DNA of 64,000 nt from an uncultured delta proteobacterium (GCA_963798485.1 CAWCTR010000001.1:1-64000); one strand, 5' to 3'. Positions 1 to 64,000 are shown, counted from the stretch's first letter. Notes: a model not told the origin generated them from the letters alone. Numbers and translations: made by a program.

Positions 1-3
1 AAG

Positions 4-68
4 AAAGGGGACGTTTCTATTTTCCTCCCTACTTTAAAAAAGAGTATAAAACTGAAGCGTCCCCTTTT
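4..68. repeat. GGGGAC...GTCCCC inverted-repeat element (repeat family 3), copy 1
   Basis: AAAGGGGACGTTTCTATTTT (4-23) pairs imperfectly with AAAACTGAAGCGTCCCCTTTT (48-68); bases 4-25 are identical to 53121-53142. Confidence 0.75.
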
Positions 69-148
69 CTTTGTGACCTACAAGTTTTGCCCACGGCACA
101 TAATAAAAATTCAGGAAAGGTGCCCTGGCTGAAGCCCCCTCGAAATCC

Positions 149-742
149 TTACCTACCGAAGCAGGCGTTCACAAAATCCCAGTTGATGAGCTTTTCCATA
201 ACCGCGGAAAGATAGTCCGGCCTGCGGTTCTGGTAGTCGAGGTAATAGGCGTGCTCCCAGACATCGATGGTCAGCAAGGGTTTCTGCCCATGCACGAGCG
301 GGGTGTCTGCATTGGCGGTCTTTGTTATCTTGAGCTCGTCCTTTTCAAGCACAAGCCATGCCCATCCGCTGCCGAACTGGGTGACACCTGCGTTCTTCAG
401 CTCTTCAAAGAACTTGTCCGCACTTCCCCAGGTGGAGGTTATCTTCGATGCAACGGCCCCTTTGGGTGCCCCGCCGCCACCCGGCTTCAGGCACTGCCAG
501 TAAAAGGAATGATTCCAGATCTGGGCTGCATTGTTGAAGAGACCTGCCTTCGCGGGGTCGCCTGAGGCCTTTTTGATTATGTTCTCCAGGGTTTCGTTCT
601 CCAGATCGGTGCCTGCAATGAGTTTGTTCGCGTTGTCCACATAGGCCTTGTGGTGCTTGCCGTAATGGAATTCCAGGGTATTCGCGCTGATGACCGGCGC
701 CAGCGCATCCTTGGCGTAGGGAAGATTAGGAAGTACTATCAT
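149..742 (-). CDS. sodB: Fe/Mn superoxide dismutase (Fe-type)
   Basis: LPYAKDALAP, HYGKHH, FNNAAQIWNHSFYW, FGSGWAWL and DVWEHAYY motifs. Confidence 0.95.
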   Translation of the reverse strand: MIVLPNLPYAKDALAPVISANTLEFHYGKHHKAYVDNANKLIAGTDLENETLENIIKKASGDPAKAGLFNNAAQIWNHSFYWQCLKPGGGGAPKGAVASKITSTWGSADKFFEELKNAGVTQFGSGWAWLVLEKDELKITKTANADTPLVHGQKPLLTIDVWEHAYYLDYQNRRPDYLSAVMEKLINWDFVNACFGR

Positions 743-908
743 TTTTTCATCTCCTTTCTTAATCTCATCGAATTTTTTAAGGACAGTATATGCCCCAAGA
801 ATAAATAATAGAGTTTCATTGGTTAAAGGGAAGGCCTGATGAGAAAACTATTTGGTAAAGAGGGCTTATATAAACCCCGCCCTGCTATAAGCTTTAAAAG
901 GATACGTC

Positions 909-1976
909 TCACGTTACAGCGTATCCTGCAACCTTATCCCCGACCTGTGTCGTTGAAAGGCCCATCTTGCCTGCCGCCTGAGACTTGATGTCTTTCTTGA
1001 GGGCCTGGATGATGCCGCGCTCAATACGGGCCGCTGCAGCCTCCTCACCCAGGGTCTCCAGCATCATCTGGGCCGATGCAATGGCAGCCAGCGGGTTGAT
1101 GATGTTCATGCCGGTATATTTCGGGGCAGACCCTCCTATGGGCTCGAACATGGATACACCGCCCGGGTTGATATTGCCGCCGGCGGCGATGCCCATACCG
1201 CCCTGCGTTATTGCCCCCAGGTCGGTGATGATATCGCCGAACATGTTCTCGGTGACCAGCACGTCGAACCACTCCGGGTTCTTGACCATCCACATGCAGG
1301 TGGCATCCACATGATAGTACTCACGCTTGATGTCGGGGTAGTCCTTGTCCCCGATCTCATGGAAGGCACGCTCCCACAGGTCGAACACATAGGTGAGCAC
1401 GTTTGTCTTGCCGACCAGGGCCAAAGTCTTCCTCTTGTTCCTCTTCCTCGTGTACTCAAAGGCATAGCGCAGACAACGCTCGACCTGGAAGCGGGTATAT
1501 ATCATCTCCTGGACAGCCACCTCATGAGGCGTACCCTTCATGGTGATGCCGCCTGCACCCGTATAGACACCACCCGAGTTCTCCCTGATCACTACATAGT
1601 CGATATGCTCCGGGCCCTTGTCTTTGAGCGGGGTCTCCACATTGGGGTAGAGCTTTACCGGCCTGAGGTTGATATACTGATCCAGTTCGAACCTGAGCCG
1701 CAGCAGGATGCCCTTTTCCAGGATTCCGGGCTTCACATCCGGGTGGCCGATGGCGCCCAGGTAGATGGCATGGTGCCTTTTCATTTCTTCTACTGCTGTT
1801 TCTGGAAGGATCTCTCCGGTGCGCAGGTACCTGTCCCCACCGTAGTCGTATGGTGTAAAATCGAGTTTTATACCCTCAAGGGCTGCAACCGACTTAAGGA
1901 CCTTGATGCCCTCTGCAACGACCTCGGGACCTGTCCCGTCTCCGGGAATCACCGCGATGCTGTATGAACGTGCCAT
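909..1976 (-). CDS. leuB: 3-isopropylmalate dehydrogenase
   Basis: IAVIPGDGTGPEV, LRLRFELDQYINLRP, NMFGDIITDL, FEPIGGSAP. Confidence 0.85.
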   Translation of the reverse strand: MARSYSIAVIPGDGTGPEVVAEGIKVLKSVAALEGIKLDFTPYDYGGDRYLRTGEILPETAVEEMKRHHAIYLGAIGHPDVKPGILEKGILLRLRFELDQYINLRPVKLYPNVETPLKDKGPEHIDYVVIRENSGGVYTGAGGITMKGTPHEVAVQEMIYTRFQVERCLRYAFEYTRKRNKRKTLALVGKTNVLTYVFDLWERAFHEIGDKDYPDIKREYYHVDATCMWMVKNPEWFDVLVTENMFGDIITDLGAITQGGMGIAAGGNINPGGVSMFEPIGGSAPKYTGMNIINPLAAIASAQMMLETLGEEAAAARIERGIIQALKKDIKSQAAGKMGLSTTQVGDKVAGYAVT

Positions 1977-2086
1977 TCTTCTACCCCTTCACTTGTATAT
2001 GGTGAATACAGCGCTTGGAAACAAGCACAATTCCTGGCTCGATATAATAAATCGGCCGATGAAGTCAAGGACATTGGGGGTTTCAC

Positions 2087-2782
2087 TTAGAGGTGATCAG
2101 TCATGTACTGGCCGAGATAGCCCTTGATATAGCGATCCACCCGCTCTTTTGGTTTGTAGATGCCGAAATGGCCCTCACAGAGTATGTCGGCCTTGAGCTC
2201 AAGGAGTTTGTTCATAGATTCCCTCCATTGGCTGATATCAGACTTGAATTCCCGTGTGAAGGGACCGTGGATATCCTGTCCGAAGAGTATTCTGCTTCCT
2301 TGTCTATCGATGTAAACCGCAATGGAGCCCGGCGTATGGCCGGGGATGTGAATGCAGTGGAGAACATCAGTTTCGCAGGCAATGATCTCTTGATCCCCTT
2401 TTAATCGCCTGTCCACTTTTGTGCTTGGCAGCTTTGTGTTGTACCAGTGTGCAGCCGTGAGCATGGGGTCCCCCGATTCAATGGCGTCAGCGTCCAGATC
2501 GTGGGCAACAACAGTACAGTGGTATTTCTCCTTGAAATATGATACGGAACCGATATGGTCCACATGGCAGTGGGTCAGCACCAGCGTGGTAATCCTTTGG
2601 GGATCGAGGCCCGCCTCTTCGATATTCTCGACTATAGCATCGGGGGCCTTGCCTGCACCACAGTCTATCATCACCAGATCTTTCCCGCAGGTAATGACAA
2701 ACACGGAAGCATCATAAGGATCGGAGAGGTCCGAACCTCCTACCTGATAGATCCCCTCTGCAACGGCCTCATGTTCACCCAT
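2087..2782 (-). CDS. MBL-fold metallo-hydrolase
   Basis: THCHVDHIG (HxHxDH), PGHTPGS, GHFG. Confidence 0.9.
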   Translation of the reverse strand: MGEHEAVAEGIYQVGGSDLSDPYDASVFVITCGKDLVMIDCGAGKAPDAIVENIEEAGLDPQRITTLVLTHCHVDHIGSVSYFKEKYHCTVVAHDLDADAIESGDPMLTAAHWYNTKLPSTKVDRRLKGDQEIIACETDVLHCIHIPGHTPGSIAVYIDRQGSRILFGQDIHGPFTREFKSDISQWRESMNKLLELKADILCEGHFGIYKPKERVDRYIKGYLGQYMTDHL

Positions 2783-2819
2783 ATCTTACCTCCCTAATAA
2801 GGGGTAACAGAGAAGTGTA

Positions 2820-4205
2820 TTACCTTGATTTGAACCTGCGGTCGAGAAGGACTTTGAGGGTGAAGATGGCGCCCGGATCGGCCTGGCGCACCACATCGAT
2901 CTCGCCATGGATCTTCACCATGGCTATACGGGCCTCGGTCAGGCCAAGTCCCGTCTTCATGGGGTCTGTCGAATAGAAGGGGGCATAGATGGTCTGAACC
3001 TTGTCTTTGATACCAGGTCCGAAATCGCGTACTGAGATCATCGCATAATTTATATCACGTGATATATCGATTATTACCTCGGGGGTGCCGGTCTCTATTG
3101 CGTTCTCCAGTATCCTGTTGAAGGCCGCACGCACATGTTCGGGGTCACAGAAGGCATTGATGTTCTTTGGGGCATTCACCCGTACAGGGATAGGCGGCTC
3201 AAACATGGTTATGGATTGGCGAATGAGCCCGCATACCTCTACCTGGCCGCATGAAGGCTCCATTTTCATCAGCATCTCATAGCGCTCAATGCGGGTAATC
3301 ATGTCTTCTATGCGCTTGATGGAGGAATAGATGCCGGATAGCGCCTGTTCCCACTTTCTTGTCTTTTCACCCTTTTCGCGCTCCAACCTCCTGATGTAGG
3401 CCCCGATGATGGTAAGGGGATTCCGCAGTTCATGTGACAGCCCGTTGATCATCTGGCTCAGGTCATTGGCCTGGATAGTAAGCCTGTGCTGCATGGCCCT
3501 GATATCGGTAATATCCCTGCCGATGACGGAGAGCGAATAGATGCGGCCTTCTTCTTCCAGGGGTGTGCTCAAGAGTGAAAAGATGCCTATCCTTCCGCCC
3601 AGCAGCGACATCCTCACCTCTGCACGAACAGGGACCCCCTTGTTAAAACCCTTGTCAAGCATGGCATCAAGGTTTGAGCGATCCTCCTCAACAACGAATT
3701 CAACAAATGATCTGCCAAGGAGAGATGTTTCCTTTTCTTCAAGGTAATCCTTAAACGTATCATTGCAGAACATGATCTTGCCGGAAGGACCAAGGATAAA
3801 GATGAGATCATTGGCGTTCTTGATGATGGCTTTGTGCCGCCTGCTGTCACGCAGGATCACCCTCCGCTTTTCCTTGATGGTAAGATCCTTTTCGCCCAAT
3901 GACCTGATGAGCATATCCCCTACTTCGAAAGATTCCCTCATCTCATTGTAAAGCATGGCCATGGCATTAATAACCGCCCCATCATTCGGGATCATTCCCA
4001 TTACTGAAGAAGGCATCCTCTTCGGTGTCATGCCTTCATGCACAAGATAGATGCGGCGGGAACCGGTGTCTTTCCCCTTCAATGACTTCGGGTTATCGAT
4101 GAAGAGGAGACAACTGTCCTCGGTATCTTCGAGGGAATGGACATGCTTGAGAACAACCCCCTTTGGTGGAATAATTGCACCTATCCAGTATACATCCATA
4201 GGCAC
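2820..4205 (-). CDS. PAS-domain sensor histidine kinase
   Basis: PAS domain, H-box LSHELRNPL, N-box ILENAIE, G boxes DFGPGI and KTGLGL. Confidence 0.9.
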   Translation of the reverse strand: MPMDVYWIGAIIPPKGVVLKHVHSLEDTEDSCLLFIDNPKSLKGKDTGSRRIYLVHEGMTPKRMPSSVMGMIPNDGAVINAMAMLYNEMRESFEVGDMLIRSLGEKDLTIKEKRRVILRDSRRHKAIIKNANDLIFILGPSGKIMFCNDTFKDYLEEKETSLLGRSFVEFVVEEDRSNLDAMLDKGFNKGVPVRAEVRMSLLGGRIGIFSLLSTPLEEEGRIYSLSVIGRDITDIRAMQHRLTIQANDLSQMINGLSHELRNPLTIIGAYIRRLEREKGEKTRKWEQALSGIYSSIKRIEDMITRIERYEMLMKMEPSCGQVEVCGLIRQSITMFEPPIPVRVNAPKNINAFCDPEHVRAAFNRILENAIETGTPEVIIDISRDINYAMISVRDFGPGIKDKVQTIYAPFYSTDPMKTGLGLTEARIAMVKIHGEIDVVRQADPGAIFTLKVLLDRRFKSR

Positions 4206-4285
4206 TCATTCGGGAAAATGACCTGATTTCTTTACAAATCATCAGCGAACATTGCTTATACAGATAGTTTCGGGTACAAAAAACT

Positions 4286-5386
4286 ATGGCATCAAAAAGT
4301 CCCTGTGTAGGTATTGCACTCGATAGTGGCGGGGCCATGGGCGGGGCCCATATTGGGGTGCTGGAGGTGCTTGCAGAGAACTCAATCCCGCTGGATATTA
4401 TCGTTGGTTCCAGCGCAGGGGCGGCAGTAGGTGCATTCTTCGCCGCAGGAAAGCTTCAGGACTTCAAAAAACTCATAACAGATCTTTCCTTCGTCCACTC
4501 CTTGAGCTACTATGTTGACCCGGTCTTTCCTGCATCCGGCCTGCTCGCAGGCATCCGGGCGCACAAGTTCGTCCAGTCTTTAGTGGGCGATGTGCTTATC
4601 GAGGACCTCGCAATCACCTTTATCGCAGTAGCAACGGATCTGCTTACCGGAGAGACGGTGGCCATCGATAAGGGCCCTTTGGCGGAGGCGGTAATGGCCA
4701 GCATGGCCATACCAGGGATATTCAGGCCTGTGGTCCATATGGGCCGTCTGCTCACCGATGGCGGTGTTTCGGACCCATTGCCGCTCGATATCCTTATGAC
4801 TCACTCCCCGGGTATTACGATTGCCTGCAATCTCCATCCGCGTATGCCGAGGCGGTTCTCATCGAGCAAGAGGCGGGATATCATCAAGGCTGAGCAAAAG
4901 GGCTCAGCCAAGGAAGAAGGCCTTGCATCAGGCATAATCGAACGGGTTACCGGCCTTATGAATACCAAGGCCATATATGAAAGTTTCAAACCTATGGCTG
5001 CCTCCATACTCAATAAAGTGGGTGTTTCCCGATCGAAAAAGGTCTCTGAGACGGATCTCGTCAAGACGCTGAAAGACCACCTCATTGCAAGCGAGCATAG
5101 GCTTTATGAGATTATTTCAAGGCCGTTTTCGGCTATGGGCCAAGAGCAGAGGCTTAACATCATCGAGATACTGCTGAGCGCCTCAAATATCCAGCAATAC
5201 CAGAAGAACCGGCTCATGCTCAAGTATGAACCGCCGGACATCCTTATTGAACCGGATGTAGTAGACATTGGGGCCATGGAGTTCACCAGGGGGGCATCGG
5301 CCATAGGAGAAGGGAGAATGAAGGCTGAAAATGCACTCCCTGAACTCCTCAGGATGATCGAAGATAAAAAAAGGGTAACCTCTTAG
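4286..5386 (+). CDS. patatin-like phospholipase (RssA/NTE type)
   Basis: SGGAMG oxyanion loop, GSSAG nucleophile, DGG motif. Confidence 0.9.
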   Translation: MASKSPCVGIALDSGGAMGGAHIGVLEVLAENSIPLDIIVGSSAGAAVGAFFAAGKLQDFKKLITDLSFVHSLSYYVDPVFPASGLLAGIRAHKFVQSLVGDVLIEDLAITFIAVATDLLTGETVAIDKGPLAEAVMASMAIPGIFRPVVHMGRLLTDGGVSDPLPLDILMTHSPGITIACNLHPRMPRRFSSSKRRDIIKAEQKGSAKEEGLASGIIERVTGLMNTKAIYESFKPMAASILNKVGVSRSKKVSETDLVKTLKDHLIASEHRLYEIISRPFSAMGQEQRLNIIEILLSASNIQQYQKNRLMLKYEPPDILIEPDVVDIGAMEFTRGASAIGEGRMKAENALPELLRMIEDKKRVTS

Positions 5387-5441
5387 GTAGTCAGGAGGCA
5401 GAATTCAGGAGTCTGTCTACCTGAGAAGTAACAAAGAAGGC

Positions 5442-6173
5442 CTACTTCACGATAAGCAGGTTCGCTTGTTTGAGTCTTTGGGCCAGCGAGGTTATGATTT
5501 TGTTAGCCACTTCAGGGTTCTCATTGATGATACGTTCCAGCCCGCCCTCCTGCACAGGGATGACCTCAACGATACTCTTGCCTATGGACCGGATGGTGGC
5601 ACTCCTTGGCTCATTGAGGATAAAGCTCATCTCCCCGAAATATTCACCAGGCTTGGTAATTACCCCTATACGAACATCCTTCTTGAGCACCTCGAGCCCG
5701 CCTTCAATCTGGAACAGCTTGTAGATCTCAGTGCCGTTCGTACCTTCTTCGATGATTATCTGGCCGTCATCGTATTCCTTCAGATCAAGATTTATCGTCT
5801 CACTATAAGGAATATTCGCTTCTGCAATGGAGGTGGTCTGTTCAAGCTGGAGGAAGGCCGACCGCATAACCATGGTGGCCAGCGCCGGTTTGGAGTAGGC
5901 GATCTCTTCAATAAACTCGGCTTCGTATGTGGCGATCCGGGATGTCTTGGTGGCCTTGGCGGTAGTGGTGTACGGGATACCCCTGTAATAATTTTCCAGG
6001 CCGAAGACGTCCCTGTCGGTCAAGATGCGGATAGGTTTATCGAGCTGATAGATCTGAACCTCTCCTTGCAGGATCGCATAGAAATACCGGCTCGAGTCAC
6101 CTTCGCGCACCACGTTTTCGCCCGGCCTGTATTCTCGGACCTCAACAGATTCAATGGGTCTTGAATCCAGCAT
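5442..6173 (-). CDS. tandem cyclic-nucleotide-binding domain protein
   Basis: Two cNMP domains (VVREGD..GEV..FGLE; IIEEGT..PGEYFGEMSF..PRSATI); no CRP HTH. Confidence 0.85.
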   Translation of the reverse strand: MLDSRPIESVEVREYRPGENVVREGDSSRYFYAILQGEVQIYQLDKPIRILTDRDVFGLENYYRGIPYTTTAKATKTSRIATYEAEFIEEIAYSKPALATMVMRSAFLQLEQTTSIAEANIPYSETINLDLKEYDDGQIIIEEGTNGTEIYKLFQIEGGLEVLKKDVRIGVITKPGEYFGEMSFILNEPRSATIRSIGKSIVEVIPVQEGGLERIINENPEVANKIITSLAQRLKQANLLIVK

Positions 6174-6221
6174 ATGAGCCCTTTCGGCATCAGCGAGGGC
6201 AAACTTAACACATTACATAAC

Positions 6222-7229
6222 CTACAATGACCAGAACCGTGAATGTTTCTTTATAATCTCATCGATCTCAGGGGTAAATCTCTCCTCTATCCTGGGTGCA
6301 GATCCGCCCTTCATTACATCGAGCACCGCCTTGACGGAATCGCGCAATGCGTCGAAGTTATACCCGCCCTCCAGTGAATAGACAACAGGTGCATTTATCT
6401 TAACAGCCGCATCACGGATCAAACCTGCCAGGGCACCGAACCCCGCCGAACTGATCTCCATACCGCCTATCGGGTCCATGGCATGGGCGTCAAACCCTGC
6501 GGAAACAAGGATAAGCCCCGGATTGAAAGCCTGGATCACCGGGACCATTACACCCCGGTACAGCGCCACCATCTCCGAGTCTTTGGTGCCGCCCCTTAAG
6601 GGGCAGTTTATGGTATAACCCTCTGCACCTTTGGCCCCTGTCTCATTGATTCGCCCTGTACCGGGATAGAAGGGATACTGGTGGGAGGAAAAATACAGGA
6701 CATCTTTGCTCTGATAAAAACTATCTTGTGTCCCGTTGCCGTGGTGTACGTCGAAATCAATGATCATAACCCTTTGGATCCCGAATGCCTGGATAGCCTT
6801 CCTTGCTGCAATGGCCACATTGTTGAACAGGCAGAACCCCATGGATTCATAAGGAGTTGCATGGTGCCCCGGAGGGCGGATACTTGCAAAACCGGCATCG
6901 ATCTCGCCTTTAAGTGCCAATTCAACGAGCTTTATTACTGATCCGGCAGCACATAGGGCAACCTCGTAGGAATCATCGGAGCATACCGTGTCAGGGTCAA
7001 GATCAACGTACTTATTCGCCATGCACGAGCGCTTTACCTGATCGACATGGGAGCGCTTGTGGTTGAGCATAATGTCTTCAACCTTAGCCGGGACGGGATC
7101 GATAATAGCAAGATCCGGGTCTTTGCCGGAAAAAAGGGTATGGATATAATGTACCCTCATAGGGGCCTCAGGGTGATAGCCCCCTGTGTCATGGTTCATG
7201 AAAAGCGGGTCGGATACAACTCCTATCAT
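6222..7229 (-). CDS. histone deacetylase family amidohydrolase (AcuC/AphA-like)
   Basis: HPE, RPPGHHA, GFCLFNN, DFDVHHGNGTQ, SAGFD, LEGGY; start placed at MIGVVSD. Confidence 0.9.
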   Translation of the reverse strand: MIGVVSDPLFMNHDTGGYHPEAPMRVHYIHTLFSGKDPDLAIIDPVPAKVEDIMLNHKRSHVDQVKRSCMANKYVDLDPDTVCSDDSYEVALCAAGSVIKLVELALKGEIDAGFASIRPPGHHATPYESMGFCLFNNVAIAARKAIQAFGIQRVMIIDFDVHHGNGTQDSFYQSKDVLYFSSHQYPFYPGTGRINETGAKGAEGYTINCPLRGGTKDSEMVALYRGVMVPVIQAFNPGLILVSAGFDAHAMDPIGGMEISSAGFGALAGLIRDAAVKINAPVVYSLEGGYNFDALRDSVKAVLDVMKGGSAPRIEERFTPEIDEIIKKHSRFWSL

Positions 7230-7236
7230 AGAGTTC

Positions 7237-7635
7237 TTAGATGAAAATATCGAGTGAATGAGATGATGATTCAAAAACGGTAGGATATGACGATGTCTGC
7301 TGCGTGTAACCCTGTTGATCTTCAATACGACCGTAGGTCAACTCGTGAATAACCGATGCATTGGAAATCATGGGGTCTATACCTAATGTGGTGACCTCGG
7401 CTTGTCTTGTCACGATCACCCGGGAAGCAGTTATGGGAGTTCTCTCTTCGCTCGGGACAGTCAGATCATTTGTCCTGGCGGATTTGGGCTTTACCGTATC
7501 TCCCCCGTCTACCTTGACATACTTGAACTTAACGAAGGGGAGCTCAACCGCAATCCCTTTCATGGTGGGATATCGCGAGAATTGATCCTCGTACGGCATC
7601 TGCATATATATAAGCGTTACCTGATGGTAATGCAA
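7237..7635 (-). CDS. hypothetical protein
   Basis: 132-aa ORF fills the gap directly upstream of the deacetylase on the same strand; start uncertain. Confidence 0.5.
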   Translation of the reverse strand: MHYHQVTLIYMQMPYEDQFSRYPTMKGIAVELPFVKFKYVKVDGGDTVKPKSARTNDLTVPSEERTPITASRVIVTRQAEVTTLGIDPMISNASVIHELTYGRIEDQQGYTQQTSSYPTVFESSSHSLDIFI

Positions 7636-7742
7636 GTCTAAACTTCATAAAGTAGTGTCCGACCCATAAATAATTCCTATTGGACAGAGAAGCCTTGAAG
7701 GTGTTACGATCATGTATAACCCATCTCGAAGGAGGAATTGAT

Positions 7743-8480
7743 ATGAGGAGATTTCTTAAGCAGGCTTTATGCCTTTGTGTGTTTTTCGTATTACCCCTGG
7801 CCCTACTGGCTGATGATTTCATGGTCCAGGGAAATGCACTCTACGACAAGGGAAAGGCGACCAGTTATGAAAACTTCAAGGCCTCAGGAGATATGTTCGT
7901 AAAGGCACTCGAGGCAACGCCCGGCAGTTATGAAGCAGCCTGGAAGGCAGCACGCTCATACAGGGAATTTGCCGACAAATCAAAAAAGAATAATGCCCCA
8001 AATTGGAAGACCACCTGCAAGGAATATGGAAAACTCGGCATGAAATATGGGGAAAAGGCCATTGCCCTGAATCCGAATGGCGTAGAAGGTAATCACTGGT
8101 ATGGATGTTCGGTAGGCAATTACTCGGACGGCGTCAGCATCCTTACCGCCCTGAAGGAAGGGCTCAAGGGCAAGACCCAGACCAGCTTTGAAGCGGCATA
8201 CAAGATCAACAAGATGTATGAGGATGGCGGTCCCATCAAGGCCTTGGGCCGCTTCTGGTTCGTGCTGCCCTGGCCTATGCAGGATAAGAAATTGTCTTTG
8301 AATTATCTCAGGGAATACCAGAAGTTATTCCCTAATAACGCCGAGGGTCAGGTATTCCTGGCCGAGACCCTCATAAAGACGGGCGGCAAGGATGAGGCAA
8401 AGGTCCTCCTCCAGAAGGCGGAAACTTCCAGCGACAAGTACTGGTCGGACTGGGCAAAGCGGCTCCTTGCTGAAATGTAA
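7743..8480 (+). CDS. secreted TPR-like helical-repeat protein
   Basis: AGGAGG RBS, signal peptide MRRFLKQALCLCVFFVLPLALLA, TPR-like repeats (EKAIALNPNGVEGNHWYG). Confidence 0.75.
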   Translation: MRRFLKQALCLCVFFVLPLALLADDFMVQGNALYDKGKATSYENFKASGDMFVKALEATPGSYEAAWKAARSYREFADKSKKNNAPNWKTTCKEYGKLGMKYGEKAIALNPNGVEGNHWYGCSVGNYSDGVSILTALKEGLKGKTQTSFEAAYKINKMYEDGGPIKALGRFWFVLPWPMQDKKLSLNYLREYQKLFPNNAEGQVFLAETLIKTGGKDEAKVLLQKAETSSDKYWSDWAKRLLAEM

Positions 8481-8495
8481 CCTTTTCTAAGATAC

Positions 8496-8534
8496 AAAAA
8501 ATGGCGCTCCCTCTTTTCGACGGAGCGCCATTTT
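8496..8534. terminator. bidirectional rho-independent terminator
   Basis: AAAAAATGGCGCTCC-loop-GGAGCGCCATTTT between convergent genes. Confidence 0.8.
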
Positions 8535-8569
8535 CTTATCTATACTTATCTATCCGGCTGGTTGATTGA

Positions 8570-8938
8570 TCAATAATAATCAATATCAAAGGCCGACCTG
8601 CTCAGGGCAAGCATGCATGCCTGATCGAGTCTCCTCATCGTGCTGATGAGCTTCTTTACCTCACGGTTGTCCTGATCTATAAACTCGACGCCCATACCTT
8701 TTTCAGGCTCACAACGGACAACCTTGCCTTCAACATCAATAACCCTGCCCACATCAACGGCATCCAGGGTCATACGGATGGATTCGCCGCGATCCAGGGG
8801 ATTAGGGGTTTCGATAAAGACCCCGCCGATGCTTATATTCCTTACTGTGCCCTTCAGGACCTTCCTATTATTGTCCTGATATCTGGCCTCGATCTTCAAT
8901 GGCTTTCTGGTATAACGCCTTTTATCTTTCAGTTTCAT
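8570..8938 (-). CDS. PilZ domain protein
   Basis: KRRYTR (RxxxR) and NISIGG (D/NxSxxG) c-di-GMP motifs. Confidence 0.85.
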   Translation of the reverse strand: MKLKDKRRYTRKPLKIEARYQDNNRKVLKGTVRNISIGGVFIETPNPLDRGESIRMTLDAVDVGRVIDVEGKVVRCEPEKGMGVEFIDQDNREVKKLISTMRRLDQACMLALSRSAFDIDYY

Positions 8939-9174
8939 GCATTCACCTTTACATGAAATAAATTCATTACTAGTGCTTTTCGTCATAACCATTCCGATTC
9001 TTTAGAGGCATTTTTTAGTAAAAATAATACAGCCTTCCCTATCCGGTATCCAGAATGAAAATATAACCCCCTCATTCATTTTGAATTCTCAATCTCTTTC
9101 TAAACCCTTGACTCTGCTTTAATCAGACATACCATGTTATTAAGTACGGATTCTTACCTGGGGGTGGCAATGCC

Positions 9175-9624
9175 ATGAAAGTGAAAGACATCATGACGAT
9201 GAAAGTAATCGTATTAACTCCGGATATGGGAATTGTAGAAGCCGCAAAAATCCTCATGGAAAGCCACATCAACGGTGCCCCCGTCCTTACCAAAGAGGGT
9301 AAGCTTGTCGGTATCCTGTGTCGCGATGACCTCATATCTCAGCAGAAAAAACTGCCCCTACCCTCTTATTTCGTTGTACTCGACGGTATTATCCCGATGA
9401 TCTCTTCAAAGCATATTGAAAAAGAGATGGACAAGATCGCAGCCACAAATGTGGAACATGCCATGACGACCAAGCCCATCACCGTTACACCCGAAACCGA
9501 TATCGAGCTCGTGGCAAGTCTTATGGTCGACAAGAAGATACACACGCTGCCGGTCATAGACTCAAAAGGCTCCCTGGTGGGTATTGTGGGGAAAGAGGAC
9601 GTCCTGAGAATACTGATTCCTTAA
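9175..9624 (+). CDS. CBS-pair domain protein
   Basis: VKDIMT..INGAPV..GKLVGI; AMT..IHTLPVID..LVGIV. Confidence 0.9.
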   Translation: MKVKDIMTMKVIVLTPDMGIVEAAKILMESHINGAPVLTKEGKLVGILCRDDLISQQKKLPLPSYFVVLDGIIPMISSKHIEKEMDKIAATNVEHAMTTKPITVTPETDIELVASLMVDKKIHTLPVIDSKGSLVGIVGKEDVLRILIP

Positions 9625-9695
9625 AATTTTCCGAGTCACTGTTCACGCGTCACTATCCATTGCCTTTCCCTTATGATCCCGGTACAATAGCGCTC

Positions 9696-10280
9696 ATGCC
9701 TGCCATATTCATTGGTGACAATCCCCGTCTTGAAGCGGTCTTTGAAGACAAGGGGTCTGACATGTGCGTTGTTATCACCCACCCGCACTCACAGATGGGT
9801 GGAAACATGCACAACAACGTCGTCATGGCCGCATGGAGGGCATCGCTTGAGAATGGCCTGTCCACCGTGCGTTTCAACTTCCGGGGGGTGGGCAAAAGCA
9901 GCGGTTCTTTCGACAATGGCAAGGGAGAGATGAACGACCTGGCCTCGGTCATCGGCTATGTACAGAAGCCCGTTATCATAATCGGGTATTCCTTCGGCGC
10001 ATGGGTAGCCGCCAACTATATGAAACGCCTCGATACCCCTCTTCCCTGCATCTTTATCTCACCGCCCACCGGCATGTTCACCTTCCCTGACATGAAACAA
10101 GACAAGGTCTGGGCCATCACCGGTCAGGCAGACCAGTTCTGCAGCATACCTGTACTTCAAGGCCTCCTGGAAAAGGACCGCATTGAGATAGTGCGTTACG
10201 TTGACCACTTCTGGTTCGGAGAAGAAGGACAGCTTGCACCTTATCTCAATGAGAAGCTGAATCTCATCATCCAAGAATGA
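9696..10280 (+). CDS. alpha/beta hydrolase
   Basis: HPHSQMGGNMHNNVV, RFNFRGVGKSSG, GYSFG nucleophile, DHFW. Confidence 0.85.
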   Translation: MPAIFIGDNPRLEAVFEDKGSDMCVVITHPHSQMGGNMHNNVVMAAWRASLENGLSTVRFNFRGVGKSSGSFDNGKGEMNDLASVIGYVQKPVIIIGYSFGAWVAANYMKRLDTPLPCIFISPPTGMFTFPDMKQDKVWAITGQADQFCSIPVLQGLLEKDRIEIVRYVDHFWFGEEGQLAPYLNEKLNLIIQE

Positions 10281-10387
10281 TATTACATTTCCTTCTTCTG
10301 AAAATTGCTTCAAACCTTCCCCCTGTACATGGTATTGAATGAATCTTGAGTATGTAGATCACGGTATTCAATTGCGGAGGCCAAGGG

Positions 10388-12235
10388 ATGAATGTAGCGG
10401 ACATCATTGTACACAACGGGACAGACCCTGTTTTTAAGGATCGTGTCTTCATCCGGTTCAGGGAAGATACCGAGCGGCTCCAGGCCATAACCTATTCCGA
10501 TTTCTATAAGCGCTCCCTGGCATACGGCAACATGCTTTCCGGCATGAAGAAGTCCTTACGGATCAACGGCCATGAACGCTTCCATGTGGGCGTGTTCATG
10601 CAGAACATCCCTGAATTCTTTTTCCTCCTCGGGGGCTGTGCCTTTACCAACTCTACCTTAGTCGGGGTGAACAACGCACAGGTGGGGGAAAAGCTCTCAT
10701 TCGATATCAACAACATCGACATGCACGTGCTCTTTGTAGACCATGCCTCTCAGCCCGGCACAAAAGGCACCTTCCTGGACACGGTGCTCAAGGCTAAAGG
10801 AGATTTCGGTTTTACAAGCTTGACCGAGGACTTCATCTTTGTGACTGAAAACCCCCAAGGAAAAATATCCGGTTCGATCAAAACAATCTCACAAAAATTG
10901 CATGAATCCGCAAGCTCGCTCGCAGCCTTCGACCCTGTCAGTCTTGATCCTTCCCGGGCCGCAGTGATCATATTCACCTCCGGCACCACGGGCTCACCCA
11001 AAGGCATAGAGGTAACCTGGCAGAAACTCTACGATACGGGGGTAAACGGAACCAAGATCCTTTCCTACACGAAAGACGACGTTGGTTATGTGTGCATGCC
11101 CGTTAACCACTCCAATTCCCTTTACCTCAACATCATGCCCGCCCTGCTGAACGGTTCCACAATTCTGCTCCGCAGGCGCTTTTCCGTGCGCAATTTTGTC
11201 AAGGACATCGAAGATTCCGGCGCCACGGTGTGGAACTGCGTCGGCGACCCGGTGCAGTATGTCATCAATCACGTCCACAGCACCATCGGGACCCATGCAG
11301 ACTTTTCCAGACTTCCTTTGCGTACGGTCATCAGCACCGGCACCAATGCCCCCAATCGGGCCATCTTCACTAAGATGTTCGGCCTAACCATCTTCACCGA
11401 GGTCTACGGATCCACCGAGGCAGGTGCCATCACGGCCGTTGATGCAACCACGCCGGAATACAGCGTGGGCCGGCTCCTGAAGGATATCCGCATCATCAGC
11501 GAGCGGGCGGGCATGGAATGCGACCCGGCAAGGGTGGATGATACGGGCAAGATCCTGAACCTTGACACCTCTGCGGGTGAGATCGTAGTGAGCCAGCGTT
11601 CTTTGGGGGCATCCGCCTTCACCGGCTATTACCGCCTGAAAGAAGAGAGCGCCAAGAAGATAATTCCCCTTAACGGCGAAGATTTTTACCGCATGGGCGA
11701 CCTTGGTGCCATTGTGGAGCATGAAGGTGTCAGATATCTGGTATTTCTTGGCCGCACAGGGGACTGGATCCGCTTCAAGGGCGAAAACTGGACCCCTGTA
11801 GATGCTGAGAAGGTCATCGGCAAGTACGAAGGCATCACCAATGCAGGCATTATCGGCGTGCCTCAGTCCAAGGGCCGTGAGGACGACCCTATGTACATCA
11901 TCGAGGTTCAAGATCCTGCAAACTTTGAGATAAAGCCGTTTCTGTCCTTCTGCATGGAGCGCCTGCCCCACTACATGCAGCCTCGCTTTGTCCGCATTGT
12001 AAAGGGCGTTCCTTTGACCGAGACCATGAAACTCAAAAAATCCGTTCTCAAGGGCGAGTTCTACTACCGCACTAAAGGCACCGACGGTCTTGATGACGAC
12101 ATCATCTACCTCATCGAAAACAAACAGCCGCGCCGGTTCTTTTGTGCAGACTACCTCTGTGAGATGGCATTGTTCACGGATGCCACCAACCGGGATACGC
12201 TCCAGGCGTTCACCAAGCGCTCAGACCTGTTCTGA
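10388..12235 (+). CDS. AMP-binding acyl-CoA synthetase (CaiC/FadD-like)
   Basis: FTSGTTGSPKG, YGSTE, MGDLG, GRTGDWIRFKGEN, terminal K (TETMKLKK). Confidence 0.9.
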   Translation: MNVADIIVHNGTDPVFKDRVFIRFREDTERLQAITYSDFYKRSLAYGNMLSGMKKSLRINGHERFHVGVFMQNIPEFFFLLGGCAFTNSTLVGVNNAQVGEKLSFDINNIDMHVLFVDHASQPGTKGTFLDTVLKAKGDFGFTSLTEDFIFVTENPQGKISGSIKTISQKLHESASSLAAFDPVSLDPSRAAVIIFTSGTTGSPKGIEVTWQKLYDTGVNGTKILSYTKDDVGYVCMPVNHSNSLYLNIMPALLNGSTILLRRRFSVRNFVKDIEDSGATVWNCVGDPVQYVINHVHSTIGTHADFSRLPLRTVISTGTNAPNRAIFTKMFGLTIFTEVYGSTEAGAITAVDATTPEYSVGRLLKDIRIISERAGMECDPARVDDTGKILNLDTSAGEIVVSQRSLGASAFTGYYRLKEESAKKIIPLNGEDFYRMGDLGAIVEHEGVRYLVFLGRTGDWIRFKGENWTPVDAEKVIGKYEGITNAGIIGVPQSKGREDDPMYIIEVQDPANFEIKPFLSFCMERLPHYMQPRFVRIVKGVPLTETMKLKKSVLKGEFYYRTKGTDGLDDDIIYLIENKQPRRFFCADYLCEMALFTDATNRDTLQAFTKRSDLF

Positions 12236-12254
12236 GACACAAGGAGACACATTC

Positions 12255-13496
12255 ATGGCAACGAAAAGCCCAGTGAGCTTGCTACAGAAACAGCTGATGA
12301 CGCGGCATTACAACAATGCCCTTCATGCCAAAAAGGAAGGCAAAAAGGTGGTGTATGTGACCGCCATGTTCCCGGTGGAGATCGTCAGGGCCTTTGAGCC
12401 GCATGTGGCCATAGTATACCCGGAAAACCATGCAGTGAACATCATTGTGGCCGGACTGGCCGAGGAGCTGTCATCACTCGCTGTTGTGAAAGGGCACCTC
12501 GATACTTTTGGCTGCTCGTATGAGCTGGCCAATACAGGCTACCTTCTGGCTGTTAAGGACCCCGGGGCATCGGGGGTATCCGATGCAATCAAGGCACTCC
12601 CTCCCCTGCCGGCTCCGGATCTCCTGCTTGCCTGCAACAACCAGTGTGACGTGGTTGCCGAGTGGTACCAGAACCTGAGCGGCCTGTTCGGCAATGTCCC
12701 CTACCGGGTGATCAATGTGGGCAACCGCTATAACGGCGTCGTGGACACCTTGCGTGTCCGGTATGTGCGGGAGCAGCTGCTTGATATCATCGCCCTGCTG
12801 GAAGAACAGACAGGCACCACCCTTGACCGGGACCAGCTGATGGAGACAGCCCATCGGGCCAACCAGGCCGTCAGCCTGTGGAAAAAATATCTCGATTTCG
12901 GCAAGTTGACACCATCGCCCATGACGGCCTTTGACGGCTTCTTCCACATGGCCCTCATCGTATCTGAAAGGGGTACTGAAGAAGCCATTGATTACTATCA
13001 GAAGTTAGTGGAAGAGACCAAGGCCCGCGTGGATGCAGATGAGGCGGCCGTTAACCCCGAGCGTCACCGGGTGCTGTGGGACAACCTGGCCACGTGGTTC
13101 AACTTCGGCGAACTCAAACGTACCCTTGGCGGTAGGGGCGTGGCAGTGGTGGGCTCGACCTATCTTGATGTCTGGAAAAAGGCTTTGGACACATCGAGCT
13201 TTGATGCCCTGCTCACCAGTATGGCTGAAGCATATTGCGTCATGTATACCAACCTCACCCTTCATGATCGTATTACCTTATGGAAACAGATGGTCCATGA
13301 TTATCAGGTAGAAGGCGTGCTCTTCCACAACAACCGGAGCTGCCATACCTTCTCCCGACTGCAGGGCCGGATCGCCAAATCCTTGAAGGAGGAATTCGGC
13401 GAACGCTTCAAGGCCATCGTGTTCGACGGCGACATGGGGCTTGAGGAACGTTTCCAGAAACACCGATTTTTTACGGCTATTGAAACCTACTTTTAG
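12255..13496 (+). CDS. 2-hydroxyacyl-CoA dehydratase family subunit (HgdA/B, BcrB-like)
   Basis: FPVEIVRAF..YPEN, CSY, LACNNQCD, HNNRSCH, FDGDM; AAGGAG RBS. Confidence 0.8.
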   Translation: MATKSPVSLLQKQLMTRHYNNALHAKKEGKKVVYVTAMFPVEIVRAFEPHVAIVYPENHAVNIIVAGLAEELSSLAVVKGHLDTFGCSYELANTGYLLAVKDPGASGVSDAIKALPPLPAPDLLLACNNQCDVVAEWYQNLSGLFGNVPYRVINVGNRYNGVVDTLRVRYVREQLLDIIALLEEQTGTTLDRDQLMETAHRANQAVSLWKKYLDFGKLTPSPMTAFDGFFHMALIVSERGTEEAIDYYQKLVEETKARVDADEAAVNPERHRVLWDNLATWFNFGELKRTLGGRGVAVVGSTYLDVWKKALDTSSFDALLTSMAEAYCVMYTNLTLHDRITLWKQMVHDYQVEGVLFHNNRSCHTFSRLQGRIAKSLKEEFGERFKAIVFDGDMGLEERFQKHRFFTAIETYF

Positions 13497-13600
13497 TATG
13501 ATAGAATATAATAAATCAGCATCATGTATGGGCCAAACAGAGCTATGATCAGAGTACGTGTTATTTTATTGATATTACCTGATTGAGAGAGGACCCAGCT

Positions 13601-13781
13601 ATGAGAAACAGGTTTACGAATACACTTGTAATCTTATTCCTGGTCTCCGGATGGAAAACAGATCTGCTATGAAGCATACACCCACGATTCGGCCTCTGAC
13701 GCCTCGGAGCTGTTTGTAATCAACAGCAACGGTACCGGCGAGGCACGTATCATGAATCCGATGAAAAGGAATTCACTTTGA
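13601..13781 (+). pseudogene. internally deleted TolB/PD40 beta-propeller relic
   Basis: RBS and signal-like MRNRFTNTLVILFL fused out of frame to SWSPDGKQI..ELFVINSNGTGEARI..stop. Confidence 0.6.
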
Positions 13782-13859
13782 AATACCGGCCATTATTTTC
13801 AAGACAAATGTTCCTGATGAGTGATAGACTACCAATAACGCATACAAGCTGGGGGTTCT

Positions 13860-14177
13860 ATGATCGTTGTCGTTGCAAGAATGAAGGCCAAACAAGGAAA
13901 AGAACAGGAGATGGAAGAGGCACTGAGGTGGATTATCCCTCAGGTGGAATCCGAGGAAGGCACCCTGCAATATATCCTTCACCGGGCAAAAAAAGACCCG
14001 TCAACGTTTCTCTTCTATGAGAAATACCGCGACAAGGCGGCCCTCAACACCCATAGCTCCACCCACTACCTTGCAGAGCTCTTCGGGAAGATCGGGCCCT
14101 TGCTTGATGGTGATCCGACCATAGAGATCTATGAGGATATCGCTTCGATCCAAGAAAAGCTCTACCAGACACCGTAA
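13860..14177 (+). CDS. antibiotic biosynthesis monooxygenase (ABM) family protein
   Basis: MIVVVARMKAKQGKE, EEGTLQY, FLFYEKY..ALNTH. Confidence 0.85.
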   Translation: MIVVVARMKAKQGKEQEMEEALRWIIPQVESEEGTLQYILHRAKKDPSTFLFYEKYRDKAALNTHSSTHYLAELFGKIGPLLDGDPTIEIYEDIASIQEKLYQTP

Positions 14178-14314
14178 AGCCTTTATACAAGGCCTTTCAA
14201 ACGAATTCCCTTAAATCCCTGATCCCGGGGAGGTTGAGAAACACCTAAGATACTTTCTTCTTCCCTGCGCACCCGCTTAATTTTTTTCTGTAAAAGGTCG
14301 ATGGAAGAATAAGT

Positions 14315-15172
14315 ATGAACGTATTAATCGGCATAGTGATGGTACTCGGGTGCGTGGTCGGTGGTTACCTTATGGAGCATGGTAACCTGAGCGTTATCCT
14401 CCAGCCCATTGAGATTATGATCATATTCGGTGCAGCCATCGGGGCGCTCACCATCATGTCGCCCTTCAAGCTGCTCAAGGAGATACTCGGGTCGTTCAAA
14501 AGCCTCATGGCTCCAACCCATTATGATTCGAAAAAATTCATTGAGGTGCTCTCGCTCCTCTTTGAGATCTTCAACAAGATGCGCAAAGAAGGCATTATCG
14601 CCATCGAGGCCCATGTGGAAGAACCGAAAAAAAGCGAGATTTTCAAGCGCTACCCTTCAATCCTGAAGAATGATCGTACTGTTGACTTCATCTGTGACAG
14701 TCTCAAGATACTGCTCTCCATCGACATACCGCCGCATGAGTTCGATAACCTCCTGGAGGTGGATATCGAGGCCAACACCGAGGAGCTAAGTCATCCCTAT
14801 CACCGTATCGCAAAGATCGCTGACTCTTTACCCGGCCTCGGTATCGTAGCCGCCGTGCTTGGCGTGATACTCACCATGGGGAAAATCAATGAACCCCCGG
14901 CTATACTTGGTGAAAGCATAGGCGCAGCTCTCGTGGGAACCTTTCTCGGTGTGCTCATGAGCTATGGCATTGTAGGTCCGATATCGACATTGATGGAACA
15001 CCATGTCAAGGAAGAGGCAGCGTATTACCACGTTATCCGTATTGCCATCGTCTCTTATGTGGCGCGCTCCATCCCCCAGATAGCCATTGAATTCGCGCGC
15101 AGGGCCATACCTGACAGTGTGCGGCCCGGCTTCAGCGAGTTGGAGAAGATTATGAAGGGCAAAGGCAAGTAA
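14315..15172 (+). CDS. motA: flagellar motor stator protein A
   Basis: GGYLMEHGN, RKEGIIAIEAH, LPGLGIVAAVLG, AALVGTFLG, EFARRAIP. Confidence 0.92.
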   Translation: MNVLIGIVMVLGCVVGGYLMEHGNLSVILQPIEIMIIFGAAIGALTIMSPFKLLKEILGSFKSLMAPTHYDSKKFIEVLSLLFEIFNKMRKEGIIAIEAHVEEPKKSEIFKRYPSILKNDRTVDFICDSLKILLSIDIPPHEFDNLLEVDIEANTEELSHPYHRIAKIADSLPGLGIVAAVLGVILTMGKINEPPAILGESIGAALVGTFLGVLMSYGIVGPISTLMEHHVKEEAAYYHVIRIAIVSYVARSIPQIAIEFARRAIPDSVRPGFSELEKIMKGKGK

Positions 15173-16005
15173 TGGCTGAAGGAAGAGACCAGGCTGTCAT
15201 CATTAAAAAGTACAAGAAAAAGGGTGATGATGGCCACGGTGGCTCGTGGAAAGTCGCATATGCCGACTTCGTCACTGCCATGATGGCCTTTTTCCTGTTG
15301 CTATGGCTTCTCTCCATGACTTCTGCGCAGAAAAAGATCCAGCTCTCCGAATACTTCCAGAACTACTCCATCTTTGAAAAAGGCGGCGGCAGCGCCGTGG
15401 CCACGCATCAGGACATGCCCGGCAAAGGCATGTTTGAAATGGGGAAAAGCACCAAGCAGGCGCCTCCAACCACCATCAGGGCAAGCGAGCTTGCCGATAA
15501 GGTCAAGAAGCAGGTTCAAGAAAAGCTGACAGAATATCAAGACCGGGTGCTTGCCTTCGACGATAATGGCAATCTCCGCATCGAGATCATTGACACCGGA
15601 GGTACATCATTCTTCAATGTCGGTGGGACCGAACTCTCCGAGAGCGGCAAGGCCCTCATCAAAGGGCTGGCGCCGGTGCTGAAAACCTTTGATAGGAAGA
15701 TCATCATCGAAGGGCATACCGACTCACTCGGATATAAGGGTAAGGCCTTTACCAACTGGGAGCTCTCTACACTGCGGGCCTCATCCGCCCGTGTTGAGCT
15801 TGAAAAGAATGGGATACCGCAAGATCAGATAGAGATGGTGGCCGGCTATGCAGACAGCAAACCATTCATCAAGAGTAACCCGGCAGACCCGAAGAACCGG
15901 CGCATCAGCATTGTAGTGGATTATAAGACATCAACAAAACAGCAGCCCCCAGCCGAGAGCATGCATAAGCCAAAGCTCCCCGATTCACCGCCCGGACTGC
16001 AGTAA
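15172..16005 (+). CDS. motB: flagellar motor stator protein B
   Basis: HGGSWKVAYADFVTAMMAFFLLLWL, OmpA domain EGHTD/NWELS..RA/NRRI. Confidence 0.92.
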   Translation: MAEGRDQAVIIKKYKKKGDDGHGGSWKVAYADFVTAMMAFFLLLWLLSMTSAQKKIQLSEYFQNYSIFEKGGGSAVATHQDMPGKGMFEMGKSTKQAPPTTIRASELADKVKKQVQEKLTEYQDRVLAFDDNGNLRIEIIDTGGTSFFNVGGTELSESGKALIKGLAPVLKTFDRKIIIEGHTDSLGYKGKAFTNWELSTLRASSARVELEKNGIPQDQIEMVAGYADSKPFIKSNPADPKNRRISIVVDYKTSTKQQPPAESMHKPKLPDSPPGLQ

Positions 16006-16190
16006 ATATCTTCCGGAGAAAGGTACGGATTCAGATCCCCGAGGTTCATCCAGTTAGGTCCAGGACTCGCTGCTAGGTAAATGGCGGCCGGTGTTTGCAA
16101 AGCAGATCGATGATATGCTTCGCGCTTGCCTCTTTACAAAGCTCTCAACTTTAAGTGATCATGTCCCCATGTCATGAAAGGGGATGAGTC

Positions 16191-16712
16191 ATGGAAGGAT
16201 GGACCGAGGAAGAGATCAGGGACAAGAACCTCATGGCCCCGTGCGGGCTCTATTGCGGTGCCTGCGGGGTATATATCGCCACACGCGATAAAAACGAAAA
16301 GTTCAAGACCGTCATGGCCAACCTCTATGGGACCAAGCCCGAAGAGACACAGTGCCTGGGATGCATGCAGCCTGATCCGCCCAAGAAGCTCTATGGCTAT
16401 TGCACCATGTGCACTATCCGGGATTGTGTTAAATTGAAAGGTTTCTACTCATGCCACCAGTGCGCGGACTGGCCGTGTTCCAAGATATCCGGCTTCGGAC
16501 TTGAAACGGGGAAGCGGGTGATGATGAAAACCATCCCCGTCTGGCGCGAAAAGGTTGCCCGGCTCGGCGACGAGGAAGGCAGTGTGGAATGGGCCCGTTC
16601 GGTTTGCGAGCGCTACCACTGCCCGGCATGCGGCAAGCCCCTCTTCCGGGGGGCGCAGCGCTGCCGTGAATGCAAATCCCCGGTGGCCGACGACCTTGAC
16701 GGATCATTATAG
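16191..16712 (+). CDS. DUF3795-type Cys-rich protein
   Basis: APCGLYCGAC, CLGC, CTIRDC, CHQCADWPC, C-terminal Zn ribbon. Confidence 0.75.
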   Translation: MEGWTEEEIRDKNLMAPCGLYCGACGVYIATRDKNEKFKTVMANLYGTKPEETQCLGCMQPDPPKKLYGYCTMCTIRDCVKLKGFYSCHQCADWPCSKISGFGLETGKRVMMKTIPVWREKVARLGDEEGSVEWARSVCERYHCPACGKPLFRGAQRCRECKSPVADDLDGSL

Positions 16713-16736
16713 AAATATGAAAGGAGAAACTCGACA

Positions 16737-17126
16737 GTGGACATCCCTACGATCCTCATCCTGCTCACCATAGGGTCGGCTGCCGGTATCCTGGCCGGGC
16801 TCTTCGGTGTCGGGGGCGGTGTCATCATAGTGCCTGCGCTGATCCTTGTCCTGGGCTTTTCTGAGCATAAGGCCACAGGGACAAGCCTTGCCGTACTCCT
16901 CCCGCCCATCGGTATTGCCGCATTCGTGGAGTATTACCGCCACCAGAATGTGGACATACCGGCCGCCCTCATCATAGCCGCTGCCGCCATTATCGGTGCC
17001 TGGATAGGGGCGCTCATGGCGAACCGTCTCTCTGCGCCCATGCTGAGGCTTGCCTTTGGGGTCTTTGTAATGGCCATAGGGATATACCTGGTGTACGGGG
17101 CCATAAAGAGGCTGGGGTGGATATAA
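16737..17126 (+). CDS. TauE/SafE sulfite exporter family protein (single repeat)
   Basis: AGLFGVGGGVIIVPAL, ATGTSL; hydrophobic, 129 aa. Confidence 0.85.
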   Translation: MDIPTILILLTIGSAAGILAGLFGVGGGVIIVPALILVLGFSEHKATGTSLAVLLPPIGIAAFVEYYRHQNVDIPAALIIAAAAIIGAWIGALMANRLSAPMLRLAFGVFVMAIGIYLVYGAIKRLGWI

Positions 17127-17135
17127 GGAGCTACC

Positions 17136-17779
17136 ATGGGTAAGGTTTCCCACGAGATACTTTTAGACAGCCTGTTTGATGGCGTTTACTTCGTTGATCC
17201 GGACAAGAAGATCACCTTCTGGAACAAGGCGGCCGAGAGGATAACAGGCTACAGCAAGGAAGAGGTCATCGGGTCGCGCTGCTCTGACAATCTTTTGCGC
17301 CATGTGGACGAGAACGGCCAGGAGCTTTGCCTAACAGGTTGCCCCCTTGCTGCAACAATTCAGGACAGCGGTATTCGGGAGGCCAATGTCTATCTGCACC
17401 ACAAGCAGGGGCATCGTGTCCCGGTTTCCGTCAGAACGTCCCCGGTCAGAGATGAAGATGGCACGGTCATAGGCGGTGTAGAGATATTTTCCGACAATTC
17501 GAACCTCCTCCAGATCCTGCGCGAGATGGAGCGTCTCAAGAAAGATGCCTATGTTGACGAACTCACAAGCGTAGGAAACCGCAGGTTCTGCGAGATGACG
17601 CTTCAGACAAGGATCTTTGAGCTGAAGAGCTTTGATGTTCCATTAGGCCTCATCTTCCTGGACCTGGACAACTTCAAGCAATATAATGATATTCATGGCC
17701 ATCATCCATTATCCAGCGTGCCGACAGGCTGATGTATGAGAGCAAGGCATCAGGTAAAAACCGTGTGACCATGGGATAG
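17136..17779 (+). pseudogene. PAS-GGDEF diguanylate cyclase with internal deletion
   Basis: PAS, then DELTSVGNRR..DLDNFKQYNDIHGH joined out of frame to SIIQRADRLMYESKASGKNRV; the GGDEF motif itself is absent. Confidence 0.8.
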
Positions 17780-17783
17780 AACC

Positions 17784-18908
17784 ATGATGAACCGAGTCAA
17801 CAGCACCCGGGCGCATCCGGATCAGCTCGCACTTGCAAGGCAATTCACCTCTGTAAGGCTTATAGGCCCGCCCATGAGCGAGAAGCTCCTGGAGCTTGTC
17901 TGCCATATCTTCAGCCCGGAAGAGGCCGGTATTGCCATACACCTGCCCTTCTATCTGCCCAAGACCCTCGAAGGAATCGCCCGCAGGGCCGGGAGAAGGC
18001 CGGGGGAGATCCGCTCTACATTGGAAGCCATGGCTGAGCGCCGGGTGATCTTCAGCTCGGAGAGAGGCTATGCGCTGCTGCCTCTCATACCGGGGATGTT
18101 CGAGTATCTGCTCATGGACGGCAGGGACTCGCCATGGCACAGGAGGTATGCCCGTCTGATCAATAGTCTCTATGCAACGGGCTACACGAAAGAATACTCT
18201 ACCACGAGCTCCCCCCTCATCCGCAACATACCGGTAGAGACCGTGATAGAGAGCTCAAGCCGGGTTGTGGATACAGACCTCATGAGCGAGATGATCCGGG
18301 CGCACGACAAGCTGGCCGTATTGAACGTTTGCCAGTGCCGGCAATCCCACGCATTTTCAGACCACGAATGCACACGGTCCGATATAACTGACGGCTGCCT
18401 CATATTCGGGAGCTTTGCAGAAAGCATGGTTGAACGAGGCAACGGCCACTTCGTGAGCAAGGAAGAGATGCATGAAATCGTGCTCGAACGCTGGGAAAAG
18501 AACCTCGTCTTCATGTCGGCAAACCTTGTGCCATCAAGTTCGAATGCCATATGCACCTGCTGTGACTGCTGCTGCCACTATATGGAGTCCATCAACCATT
18601 TTGGGGGCCGTGTCTCTCTGGCCCAGCCACACTTCCTTGCCGCGGTGGACGAGGCGGTGTGCAATGCCTGCGGCAAGTGCGCAAAGGTCTGCAACACCCA
18701 CGCCCATAGTGTTAAAGACAAACAGCATGCCTTTGATGCACATAAATGCATCGGGTGCGGACTGTGCATTAAGGCATGCGGGAAAAAAGCCATCTCCATG
18801 GTTGAAAACCCCGATTATTCAGCACCTTCCCAGGGCTGGCTGCGACTGGGCCTCAGAATATTGCCCAAAAGTCTCATGGCCCAGTTCAGGGTAGCCATAT
18901 CCAGGTGA
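17784..18908 (+). CDS. 4Fe-4S dicluster protein with N-terminal HTH-like region
   Basis: CQCR, ICTCCDCCC, CNACGKCAKVC, CIGCGLCIKAC. Confidence 0.8.
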   Translation: MMNRVNSTRAHPDQLALARQFTSVRLIGPPMSEKLLELVCHIFSPEEAGIAIHLPFYLPKTLEGIARRAGRRPGEIRSTLEAMAERRVIFSSERGYALLPLIPGMFEYLLMDGRDSPWHRRYARLINSLYATGYTKEYSTTSSPLIRNIPVETVIESSSRVVDTDLMSEMIRAHDKLAVLNVCQCRQSHAFSDHECTRSDITDGCLIFGSFAESMVERGNGHFVSKEEMHEIVLERWEKNLVFMSANLVPSSSNAICTCCDCCCHYMESINHFGGRVSLAQPHFLAAVDEAVCNACGKCAKVCNTHAHSVKDKQHAFDAHKCIGCGLCIKACGKKAISMVENPDYSAPSQGWLRLGLRILPKSLMAQFRVAISR

Positions 18909-19041
18909 GTGCACAAAAGCACAAAAGGACGCTTCGATAACCTCTCCCTGGTTAAAACCTTTATAACTCTTTACCTTATCTTGTAGACAAATATGGTACT
19001 TCTGGAGTCTTAAGAAGAAATGTGATAGGAATACATGAGGA

Positions 19042-20196
19042 GTGTACATGGGAGACATGAGAGATCAATCCAGCATTGGGCGGCATAGACTTTACACAAC
19101 TGCGGTCATCTTGTTATCTGGTCTGGCTTTACTCTTTTCAGGATGCGGTGGTGGAAGCGGAGGTTCTTCAGCTTCTTCCTTCGGCATATCCGGTATAATG
19201 GACGGTGATATCCGGCAGGGTGTTACCATAACATTATCCGGTGCCGGCTCAAGTTCCACAACAACAGATACCGGCGGAAACTATTCCTTCGAAGGGCTTG
19301 GGGATGGGTTATACACCGTCACTCCGACACTTACCGGCCATACATTCACTCCGACAAGCCAGGCCGTTATGGTTGAAGGTGCAAATGCTTCAGCCGTCAA
19401 CTTCACATCAACGATAAACACAGGTTCCCTGACCAGCATTTCCGGAACAGCCATGTTGACGAACGGCAATGTTCTTTCCAGTGTGACCATGACCCTGAGC
19501 GGCTCAAACTCCGGAACTGTCTCGACCGATGTGAACGGCAATTACACATTCAGCGGGCTTGCAACAGGAAGCTACATCGTAACTCCGGTCCGGTCGGGCT
19601 ATACCTTTAGTCCCTCCAGCAGTGCACAGACCCTCGATGGAGAAAATATTCCCGGAGTTAATTTTACAGCCAAGGCAGACCCAACCCCTACCTATACTAT
19701 AGCCGGCACTATAACATTGTCAGGCACAGGGTTAGCCGGTGTCGCTATGACACTGAGCGGGACTAATGGTATTGCAAAGACAACTACGGACGCAGGAGGT
19801 AGATACGCATTTATCGGTCTTACCGGCAGCTTCATTATAGAACCGAGCGAATCGGGCTACATATTCATTCCGGAGAGCAGCTCAGGAACCATAACCGGTG
19901 CAGATATCAATGGGGTCAACTTCGAGGCCACGCCACAAACATTCAGCATCTCAGGCAATGTCAGCGGCATTGTGAGTGCGGGGGTTAACATGACATTGAG
20001 CGAGTCTGCCTCGGGGAACACAATTACAACTACAAGTACTGATGCAAACGGTAACTACAGTTTCCAGAACCTTTCAAACGGATCATACACGATAACCCCG
20101 TCTCTTTCCGGTTATACATTCAATCCGACCATGCTTGTAGTTGGTATCAGTTATGGAAATGCCGATGCCATCAATTTCACATCCATAAAACAATAA
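19042..20196 (+). CDS. surface lipoprotein with four Ig-like (Cna-B/carboxypeptidase-regulatory-like) repeats
   Basis: Lipobox LFSGC; four repeats of ISG..GVT(I/M)TLSG..TD..GNY.F.GL..G.Y.VTP..GYTF.P..NF. Confidence 0.8.
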   Translation: MYMGDMRDQSSIGRHRLYTTAVILLSGLALLFSGCGGGSGGSSASSFGISGIMDGDIRQGVTITLSGAGSSSTTTDTGGNYSFEGLGDGLYTVTPTLTGHTFTPTSQAVMVEGANASAVNFTSTINTGSLTSISGTAMLTNGNVLSSVTMTLSGSNSGTVSTDVNGNYTFSGLATGSYIVTPVRSGYTFSPSSSAQTLDGENIPGVNFTAKADPTPTYTIAGTITLSGTGLAGVAMTLSGTNGIAKTTTDAGGRYAFIGLTGSFIIEPSESGYIFIPESSSGTITGADINGVNFEATPQTFSISGNVSGIVSAGVNMTLSESASGNTITTTSTDANGNYSFQNLSNGSYTITPSLSGYTFNPTMLVVGISYGNADAINFTSIKQ

Positions 20197-20228
20197 TGGT
20201 GGCGCCTAAAGTCCTACCATTGCCAGGG

Positions 20229-21467
20229 CTAGTATGCCCAATACGGACCCGGACCGGCGGTAGTATCCTTTCCCTCGATAGCAGTGTACACAGAGCGCCC
20301 ATAAAAGAACGGCAGTCCCCAGTCAAAGCTGTCCCCCCCAGGGTCATTCGGCCCGGCCAGGGTGCCGAATGCATCATAGTCGCTGGTTGGTCCGCTGAAC
20401 ATCGTGGACGCATTCCCCACACTGAAGGTGATCGTGCCACTCGTTCCGTTTGCCCCTCGGTTGGTTGCGGAAAGATTCAGTGTTGCAGATGGACAGTAAT
20501 AGCCCGAGACATAGCCTTGAGTGCATTGCAGTATTGTATTGTCCGTGAAGAAATAACCGTTTGAACCGCTATCGATAAAGCTGTAAGGCATTACCCTGTT
20601 TCCATAGGTCGTGGTGATGGAATCATTCTTGTTGAGCGTATAAACGGCTGCGCTGCCGAGCCCATTGTTCGACTGCGTACCAATGCCGAAGATTAATGAT
20701 CCGCTTACCGTTGCCTCAGCCGAGGGGACAGCCGGCAATGTGATGATTACGCCATTGTTGTCCTTGGGGAACAAGGCAACAGGGTTCTGGACTTGCTGAG
20801 AAAGGGGTACAGAGACGGGCGTGCAGCCGCCGGAGGAGCATTCATAGTATTCAATCGACTGCAACTCCCCTCCGGGGCTCTGGGCGCATGCGTCGCCGCA
20901 ATCCTGCTGATATTGCCCTACCCCCAATATGCCATTGGCACCCAAGCTCTGCAGATCATCTGCTTCGGTGCCACCGCCACTCGATATTTCATCTGGAATA
21001 GTGTAACTGTGCTGGAGCACATGAATCGGCACTGAGCTCGCTGTTTCACCGGCCATCTTCACATCGGCAATCTGTACGGGTCCCCAGACATAGGACCCAT
21101 CCACGAATTGGACATATTCGGCAAGAGGATTACCATCAATGGTCTGTTCCGGAAGAGAAAGCGTAAAAGCGGAAGACAGCAGCCTCAATCCTGATGAGCC
21201 GGTGTCCACCAATACACCATCGATCGTCTTGCAAGTAGAAGTGCCGGGGACACAGATTGTAACGCTGGTAAATGCGGCATTGGGATAGGTATTACTCGAG
21301 GAAGGATCGCCGGCCGGTCCGCCGTTTACCACGATCGTCTGTGCGTTTCCAGCGGAGTTCACCGTCGTAGGAGAGGTTCCGCCGCCTGAACCGCCGCATT
21401 GCGTGAATAATAAACACATGCCGAATACGGCCTGGATCAACAAGCCCCGGATGATGGCCTTCCTCAT
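20229..21467 (-). CDS. DUF3443-like secreted protein with pepsin-type Asp motifs
   Basis: SVTICVPGTSTC, VLVDTGSSGLR, ANGILGVG, FIDSGSNGYF, FDWGLPFFYGR; ATGA overlap with upstream gene. Confidence 0.8.
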   Translation of the reverse strand: MRKAIIRGLLIQAVFGMCLLFTQCGGSGGGTSPTTVNSAGNAQTIVVNGGPAGDPSSSNTYPNAAFTSVTICVPGTSTCKTIDGVLVDTGSSGLRLLSSAFTLSLPEQTIDGNPLAEYVQFVDGSYVWGPVQIADVKMAGETASSVPIHVLQHSYTIPDEISSGGGTEADDLQSLGANGILGVGQYQQDCGDACAQSPGGELQSIEYYECSSGGCTPVSVPLSQQVQNPVALFPKDNNGVIITLPAVPSAEATVSGSLIFGIGTQSNNGLGSAAVYTLNKNDSITTTYGNRVMPYSFIDSGSNGYFFTDNTILQCTQGYVSGYYCPSATLNLSATNRGANGTSGTITFSVGNASTMFSGPTSDYDAFGTLAGPNDPGGDSFDWGLPFFYGRSVYTAIEGKDTTAGPGPYWAY

Positions 21468-21949
21468 TTTATCTCCTCGATATTCACCCCCTGCGGCACC
21501 TGATCGGGGATATAAGCCCTGCCGAAATACGCCCGCATATGTCCGCCGGAGTGCACGACCAATCCCGGCTCCTGGATCACGAGCGGCCCGCGGACCCGGG
21601 GACGGTTCTTGTTGCGGGCTTGCGATGCCTGTGAAAACCGCCCGGAATACCGGCCGAGGAGCTTGCGAAGATCCGGAATAAACGGGCCCTGCCAAGCCAC
21701 GGCAAAAATCTTGCCTATAGAAGAAACATATTCTCTCACCACAGTGCCGTTCGATGCTTTAATTTCGTGAACGGTGTACAGCTCGGAGCGCGTGGTTCTC
21801 CGTACACCCCTCATGCGGGCATTATCGGCCTTTACCGATCCTACATCATCTCCCAGCGATGCTGATACGGCGATTGGAAAAGCTAGCGCAAAGATTGTTG
21901 TTAAAACCAACAGCATCCTCATATTCAAACAACGAAGTATGGATTGCAT
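21464..21949 (-). CDS. DUF2844-like secreted protein
   Basis: Signal peptide, GTVVREYVS, FAVAWQGPFIPDL, SGGHMRAYFGRAYIP. Confidence 0.8.
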   Translation of the reverse strand: MQSILRCLNMRMLLVLTTIFALAFPIAVSASLGDDVGSVKADNARMRGVRRTTRSELYTVHEIKASNGTVVREYVSSIGKIFAVAWQGPFIPDLRKLLGRYSGRFSQASQARNKNRPRVRGPLVIQEPGLVVHSGGHMRAYFGRAYIPDQVPQGVNIEEIK

Positions 21950-22053
21950 ATCTGTGCCCCTCTCTCAGACCTGGCTATCTACTCTATCATAACGGCACTT
22001 GTCGATGAGATCATTATGCTGATATTCTCAACCTTAAAGGTTGAATTTAACCT

Positions 22054-22082
22054 TTGACAAGAACACGAGAACCATTTACCCT
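22054..22082 (+). promoter_or_regulatory. sigma70-type promoter
   Basis: TTGACA-17 bp-TACCCT upstream of GGAGG RBS and the crotonase gene. Confidence 0.5.
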
Positions 22083-22107
22083 TTGGGTCCAGAGGAGGAT
22101 ACACGCC

Positions 22108-22932
22108 ATGACAACCAGCTATAAGTTCTATAAAGTCGAGAAGAAAGATACCATCGCATGGGTCTTCCTGAACAGGCCTGAAAAGAAAAACGCCATGGGC
22201 CCGGACGCATGGAAGGAGATCATACCCATCTTTGCCGACATCGATTCAGATGATGACATCCGTGTGGCCATCATCGCAGGCGAGGGCAAAGATTTCAGCA
22301 CCGGCATCGACATCATGGGTATGGCCCCGATGATACCTACCATGAAAAACTGGGACATGAGCGCCAAGGGAAAGGTGAAACTCTTTCATGACATCTTCCC
22401 GCTGCAGGAGGCCATGACCTGTGTGGAAAAATGCTCGAAACCCGTCATCTGCTGCTTCCATGGGTACTGTATCGGTGCGGCCCTTGATCTGGGAAGCGCC
22501 TGCGATATCCGCCTTGCTGCCGTTGATGCCAAGATCTCGCTGCGCGAGGCCGCGGTGTCGTTTATCGCCGATGTGGGGGTACTCCAGCGCCTGCCGCACA
22601 TCGTGGGTCAGGGAATCACCCGTGAGATGGCCTTTACGGCTAAGTTCATCGACTCAAAGCGTGCGAGGGAGGTGAACCTGGTCAATGAGGTATATCCTGA
22701 CAAAGAAGCGCTTTTAAAGGGGGCTGAATCCCTGGCCCTTGAGATCGCACGGCAGGCCCCGCTTGCCGTTCAGGGGGCCAAAGAGGTCCTGAATTTCTGC
22801 CGCGGCAAGGGCATTGCGGACGGGCTCGAGTACGTTGCAGCGCGCAGCGCAATGATACTCCCCTCAGAGGATATGGCAGAGACTATGACCGCATTCATGG
22901 AAAAAAGGGCCCCGGTATACAAGGGGAAATAA
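22108..22932 (+). CDS. enoyl-CoA hydratase/isomerase (crotonase) family protein
   Basis: LNRPEKKNAM, FSTGID, KPVI..HGYCIGA, ADVGVLQRLP. Confidence 0.9.
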   Translation: MTTSYKFYKVEKKDTIAWVFLNRPEKKNAMGPDAWKEIIPIFADIDSDDDIRVAIIAGEGKDFSTGIDIMGMAPMIPTMKNWDMSAKGKVKLFHDIFPLQEAMTCVEKCSKPVICCFHGYCIGAALDLGSACDIRLAAVDAKISLREAAVSFIADVGVLQRLPHIVGQGITREMAFTAKFIDSKRAREVNLVNEVYPDKEALLKGAESLALEIARQAPLAVQGAKEVLNFCRGKGIADGLEYVAARSAMILPSEDMAETMTAFMEKRAPVYKGK

Positions 22933-23027
22933 CCAGGTAAATTATTATTCCCGTAGCACTCTTACCTATAGTCATTTGAGGACAAAGCCTAAAGTTTCTC
23001 ATCTCGGATATCCGATGAGAACTTTAG

Positions 23028-24071
23028 ATGGAAAAGAGAGAAAGTAAAAGAAAAAGAACCCACACATGGGAACAGCTCCATGCCAAAACAAGGATAGGAG
23101 ATCAATCCTTTCTGTTCCCGGTGGTTGATATCTCTATCGGCGGTATCGGGGTGCTCGTGGCGGACGGGTTTTCGCTGCTTCATGTAGGCACCCGCATTGT
23201 GATTGAGGCCCTTGAGAAAAAGGGCACGGTCATCGCCACGAAGATACCCGGCCGTGTCGCATACCTGGGCATGGGTGTGCCTTCGCGCGTGGGCATTGAT
23301 TTCTCACCGGCCGATACCCCTATAGAGGCCTTTGCGCAACTGAACGAAGCCGTCCCGGATACGGGAAGGATCATCACCGACAAGGACAAGATCCTACAGA
23401 TCTTCGAGAACATCAAGACCTTCTCCCGGGGGTTCGGCGATATGCTCATGATCCATCGCCACAAGGCAATCCCTGCTGAATTCTTCTATCTAAGGCCCGA
23501 GCAGGAAAACATGGTGTTGCGCATTGTAAGGATTTCAGAACTCAAGCTCCCTTATGAGCCCCAGGTGGACATGGTCTACCCATTCTATATCTTCAAGGGC
23601 GTCGATGTCATGTTGTTCACCGCCAAGGTCCAGGATATCATCAAGAACATCATGGAGACAACCTGGCCCGACACCTTGCGGTACATCAGCAGGCGCAGTG
23701 TGCTCAGATACTTCGTTACCGGTCAGGAACCGATCACCGCCACGATCGTCCATCCCTTAAACGCTGAGAAGATCAATGTCATCATCTGGGATATCAGCAT
23801 AGAAGGAATGGGGGTGGAGATATTGAACGACAAGACCCCACTCATTGAGGGCATGAGCCTCTCCACCATCTGGATCGATCTTCCCAAAGGGCCGGTGAAG
23901 ACCATCGGCGTGGTGCGCTCCGTCAGGTCAGAGGGTCTCCTTGACAAGACACAGGTCGGCATCGAATTCCTGGGTGGTGCACAACATTACCAGGATAATA
24001 TCCTTAAGTTCATCCTGGAAGCGGATCTGCCTTCAGAGGTCATCCTGAAGCAGGCGAATCATACGCGGTAA
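23028..24071 (+). CDS. double PilZ-domain (YcgR-like) protein
   Basis: EKRESKR..DISIGG and SRRSVLR..DISIEG. Confidence 0.75.
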   Translation: MEKRESKRKRTHTWEQLHAKTRIGDQSFLFPVVDISIGGIGVLVADGFSLLHVGTRIVIEALEKKGTVIATKIPGRVAYLGMGVPSRVGIDFSPADTPIEAFAQLNEAVPDTGRIITDKDKILQIFENIKTFSRGFGDMLMIHRHKAIPAEFFYLRPEQENMVLRIVRISELKLPYEPQVDMVYPFYIFKGVDVMLFTAKVQDIIKNIMETTWPDTLRYISRRSVLRYFVTGQEPITATIVHPLNAEKINVIIWDISIEGMGVEILNDKTPLIEGMSLSTIWIDLPKGPVKTIGVVRSVRSEGLLDKTQVGIEFLGGAQHYQDNILKFILEADLPSEVILKQANHTR

Positions 24072-25066
24072 TATTCCCGGTACCACTGAACAAAGCGCTT
24101 AATTCCCGTCTCCACAGGGATCTGTGGCCTGAAATGTATGGCCGCATCAAGATCCAAGGCATCTGCGATAGTGTCCTTCACGTCCCCCTTCTGGAGAGGG
24201 AGCATATTCTTCTTTGCCTTTTTGCCCAACTCATTCTCCAGTATGCCTATGAAGTGCATAAGCTCGACAGGGTGTGAACCTCCGATATTATAGACCTTAT
24301 AAGGGGCAAAGCTGCTGCCCGGGTCCGGGTGCCTACCATCCCACCCCTCATTTGGTTTTGGGATCACGTTTATCATCCTCACAATACCTTCAATGATGTC
24401 GTCAATATACGTGAAGTCGCGTCTCATTTCCCCAAAATTATAGATATCGATCGGCGCATCTTCCAAGATGGCCTTGGTAAACTTGAACAGCGCCATGTCG
24501 GGCCTGCCCCAGGGGCCGTAGACCGTAAAGAACCTGAGTCCCGTACAGGCAAGACCATACAAGCCCGCATAGGTATGGGCCATAAGCTCGTTCGCCTTTT
24601 TTGTGGCTGCATATAATGATATGGGGTGATCCACGTTGTCGTGCACGGAAAAGGGCATCTTCGCGTTGGCCCCGTAGACCGATGAAGAAGAGGCATAGAT
24701 GAGGTGGGGAACAGCGGCATGCCTGCATCCCTCCAGGACGTGAAGGAACCCCGTCAGGTTGGAATCCACATAGACATGCGGGTTTTCAATACTGTAGCGC
24801 ACACCCGCCTGGGCCGCCAGGTGCATCACAACATCAAACTTTTCTTCCTGAAAGACCTTCTCCATGCCGGGGCGGTTCGTAATATCCAATTCCTCAAACC
24901 TGAAGCCTTGCTTGGGCGTGAGAAGGGCCAATCTGTTGCGCTTGAGGCTGGGGTCGTAATACGGATTCAGGTTGTCTATGCCGAATACGCTTGCCCCATC
25001 GTCAAGCAGTCGTCCGGCAAGGTGAAACCCGATAAAGCCTGCAACCCCGGTGACAAATACCTTCAT
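24059..25066 (-). CDS. NAD-dependent epimerase (UDP-glucuronate 4-epimerase type)
   Basis: TGVAGFIG, HLAAQAGVRYS, YAATKKANE, FTVYGPWGRPDMA. Confidence 0.9.
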   Translation of the reverse strand: MKVFVTGVAGFIGFHLAGRLLDDGASVFGIDNLNPYYDPSLKRNRLALLTPKQGFRFEELDITNRPGMEKVFQEEKFDVVMHLAAQAGVRYSIENPHVYVDSNLTGFLHVLEGCRHAAVPHLIYASSSSVYGANAKMPFSVHDNVDHPISLYAATKKANELMAHTYAGLYGLACTGLRFFTVYGPWGRPDMALFKFTKAILEDAPIDIYNFGEMRRDFTYIDDIIEGIVRMINVIPKPNEGWDGRHPDPGSSFAPYKVYNIGGSHPVELMHFIGILENELGKKAKKNMLPLQKGDVKDTIADALDLDAAIHFRPQIPVETGIKRFVQWYREYYRV

Positions 25067-25091
25067 TCCCTTTTCTCCTGTTGCTGCACCA

Positions 25092-25727
25092 TCAGATTTC
25101 ACCGGCGATGAACCGGGGCATCTCATAAATATCCGGTACGCTCAAACAAAACCCTTCAGGATCCGAGGCGCCTACAAGCACGGCAGCCATCCCCACATTC
25201 AGCGCTGTGCGGACATTGGCGATACTGTCATCTACTACGAGGTACTCCCCTGACCCCCCGCCGTACTGCTGGATGACCTTGTAATATGGCCAGGGCAAAG
25301 GCTTGGGCACAAAGTCCATATATTCGATGGTAAACAGGTCAAGGACCAAGTCATCGATCCCCAGAACATGCAAGATCCGGCAGGCATACTCATATGAGCC
25401 ATTGGTGAAGACCACCAGTTTGCACTTGAGCGTGAAAAGGACATCATGAAGTTTCCTATCCCGGTGAAGGAGCTCTTCCACCGGCACATCGTGGACATCC
25501 TTCAAATAGTGGCCGGGGTCGATGCCATAATCGCGCATAAGCCCCTGAAGCGTTGAACCGTATTCCCTGATATAGGCCTTCCTGAGGCTGCGGGCGGCCC
25601 CCTGGTCGATATTGCACAGCGTCATCACATACCTGTCTATCCTGTGGTTCACATGGGCAAAGGGCCCTGTGCCTTTGGGGTAGAGCGTGTCATCCACATC
25701 GAGCAGGATAGTTTTCAATGCCGACAT
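25092..25727 (-). CDS. HAD pyrimidine 5'-nucleotidase-like hydrolase
   Basis: LDVDDTLY, YGSTLQGL, FTNG, PKP, VDDS. Confidence 0.85.
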   Translation of the reverse strand: MSALKTILLDVDDTLYPKGTGPFAHVNHRIDRYVMTLCNIDQGAARSLRKAYIREYGSTLQGLMRDYGIDPGHYLKDVHDVPVEELLHRDRKLHDVLFTLKCKLVVFTNGSYEYACRILHVLGIDDLVLDLFTIEYMDFVPKPLPWPYYKVIQQYGGGSGEYLVVDDSIANVRTALNVGMAAVLVGASDPEGFCLSVPDIYEMPRFIAGEI

Positions 25728-25775
25728 ACCTTAATACCGCAGTCTGGAGATGTCTGAGAAAACGAGCGACTGCTG

Positions 25776-26801
25776 TTACTCCTCATCATATATATCCATC
25801 TGCTTGCCCTGGGGCTCCAGGTTGACGGCCTTGTATCCCTTGGTGCATACCTGCCGGCCCCTCGGGGTGCGCCTGACATAACCCTTCTGGATGAGAAAGG
25901 GCTCGTAGACATCTTCGATGGTGTCTTTGTCTTCGCCAAGCGAAGCAGCCAGTGATTCAATACCGACAGGCCCGCCTGAAAAGGAGTTCACCATGATTTC
26001 GATAATCTTCCTATCCATCCGGTCAAGACCTGTGTTGTCGATGTCAAGCCGGGTAAGTGCCGAATCTGCAATACCTCGCTCGATCCTGCCGTCACCCAGG
26101 ACATCCGCAAAGTCCCTTACCCTTCTTAAAAGTCTGTTTGCAATCCTGGGGGTTCCCCTTGACCTTCGTGCTATCTCATAAAGGCCTTCTTCATCGGCGC
26201 CGATGCCGAGGATGCGCGCCGAGCGCCTGATGATCGTGGCAAGCTCGTCGGTGGAATAGAATTCGAGATGGCCGATAATACCGAAACGGTCGCGCAAAGG
26301 CGAGGTGATCATCCCTGCGCGCGTGGTGGCGCCCACCAGGGTGAAGGGGTTAAGGTCGATACGGATGGAACGTGCAGATGGTCCCTGGCCGATAATGATA
26401 TCGAGCTTGAACTCTTCCATGGCCGGGTACAGGATCTCTTCAATGGCGCTGCCGAGCCTGTGGATCTCGTCGATGAAGAGCACATCCCTGGGCTCGAGGT
26501 TTGTCAGTATTGCAGCCAGGTCGCCCGATTTCTCAATGGCCGGCCCGCTCGTTACCCGTAATCCCACCTGCAGTTCATGGGCTATGATGTGAGCAAGTGT
26601 AGTCTTGCCCAGGCCCGGAGGACCGTAGAACAGGCAGTGATCAAGCGCCTCTCCCCTTCGGCTTGCCGCCTTGATAAAGATCTCCAGATTACCCTTGAGG
26701 GCATCCTGCCCTACATACTCCTTGAGGTTTTCGGGACGGATGCGGGCCTCGAGCTCACATTCCTGGCCGCCAAGGGCGGTCCCTGCAAGATCCTCTCTCA
26801 T
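25776..26801 (-). CDS. ruvB: Holliday junction branch-migration helicase RuvB
   Basis: [40 protein letters not shown]. Confidence 0.97.
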
Positions 26802-27364
26802 AGCAGCTCCTTTAATGCCTTCCTCACGAGCTCCTCCACCGTATCGGCCTTGACCGACCCGACGGACTTCCTTGCCTGGTTCTCAGAATACCCCAGCGTG
26901 ACAAGCGCGGAAACCGCATCGTCGCCCATGTCCCGCGAAGCTCCCCGAGCAATGGTCTTATAATGCCTGGCAATGCGCTCCTTCAGCTCGAGGACGATGC
27001 GCTTGGCGCCCTTGTTGCCGATGCCCGGCAGACCCATGAGATAGGCAATGTTCTCGCTCACCACCTCCTCCAGAAACCGGTTGGGCTCGACAGACGAGAC
27101 GATGTTCATGGCCGTCTTGGGGCCGATCCCCGATACGCCGAGCAGGAGTGCAAAGATCTCGCGCTGCCGCTGGTCGAGAAACCCATACAGGTCCATGCAG
27201 TCCTGACGCACGATGAGCATGGTGAAGAGGGTCACCTCGTGGTTGTCCGCATGGGTTAGGTGTGTCCCGGCAGGCACGTTCACCAGGTAACCCACGCCCC
27301 CCACCATGATGACTGCCTGGTTGTCCGAGAACTGGGCCAAGCGCCCTTTCAGCATGCTGATCAT
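26798..27364 (-). CDS. ruvA: Holliday junction DNA-binding protein RuvA
   Basis: GGVGY, LYGF, VSGIGPK, PGIG.K.A.RI.LELK, ALVTLGY. Confidence 0.95.
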
Positions 27365-27855
27365 TGCATAAGCCTCCTCATGCGCCGCGTAGAAGAATGG
27401 CACACGCCGACGGCCAGCGCATCGGAGGCATCGAGAGAGGTGACAAAGGTCTTTGGGAGGTGGAGAATAGTGCTTACCATGGCATGTATCTGGTCCTTGC
27501 CTGCATGGCCGTAGCCGCAGGTGGCCTTCTTGACCTCGGTGGGCGTGTATTCAAACACCGGTATATCAAGCATGGCAGCGGCCAAGAGGATGGCGCCTCT
27601 TGCCTGTCCGAGCTTGAGGGCTGTCTGGGAGTTCAAGGCATGAAAGGAACTCTCCACCGCCACCTCCTCAGGGTTAAACTGCCGGAATATGTCCGTTAAT
27701 CCGTCAAAGATCTCTTTAAGCCGTCCTGCCGTGTCATCGGAGAAGGGTTTTATTGTCCCATGCGCCACATGGACCAGGCTCGAGGTCGATGAATGCATGT
27801 CAAGGATGCCGTATCCCGTGGCCTTGTTTCCTGGATCTATTCCGCAGATTATCAT
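27361..27855 (-). CDS. ruvC: Holliday junction resolvase RuvC
   Basis: GIDPG, AVES, LGQARG, EYTPTEVKK, DASDALAV. Confidence 0.95.
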   Translation of the reverse strand: MIICGIDPGNKATGYGILDMHSSTSSLVHVAHGTIKPFSDDTAGRLKEIFDGLTDIFRQFNPEEVAVESSFHALNSQTALKLGQARGAILLAAAMLDIPVFEYTPTEVKKATCGYGHAGKDQIHAMVSTILHLPKTFVTSLDASDALAVGVCHSSTRRMRRLMQ

Positions 27856-28604
27856 TATCCCTGGAGCTGGGCCATCTCCTCATCGTCGATATCGAAGTTC
27901 GAGGATACCGCCTGGACGTCCTCAAGGTCCTCCAGGGCATCCAGCAGCTTCAAGGCCTGTTGGGCCGACTTTCCGGTAAGCCTAACATTGGTCTGGGGGA
28001 TCATCTGAACCTCCAGCGAGTTGTACTTGATGCCCTTGGCCTCTAGGGCTGTGCGTAATCCTTCAAGGTCTTCAGGGACCGTGAGGATTTCGAAGCTCTC
28101 CCCTGTATCCGATACATCATCGGCCCCTGCGCTTAAGGCCACGTCGTAGAGGGTCTCCTCATCAACGGAGAGCTTGTCGATTGATGCATAGCCTTTCTTA
28201 TCGAACATCCAGTTCACGCAGCCCGTCTCGCCGAGGTTGCCGTTATACTTTGAGAAAAGGTGCCGGATATCCGCCACTGCACGGTTCTTGTTGTCCGTAA
28301 GCACCTTTACAAGCACTGCCACACCGCCCGGGCCATATCCCTCATAGGTGATTTCCTCGAAGGATACCCCGTCGAGCCCGCCTGAGCCTTTTTTGATGGC
28401 ACGATCGATGTTGTCCTTGGGCATGTTGGAGGCCTTGGCTGAGCTTACCGCAGCCCGCAGCCTTGCATTGCCCTCTATATCACCGCCTCCCATGCGTGCT
28501 GCTACAGTGATCTCTTTGATGATCTTGGAGAAAAGCTTTCCCCGTTTGGCGTCTGCAGCGCCCTTCTTGTGCTTAATCGTGGACCATTTATTGTGACCGG
28601 ACAT
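27855..28604 (-). CDS. yebC: YebC/PmpR family protein
   Basis: [29 protein letters not shown]; canonical position upstream of ruvC. Confidence 0.95.
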
Positions 28605-28786
28605 ACACGATCCTCCCCCTTCTCGCTTGAAACCTACTACGTTCACTCGTATTTATCACAGTGAATCCATAATGACAAGCAGGCCTAAGCGCCCTATGAA
28701 ATGATTTCGTTGCAGCGTGACAAAACCCATTGTATACAAGGAACGAACATTACAATCCGCATCTATTTTGACAATGGGGGCCAACC

Positions 28787-29272
28787 ATGAAATTCTGTCC
28801 ACAGTGCGGCCAGGGACTTATGAAAAAGCAGATCGAGGGGAAAGAGAGGCTTGCGTGCCCATCATCTTCATGCACCTATGTGTTCTGGGACAACCCCACC
28901 CCTGTAGTGGCAGCCATTGTGGAACTGGGTGGCAGTGTTATCCTGGCGCGGAACAGGCTTTGGCCCGAAAAGATGTTCGGCCTGGTGACAGGATTCCTTG
29001 AACAGGGAGAGACGCCGGAGGCGGCAGTGCTGCGTGAGGTGAAGGAAGAACTCGGCCTCACAGGGACTGTTGCCGATTTCATCGGTTTGTACAGCTTCTT
29101 CGAAAAGAACCAACTCATAATCGCCTTTCATGTGGGCGCACACGGCACGGTGACCCTGGGAGAAGAGCTTGCAGAGGTGAGATATGTGAGCCCGGAACGT
29201 CTCAAGCCATGGCCGTTCGGCACCGGTTATGCGGTGAAAGACTGGCTTGAGCGGAGAAATTCGCAGATCTAA
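28787..29272 (+). CDS. NUDIX hydrolase with N-terminal Zn ribbon
   Basis: FCPQCG; Nudix box GFLEQGETPEAAVLREVKEELG. Confidence 0.9.
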   Translation: MKFCPQCGQGLMKKQIEGKERLACPSSSCTYVFWDNPTPVVAAIVELGGSVILARNRLWPEKMFGLVTGFLEQGETPEAAVLREVKEELGLTGTVADFIGLYSFFEKNQLIIAFHVGAHGTVTLGEELAEVRYVSPERLKPWPFGTGYAVKDWLERRNSQI

Positions 29273-29323
29273 AAAAAAGCTCATACTTTACGGATATTAA
29301 ATCAAACAACCAAGGAGTTGGAT

Positions 29324-29917
29324 ATGGGAAGGAGAATGTTTATTATTATGATGATCTTGTTTAGTCTGCTCAGTACAACAGTTCAAGCCGCCAAGAACCC
29401 GAAGGTGGTCCTTGAGACAAGCATGGGGGACATCACCCTTGAGCTTTACCCTGACAAGGCCCCGGCAACGGTCAAGAACTTCCTTACCTATGTGGATGAG
29501 AAGTTCTATGACAACACCATCTTCCACAGGGTCATCAGCGGCTTCATGATCCAGGGCGGAGGCATGACTGTTGACATGAATGAAAAATCCACCCACAGCC
29601 CGATTAAAAATGAGGCCGACAACGGCTTGAAGAATGACCGCGGCACCATAGCCATGGCCCGCACCTCTGACCCGAATTCCGCCGGCGCCCAGTTCTTTAT
29701 CAATGCCAAAGACAACACATTCCTGAACTTTAAAAGCAAGACCCTTGATGGATACGGATACTGTGTCTTCGGTAAGGTGACAAAAGGCCTGGATGTAGTT
29801 GAGGCCATTGAAAAAACCCCCACGACGACCAAAGGGCTCTCTCAGGATGTTCCGGCCAAGCAAGTACTCATTAAAAAGGCATACCGCTTCAAAGAGAAAA
29901 AAGATACTGCCCAATAA
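29324..29917 (+). CDS. ppiA: periplasmic cyclophilin-type peptidyl-prolyl isomerase
   Basis: Signal peptide, [37 protein letters not shown]. Confidence 0.9.
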
Positions 29918-29942
29918 CATCAAGTTCTTTCTGTAGACGATC

Positions 29943-29991
29943 AGAGGCTCTGCCCCTTATATTCGGCAAAAGGGTCAGGGCCTCTTTTTTT
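29943..29991 (+). terminator. rho-independent terminator
   Basis: AGAGGCTCTG..CCCTT / AAGGG..CAGGGCCTCT followed by a T run. Confidence 0.65.
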
Positions 29992-29994
29992 AAG

Positions 29995-31098
29995 CTACAG
30001 TATCGTCCTCTTCCCGTTGTACCGCTCGACATCATAATACTTATCGACATCCACTATCCTGAGCCTGTCGATAACCTCTTTCATGGGCACCGAGGTGATC
30101 TCGCCGTGGAGGTAGCTCACCATCCTCCCATAATCTTCGTTCATTATCATGTCCACGGCCGCGATGCCGAACCATCTGGCCATGAGCCTGTCCCGGGCAG
30201 AAGGCGATCCACCCCTCTGGAGGTGGCTCAACGTGACATAGCGGGCCTCGAAACCCGTTCTCTTCTGGACCTCATCAGCAATATAAGCCGAAATACCTCC
30301 CAATGACCTGTGGCCGAACTCGTCAAGCTTGTCGTCCTTGTAGAACTCTTTGTCACCGCCCAGCTTGGCGCCTTCAGATACGACAATGATGCTGTACTGA
30401 ATTTCACGGCCCCTGCGTCCCTGGAGAAGCTCGCAGACCCGCTCTATGCTGAAGGGGTACTCGGGGATCAGGATGATATAAGCCCCGCTGCATTCACCGC
30501 CATGAAGCGCCAGCCAACCTGCATGCCTGCCCATGGTCTCCACCACGAAGATCCTGTTGTGAGAGCCTGCGGTTGTACGAAGGCGGTCAATCTCCTCCAT
30601 GATGATGTTAACGGCCGAGTCGAAACCCAAAGAGTACTCGGTACCTATGAGGTCACCATCGATGGTCTTTGGAATGCCGATGGTCTTCATGCCTTGCTTG
30701 TAGAGCTTGTAGGCCACACCGAGCGTGTCCTCTCCGCCTATGGCGACGATCACATCGATCCCGAGCTTATTGATATTTTCTATGACCTTCTCGGAACGGT
30801 CCTTTTTCGGGTTGAAGGGATTGGTGCGCGACGTGCCGAGGTTTGTCCCTCCGTAGCGGTCCCAGGTCCTGACAACCTCCTCATTGAGCTTAATGATATG
30901 CTGGGCCATGCTTTCGGGATTATCCGGATCCACCTCCACAAGGCCTTTCCACCCATCCTTGATACCGAGCACATCAAACCTGATGGACCTCTTCTCTTCA
31001 AGAAGGGGATCGAGCGCTGTCTTGGTTACCCATTTGATCGCACCATTCAACCCGGGACAATCTCCTCCACCTGTCAGGACAGCTATTCTCATTTTCAC
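29995..31098 (-). CDS. 6-phosphofructokinase, probably PPi-dependent
   Basis: TGGGDCPGLN, GGEDT, PKTIDGD, VETMGRHAGW, HLQRGG. Confidence 0.9.
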   Translation of the reverse strand: MKMRIAVLTGGGDCPGLNGAIKWVTKTALDPLLEEKRSIRFDVLGIKDGWKGLVEVDPDNPESMAQHIIKLNEEVVRTWDRYGGTNLGTSRTNPFNPKKDRSEKVIENINKLGIDVIVAIGGEDTLGVAYKLYKQGMKTIGIPKTIDGDLIGTEYSLGFDSAVNIIMEEIDRLRTTAGSHNRIFVVETMGRHAGWLALHGGECSGAYIILIPEYPFSIERVCELLQGRRGREIQYSIIVVSEGAKLGGDKEFYKDDKLDEFGHRSLGGISAYIADEVQKRTGFEARYVTLSHLQRGGSPSARDRLMARWFGIAAVDMIMNEDYGRMVSYLHGEITSVPMKEVIDRLRIVDVDKYYDVERYNGKRTIL

Positions 31099-31266
31099 CC
31101 TACCCTCCTGTTTTCAGATCCAAAGCTGTTCTCTTCACGAACGGCCTTTTCACCATTATAATCCTGAAATACACCTCGGCAAGATACGTATAAAAATTGA
31201 GTATCTTTGGTGTTTGTTTGCATGAAGGCCCATACTTCGGGTAGAATATGATAAAAGGAGGGATGT

Positions 31267-32013
31267 ATGAAGGTCATATTCCATGAGGACTTCTACAAGG
31301 TGTATACCTCCGACCCGGCGGCTGAGGACGGGAGAATTGAGGCGGTCATGGAGGTGATCAGCGGCAAGGTTGAGCTTGTCATGGCCCAAAAGGCCACCCT
31401 GGATGATATTGAGGCAGTGCACACGCTCTCACATATCGAACAGGTGAAAAACATGGGCCTCCATGACATAGCATCCCTGGCGGCAGGGGGTGCCGTCAAG
31501 GCGGCAGAAATAGGCATGAAAGAGCCGAGCTTCGCCCTCATTCGTCCGCCGGGCCACCATGCCTCTTCAGACTCTGCCTGGGGTTTCTGCTTCTACAACA
31601 ACATGGCCATCGCCATTGAGCACTTGAAACGCAACAAGGCCATTGAGAGCGCCTATGTGCTGGACTTCGATCTCCACTACGGCGACGGCACGGTCAACAT
31701 CCTGGGCAAGAAGGGATATGTGAAGATCCACAACCCCAACTCCTACGAGCGCGTCTCATACCTCAAAGAGGTTGCCGGCGAGCTTGAAGATGTCAAGGCC
31801 GATATCATAGGCATCTCGGCCGGATTCGACAACCATGAGGAGGACTGGGGCGGGGTGTTGAACACGAATGATTATCGACAGATCGGCAGGCTGGTGAGGG
31901 AGACCGCCAAACGCATCGGAGCAGGATACTTCGCCATTTTAGAGGGTGGTTACAACCACCGGGTCCTCGGGCATAATGTACTTGCGCTGATTCAGGGGAT
32001 GGAGGGGATTTAG
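31267..32013 (+). CDS. short histone deacetylase family protein
   Basis: RPPGHHA, GFCFYNN, DFDLHYGDGT, SAGFD, LEGGY. Confidence 0.88.
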   Translation: MKVIFHEDFYKVYTSDPAAEDGRIEAVMEVISGKVELVMAQKATLDDIEAVHTLSHIEQVKNMGLHDIASLAAGGAVKAAEIGMKEPSFALIRPPGHHASSDSAWGFCFYNNMAIAIEHLKRNKAIESAYVLDFDLHYGDGTVNILGKKGYVKIHNPNSYERVSYLKEVAGELEDVKADIIGISAGFDNHEEDWGGVLNTNDYRQIGRLVRETAKRIGAGYFAILEGGYNHRVLGHNVLALIQGMEGI

Positions 32014-33585
32014 ATGATGATGAAGGTCAGTACCGTTTCCGAGATGAGGGCTTTTGACAAGGCTGCTCTAGTTCAGTTCGGCATCCCCGAGCTGCTGCTC
32101 ATGGAGAATGCCGGCCTTGCCTCCTATGAAGTCCTGTCGAGCCGGTGCGGTATTGCCGGCAAGTCCTTTATCGTACTGGCAGGTATCGGAAACAACGGCG
32201 GTGACGGGTTTGTGGCGGCGCGCAAGATCCTTTCCGGAGGCGGGAGCGTCAAGGTCTATATCATAGGTGATGCAAGCAAGTACAAGGGCCCTGCCCTTAT
32301 CAACCTTGAGATTATCCGGAAGATGCCCATCGAAATCATCGAGGTCTCCACGGCAAGGACTATCAGAAGGGATATTGCCGGGGCCGACGTGATTATTGAT
32401 GCCATCTTCGGAACCGGACTGGCCCGGGGGGTTGAAGGACTCCACAAGGAAATCATCGAGGAAGTAAATTCGAGTAAGAAGATCATTGTCAGCCTGGATA
32501 TCCCCTCAGGGATAAACGGCGACACAGGCCAGATCATGGGCTGTGCGGTGCGGGCCAACCATACCGTGACCTTCGGGCTGCCCAAGGTCGGAAGCCTTCT
32601 TATGCCCGGATTTCATTACTGCGGCAGTCTCTTTGTCACCCATATCTCGTTGCCGCCCAGCCTGTACAACTCCGATTCCCTGACGATCGCGATCAACGAT
32701 CCCCTTTCTCTCCCGCCAAGGGACACTGACGGCCACAAGGGCGACTTCGGAGAGGCACTCTTCATTGCAGGGGCAAAGGGATACTACGGCGCACCGCATT
32801 TTGCCGCTCTGTCCTTCATGAAGGCAGGCGGAGGGTACTCGCGTCTCGCCACACCGGGATCCATAGCACCCTTCATCGCATCCATGGGCAGCGAGATCGT
32901 CTTTCTTCCCCAGGAGGAAACCGCATCAGGGAGCATCTCTCTGACGAACAAAACCAGGCTTCTCGAAATCTCCGACAAGATGGACTTCGTGGTTTTGGGC
33001 CCGGGACTTTCACTCAATGAGGAGACCTCCACGCTCACCCGCGAACTGGCACGCAGGATAAAAAGGCCCCTGCTCATTGACGGCGACGGTATAACCGCTG
33101 TCTGCCAGGACCTCACCTGTATTCAAAAAAGGAAGGCGCCCACCATCCTCACCCCGCACCAAGGCGAGATGGCCAGGATAACAGGTATACCGGTTAAGGA
33201 CATCGACAGTGACAGAATCGGGACTCTCAGGAAAGCCGCAGGCCGACTCGGCGCCATCATCGTGCTCAAGGGTGCACATTCTCTCATCGGGTGTCCTGAT
33301 GGCAGGGTATTCGTGAACTTGAGCGGCAACTCGGGTATGGCCACTGCAGGCTCAGGCGATGTCCTTACCGGGACCATTGCCGCCATGTATGGGCTTGGTC
33401 TTTCCCTTGAGGATGCGGTGTGCAAAGGGGTCTTCATACACGGGGCCTCCGGCGACCTGGCGGCGCAAGAAAAAGGTGAAGACGGTATCACGGCCAAGGA
33501 TATCCTTAATTACCTCCCCAACGCTATGGTCCTGGACAGGCAGGAGGCCCTTGCCGCACAGTATGCCTTACCTATAATTCTCTGA
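32014..33585 (+). CDS. nnr: bifunctional NAD(P)H-hydrate epimerase/dehydratase
   Basis: LMENAG, GNNGGDG, DAIFGTGL, DIPSG, HKGDFG, LTPHQGE, ATAGSGDVL. Confidence 0.93.
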   Translation: MMMKVSTVSEMRAFDKAALVQFGIPELLLMENAGLASYEVLSSRCGIAGKSFIVLAGIGNNGGDGFVAARKILSGGGSVKVYIIGDASKYKGPALINLEIIRKMPIEIIEVSTARTIRRDIAGADVIIDAIFGTGLARGVEGLHKEIIEEVNSSKKIIVSLDIPSGINGDTGQIMGCAVRANHTVTFGLPKVGSLLMPGFHYCGSLFVTHISLPPSLYNSDSLTIAINDPLSLPPRDTDGHKGDFGEALFIAGAKGYYGAPHFAALSFMKAGGGYSRLATPGSIAPFIASMGSEIVFLPQEETASGSISLTNKTRLLEISDKMDFVVLGPGLSLNEETSTLTRELARRIKRPLLIDGDGITAVCQDLTCIQKRKAPTILTPHQGEMARITGIPVKDIDSDRIGTLRKAAGRLGAIIVLKGAHSLIGCPDGRVFVNLSGNSGMATAGSGDVLTGTIAAMYGLGLSLEDAVCKGVFIHGASGDLAAQEKGEDGITAKDILNYLPNAMVLDRQEALAAQYALPIIL

Positions 33586-33759
33586 GAAGGGAAAAGGGCA
33601 ATAGACACCAACCATGATCCGGGTATTGGAAGACCTTTCCTTGGCCTAAGGTATAACCCCTAAGGCCTGAATAAAAATATTTTCATTTTCCTGTTAAGTA
33701 ATCTGGTCTTCATGTCGATAGAGTTACTAGCCAGAAATAGTCAACACTCTCTTCGTAAC

Positions 33760-33789
33760 GCCAGGCCTCGATAGCTTGGCTTTTTTTTT
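33760..33789 (+). terminator. rho-independent terminator
   Basis: GCCAGGC-loop-GCTTGGC followed by nine T. Confidence 0.6.
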
Positions 33790-33799
33790 ACAAAATAGT

Positions 33800-36700
33800 T
33801 TATCGCTGATCTAAAATATCCCTGATCTTCTTCGAAAACTCGGCCATGCTGAAAGGTTTCTGGATAAAGCCTTTGCATCCGCTTTTCATAATATCCTTTG
33901 CCTGACCATCCAGACTGTAGCCGCTTGAAAGCAGCACCTTTACATTGGGATTTACGCGGCACAAGGTGTCGAAGGTCTCTTTCCCGCCGAAATCGGGCAT
34001 TATCATGTCAAGGATCACAAGCTCAATCTTATCCCTTGCCTGTTCATAAATCTGTAGACCTTGCCTGCCTCCGGGTGCTGCAAGCACCTCATAGCCGAGA
34101 CCCTCGAGCATCTTTGAGCCGATATCCAGGATCATCTCTTCATCGTCAATAATCAGTACCGTCTCATACCCTTTCTTAATCTCACCATTTGTCTTGTGCT
34201 CACCTGGAACATCTTTATCCGAGGCAGGGAGATAGATCATGAAGGAGGTACCGAGGTCTTTTTCACTCTCTACATGAATGAATCCGCCGTGATTCTTAAT
34301 TATACCATATACCGAGGCCAAACCGAGGCCGGTTCCGCGGCCACGCTCCTTTGTGGTGAAAAACGGTTCAAAGATCCTCTCCTTTACCGAATCTTCCATC
34401 CCAATACCGGTATCCGTGACAGTCACCTTTACAAATCTCCCGGGCATGATATCATAGGGACTCACTTCAATTTTATCCAGATTGATATTTTCAACAGAGA
34501 GGAACAGATCACCGCCGCCGGGCATGGCCTGCCATGCATTCACGAACAGGTTGAGCATTACCTGCTCCATCTGCCCCCGGTCTACATCAACGGCATATAG
34601 ATCTTGGGCGACCTTGTGATGGATCCGTATCTCCTTCTTGGTCCTGCCGAACATCTCAGAACTCTTCTGAATGAATTCACCGAGATGAGTAGGCTTTACC
34701 TCATACTTCCCCCCCCTGGCAAACCCGAGCAACTGCTTTGTAAGGTCGGAACCGCGCTGTACATACTCCTCCACGCTCTTGAGGCGATCAAAGAATGGAT
34801 GCGATTCGTCAAAGTCCATGAGCATGAGGGATACATTGCCGAGGATGCCCATGAGCAGATTGTTGAAGTCATGGGCAATCCCGCCTGCGAGGGTGCCCAC
34901 TGCCTCCATCTTCTGTGCACGGGTCAGCTGCTGCTCAAGGTTCTTCTTCTCGGTCATGTCGATGAGAAAGCCCCTCAACCCTGCAGGCTTGCCTTCATGG
35001 TTGATTGCAGTAGTATTTATCAAGGCAGGGAAGGTGCTTCCATCCTTTCTCTTGGCTGTATACTCGTTAAGGCCTATATACTCTCCCCGCAGAACCTTTT
35101 GAAAGTTCTGAATTATACGTTCATGATCCTCCGAGACTATTGCCTCCAGGAAGTTCAAGCCTTTTTCCACTTCTTCTCTCGTGAATCCGAATCGCGCCAG
35201 AGAGCTCTGGTTCACAAAGGTCACTCTCCCGTTTTCATCGGTCTCGAAGACCGTCTCGGGCATGAGGCTTACCATATCCCTGAATCGTTCCTCGCTCTCT
35301 CGCAAAGCCTTTTCGGCATTCTTCCGGTCAGTGATGTCCATGAGTGAGGCAACACTTATCGTGCTGCCTGGTATGAGGGCTACGCTCAGAAAGATGTCCC
35401 TGGACTCACCAGAACGGTTGAAGAACCTGAATTCATAGGACCTGGGGATAGAATCGATCCCCTCCCGGCGCCCTTCATGGTAACGTTTCATCCTCTCCAG
35501 GTCTTCAGGGGAAACGAACGCCGTCCAGCTCATCTTACCCTCGACCTCATGGCGCGAGTAGCCGGAGAGCTTTTCGAAATTGGAGTTTACCAGCAGGATC
35601 GTCCTCTCCTCCCCGAGCAGCACTGATGCATTCCCCGTGTTCTCAAAGATGGCGCGGTACCGCTCCTCGCTCTTCTTAATGGCCTCCTCAGCCTGTTTGC
35701 GGCTGGTGATATCCCTGACAACGCCACTGAACCCGATCGGTGCTCCATTGGCATCCTGCCTCAATGATGCCGATGCCTCAACAAAGATTTCCTGACCTTT
35801 CTTATCTTGCAGTTTCCAATCGACATTAGCGATAGTCTCTCCGGTAATGAAGCAATGATGATATACATTGAAGACCTTCTTCGCATTCTCATCATCCATA
35901 TATTGGCGGTAGTTAATCCCCATGAGCTCTTCATATGCATAGCCAAGCCGTTGTGCAGGCCTGGGATTGAAAAAGGTGAAGTTGCCTCTTAGGTCCACTT
36001 CATAATATGCCTCTTCCATGTTGTCGAGGATGGTTCGATAACGCTCTTCGCTTTCCCGAAGGGCCTTTTCGGCCTGCTTGCGTACGGTTACATCACGCAC
36101 CACTACATGGAACCCCTTTGGCTGTCCCGATGCCTCCCGCATGAGCCCGACAGACAGCTCGTTGTCATGGAGAGAGCCATCCTTGTGGATCACCTTGTAA
36201 TCCACCATCAGCTCCGGAGTTCCGGTTGTATACACCCTGTTGAATGCCTCAAACATGAGCTTTGCAGTTTCGGGTGTGGCGTATCTGTGATAATTCATGC
36301 CAAGCAGTTCATCGGCGTCATAACCGGACATCCTGCATGCAGCTTCGTTGAAAAACGTAAAGTTTCCAGTCTAGATCGACCTCGAAATAGGATTCCTCCA
36401 TGCTTTCCAGGATTCTTCTGTACTTTTCCTCACTGATACGCAAGGCTTCCTCAGACTGTTTGCGCGCTGTGATATCAATATGATTGGAAATACTTTCATT
36501 GGTCCCTGGTATGAGGGTAACCAAGGCAAGGATATCCCTGGCCTCTCCTGCCCGGGTAATAAACCGGAATTCGTAGGATTCAGGTGCAGAGCCCGGTTTC
36601 TCCCGCCGCATTCTGTGATAGTCTTTCAATCGTTCAAGGTCTTTCTCGGAAATAAAAGATTCCCAGCTCATCTTGCCCTCAATCTCGTGGCGGGGATAGC

Positions 36701-37280
36701 CGGAAAGCCTTTCGAAATTGGAGTTCGCAAGCAGGATTGTCTTGTCCTCGCCTATGAGGATAGTGGCGTTGCCCGTATTCTCGAAGATGGTGCGATAGCG
36801 TTCACCGCTCTTTCTCAAGTGTTCCTGGGCATTCTTCCAATTGGTGATGTCTCGGGCGATTCCCTGGATGGCATAGGGCTCCCCTGACCTATAAATGACA
36901 GAAGTCCTTGTCTCCAGCCAGACAAAGCTCCCATCTTTGCGTCTAACCATATATTCGTCGGATTCTTTCTGTGTCCCTGTCTCCCTCAATTCCTGTATGG
37001 TGCTGAACACCAGGGGAATTTGTTCGTCGGTAAGCAGCGTGGTCAATGTGATAGTGCCCAGCTCTTCCCTGGAGTATCCGAGCAGATTGAAACCGGCATT
37101 ACTGGCATCAAGAAATTTGCCTTCAAAATCGAGGATAAAGACCACATCAAAAGATCGCTCAAACAAGGCCTGGTAGCGTTCTTCACTCTCTTTGGCAGCC
37201 TCTATGGCCAAGCGGTGTTCCTGCTCAAGGTCCTTGAGCCTCTTTTCCAGTTCCTCATAGCTGGGCCTCTCACACATCAA
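33800..37280 (-). CDS. hybrid sensor kinase (6 PAS + HisKA + HATPase + receiver), split by a one-base frameshift near 36370
   Basis: ORFs 36318-37280 and 33800-36331 join as FEVDL/TGNFTFFNEAACRMSGY; AGGIAHDFNNLL, GRGTGLGL and REC motifs. Confidence 0.88.
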
Positions 37281-37391
37281 CTTCTCCTCCTGGAGGATAT
37301 AACCGTATCTTTTCCTTTGTCTTGCTAAACAAGATATACGTGTAGCACCTGTTTTCTCTTTATCGGCATTTCACCATGCTGAGGCTTAGCC

Positions 37392-39251
37392 TTAGGTAAT
37401 AATATTTTTGAAGCCCCGGCCCCACAGCATGTTGTTCAGGCCGGAGACACGATGGGTCCGTCTGGATACTGCGGCAGAGAATATCTCCATAGCGGCCCAG
37501 ATCTCGATTGCGCCCCTGGCCCTGGTTATGCCGGTATAGACGAGTTCCCTGGTGAGCACGGGAGAGTCACGCTCCGGCAGTATGAGCAGCACGTTCTCGA
37601 ACTCGGACCCCTGGCTCTTGTGGACCGTCATGGCAAAGGCGGTCTCGTGTGCCGGCAGCCTTAAGGGTGAAATCTTTCTGACAGACCCGTCCCTAGCCAC
37701 AAAGCAGGCGCGCAGGTCATCCCCATCGCTTACGATGAGCCCGATATCGCCGTTCATGAGCTTCAAAGTATAGTCGTTTTCTGTGACGAGCACGGGCCTG
37801 CCGTGGTAATGCAGCCTGCCGGGCTCGATCAGGCCCGCGCCCTGCAGGATCTCCTCGACGCAGCGATTCAGCGCCTTTACACCGTATGGTCCTTCGCGGA
37901 CAGGGCTCAGGATGCGCAACGTCTCGAAGAGCTGGAAGCACTCATGGATGTCGTCCGAAACAAGAAAACTTCCATATCTCTTGGTGACGATCTCTCTCAG
38001 TGACCTTTTCAATTCTCCCGGCAAAGGCAGTTCCTGCCGGCTAAGATCCTTTCCGTGGCCTGAGTGGAGTATCTCAAGGGATCGGCTGATATCTCCCGAG
38101 TTTACTGCCTCGCCCAGGGCGAAGATGGCGCTGTCTTTGCTGAACCGGTAGGTCCGGGTGAGCTCCACCAGCGAGTCCTGCATACCGCCTTCATCGCCTG
38201 CGGGCACGGCGCACCCTGTGGTCCTGGCCACAAGCCCGGCAAAGTCAGCCGAATAGGCGTGCGAGCCGCCCACATCGCAGATATCCCCGAGCACGTAGCC
38301 TGCCTGAACGGAAGCGAGCTGATTTTTGTCGCCCAGGAGGATAAGGCGGGCGTTTTCCTTGAGGGCCTGGACGAGGTATGACATGAGGGCCAGGTCCGCC
38401 ATAGACGCCTCATCTATGGCGATGACATCTGCACTTAAGGGGTTTGCTGCGCAGTGCCTTGGCAGTGTTGACCCGGGAGAGAATCCGAGGAGCCTGTGGA
38501 TAGTGGTGGCCTCGTGGGGGATCATGGCCTTGATCCCCGGTGCGCAGTCCATGAGTTCAAGGCTGCGCTGGATGGACTCTTCGATCCTGCGGGCCGCCTT
38601 GCCCGTAGGGGCCGCCAAGGCGATCTTCAGGTGAGGCTCCTGCTCGAGGAGCAAAGCCATGATCCTGCAGACGAGCGTGGTCTTGCCCGTGCCCGGCCCG
38701 CCCGTGATCACGCATAAACCCCTGGATACGGCAGCCGCAGCCGCTGCCTTGTGCCGGTCATGCCCGTCGGTCCCGTCCGGGGGAAACATGCGAGCGAGCC
38801 CCCTGGTGAAAAGGGCTTCGTCAAAGGGCATGACCCGGGCGTTCAAACGCAGCAGGACATCGGCCAGTCTCCGTTCGTTCTCATAGGAACGGTGGAGATA
38901 AAGCCTGCCTGACCCGTCCAGGATCAGGGGCCGATAATCGCCCGGGCCGCCCACTACCGGGCACAACCTCAGGGCTGATATCCAGGCATCAGGTGATGGC
39001 AGGTCCAGGACAGCAGGCCCGGCTTCTTTGCCAATCATCCCTGTATTGATTTCGTTCAGATCCAGGCAGGTGTGCCCTTCCCTGCTGAGCCTGCTCACAA
39101 GGGCCGCTGCAAGGGCAAGCTCAGCGCTCTTCGAGCCTGCAAGCTGCACCATGAACCGGGCGAAGTGCACATCAATGGGCTCGAAGAGACCTTCGGGCAG
39201 CATCAGGCCCTGCTCAAGACCTTTCTTGAAGTCAACAGCATCATACGCCAT
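37392..39251 (-). CDS. recD: exodeoxyribonuclease V alpha subunit
   Basis: ITGGPGTGKTT, APTGKAA, TIHRLLG, IDEASM, GDKNQL, MTVHKSQGSEF, YTGITRA. Confidence 0.95.
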   Translation of the reverse strand: MAYDAVDFKKGLEQGLMLPEGLFEPIDVHFARFMVQLAGSKSAELALAAALVSRLSREGHTCLDLNEINTGMIGKEAGPAVLDLPSPDAWISALRLCPVVGGPGDYRPLILDGSGRLYLHRSYENERRLADVLLRLNARVMPFDEALFTRGLARMFPPDGTDGHDRHKAAAAAAVSRGLCVITGGPGTGKTTLVCRIMALLLEQEPHLKIALAAPTGKAARRIEESIQRSLELMDCAPGIKAMIPHEATTIHRLLGFSPGSTLPRHCAANPLSADVIAIDEASMADLALMSYLVQALKENARLILLGDKNQLASVQAGYVLGDICDVGGSHAYSADFAGLVARTTGCAVPAGDEGGMQDSLVELTRTYRFSKDSAIFALGEAVNSGDISRSLEILHSGHGKDLSRQELPLPGELKRSLREIVTKRYGSFLVSDDIHECFQLFETLRILSPVREGPYGVKALNRCVEEILQGAGLIEPGRLHYHGRPVLVTENDYTLKLMNGDIGLIVSDGDDLRACFVARDGSVRKISPLRLPAHETAFAMTVHKSQGSEFENVLLILPERDSPVLTRELVYTGITRARGAIEIWAAMEIFSAAVSRRTHRVSGLNNMLWGRGFKNIIT

Positions 39252-39408
39252 TTGTTTTGACCCTTTACTCATCAACAAGTATAATATCAGTTCATCCGGA
39301 ACAAGCCTTCTTTGCCAGGCACTGAACATAACTTGCTTTGATCGTATACTTTGCTTTCATCATGAATACTTTGCATTGATCATATATCCCTCCCCAATCG
39401 ACAATCAG

Positions 39409-39447
39409 GTCCCCTCCCCCCTTGCGGGGGAGGGACAGGGAGAGGGG
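39409..39447 (+). repeat. hairpin-plus-tail palindromic repeat (family 1), left arm flanking DUF559
   Basis: CCCTCCCCC-CTTGC-GGGGGAGGG stem-loop followed by tail ACAGGGAGAGGGG. Confidence 0.9.
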
Positions 39448-39448
39448 T

Positions 39449-39799
39449 ATGAATAAAATTAATCTCCAACGAGCAAGAGATCTGAGAAAACGATCCACAG
39501 ACGCGGAACGCCTCCTGTGGAAGCACCTCCGCACAAAGAGGATGAACAACCTGAAATTCAAGCGGCAGCAACCAATCGGTAATTATATTGTGGACTTCAT
39601 CTGCTTTGAGAAAAGGATCGTTATCGAACTCGACGGCGGGCAGCATGCACTCCAGAGAGACAAGGACAAGGGGCGCGACTCCTGGCTGGAAGGCCAGGGC
39701 TTCCTCATCCTGAGATTCTGGAATAATGATGTCCTCACCAATATCCATGGTGTCATGGAGGTTATCATACGTACTTGTTCTGAAGCCCATAGCCTTTAA
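39449..39799 (+). CDS. DUF559 (Vsr-like PD-(D/E)xK) endonuclease domain protein
   Basis: ARDLRKRSTDAERLLWKHLR, FKRQQPIGNYIVDF, IELDGGQH, RD.WL..QGF.ILRFWNNDV. Confidence 0.9.
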   Translation: MNKINLQRARDLRKRSTDAERLLWKHLRTKRMNNLKFKRQQPIGNYIVDFICFEKRIVIELDGGQHALQRDKDKGRDSWLEGQGFLILRFWNNDVLTNIHGVMEVIIRTCSEAHSL

Positions 39800-39804
39800 T
39801 CTGC

Positions 39805-39842
39805 CCCCTCTCCCTGTCCCTCCCCCTTGCGGGGGAGGGGAC
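39805..39842 (-). repeat. family 1 repeat, right arm (inverted relative to 39409-39447)
   Basis: CCCCTCTCCCTGT tail, then CCCTCCCCC-TTGC-GGGGGAGGG, then GAC. Confidence 0.9.
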
Positions 39843-39904
39843 TTAAATCCCCCAACCTATTATGGAACATCCTCATCATATTAGCACTTTCGAGGGGCCA
39901 ATTA

Positions 39905-39944
39905 ACTCCTCCCCCCTTGATGGGGGAGGCTGGGAGAGGGTGAA
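39905..39944 (+). repeat. family 1 repeat variant
   Basis: ACTCCTCCCCCCTTGATGGGGGAGGCTGGGAGAGGGTGAA; near-identical copy at 40637-40675 inside recB. Confidence 0.85.
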
Positions 39945-39961
39945 TATGGAATAATTCCTTA

Positions 39962-43827
<3,866 letters not shown>

Positions 43828-43834
<7 letters not shown>

Positions 43835-46800
43835 TTGCCAGCCTCCAGAGAGTCGATGAGAGGACCGTACACCGTCATGGCCAGCTCGCGGAACTCGTCA
43901 TCCAGGGGATCAGTGCCTGCAAAGCAGATCCGTATGGCCGCATCTTCGCTTTCACCGCTCTTATTCCAGCCCCCGCTCCAGGCCTTGCCAGCCTCCTGCA
44001 TGGCCCTCTGTTCATTACCCGTCTTCTTCATGTGCTCTGCATAGGCGTACGAGCTTTTGGGGAAGAAATGGAGCGGCCGGCACAGGCCCTGCCAGTACAC
44101 GTCCAGGAGCCCCTTCAGCACGGCAAAAGGCTCCTCCCCAGAGCTGATGCAGGCCTGCCCTGCCTTGTGGATGTGCATGCCCGCTACCTGCGCACCCGGG
44201 CTCACGGCCTTGAGCAGGAGCACGCTGACCCAGGCCCGCATGAGGTCGCCCGGTTTCAGGTCCGCATAGCGGAACGAGAGGAACCCGCCGCGGCCAAGAC
44301 AGTCAACTGCCCCGGTGATCGTGAAGGCGCCCACGGTCACGCTCACGTCTTTCCTGACCATCTCATAGCCCGCCATGGCCCGCCTGATGAGCGGGAGGAA
44401 GGCATCGATCTCACTGGCAATGCCTGCAAGCGCCAGCTCTCCCGGCACGCCGTGGGGCAGCACCCCTTCGGCCCTGAGCCGTGCCACGTCCGTCTCGCAG
44501 CCCTTTCCTCTCAGCCTCTCAGCCAGGATCCGCTGCTGCAGTCCGTATTGATCGAGACCCGTTATGGCAAAGGGCTCCCGGTCGAGGAGTGCATCTTCCT
44601 CCCGGGGCAGCACAGCGCCAAGGCGGTGCCTCAGGAAGAACCGGGCCGGGTTCCGGAAGAACTCCAGGAGGCGCTCCATGTTCACGCCCAGCCATTCTTG
44701 CTCGGGTTCGGAAAGCCTCACCGCCTCCCCCTGCCCTGCCTGTGCCCCTGTGCGGAGCGCCCTGGCAGCGTCCGCATTGTCCCTGGAATAGCTGAACAGG
44801 CCCGTGCCTGCGGTGAAGTATTTGGGGTTGAAGGCCTGGAGGCAGTGGCGCTTCACCACTCGCTTGCTCACCGGCCCCTCCGGGCTCGTAAAGGCCCTGT
44901 CGAGGTATTCCAGCAGGCTGCTCACCACCACCGAGGGCGGGATAGCGGCATTGTCCTGGATGCCCTGGCCCACGTGGCTGATGGAGAGCACGTTACGGGC
45001 CGAGAGCAGGGCCTCGAGGAAGAGGTAGAGGTCGTCTTCGCGCCGGGAGCGGTCGCCCTTGCGCGGGTGCATGGACATGAGATCGAGCCCGCTTGCGTAG
45101 TCCCTGCGCGGGAAGGATTCATGGTTCATGCCCATGAGGCAGATCACCTTGAACGGGATGCTCCGCATGGGCAGCATGGAGCAGAAGGTGACCCCGCGCT
45201 CCAGGAACCCGGCCCCTTCCGCGGCACTGCCGAAGGCGTTGCCCAGGTGGTGCCGCACCACGTCACAGCTCACCGTGCCGGTGAACCCGGCATCCCGCGC
45301 GATCTTCTCCAGGTTCCGCACAGCGGATTTCAGCCGCAGAAGCTCCGAAGGGTCTCCTCATCCGCAGCAAACAGGTCGTCGATGATCGTGAGGAGCACCT
45401 GTGACCATTCGCCAAGCCCCCGCTCCTGCCTGAGCTCGTCGACTATGGCAAAGAGCCTCTCCACGAAATCCACAAAGCTGCCCAGGAGATCTGCCGAGGC
45501 AGGGTCCATGCCGGTCAAGGGTGCGATGCCCTCGAACAGCTCTTCTCCCCCGCCATGGCATAGCCCAGCAGGAGCCTCTTCAGACCGAAGCCCCAGGTGT
45601 TCTCCTCAAACCCGGGCAGGCCCATTGCCTCTTTATCACGACCGTCCCTGCCCCACCGGATGTTGGCCCCAGTAACCCATGCATGGACCTTCCTCACCGC
45701 CTCCTCGTCCATGCCGAACCGCGCCCGCACCGGCGCCTTGTCCAGCAGATCCATGACGAGCGAAGCCTCGAAGCGCTGCCCAGGCAAATCGAGCACAGCC
45801 ATGAGCGCATCCGCCAGCTGGGAGCTGCGCCTGAACGACCGGTCCGAGATGCTGTAGGGTATGCGGCGCGAATCCCCCCTATCCATATCGAACACGGCCC
45901 GTATAAAGGGCGCATAAGACTCAATATCAGGCGCCATAACCAGCACGTCCCGCGGCTCCAGCCCTTCCTTGCCCTCCTCCCCCTCCTTATCTTCCTCTCC
46001 CCTCTGGGGAGAGGACTGAGGTGAGGGGTACCTTTTACCCTCCTCCCCCCTGGTGGGGGAGGATTGAGGAGAGGGGGACAAAGGAGAGGGGGAATTCTCG
46101 AAGAGTTCCAGCAGCGTATCCAGCAGCACCTCCACCTCCCGCATGGGGCTGTGACACGAGTGCACCTGGATAGAGCAATCGCCAACCTCCACCTCCTCCG
46201 CCCCCTCATCGCCGCTCGTCCTCAAATTCAATATGTCATCCTGAACCTTAGCCAGCATGGTAGCTCGCCCGCCCCCCACAAACAAATCCGTCTCCTCAGG
46301 CTCCAGATCAATGACCATGTCCAGGAAGTTCCTACCAAGCCTGCCCATGCTTGCCAGAAGATCATTGCGCGATTCCAGGTGCAAATCCGCCTCCGGCACC
46401 TTGCTAACGAACCTGGTGATGCGCCTTTCCGGCATGATGTCCGCCCAGTATTCCCTGCAGGGGTTCAGGCAGTAGAGGCTGACATCCATCAAAGCGGAAA
46501 GACCCTTCAGCACCTCCAGATGGAATGCAGGCAGATACGAGATGCCGAAGATGGACACCCTCTCGGGCAGCTTCGACACATCCGAGCGCGCAAGCCCGCT
46601 GCTGAAGAGCTGCTTGAGCCGGGCGCGGTGGTTCGCATCGTCCCCTTCAACAATCTTGTTCCAGAGCACGGCCTGCCAGTTCTCCGGGTAGCCCGCAGGC
46701 GCATTGCCGCCCTCTTCCCACCCGAGCACCAGCTCGGGCCTGAATATGACATACTGGTCATAGATGTTCGCCATCATGGCGCTGAACTGGTAGAGCTTCA

Positions 46801-47167
46801 TGCCTGCAGTGTCGCCCTGGAGGTAGTCCCTGATCCGGCTGAAGCCGCCCAAGCCCAGGAGCCCGGGCAGACAGTCCATGATGCGCAGCGTCATGGCATC
46901 CTTCTCGAACAGAGCGGGCTGCGTGACCCCCGGCAGGATGCGCGAGAACATGTCCAGCACAAAGGCATTGGGAAACGGCCAGCTGACGTTCGCGCACACC
47001 CCGCTGCTGCGCGCCAGCTCCATGGAGAGCCAGCGCTGCATGCCGCGGCTCTGCACAACGATGACCTCGGGAGCAATCGGCGATGAGAGCGGTTCGGACA
47101 AAGATAGAGCAAGGGCCTGCGAAAGGACCTCGAGCCGGTTGCTCTCAATAAGTCTCAGGCCTGACAA
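43828..47167 (-). CDS. recC: exodeoxyribonuclease V gamma subunit; two frameshifts (about 45540 and 45345) and an in-frame repeat insertion
   Basis: SNRLEVL, VVQSRGMQRWL, NPCREYW, HSCHSPMREVEVL, VMAPDI, PMRSIPF, FLEALLSAR. Confidence 0.92.
45993..46077 (+). repeat. two tandem family 1 repeats in frame inside RecC
   Basis: TCCTCTCCCC-TCT-GGGGAGAGGA-CTGAGGTGAGGGG and TCCTCCCCC-CTGGT-GGGGGAGGA-TTGAGGAGAGGGG; they encode PSPQSSP(T/Q)RGEE twice. Confidence 0.85.
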
Positions 47168-47229
47168 CTAGATGCCTCCGGATATGACATGGCGGGCATA
47201 GTATATCCCTTTTCCTGTACGGCATGAAC

Positions 47230-48447
47230 TCATAATGCATGGAATGGGGTTGCCGTGATATTGGGAGCCAGCGGCAGGGATGTACTGCCGAGATGGACAA
47301 GCCAGCCCTTTTCGGTTTTGGCGGAATAGTCTTCCATGAACGAGATCAGGCCGGACGCCATGGAAGGCCTTGGTGTGGCGGTCTGCTTGACCTCAACAGG
47401 GATGAGCCGTCCATGGTGTTCGATGACAATATCCACTTCCTTTCCGTGGGTTGTCCGCCAGAAGTACAGACGCGGTTCGAAACCACTGTGGAACGATCTC
47501 TTGACAAGCTCGGAGATGACAGCAGTTTCGACGATCGCCCCGGCGAGTGGTCCTGCCGAGGCGTGGGCCGGATCACTGAGCCCTGTCAGGTAACAGAGCA
47601 GGCCCACATCGGTGAAGTAAACCTTCGGTGTCTTCACGAGGCGCTTGCCCATGTTCTCGAAATACGGCCTAAGGACGATGACCTGAAAGGTCGCTTCCAG
47701 CACCGAAAGCCAGGCCTTTGTCGTGTTCACCGCAATGCCTAAGTCCCTCGAGATATCCGTGAGGTTGAGCAGCTGTGAGCTGCGGGCCGCCAGTACGCGC
47801 AGGAAATTCTGGAACCCGGAAAGGTCCCCGATCTGCTTCAACTCCCTGACATCCCGTTCGAGATAGGTCTGAACATAACTGGAGAACCACAGCGCCTGGC
47901 TTCGATCCGGCTCGACGGCAAGCTCAGGGTATCCTCCCCTGAGAAACCGTTTCCAAATGTCCTGAAGGGGCACTTCCCTGTTCTGCACTGCACGGCCCCG
48001 CTCCCAGGGGAGCTTTGAGCGGGGATTGCGGTCAAGCTCGCTCATTGAAAGCGGCAGCAGCCTCAATATTGCACTCCGCCCTGCAAGGGACTCGGTCACC
48101 CGCTTCATGAGCATGAGGTTCTGTGATCCGGTTATGAGGTATCGGCCCTTGAGCGACCGCTCGCTGTCTATGCTTTCCTTGATATACGGCAGCAGTTCGG
48201 GGGCATACTGGACCTCATCCAGGATGACCGGAGGTCCGTAGATATCGAGAAACCCCCGGGGGTCTGAGAGTGCAGCCGAACGCACATCCGGCGCCTCAAG
48301 GGACACATACCGGTGGCTCTTGCCGAACAGATGCTTGAGTAGTGTGGTTTTTCCTGACTGCCTGGGCCCGGTCAGGACCACTGCGGGAAACTCCCTTGCA
48401 GCCTTTTTCAATACCGGCTGGAGGGATCTTTCAATGTATGCGCCCAT
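47230..48447 (-). CDS. AAA_14 ATPase with DUF4143 / PD-(D/E)xK-like C-terminus
   Basis: TGPRQSGKTT, LDEVQ, TGS, ESLAGR, GGYP, TYLERDV, KVYFTDVGL, EVD..PVEVK. Confidence 0.88.
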   Translation of the reverse strand: MGAYIERSLQPVLKKAAREFPAVVLTGPRQSGKTTLLKHLFGKSHRYVSLEAPDVRSAALSDPRGFLDIYGPPVILDEVQYAPELLPYIKESIDSERSLKGRYLITGSQNLMLMKRVTESLAGRSAILRLLPLSMSELDRNPRSKLPWERGRAVQNREVPLQDIWKRFLRGGYPELAVEPDRSQALWFSSYVQTYLERDVRELKQIGDLSGFQNFLRVLAARSSQLLNLTDISRDLGIAVNTTKAWLSVLEATFQVIVLRPYFENMGKRLVKTPKVYFTDVGLLCYLTGLSDPAHASAGPLAGAIVETAVISELVKRSFHSGFEPRLYFWRTTHGKEVDIVIEHHGRLIPVEVKQTATPRPSMASGLISFMEDYSAKTEKGWLVHLGSTSLPLAPNITATPFHAL

Positions 48448-48536
48448 GATCACCTCAATTGTGTAATTATGCATTCAGATTGCACGATTGCACATAGCAT
48501 GTCAAGAGGTCTCCGTTTTATGTCAGGGCTTTCAGT

Positions 48537-48565
48537 TTGACACGCCCTGAACCGGAATGTACTAT
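48537..48565 (+). promoter_or_regulatory. sigma70 promoter of the DUF433 gene
   Basis: TTGACA-17 bp-TACTAT. Confidence 0.65.
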
Positions 48566-48601
48566 TACTATATAGCCTGTGGATAAAGAAAAGGGGAAGT
48601 C

Positions 48602-48835
48602 ATGAAAAATCCGATGAAACGGATCGAATTGAACCCGAAGGTATGCAATGGTAAACCGTTCATCAAGGGGACGCGTATTCCTGTATCTGTTATCCTGGAG
48701 CAGATAGCAGAAGGTGTATCCTGGGATGATCTCCTTAAGGGATACCCTGAACTTGTGAAAAACGATATCCAGGCTGCCTTGATCTATGCCAGAGAATCTC
48801 TGGATCATACAGAGATCCGGACGGCACATGGCTGA
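48602..48835 (+). CDS. DUF433 antitoxin
   Basis: RIELNPKVCNGKPFIKGTRIPV, YPEL..DIQAALIYA. Confidence 0.88.
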   Translation: MKNPMKRIELNPKVCNGKPFIKGTRIPVSVILEQIAEGVSWDDLLKGYPELVKNDIQAALIYARESLDHTEIRTAHG

Positions 48836-48920
48836 GCGATACAGGATATACCTGGATCAGATGTTCCGGGTATATATTTCTGTACCTTTAAGGAAGGGAA
48901 AAACTGGGGGAAATCAGTGA
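48828..48920 (+). pseudogene. truncated DUF5615/PIN-like toxin start
   Basis: Overlapping ATG gives MAERYRIYLDQMF (first PIN strand-Asp), then runs into AT-rich island sequence and stops at 30 aa. Confidence 0.5.
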
Positions 48921-49024
48921 AAGCAATTAAGGTATGGAAATCAATCTGTTTCAGTTTTGTCCTCTAAAAATCAGTATGGTGTCCCCAGATTTTCACCTTT
49001 CCCCTGGAGTTCACGCCTAAATTT

Positions 49025-50281
49025 CTAGAAGGGAATGCCTTCGTCCTCCTGGTTAATAGACATCTCAAATAAATTTACCGGTGGTAACGTTGCACCCTTG
49101 GGATCCAACCTTCCAATTAGCTTGAATCGACCGACGTCGATAAGACCACCCACATCGGTGGCTAACTCTCTTATATGCTCCGTCACTACGCAGATAGATT
49201 GCTTGTCATTGACTCTAAACTTGGTCTTGGTCTCTGATTCGATTCGCGCACAGAGGGGTATTGCGGTTGACCAACCGAGATCAGTTATTTGCGAATCAAT
49301 AAATGGACTCGTCTCTTTGGTCGAGCACATCGTGTAAACGAGCGCCACTCCGAGACGCGATGCTACGTGCCGCAGGGCAAAAGCTGTCCGAATAGCTGCG
49401 TCAATATTCTTAATACGAAGCCAACAACCATCGTTGTCTGACGTCTCAATAAACACTGATGCATCGGTTGAAAACATCGACATTAACTGGCGCTGAATGG
49501 CCTCTATAATCTCCATACGATTCTTTGGCTCGTAGCTACTTGAATTAGCTAAATCATATAGAAGGACGATTTCATTCTGGACGGGCTCCTTGATAAGTTC
49601 AGGAACAAGATGTTGCACGTATGATTCATAGATATCGCTGACTATGCGGATCACAGTATCTGCATGTTCAAACACACTCTGTTGAACAGCCAATACTAAA
49701 TCGGCGGACACTAACAAAGGAGGGCCTGGCAAAGTGAAACGACGCATATGTGGGTATTTTTCGAGCAGTGTCGAAAGCGCACTTCCCACCTCCGCCCAAC
49801 GAGACGCAAGGTCAATTTCAGGGATGCTATCCCGTTCATCCCGAATCAGGCCGCAGGTGGAGAAAAGAGTGCGAAAGTATGTCGTCAGTTCACGAAGTAA
49901 ATTATTGAACCAATAGAGTATCCCTATAATGTCTCGATTTCGAGGACTGAGTTCTGGATTAATAATCGATTTAAGATACTTATTTGCAAATGGCTCTAGA
50001 GCAAAGAAGGGTGCTCTCTCATCGGTGAACAAAGCAGAGATTCTACTACGTAAATCGAGCCCAATTGCTTTGAATACTTGCGCCTTGTTTCTGGCTTGTA
50101 GACAGTATGTTGCAAGGTTTTCAAGCGTCTTTGCAATCTCATTGAGTAGACGTTGATATTCTGTAGCCGTATTGTCGCCGTGTAAGTCCAAAAGATCATG
50201 CCATGATTTCAGTAGGTACTCAATATTGTATTTTGGGTGCCTAAACCAAAGCCGAGGTAATTCACGAACAGCATCAGTCAT
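49025..50281 (-). CDS. hypothetical protein with C-terminal class III nucleotidyl-cyclase-like domain
   Basis: IVLLYDLANSS, DNDG, AAIRTAFAL and AIPLCARIE resemble the cyclase Asp, GD and NxxxR spacing; lower GC. Confidence 0.55.
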   Translation of the reverse strand: MTDAVRELPRLWFRHPKYNIEYLLKSWHDLLDLHGDNTATEYQRLLNEIAKTLENLATYCLQARNKAQVFKAIGLDLRSRISALFTDERAPFFALEPFANKYLKSIINPELSPRNRDIIGILYWFNNLLRELTTYFRTLFSTCGLIRDERDSIPEIDLASRWAEVGSALSTLLEKYPHMRRFTLPGPPLLVSADLVLAVQQSVFEHADTVIRIVSDIYESYVQHLVPELIKEPVQNEIVLLYDLANSSSYEPKNRMEIIEAIQRQLMSMFSTDASVFIETSDNDGCWLRIKNIDAAIRTAFALRHVASRLGVALVYTMCSTKETSPFIDSQITDLGWSTAIPLCARIESETKTKFRVNDKQSICVVTEHIRELATDVGGLIDVGRFKLIGRLDPKGATLPPVNLFEMSINQEDEGIPF

Positions 50282-50898
50282 AACCTCCGGCAAAGCCGGA
50301 GGCTTGATTAAACCATGAACCGCTCAAAGCGGTTTAACCCGAGTACCTTTGTCCCTAGCTGAATATGTTCATCTGCTCAAGCCGCTGGTCTTCTTGCTCC
50401 TGCTTCTTGATGTATGACCGGACAACTTCCTCATCCATCCCTACCGTGCTCACATAGTAGCCCCTGGCCCAAAATTGCTGACCCGTGAAATTCTTCCTCC
50501 GCCCCAGGTATGCCCGTGCTATATGTATCGCACTCTTCCCCTTGATATACCCGATCACTTGGGATACCGAATACTTCGGCGGGATCGATATCAGCATGTG
50601 TATATGGTCCTGCATCAGATGCCCTTCGATAACTTCGCTCTCCCTCTGTATGGCCAGTCTCTTCATCACCTCACCAAGATACTTCCTCAACTGCCTATAC
50701 AACGCCTTCCTTCGATATTTCGGTATCCATACAACATGATACTTGCATTCCCATCGGGTGTGCCTTAGACTCTGTTCTTCTTCCATGTTTTGCCTCCTCT
50801 TCTGTAAACTTTGAGCGGTTCACAGTTCGGAGGCTCTTCAATTTTCCCGGAATTGTCAAACTCCGGTGAGTCACCCCGGCATAGCCGGGGGTTTACCT
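50280..50898 (-). mobile_element. IS200/IS605-family element (tnpA only)
   Basis: Subterminal hairpins CCTCCGGC-AAA-GCCGGAGG and CCCCGGC-ATA-GCCGGGG; inserted 3' of TTAT on the minus strand; right end also ends in TTAT. Confidence 0.9.
50355..50786 (-). CDS. tnpA: IS200 Y1 (HUH) transposase
   Basis: YHVVWIPKYRRK, DHIHML, KGKS, FWARGYYVSTVG, YIKKQ. Confidence 0.95.
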   Translation of the reverse strand: MEEEQSLRHTRWECKYHVVWIPKYRRKALYRQLRKYLGEVMKRLAIQRESEVIEGHLMQDHIHMLISIPPKYSVSQVIGYIKGKSAIHIARAYLGRRKNFTGQQFWARGYYVSTVGMDEEVVRSYIKKQEQEDQRLEQMNIFS

Positions 50899-53037
50899 AT
50901 AAGAAATTATATCTTCCTGTTTGCCGCACGTGGAAAGAGCAAGTAGGCGTTCACCGGGAACACCTGAAATCGAGTTCACCGCAGTATCATCGCCAATAAA
51001 AGCCAAACAAGTCTGCACAAAACCCGATAGATCAGGCAAAAGATGACGATCATCAAGCGGTGAATTTTGAAGTGGGTTTCTTCGGATCCATTTTTTCGAG
51101 ATACTTATTTCTGTACGGCTACTTTTTCGTTCCACATTAAAGAGTCCAATGTTCTCTCCCCAATTGGCAAGCGTTTGACGCTGGCCTTCTGTATTTGGTT
51201 CAACACGTGCACCAAATTCGTCAATCACTCGTTTTAGCTGCAGGTCCCGCATGTCAGGGTGATGGCGAAGCCCGGAAAGAAGAACAGCGGATGCAATTTT
51301 TTCGAGCATAAACTCCGACAACCATTTACGCTTCTTACTGTATCTTGGAATCTGTTTCTGCAACTCAAGGACAAGACATGCCATAAAGTACTGAGTTTTC
51401 TTTGCCTTTGTACCATATCCGTTCTCGCCATATCTGTAGACTCGGAGCCATCGCCCTGGCTCGTTATCGTATGGCACATCAAAAACAAATTGAGGAACTG
51501 CTGCACCGGTATCCACAAGCTCATCAATTGCTTCAGATAGCTCATATTGAGTAAGCTTCTTTTTCGAATTCAGAAGGTATCTAAGTTCACCAACACTGAA
51601 GCCCACAGAGAGGCGTCTACGTCTGTCTGTTCTGAGTGCACGCTCTCTACGTTCATGCTCGACGTATGAAATGTTTAGCAACTCTCCGATCAATTCCGTC
51701 GATGTTCTCTCTGCCGGTGAAATCGCTTTGAACGGCTCTAAGGATTTCTGAACTAGCACGTTTCGTTTGAGCCTCTTTTGTACAAGTTCGGAAGCTTTAT
51801 CGTATGATGACGACGGATGATCAACATCTGTTGCTATTGTGGGATGCATGCTCGACCATGTTAGAAGTTCGGTCATTTTATATAAAACTTGCTTCCCTAC
51901 AATTGGACCGAATAGGTACACAAGGTCCTCAAACGACCAAGAAAGTTCTGACAAGTCAACTTGAAGAATGTTGCCGAGAGACAGCTTTTCCCAAGCTTGG
52001 CCGAGAATGTGAAGACCGCAAAGGAAGTAGGCAAGAACGTAGGTACGATAAGAAATACAATCTATATCCGGGTCATGGTTGCAGAATTCTCGGTTTAGGA
52101 CACTTCGAATTAAGTCGCCATAAGGGTTGTCTACACCAACAGTTTCCTGTTCAAATAGACTGGCTCTATCTGGTACCCATTCAAACACATGCATTGGAAC
52201 GATTCTGACCACATTAGTGTCGAAATAGAATCGAATTTTGGAAATGCCTGTTTCCGAAATACCCAACGTATTCAGAAACGATGGTCGAAATGCATTCTCA
52301 GTAAGATCAATACTAATACTCCTCGCACCATCAGATGCGTCACCGACTTTCCACACTGCATGGGGAGATATGAGCTTCTCGATCTCATGTATTACTTGTT
52401 TTTGCTCAATACGAAGCGGGGCGTTTGCTATAGGATAGTCCAGATCGAACGGTTTACAGAGTCGACCCATAGCTGTTACTAGTGCATTGTTAAATGTTGA
52501 TGCTTGCTTAAAGGTCAAACCGAGTGCATATCTTGGTCGGACCAATTCGGTATTCAGTTGATATGTATTAATTGCTATAGCATAAGGGATTGGCTTACCT
52601 CCACAAGCTGAAACGAGTTGGCATACGTATTTCAAGGTACTACCGTAGATCGCGATATCATCTATAACAGGAACTTCCTCCCCCTGGAAAAACTCATGCG
52701 GTAGGAAAGCGAGACTGCGGTCGGTTAATACCTCCAACCCGTGAAGGTGTTTCTGTAGTGGTCCCCGTTTGCATATGTCAAATAATCGTGGCCCCTTGCG
52801 AGCAAGCGCGACAACATATCTAGCACCAGTGCCTTGGATATCTTCGAGAACTTTTTCCATGGCATCGTGATAGCGATTCTCAAAAACAGTTTCGTCGTTA
52901 ATCAATGAGAATGATTTATCGTTCATTGGGAATATGGTTTCTTTATTGGCGATAGCAGTCCATAACATCGTATCCATCTGTTCCATACCCGAAACTTGCA
53001 ACCAATGCAAATCAAAATATCCAGTGTTGTCACCCAT
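50893..53037 (-). CDS. phosphoribosyltransferase-domain protein (conflict-system type), 3' end hit by IS200
   Basis: VVALARKG and PRPP loop VIDDIAIYGSTL; middle wHTH-like segment (LSEAIDELVDTGAAVP). Confidence 0.6.
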   Translation of the reverse strand: MGDNTGYFDLHWLQVSGMEQMDTMLWTAIANKETIFPMNDKSFSLINDETVFENRYHDAMEKVLEDIQGTGARYVVALARKGPRLFDICKRGPLQKHLHGLEVLTDRSLAFLPHEFFQGEEVPVIDDIAIYGSTLKYVCQLVSACGGKPIPYAIAINTYQLNTELVRPRYALGLTFKQASTFNNALVTAMGRLCKPFDLDYPIANAPLRIEQKQVIHEIEKLISPHAVWKVGDASDGARSISIDLTENAFRPSFLNTLGISETGISKIRFYFDTNVVRIVPMHVFEWVPDRASLFEQETVGVDNPYGDLIRSVLNREFCNHDPDIDCISYRTYVLAYFLCGLHILGQAWEKLSLGNILQVDLSELSWSFEDLVYLFGPIVGKQVLYKMTELLTWSSMHPTIATDVDHPSSSYDKASELVQKRLKRNVLVQKSLEPFKAISPAERTSTELIGELLNISYVEHERRERALRTDRRRRLSVGFSVGELRYLLNSKKKLTQYELSEAIDELVDTGAAVPQFVFDVPYDNEPGRWLRVYRYGENGYGTKAKKTQYFMACLVLELQKQIPRYSKKRKWLSEFMLEKIASAVLLSGLRHHPDMRDLQLKRVIDEFGARVEPNTEGQRQTLANWGENIGLFNVERKSSRTEISISKKWIRRNPLQNSPLDDRHLLPDLSGFVQTCLAFIGDDTAVNSISGVPGERLLALSTCGKQEDIISYR

Positions 53038-53120
53038 ATCATAATTTCTAAAAAATTAACATCATTGATACCCGATTGAAGTCCAGCATTTTTTATTTAG
53101 GTTGATGTTCTGGAATAAGT

Positions 53121-53222
53121 AAAGGGGACGTTTCTATTTTCCACTCTCCGTTACAAATATTAAATAAATAGAAACGTCCCCTTTTTTCCCCTTTTTTCCC
53201 CGAAACGTCCCCTTTTTTCCCC
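53121..53222. repeat. family 3 GGGGAC...GTCCCC element with stuttered right end
   Basis: AAAGGGGACGTTTCTATTT / AAATAGAAACGTCCCCTTT, then tandem CCCCTTTTTT and a second GAAACGTCCCCTTTTTTCCCC. Confidence 0.85.
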
Positions 53223-53365
53223 TCAATCTAACTTACTTATTGCATCCTTTTGATAAGCCTAAATGATGGTCAAATGCCTTATTTCGGATGAACATAAAAA
53301 ATGATTCCTCCATATTTGAATATATTACACATAACCTTTTTATAGCTTACATTTTCTGTCCTGTT

Positions 53366-55720
53366 TTACCCAATCATATCATTAACAAGAGAAAGGAGAT
53401 GACGTCCTAGAATACCGTTATCCAGAAATGTTGCTATCTCTTTCCGTAAGTCCTTATCATCAGATATATTGAGTAACCAATCAATGACATTTGTTATGAA
53501 GTGTTTTTCAATTAACTTATGACTTATAAGCAATTCCCATATCCTATCATTATAGGGATTGCCTGGCTTGAATCCAGTCTTATGATGACGATATCGAATG
53601 GTCTGGAATCCATAATCACCTTTGAATTTCTTAAGTGCTCTAGTAAGAGCATCTTCTGCCAAAGCTTTCTTTATTTCTAAACTTATGCCAGTTTTTCTGA
53701 TTTTGTTAAGTTCATACTCAGATTCCTTTGAGCAACTTGGGTCGACAATCTGAATCTCATTTTCATTATCACATGAAATAAATGATAGTGTACCATTGAA
53801 TATGGAATTAATGAACTTGCTTTCAGTTGAAAAGATACAGTTTTTAAACTCTACATCTACAAATGTACAACTTATGAATTCAGTATTACATAAATCATAT
53901 GCTTTCAATTGACCTGTGAATGTCGTTTTACGGAACCTTATGCCATTCTTCGACTGTTCGGCCTTCAGAATAGTAGCCAATCGCTTTATACGTTCCTGCT
54001 TGTCTTCACCTAGTACGAGCCTGCTGGCGAGATGAAAAAGAGCCATTGATGATGCTTTTTGGATATCACTGAATTCAAAATTTTGTTTGTCAGAGATGAT
54101 ATCCATTGCATGATGCATTGCAGAAAGTAGCCTGACTTCATCAAGAGCTCGCAATTGACGAATCAGCCAATCAAGTACTTGTGTTTTTCCAGTACTGTTC
54201 TCAGCAAGAAGTCGGGCAATCTTTGATCTATTTGTCTTTCCTGTAGTATTTATTAAACCAAAGGCCAAGAAACGTGCGAGAAAGTATACACAAAGAACCT
54301 CATATCTTGGTCCGAACTTTTCTTTGTCTAGCCGTGCGAGAAAAACATGACTTGTAAACCTCTGTACAACTGATTGGTCTTTTACATCACAGATTATCTC
54401 AAGGAATAACCGCAGATCATCTAATGTAAAAGATTCCGGAAATTCTCTAAAAAGTTCCTCAAATAACTTAAGTTGGACTTGGGGGTCTATCTCAAGTGTT
54501 TGGCGTTTGTTTTCGCGGCGACAAATATCTTCGAGAAGACTCGCAAAAGGATCGGACTTATAGGGATTAGCTTCTGCATCTGGATTATCATGTACATAGC
54601 GTGCTATAAGATCAAGAATAAAAGGTACACCAGATGGTTTGTCTTCATTCAAACCTTCCTGTATGATTTCTTCATACACTCCCCCGCTCACTTGCTTTGA
54701 TATCCTATAAGCAACATCGCGTTCTGAAGGATTAGAAAGGCGTGCGGTAAAGTATCTTTTTCGCTGTCTGTTATCAAAACCTTTAAGTCTGTAAACACTC
54801 AGTGCAGAAGTGTCAATGTCATCCTTAACAGATTCCCAAAAAGTTTCACGTGCAGTTAGGAGAATTCGAGCTTGTGGAGAGTCATCCTCTGGAGTAGCCA
54901 GTTCTATCAATTCTTTTAGGATCTCATCTGGTCGAAATCCTCCACCAGGGACTACACATAATTCATCGAAACCATCAAAGATAACTAGAAAAAGTTCTTC
55001 ACGAACTAAAACTCTTAATGCTGTTTCGTTACCCATTAGACGACTAGCATGATCAAAACGCCGAGAAATAGCTCGATCCCATACAGTATTCATTGTTAGA
55101 GCTGCCTGCTGGATTAAATGTCTCCATTGATCTGATTCAACAAGAATGGGAATAACATTTTCATCTTTTGAATGAAGTCGTTGGCACAACATTCGTGCTA
55201 CTGTTGTTTTTCCGACACCACCATTAGCAATCAATACTGATATTCCTGAAGATGTTTCAATACCAGTTCGTCTAAGCATCCATTCAGAGAGAACCTTTGT
55301 AGCTTCGTGTGCGCTTCGGCCATCTGGTAATTCTATATCAGGATCAATAAAATATTCATTTTCTGGTACTGGTTTCCAAGAAAAGTTATTTAGGAAACTA
55401 TCAATTAATAGCTGTTTCGATGTTCTTATGGAAGTAGAGCTAAAAGTTGTTTTTGTTTGAGATAAATTCTTAGCCAGCTTACTGCCAGGCGTAACAATAA
55501 CTTCATAACTCGATCCCTTACTCCATTCTTTCCAAAGTCGAAGGTTTTCTGATGTAGCCTCCTTCATAGGACATTTATGCTTTAAATACAAATATGAACC
55601 CTCAACATTAGACACAGGGGTTCGGTACACAGCTTTCCAAAAATCCCAGTCTTTCGCTTCGTGTATAAGGTCTATTTGGCTTGCCCCAAGTGTGGAGAGT
55701 ATCTCATTGAAATGTTTCAT
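53366..55720 (-). CDS. NACHT/STAND NTPase with C-terminal pentapeptide-like repeats
   Basis: Walker A ANGGVGKTT, Walker B LVIFDGFDE, ILLTARE, GVPFIL; repeats LCNTEFISCTFVDVEFKNCIF; GGAGG RBS; AT-rich. Confidence 0.8.
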   Translation of the reverse strand: MKHFNEILSTLGASQIDLIHEAKDWDFWKAVYRTPVSNVEGSYLYLKHKCPMKEATSENLRLWKEWSKGSSYEVIVTPGSKLAKNLSQTKTTFSSTSIRTSKQLLIDSFLNNFSWKPVPENEYFIDPDIELPDGRSAHEATKVLSEWMLRRTGIETSSGISVLIANGGVGKTTVARMLCQRLHSKDENVIPILVESDQWRHLIQQAALTMNTVWDRAISRRFDHASRLMGNETALRVLVREELFLVIFDGFDELCVVPGGGFRPDEILKELIELATPEDDSPQARILLTARETFWESVKDDIDTSALSVYRLKGFDNRQRKRYFTARLSNPSERDVAYRISKQVSGGVYEEIIQEGLNEDKPSGVPFILDLIARYVHDNPDAEANPYKSDPFASLLEDICRRENKRQTLEIDPQVQLKLFEELFREFPESFTLDDLRLFLEIICDVKDQSVVQRFTSHVFLARLDKEKFGPRYEVLCVYFLARFLAFGLINTTGKTNRSKIARLLAENSTGKTQVLDWLIRQLRALDEVRLLSAMHHAMDIISDKQNFEFSDIQKASSMALFHLASRLVLGEDKQERIKRLATILKAEQSKNGIRFRKTTFTGQLKAYDLCNTEFISCTFVDVEFKNCIFSTESKFINSIFNGTLSFISCDNENEIQIVDPSCSKESEYELNKIRKTGISLEIKKALAEDALTRALKKFKGDYGFQTIRYRHHKTGFKPGNPYNDRIWELLISHKLIEKHFITNVIDWLLNISDDKDLRKEIATFLDNGILGRHLLSLVNDMIG

Positions 55721-56038
55721 TCTATGCCACCTCCTCGTAGTGTAAATTATCGATAGAGAAGAGATGCCTTTGGGGGGTACTCCTCTTTCATGAAATAGAA
55801 TACATTAATCAAGATATTAATATTACACAGGCATATTACATCTTTATATATAAAATGGAAACGATTTATTTGAATTAATGGAGAAATCGGGGAACAGGTT
55901 CTCATTTCCCATCCAATTTATAGCCCCCCGAACTTTGCATATGGAATGCCTCCATATTGTGGTATTACGTGATCACAGATGGATAATTGCATACTTGTCT
56001 TTTCCCAAACCCTGAACCAAGACTAAGCAGGCCGTTGA

Positions 56039-58231
56039 ATGTCTATCGAGCGTAATTTTGATATCCCCCTGATCGCCTCCATGGCGCTCAAGGAGAAACA
56101 GATACAGCAAAATTACCGGCCCATCATCGCCGTGCATAAGTGGTTCGCCCGCAGGCCCGGGACCTTGTTCCGGGGGCTGATCCTGTCCGAATTCAGCAAC
56201 GAACCCTTATCCAAAACCTTCTTCCACGCAAATGACTTTCCCCACAAGACCATTGCTGACCCATTCATGGGTGGCGGTACGCCGTTGATCGAGGCCAACC
56301 GCGTGGGGTGCGACGTGCTCGGATTCGACATCAACCCCATGTCAACTTGGATCGTACGCGAAGAGATCGAACACCTTGACCTCAATGCCTATGGCATTGC
56401 TGCACGGGCATTGATCTCGGACCTGGACAAGGAGATCGGCGGTCTCTACCGTACCGACTGCCACATCTATGGGGACAAAGACGTGCCGGTGAAGTACTTC
56501 CTCTGGGTAAAGGTTCTTCGCTGTGAGAAATGCGGGAAAGACATGGACCTCTTCCCCGGATACCTTCTTGCACAGAACCGGCGGCACCCCCGCAATGTTC
56601 TTATCTGCTCACAGTGCGGGGACCTCAATGAGATAGAGGACCTGCATTCCCTGGGGCAATGCACGTTATGCAGTGAACCGCTGAAGCTGGAAGGGCCTGC
56701 CAAAAAAAACCGGTGCACATGCCCGCACTGCGGCCATACGAATACATACACCCGGCCTGCGGACGGTCCGCCTCGGCACCGGCTATTTCGCCTTGGAATA
56801 CCACAATGCCCGGCGCAAGGCCGTCCATATTGGCAGGTTCTTTAAGAAACCCGATGCCCAGGATCTGGCCCGGTTCGACACTGCCGGGCAAAGATGGCGA
56901 TCCCTCGAACCTTTATTTGTCCCTGACCAGAACATCCTTGCCGGCGATGAGTCCGACCGGCTCCACCGCTGGGGCTACGGCAGATACCGGGACTTGTTCA
57001 ACGAACGCCAGCTCCTGGGCCTTGAGCTCAGCTGCCGCCTCATCGCCGCCAATACAAACGAACGTGTTGGCAGGCACTGGCAACGAACCTCTCGGACCTG
57101 CTGCGGTACCAAAACATGCTGTGCCGTTATGATGCAATGGCGTTGAAATCGCTGGACATCTTTTCCGTGCATGGATTCCCGGTGGGCCTGGTCCAGTGCG
57201 AATCCAACATGATCGGGATCATCAACGGCTCTGGTGCACCGGTGGGTTCCGGTGGCTGGAAGAACATCATAGAAAAGTATACAAGGGCAAAGAAATACTG
57301 TGACATGCCCTTTGAGACCCGGCAGGTAAACGGACGCAAGGTGATACTGCCTATCAAGGGTGAATGGATCGGCGAGCAGCAAAACGGCGGCCCCAAGAGA
57401 AAGATTGCGATCAAGTGCATCAGTTCGACCATGGCAGAGATCCCGGAGCAGAGCCTGGATGCAGTATTCACCGATCCACCCTATTTCGGGAATGTTCAAT
57501 ATGCCGAGCTGATGGACTTCTGCTATGTATGGCTGAGACGCCTTGTGGGAAACGGACCGGATGGTTTTGACCAGGAGTCAACGCGGTCCAAGGACGAGCT
57601 GACCGGAAACGAGACACAAAAGCGCGGCATCGAGCATTTCACTCAAGGATTATCATCGGTGTATCAACGCATGGCCCTTGCCCTGAAACCTGGCGCACCG
57701 CTTGCCTTCACCTTCCATCACAACAAGATGGAGGCATACCATGCAGTGGGTGTGGCCATCCTCGATGCAGGGCTCGTGTGCTCGGCCACCTTGCCATGCC
57801 CGGCTGAAATGGGAGGGTCGATCCATATCCACGGCACCGGCTCTTCCATTATCGACACGGTCTTTGTTTGCCGTGCACATGGCACTGTCAACCGCAAAAA
57901 TCTCTTTCAGACTTCCGCTGAACTTGTCGAGTTGGTCCGTGGTGAGATTGAACAACTGAGCGCTGCCGGAATGACACCGACTGCCGGTGATATCCGCTGT
58001 ATCGTGTATGGACACTTCACCCGCATGGGTATTTGGAACCTCCGCACGAACTGGGACCCGGCAGTGCCGATTGCAAAACGCCTGAAGATTTTTACTCATG
58101 CTGTCTCCCACATGGGAGACCTCCAGGATATTATCCACCAAATTACCATGAAGCCTTTCGAATCCAATTTGCGTATAGCTGAACCACACCAGCTCTACGG
58201 ATGTGAGGACTGTGATGCCGTTTCCTTTTGA
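56039..58231 (+). CDS. DUF1156-type Zn-ribbon amino-DNA methyltransferase; two frameshifts (about 56790 and 57070)
   Basis: HKWFARRP, motif I DPFMGGGT, CxxC ribbons, motif IV FTDPPY. Confidence 0.85.
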
Positions 58232-59244
58232 AGTGCCCTTCGATCAGGTAGAGGCCGACCCGGATACCTTTGTCGATGAAGTCTTCGCTACCCTTAGCTC
58301 GGACTTCCTCACCATGCCCCGGGGAAAAGGTTTTGTTGAATACCCGGTCTTCGAACAGGGTTATGAGGAACTGAAACGGGTGACCAAAGGATTCAGGAAT
58401 CTGAGCGTTGGGACAATCGTTGAGACCGTATCCAGGATGCCTATAACCCTTGTCGTGCTGCGGGCCATGCTTGGCTTCACCCCTCCTGAGTGGGCCTATA
58501 TTACGACAGAGCAGACATCGGTTGAGGTTCCGCAGGGCGCAGTCCGCACCCTTGACCGCAACGTGAGGATGAAACCTTTTACCCCGATGCGCATGAACAG
58601 CGGTGTAACCGGGCAGCGTATCCACGCCTTGTTGAGACTGCCTGAAGCTCTTGGCTGAAGCTGTGCCACACACACCGGGTGTGCTCCACCGCCTTGACAA
58701 GGCAGATACACGGCAGGGACTCAAGAGCCTGCAACCGCTGGTAGACCTAGGTGTGCCCTATGCCATGGTGTTGTATGAACGTTTTCTCGGCAGACCTTTT
58801 GCCGGACATCGCGATAGTGTCTCCGAACTGGTCGGAGATGTACTTGAAGCAGCCATTGAGGCGGCCCTATCTGCAGCGGGCATCAGCTTCCGCAAGACAA
58901 AGCGGGCGGAAAGGGTGAACGGGTTTGACCAGGCGCCGGACTTCATCATCCCGGATGAGTTCAACCCGCAGGTCGTCATCGAGGCAAAGATAACCGAAGA
59001 TGACGGTACGGCCCGCGATAAGGTAACCCGTATACTGCGACTTGCCACTTTCAGCACCCAAGGCCTTCCACCAAACGAGCCGCCACGCTATGAGGTTATT
59101 GCCTGTATCGCAGGACGCGGATTCAAGGTGCGCCGGGAGGACATGAAGAGAATAATCCTGGCTACCCGCGGCAAGGTGTTCACCCTGGCGAACATCGAAA
59201 AGTTGATTGCGTGCAGCCGCTTGGCAGAGTTCAGGACGAGGTAG
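58215..59244 (+). CDS. putative type II restriction endonuclease; frameshift near 58640
   Basis: QAPDFIIP..VVIEAK (PD-(D/E)xK) and DDGTARDK; overlaps the end of the methylase. Confidence 0.7.
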
Positions 59245-59249
59245 GGTTC

Positions 59250-59564
59250 AGCAATATTCTTCATGGCCTCCCTCAGTCCGATGTTGTCACGATGAAAATG
59301 GTTTTCCCCCCGGTACCGGTAACGGAGCAGCCCTTGTGCATTGAATTTGTCATCATAGGGACCTTCGGGTGTGGTGGTTATGGTGAGCGGATAGTCAAGA
59401 CCCTTAGGCCTGAAGATGCCCTGCGGGGATACCAGGGGAATCCTCCGGCCGGAAAAGACAAAACCTTCTGCAAGCAGCCGCCGAGGGAGCACATCCCCGT
59501 GGAGGGCGACCTGCCCTTTCAGCCAGTCAAAGGCCGCTATGCGTATCTCATGGTCCAGCGACAT
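59250..59564 (-). pseudogene. N-terminal fragment of an SRA-like/HNH endonuclease
   Basis: RIAAFDWL, PQGIFRP, GPYDD, YRYRG..HRDNIGLREAM; no HNH half, ORF runs antisense into the REase. Confidence 0.6.
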
Positions 59565-59729
59565 GGGAGGGCTTCAATCCATCAACATGCATCACAAATC
59601 CAGGACAATGACTTTCACTTCTTATTAAATTGCCAGTAATTGATATATTTATTTACCAGGAAAGGACATGGTCTGTCAAAGAGGGCAATAATAATCGAGG
59701 GCAGATTATGCAGCCTTGCTTATTGGGTG

Positions 59730-59760
59730 TTGATTTATAATTAATATTTAATTATATATT
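59730..59760 (+). promoter_or_regulatory. brnTA promoter with palindromic operator
   Basis: TTGATT -35; TATAATTAA-TAT-TTAATTATA palindrome over the spacer and -10; ATG follows with no SD. Confidence 0.55.
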
Positions 59761-59764
59761 CATT

Positions 59765-60052
59765 ATGATCGGTTTTTCCTGGGACCACCGGAAAAATGCT
59801 GCCAACGCACAGAAGCATGGTGTGACCTTTGAAGAAGCCAAGACAGTGTTCTACGACGAGCATGCCCTCAGATACTATGACCCGGATCATTCAGAGGATG
59901 AAGACCGGTTCATCATGCTGGGGCTCAGCATACACTTGCGGACATTGGTGGTGCACCACAGTTATAGACAGGAAGATTCGGTCATCAGGATCATATCGGC
60001 AAGGAAGGCCACTGCATCCGAGGAAGAAGCCTACTGGAAGGAGCGACCATGA
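59765..60052 (+). CDS. brnT: BrnT family toxin
   Basis: FSWDHRKNAANAQKHGVTFEEA, DPDHSEDEDRF, IRIISARKAT. Confidence 0.9.
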   Translation: MIGFSWDHRKNAANAQKHGVTFEEAKTVFYDEHALRYYDPDHSEDEDRFIMLGLSIHLRTLVVHHSYRQEDSVIRIISARKATASEEEAYWKERP

Positions 60053-60279
60053 GAAAAGAATACGATTTCAGCAAAATGAAAGCCCAGAAGAACCCGTACA
60101 TCAAGGAGTTGAAGACCCAGATAACCATACGCCTTGATAGAGAAACCGTGGAGTATTTCAAGGCTCTGGCCAAGAAGACCGGCATGTCCTACCAGAACCT
60201 GATAAACATATTCCTGAGGGAATGCGCCCAGGCAAAGATGGAGCCCACCATCAAGTTTCACCCCAGGACAGGGACGTGA
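60049..60279 (+). CDS. brnA: BrnA/CopG family antitoxin
   Basis: MRKEYDFS, ITIRLDRETVEYFK, SYQNLINIFLR; ATGA overlap. Confidence 0.88.
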   Translation: MRKEYDFSKMKAQKNPYIKELKTQITIRLDRETVEYFKALAKKTGMSYQNLINIFLRECAQAKMEPTIKFHPRTGT

Positions 60280-60557
60280 CCTCGAAAACAGGGCGGCCAA
60301 TATTACAACGGCTGTTGCCCGCATGGAACATGGGAACCTGTCCCATACGAAACCAATTGGACATGGGGTTTATGAGAACAAGGTCGACTTTGGACCGGGG
60401 TAATCGGGTCTATTTCGCCAATGATGGGGAAAGGGTTATTATCCTTCTCGGCGGTGGGTCGAAAAAGGGACAGAGCAGGGACATCAGACGCGCACAGGAA
60501 TACTGGAAAGACTATAAGCAGCGCAAACACAGGAGCAAACACCATGGCATTGACTAA
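60278..60557 (+). pseudogene. 5'-truncated, frameshifted RelE/HigB-like addiction-module killer
   Basis: ARMEHGNL..KPIGHGVYENKVDFGPG / RVYFANDGERVIILLGGGSKKGQSRDI. Confidence 0.7.
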
Positions 60558-60880
60558 ATCATTCCGTGGGACCGTGCAGAAGAGGGTCAAGAACGACCCT
60601 GCATTCGGGAAGCGCACCTGCTCGAGGAAGCCCTGAACTGTTTCCTGGCAGGAGATATCGATCCGCCGGGGAAGAACCTCCTTCGGGATTATCTGAATGC
60701 CACTGAATCAACACACATCATAGCCGATACAATCCAGACAAAGGTCAAAAGCCTTCAAAGAGATGGTCGGCCCGAAGGGTAATCCCACGCTCAAGAGACC
60801 TGTTCGCTCATTTTCAATGCATATACGATCAACGAAGGGATAAAAGTGTGCGGCGCAATCCGGTCAGCCCCTGCCGCTTA
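60544..60880 (+). pseudogene. degenerate addiction-module antidote (HTH)
   Basis: MALTKSFRGTVQKRVKNDPAF, then frameshifted LLRDYLNAT and GPKGNPTL. Confidence 0.6.
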
Positions 60881-61086
60881 GGCAGCCGGGACGAATGCAA
60901 GGAAAAGCCTGACAGCCCATCATGCGGAGGGAGATAGGGGAAGATCGCCACCGCCACCGGTCGAGATCGACCAGCAGTCTACCAAAGTGCGAAGACGATG
61001 TTTCTTATATTCAAAGCCGGTTCAGCAGTCCTCTCTGAAGGGAAATATCGAGAAATTTGTCCTCTTTCTCTCTTATGATCCGCCCT

Positions 61087-61932
61087 TCAATCCTCCCTAT
61101 AGGGCGCATGTTGATGATACAAACCGGGGTGGTAATGTTCAGGGGGGTTGCCGTGCTCATCGCGGGGCAGGATCGGATCCCGCAGTCGTTTGATGGATAT
61201 GGCCTTCTCGGGGCAGGCATAGAAACACAGCCCGCAGCCGAAGCAGTTCCCCTCGGTCCTGCTCCTGCCGTCCACGCTCCTGCGGGCCGAGAAGGGGCAT
61301 ACCTCGATGCATTTCCCGCAGGCCTTGCACCTTTCAGAATCGGTCACCGCCATGAAGTAGCCGTCGATGAGCGGATAATTCCGTTGCGAGAGCTCGCGGT
61401 TGATGATGTAGGGCACGCAGCCGCACGTGCAGCAGTTGCAGATGACGTATTCGTTGTAGAGATTGATCGGGCAGTAGATAAAGACCATGTGGAACATGCC
61501 GAGCTCGTGGGTCTGCTTCACAATGGCCTTGGCCTCTTCCTTTGAGATCCGGCGGTACTGGCTGGGAAAGGCCTTCATCCAGGCATCATACCCGGTGCGC
61601 ATGACGATATCGGTCTCAAGGGGGTGGGGGCACGACCTGTGGCCCATCCGGCAGCGGCACGGGCCCACCGCGATGGGTCCTGTCAGGCCATCGATCATGG
61701 CGAGCACCTCGTCAAAAGGCATGGGCCGGGCGGTATCTCCCAGGTAGCCTAAGGGCCGGGCAAGCAGGAACCCCGCCACGGCACGGAACCAGCCGATCCG
61801 GCCGATCCACTTGAACTTTCCCCTAAGGAGGTGGAAACAGATCTTCAGGAGAGGGACCTCGACAAAGGCGAAGATATAGAGCGTAAAGCGCCTGAAGCGG
61901 CTCTGCTCTGCCGTGATGCCGTGGACGAGCAT
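61087..61932 (-). CDS. 4Fe-4S binding protein
   Basis: GPCRCR, ICNCCTCGC, CKACGKCIEVCPF, CFGCGLCFYACP. Confidence 0.8.
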   Translation of the reverse strand: MLVHGITAEQSRFRRFTLYIFAFVEVPLLKICFHLLRGKFKWIGRIGWFRAVAGFLLARPLGYLGDTARPMPFDEVLAMIDGLTGPIAVGPCRCRMGHRSCPHPLETDIVMRTGYDAWMKAFPSQYRRISKEEAKAIVKQTHELGMFHMVFIYCPINLYNEYVICNCCTCGCVPYIINRELSQRNYPLIDGYFMAVTDSERCKACGKCIEVCPFSARRSVDGRSRTEGNCFGCGLCFYACPEKAISIKRLRDPILPRDEHGNPPEHYHPGLYHQHAPYRED

Positions 61933-61938
61933 GCAGGT

Positions 61939-63277
61939 CTACTCGACCTTCCGGGCTTTGGAGAACAGGCCCTTCGCCTGTATCACGCCCTTGAAGAATC
62001 TGAGGAGAACCGGCCGCAGGAACTTTGCCGCGATGAGAGGCTCCAGTGGCTTGAGCAGGGCAATGCGGTCTTTCCACTGCGGGAACTGATTCGGGTTCAT
62101 GGCGATCGGCTCCAGCCACATGCGCCCGCGAAAGCGGCCCATGTATGAGGCGCACTTGTACAGGGCCGTTGCCGTGATGAAGTCATCGGCCCGTTCCTGC
62201 TCCCTCGCAACAGGCTGCTCGCCCGTTGCCGTCTGCAGCAGTTCCAGGAAATAGTGCAGAGGCTGTGAATCGGGCCACAGGCGCTTGGCCGTGGAGAGCA
62301 TGTGCGTGCAGCCGGTGCAGAAGGTGACGAAGATGTCGGCCCTTGTTGCGAGCCCCTCTTCCACCCTGCGGTGGGCCACCCCTGCCATGCGCTCGACGTC
62401 GAAGGTCGTGCATCCGCAGCCGATGCCGCAGCACAGGGACGTCTTCCGGTTATGCCTCATCTCCACAGGGGTAAGTCCCAGCATGCTTAAAAGGTCGCGG
62501 GCCAGGTCGTAAAACTTGTCACCATAAGGCCTGAAGAAACAAGGATCGTGTATCGCAGCGGTCCCTGAAAGACTGTTCGTTATCTTGATTTTCCCGGAGT
62601 CGATCCTTTCACGCAGCACCTCCAGCAGGTGCACCACTTCGAAGCCATGATCCACTCCCAGCTTCTCGGGGTGGAATCTGCCGAACATGTAGTTACATCC
62701 GGCGCAGAAGGTGACCATTCGCTGGAGCCCCATCTTCTTGAAATGGGATCTGGAGGCGCACGGCGATCTCTTTCGTCGTGTCCATGAAGCCTATCTGGTA
62801 GTAATAGGTCCCGCAGCAGAGCTTCTGGCTGCCGTGGATCTTCATCCCATCGAGCAGCTTCGTCTGCGTGATGAAGGGCAACAGAGAGGTGTTGCAACCA
62901 GGGAAAAGGATCTCATCGGCCCGGCAAGGGATCTCCCACTCATCGAGCAGCTTCTTCTCGTCTGCAGGGAAACGCGCCTGGACGTAACTCCACAGGTTCG
63001 GCTGCTGATAGGGAAGAAGCACTCCACCCTTTTTCGGCAGCCCGGTAGCCCGGTATCTCTTCTCCAAGAGGCCCAATATCAGGTCGTACGGGTCGTTCCC
63101 CTGCGGGCATAATTCCGTGCAGGCCAGGCAACTCGCACAGCTCTCCAGAAGCCGTTGCGAGGGCGAACCGTAGATCGCCCGTACTATCTCTTCTTTCGCC
63201 TCGATAAGCGGAAGCTCCATGAAGGGGCATTTATGAAGACAGATGCCGCATCGTGTGCATGCCTGCTCGTCAAACAT
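61939..63277 (-). CDS. Fe-S oxidoreductase with CCG domains (HdrD/GlpC-like); frameshift near 62730
   Basis: CTRCGICLHKCP, CASCLACTELCP, FPGC, LCCG, HDPC, LCCGIG, TFCTGC. Confidence 0.8.
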
Positions 63278-63491
63278 CCGTCGCCTCCTTGTTCAGTTGC
63301 ATCCATCTTATAAAAAGGAGACCTCCATGACAAGGAAAGTCAAGGGAAAACGGAGATTTCCCTTTTATCATCACGGATGCCCCGAGTTCCGTTGAGTTCT
63401 ATTTGAATAAATGAATAAATCGGGTCATAGACGATTCTCTCTTTCACCGACACAGACCTTATTTATATCAATGCCCTTGCATTCCCCAGCA

Positions 63492-64000
63492 TCATCCCCT
63501 CGACACCTTGTACCGGTAGTACGCGCTCATCCTCGCATACGCCCGCAGCGCCCTCTCCGGTGTGGAATAGACAGGGATTCCGTGCTCATGCAGGGGCTTG
63601 AGCAGATTCTCCTGGTCGATCTGGACAAATCCGGGATATGCAATGGCGATCACATGTTTGTCCGAACGCTCCTTAGCCCGGATAAGCCCCTGGATGTAGT
63701 CCGCACTCATGTCTGACGATGCCCCGCCCCCGAGCATGACTACGGCATCCACCCCCGGGTCGTCCAGGATGATTTCAAGGGCCCCCTGATAAAGCCTGAG
63801 GTCGAAGGATGCGCTGAGTCCCACATCGATGGGGTTTGCCGGGGATGTCCCGGTGGGCGGGAGCAGTTCCTTGAGCCTGCGGATACTCTCTTTCCCGGGA
63901 ACCGCCATGGAAAGACCGTTCCTTTCCACTGCATCGGCAGCGGATACCGCAGGCCCGCCCGGCCCGGACACGATGGCCACCCTGCCGGACCCTACAGACA
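63492..64000 (-). CDS. acyl-CoA synthetase (NDP-forming) alpha-type protein, 5' partial
   Basis: VSGPGGPAV.AAD, NPIDV, DPGVDAV, GIPVYSTPERA; runs off the window edge. Confidence 0.8.
   Translation of the reverse strand, partial: SVGSGRVAIVSGPGGPAVSAADAVERNGLSMAVPGKESIRRLKELLPPTGTSPANPIDVGLSASFDLRLYQGALEIILDDPGVDAVVMLGGGASSDMSADYIQGLIRAKERSDKHVIAIAYPGFVQIDQENLLKPLHEHGIPVYSTPERALRAYARMSAYYRYKVSRG

Follow-up and report, generated by a model that had tools for sequence, protein, structure and literature searches.

The window, that is, the whole stretch of 64,000 nucleotides that was analyzed, contains at positions 39409-39842 a cassette of 434 bases, in which a DUF559 gene is placed between a left repeat unit and an inverted right repeat unit. 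The same layout was found at homologous loci in many other genomes, and a specific, conserved partnership of stand-alone DUF559 genes with flanking inverted units is well supported. Both the repeat class and the protein family have been described before, but we found no paper that pairs them. We read the cassette as a selfish element, the nuclease of which would act on its own end units like a homing endonuclease while host repair copies the cassette, and we give this reading a probability of about one half.

The DUF559 gene is intact, occupies positions 39449-39799 on the plus strand and encodes 116 amino acids (Pfam PF04480, E 4.8e-43). It lies between recD (37392-39329, minus strand, with the real start ATG at about 39251) and recB, the ORF pieces of which extend over 39962-43834 on the minus strand (the last piece is 39962-41797), and it is antisense to both. 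The ORF and the PF04480 match agree with the earlier note on this DNA, which had described a 116-aa DUF559 gene antisense between recB and recD. DUF559 is the only ORF in the cassette, and no DDE, serine, tyrosine or HUH transposase was found there. The residues D49, E60, D62 and H66 of the protein are conserved in the alignment. The nearest solved structure is 3HRL (3hrl_A, E 4.1e-29), an 'endonuclease-like protein' of N. gonorrhoeae, and the NCBIfam model PRK09767 (E. coli YcjD) matches the window protein at E 1.8e-35, below the cut-off of that model. Both E. coli YcjD and 3HRL are full-length homologues of the window protein, and the units of ycjD are only degenerate or displaced. DUF559 is a large family that includes E. 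coli YcjD and the solved structure 3HRL, and we know of no role for it. As judged from its sequence, the window protein is a Vsr-like PD-(D/E)xK nuclease of putative activity. The kinship of fold between DUF559 and 3r3p is taken from a published classification (PMC3424549).

Two units enclose this gene as tightly as had been described previously, one at 39409-39447 on the plus strand (TM-L) and the other at 39802-39842 on the minus strand (TM-R). TM-L consists, in order, of a C-rich arm, a TTGC loop, a complementary G-rich arm, ACA as the second loop and the third block GGGAGAGGGG. It thus forms a C/G hairpin of 9-10 bp followed by ACAGGGAGAGGGG, and its last base is 1 nt upstream of the ATG. 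The first loop is 4-5 nt and the second loop 1-3 nt. TM-R possesses the three blocks on the minus strand, inverted with respect to TM-L; it begins 2-5 nt past the TAA, with its C-rich third block nearest to the stop codon. The earlier note had spoken of inverted arms with a polypurine tail. The block arrangement is indeed inverted, but the right hairpin loop is not an inverted copy of the left one, since the loops of TM-L and TM-R are both TTGC on the plus strand. The polypurine stretch is also present, but rather than hanging on as a tail it makes up the third, mirror-repeat block of a triplex motif. The third block of TM-L probably supplies the ribosome-binding site (Shine-Dalgarno) of the DUF559 gene. 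A rule that both units carry the same loop on the plus strand was considered as well. This is true in the window and not general across the 46 loci with the canonical layout (see below), in which the loops, each read on its own strand, were the same in 12, the reverse complement in 2 and different in 32.

In their block structure, the units correspond to a published class of repeat, the class II purine-motif intrastrand triplex. The ITxF search criteria of Holder et al. (2015, NAR 43:10126, PMC4666352) ask for a pyrimidine arm, a complementary purine arm and a purine third block in succession, the stems being 6-15 nt long and the loops 1-6 nt. In the window, this arrangement was found at 39411-39446, 39806-39840, 39908-39941, 40590-40624, 40640-40672, 45992-46028 and 46040-46075. 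In these seven units, the stems measure 9-11 nt, the first loops 3-5 nt and the second loops 1-3 nt. In this class, the third block should furthermore mirror the purine arm and not copy it directly, with T allowed opposite A. In a mirror test, hairpins were found genome-wide in the source genome (G000) irrespective of the 3′ flank, which gave 116 strands with an asymmetric purine arm. The 3′ flank fitted the mirror at k-2 or better in 44 of the 116 strands and a direct copy in 15. The mirror was the better fit in 56 hairpin strands and the direct copy in 24, with 36 ties (n = 116), in a count that takes each palindromic hairpin on both strands and thereby dilutes the signal.

The sequences point in the same direction. 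The blocks CCCTCTCCC / GGGAGAGGG / GGGTGAGGG are common to family A of the source genome and to Table 1 of TMECO (PMC4666352), and the two flanking units of the window carry a variant of them, CCCTCCCCC / GGGGGAGGG / GGGAGAGGG. The E. coli TMECO downstream of ycjD has the blocks of family A, which are also found in the flanks of several cassettes from other phyla. Three cassette loci (L086, L095 and L112) carry the blocks of TMECO Table 1, and L112 additionally has TTA and CCG second loops. Thus, from the block structure and the nearly identical sequence, we assign the units to the published BoxC/PIT/TMECO intrastrand-triplex class. One unit strand is predicted to be able to fold either as a hairpin or as a purine-motif intrastrand triplex; of these two forms, the hairpin is the one given by a ViennaRNA DNA fold, which models base-paired stems. 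The repeats had been taken for a REP-like family in the earlier note; instead, they fit the block design and the sequence of BoxC/PIT/TMECO. A comparison with Rfam gave nine matches at E<=1, all of which were far under the gathering scores and resembled miRNA-like hairpin noise, so that no family applies.

According to Holder et al., bacteria ranging from E. coli to cyanobacteria have abundant repeats of this class, which fold into triplexes in vitro and mark sites of genome instability (PMC4666352); earlier BoxC work and Hoyne et al. 2000 precede that paper, as cited there. The units described here share with them the C-rich, complementary G-rich and mirror G-rich blocks separated by short loops, the joining of different unit types in inverted pairs (type A with type B in E. 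coli) and the pan-bacterial distribution (PMC4666352). In contrast, the text of that paper reports no associated gene and no mobility functions near TMECO, whereas the units here form the ends of a nuclease cassette (PMC4666352).

The seven further copies listed in the earlier note all exist by a repeat search. The structural detector described below recovers most of them, at 39908, 40590, 40640, 45978/45992 and 46040, whereas the copies at 40384 and 40684 are degenerate. A solo unit (39905-39942, plus strand) is located between the cassette and the recB stop codon and is 97% identical over 36 nt to positions 40643-40678. The reading frame of recB contains a degenerate unit (40384-40425, minus strand), a further unit (40582-40627, minus strand) and an in-frame gene-less doublet (40637-40722), in which a spacer of 9 nt separates a plus-strand unit (40637-40674) from an inverted one (40684-40722). 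The third blocks of this doublet point inward, as in the cassette layout minus the gene. In the recC reading frame, there are a hairpin with a purine third block on both strands (45978-46028) and a unit on the plus strand (46040-46078). Within the recB linker, 342 nt are read through in frame as peptide. Folding z-scores (ViennaRNA, DNA fold) were modest for single units (-0.8 to -2.4) and reached -4.5 for the doublet region 40634-40726, which folds into three stems with its two complementary third blocks paired. In this part of the window, eight units are grouped within 7 kb.

Since the consensus written in the earlier note was too strict, it was replaced by the structural detector. The consensus proved too narrow, with two exact matches genome-wide, although its hairpin core occurs 20 times, seven of them on contig C1. 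The detector found 78 units in the 4.30-Mb source genome and 4 after a 50-nt block shuffle. Thus, the unit pattern is beyond chance. The source genome holds at least four unit families (A, B, C and D) and about nine inward-facing doublets, each of which joins two different unit types.

Exactly two DUF559 matches were present in this genome, and both genes are enclosed by inverted units, which belong to different families. The second gene, on contig C30, is flanked by family-C units of the type CCCCCCTTT / AAAGGGGGG / GGGGGGATT; its start codon directly adjoins the third block, and past its stop codon there is an inverted unit. The nearest units lie 3 and 7 nt from one of the two genes and 7 and 25 nt from the other. 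In addition, a family-B doublet was found at C7:589322-589535. Comparison with the loci L126 and L004 identified it as a remnant, the 146-nt spacer of which encodes the first ~14 and the last ~30 codons of a family-B DUF559. Since the spacer keeps both ends of the gene, this locus is an internally deleted cassette. Thus, at least one gene-less doublet is derived from a cassette by internal deletion. Some multi-copy doublets of the same genome share one spacer. Beside its two intact cassettes, which differ in unit family, the source genome therefore holds a deleted remnant and the read-through units in recB and recC.

To cover other genomes, a one-genome-per-species search was performed with a profile of seven DUF559 sequences. 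This gave 594 homologous loci, and the best 80 were analyzed. Since these were ranked by likeness to flanked genes, the fractions given here are valid for the YcjD-like stand-alone subfamily and not for all DUF559. The best 80 loci span Nitrospirota, Chloroflexota, Planctomycetota, Proteobacteria, Deinococcus, candidate phyla and others. A unit was detected within 120 nt upstream in 60 of these 80 loci, within 150 nt downstream in 65 and on both sides in 53, and the canonical layout (plus-strand unit upstream, minus-strand unit downstream) was observed in 46. The unit density in the best 80 loci was 6.5/kb at the gene borders and 0.27/kb in the far flanks (~24-fold), and no unit was found within the gene in any of them. 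This is the enrichment near stand-alone DUF559 genes that had been proposed as a check. The orientation was biased as well: upstream units were on the plus strand in 55 cases and on the minus strand in 16, and downstream units on the minus strand in 62 and on the plus strand in 26. The ORF continues into the downstream unit, or passes through it, in 42 of the 46 canonical loci. The earlier idea of a unit organized like REP/RAYT thus gained support, since the layout is present at both genes of the source genome and at 46 of the 80 homologous loci.

In relatives, 15 strong DUF559 matches were obtained. Twelve of them represent either a stand-alone gene or an insert in frame. Each of these 12 non-intein loci has one or more units next to it, and a canonical unit pair was observed in 8. 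The canonical layout was also found in 17 of 19 loci picked by hand from the phylum sample. The distribution of the gene is patchy, with DUF559 present in 4 of 14 same-genus genomes and in 74 of the 301 genomes of the phylum sample.

The occurrence of the repeat was then compared with that of the gene. The family-A pattern was present in 60 of the 74 DUF559-positive genomes and in 71 of the 227 DUF559-negative genomes, corresponding to an odds ratio of 9.4, in which related genomes are not independent and the pattern counts include some overlapping matches. Away from DUF559, pattern matches numbered from tens to >160 per genome. This ratio is in line with the expectation in the earlier note that repeat abundance depends on DUF559, but many repeat-rich genomes lack a detectable DUF559. 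At E<=1e-15, no DUF559 was found in G028 (95 matches), G083 (65), G217 (62) and G295 (50), which are draft genomes and may therefore have a gene that was missed. Thus, a model in which the nuclease drives the repeat has to be treated with caution. In E. coli K-12, which has 23 TMECO, ycjD possesses no canonical flanks; a degenerate unit is located at its stop codon and a full TMECO ~150 nt downstream. Carriage of the cassette by phages or plasmids was also considered. It is rare in both collections: the 50,697 phage records included 2 with a cassette and the 72,556 plasmid records 46, among them several of chromosome size.

Comparison of gene junctions showed that the cassettes come and go. 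In G007 and G011, the closest relatives (RecD 84% and 83% identical), the recB stop codon is 16 nt before the recD ATG, and neither unit nor gene is present. Thus, the empty recB-recD sites asked for in the earlier note do exist. At the same junction, G002 has no unit, and G003 carries a solo unit, the right flank of which is homologous. The solo unit of G003, compared with the cassette and units of the source genome, fits either a gain or a deletion between direct units. Alignment to the G007 and G011 junctions also revealed that the final ~45-55 nt of recB occur a second time, in decayed form, at 39255-39320 (minus strand), beside the real recD start. The insert of ~650 nt in the source genome is therefore bracketed by the functional 3′ end of recB (~39962-40010) and this decayed duplicate, that is, by a direct duplication, which may have come either from the insertion mechanism or from selection for an intact recB. 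The second cassette of the source genome occupies the cdsA/dxr junction. In 10 of the 11 same-genus relatives examined, this junction is TGAATG with nothing between the genes, and in G013 there is an insert of ~100 nt that shares the right flank and has no cassette. No short target-site duplication was found at either cassette of the source genome. Whole cassettes and single units were also found in frame inside genes, for example in a DNA methyltransferase gene of G033. Four public DNA runs yielded short, low-depth contigs with no joints and no bridging record.

The relation between nuclease lineage and unit family was analyzed in G063, which has six cassettes, each with its own unit type. 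Two of these cassettes (L124 and L125) are 87% identical over 484 nt, and the identity starts exactly at the left unit. Between them, 77 of 81 unit positions are identical, compared with 82 of 111 third codon positions and 209 of 223 first and second codon positions. These values show for one pair that protein and units alike are much better conserved than silent sites, and that the units change at about the slow pace of the replacement sites in the gene. Every nuclease lineage has a unit family of its own. However, since the gene and its flanks are physically linked, this co-variation could also be explained by descent alone.

We propose the following mechanism for the selfish cassette. The Vsr-like nuclease would recognize its own end units, folded or as duplex, and nick or cut there, behaving as a free-standing homing endonuclease. 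Host recombination and repair would subsequently place copies of the cassette at further units, and the nuclease may, by the activity it exerts on its own ends, also maintain or multiply gene-less doublets in trans. The gene-less doublets would be deletion derivatives, landing sites or both. DUF559 would stand to these repeats as RAYT stands to REP/REPINs, with a PD-(D/E)xK nuclease in place of the HUH transposase. Recognition and cleavage of the units, the route of copying and the action in trans are inferred steps. Three of the 15 DUF559 genes in the relatives lie between sub-threshold Hint and Intein_splicing matches and do not have canonical flanks. Inteins place a homing endonuclease in this slot. 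Since DUF559 has been grouped with Vsr and the group I intron homing endonuclease 3r3p as one clade (PMC3424549), and since DUF559 occupies the intein endonuclease slot in three relatives, a homing-type activity is plausible. The spacers of doublets (17-84 nt) fit poorly to a single fixed homing site between the units. To our knowledge, Vsr-like nucleases have no strand-transfer (joining) chemistry, and the spread to new sites would therefore need host functions. Tentatively, and with less confidence than in the selfish cassette as such, we suggest that such cassettes may be a new class of minimal autonomous mobile elements of ~430 bp, the ends of which are read in a folded form (hairpin or triplex), and that the BoxC/PIT/TMECO repeats of E. 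coli, together with related repeats in hundreds of bacterial genomes, may be their non-autonomous offspring or landing sites.

It is rather unlikely, though the best of the alternatives, that DUF559, as a small gene either useful or selfish in itself, is only cargo often carried between the two units, and that the doublets move or multiply by another host or mobile enzyme or by structure-induced replication slippage and recombination. The most numerous doublet family in the source genome, D1/D2 with ~9 doublets, has no cognate DUF559, and its spacers are unrelated in sequence and range from 17 to 84 nt, as expected if the repeats move by other means. Together with the displaced units of ycjD and the rare carriage by phages and plasmids, this family argues against a simple driver model. 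The genomes rich in the pattern but devoid of DUF559 are in line with a cargo role, and Holder et al. tie the motifs themselves to genomic instability (PMC4666352). However, a single gene family fills the slot across phyla, its orientation being fixed and its start codon lying directly at the third block; no other type of cargo gene was seen between units, and the nuclease lineages each keep their own unit family. Y1 transposases, which might have supplied the moving enzyme, are not adjacent to units in the source genome: for the eight Y1 matches (PF01797), either no unit lies within 1.5 kb or the contig has no units. The Y1 match in the window (50400-50756) is accompanied by ordinary IS200/IS605-type hairpins. 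A RAYT/TIRYT partner of the units was likewise rejected for this genome, where the Y1 genes are away from the units and the RAYT-like genes of contig C10 carry AAAAGGGGAC-type repeats.

The homology to the Vsr repair nickase could instead mean that DUF559 acts on the hairpins, triplexes or heteroduplexes formed by the repeats as a structure- or mismatch-repair nickase in the manner of Vsr, limiting instability or biasing gene conversion between repeat copies; the gene would be kept among the repeats where it is needed, or hitch-hike with them. TMECO sites are rearrangement hot spots (Holder 2015, PMC4666352), the gene is low-copy and under purifying selection, and the identity of units within genomes is very high, all of which would suit such a role. 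Nevertheless, we regard it as improbable. Even among relatives of the same genus, the gene has a patchy distribution (4 of 14), and a repair enzyme acting in trans needs no precise inverted flanking. Furthermore, the cassettes are insertion-polymorphic and deleted remnants of them exist, which a selfish element fits better.

The position of the left unit also allows the view that the units serve the expression of the gene and accompany it for regulatory reasons only. The left one would be a ribosome-binding site or promoter-proximal structure, and the right one a terminator, an mRNA stabilizer or a partner that gates translation by pairing with the left third block. In the window, GGGAGAGGGG lies 1 nt upstream of the ATG, and the end of the third block is located between -6 and +13 nt from the start codon in 33 of 40 loci. 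The third blocks are complementary to each other and are paired in the doublet fold. As the whole explanation of the layout, this seems quite improbable, slightly more so than a repair role, because units are dispersed far from any DUF559, within coding regions and as gene-less doublets, and because Holder et al., like the earlier work cited there, found no function of the copies in E. coli as promoters, terminators or regulators (PMC4666352). Finally, although eight units within 7 kb could be a local enrichment of GC-rich palindromes that gather in intergenic DNA with the gene merely among them, such a coincidence is hardly conceivable given the 24-fold border density over the far flanks in 80 loci with its orientation bias, a second cassette that uses another unit family, and the 4 units in the shuffled genome against 78.

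The selfish cassette that we favor resembles several known systems without being identical to any of them. As in REP/REPIN-RAYT systems, a low-copy enzyme gene is flanked by inverted copies of a dispersed repeat, gene-less inverted doublets are abundant and one enzyme lineage corresponds to each repeat family. However, the enzyme here is a Vsr-like PD-(D/E)xK protein and not an HUH/Y1 (IS200/IS605-like) protein, the repeat has a mirror third block, the Y1 genes are away from the units, and whole cassettes are insertion-polymorphic and also occur in frame within genes. With the Vsr-like homing endonucleases (I-Bth0305I, PDB 3r3p), the window protein shares the small size and the fold clade (PMC3424549). 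The cassettes are likewise patchy, with presence/absence polymorphism at conserved junctions in which the empty allele is intact (recB/recD and cdsA/dxr). Unlike homing endonuclease genes, they are associated with neither intron nor intein, and the putative target is a multi-copy structured repeat and not a unique gene site. A pair of an autonomous element and its MITE is similar in having terminal inverted repeats on both a coding element and shorter non-coding derivatives, to which the C7 derivative with both gene ends and the multi-copy doublets sharing a spacer correspond. It differs in that the cassette has no recognized transposase and no short target-site duplication, and measures ~434 bp with one protein of 116 aa.

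Among the papers listed by full-text literature searches, none links DUF559 or YcjD to these repeats. The main text of Holder et al. 2015 contains no mention of ycjD, DUF559 or endonuclease (this search covered the main text, the flanking-gene table S2 being in the supplement), and PMC11602168 contains no mention of the DUF559 and repeat terms searched.

The cassette points to a partner enzyme for a repeat family that has long been unexplained. If the wider reading of BoxC/PIT/TMECO as offspring or landing sites of such cassettes is true, it would provide an origin for a 30-year-old orphan repeat and, at the same time, a function for the DUF559/YcjD family. If the nuclease binds or cuts the folded repeat and drives copying, this would also constitute a repeat-enzyme partnership parallel to REP/RAYT with another fold and another DNA structure, and it would explain the 'GEGxGEG / PLSP' peptide inserts that units leave in frame in proteins, here in recB and recC. 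Since DUF559 and the repeat are joined in one cassette, both questions, the origin of the repeat and the function of the protein family, become directly testable in E. coli K-12.

Triplex-motif units (a C-rich arm, a G-rich arm and a mirror G-rich third block) were also detected inside the recB gene. The recB linker, which separates the helicase C-terminal domain from the nuclease domain, contains an in-frame block of 342 nt (114 codons; window 40384-40725) made up of these units and one further palindrome. The translation of the block includes GEGEGQGEG. In the relative G007, recB carries a unit at the position that matches this block. The palindrome is 91 nt long (window 40433-40523, arms GTCATTGCGAGGGAG...) and belongs to a repeat family other than the triplex-motif units. 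Only two relatives of the palindrome, both partial, were found in the source genome (C9:1689-1722 and C7:189597-189634), and each has triplex-motif units no more than about 300 nt away. The palindrome was found in public runs too, on contigs of other organisms.

The reading frames of recB and recC are split. The recB gene (window 39962-43834) consists of three ORF pieces, the middle one in a different frame, and recC (window 43828-47167) is divided into two, its frame being broken close to 45515-45550 and 45321-45340. Either the genes are frameshifted pseudogenes or the assembly contains indel errors here; in-frame stops are present also in the RecD matches of relatives. A decayed copy of the recB 3′ end (window 39255-39320) adjoins recD. 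Because of this duplicate, the annotated recD ORF of 645 aa probably has 26 surplus codons at its 5′ end; its actual ATG lies near 39251, in agreement with G007 and the further genome G011.

Beyond the cassette between recB and recD, in which two inverted units enclose the DUF559 gene, a second cassette of the source genome is placed at the cdsA/dxr junction (C30:196600-197250). Additional non-repeat DNA surrounds this cassette, with about 80 nt to its left and about 55 nt to its right. The right-hand stretch is also present at the cdsA/dxr junction of another genome (G013, locus L150), where there is no cassette; it could represent an older insert that both genomes share, or one site having been used repeatedly. 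Separately, C7:589322-589535 is an internally deleted DUF559 cassette of unit family B, in which both gene ends are retained in a spacer of 146 nt with an inverted unit on each side.

In the ycjD region of E. coli K-12 (L043 11040-11830), the ycjD reading frame enters a degenerate unit at its stop. A copy of about 40 nt of the gene's own 3′ end is located downstream, and a full TMECO lies about 150 nt downstream of ycjD in direct, not inverted, orientation. In G063, two cassettes (L124 and L125) are 87% identical and are themselves enclosed by a further inverted repeat, CTTTCTCATTTCAAGTGG and the complementary sequence, located outside the units at a distance of about 15 nt on the left side and about 45 nt on the right.

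The window also encodes an IS200/IS605-type Y1 transposase (50400-50756, minus strand; PF01797, E 2.2e-37), whose own flanking hairpins are unrelated to the triplex-motif units.

DUF559 was further found in other gene contexts. In the relative G033, an N6_N4 DNA methylase shares an open frame of 796 aa (L005 664-3054, minus strand) with a complete DUF559 cassette and with several triplex-motif units that are in frame; L024 is a paralogous case. At three loci in relatives (L011 of G035, L012 of G031 and L028 of G033), the DUF559 domain is flanked by Hint-type and Intein_splicing matches, all below the Pfam cut-off; at L012, this arrangement sits within a DNA methylase gene. The three loci may be inteins in which DUF559 would serve as the endonuclease.
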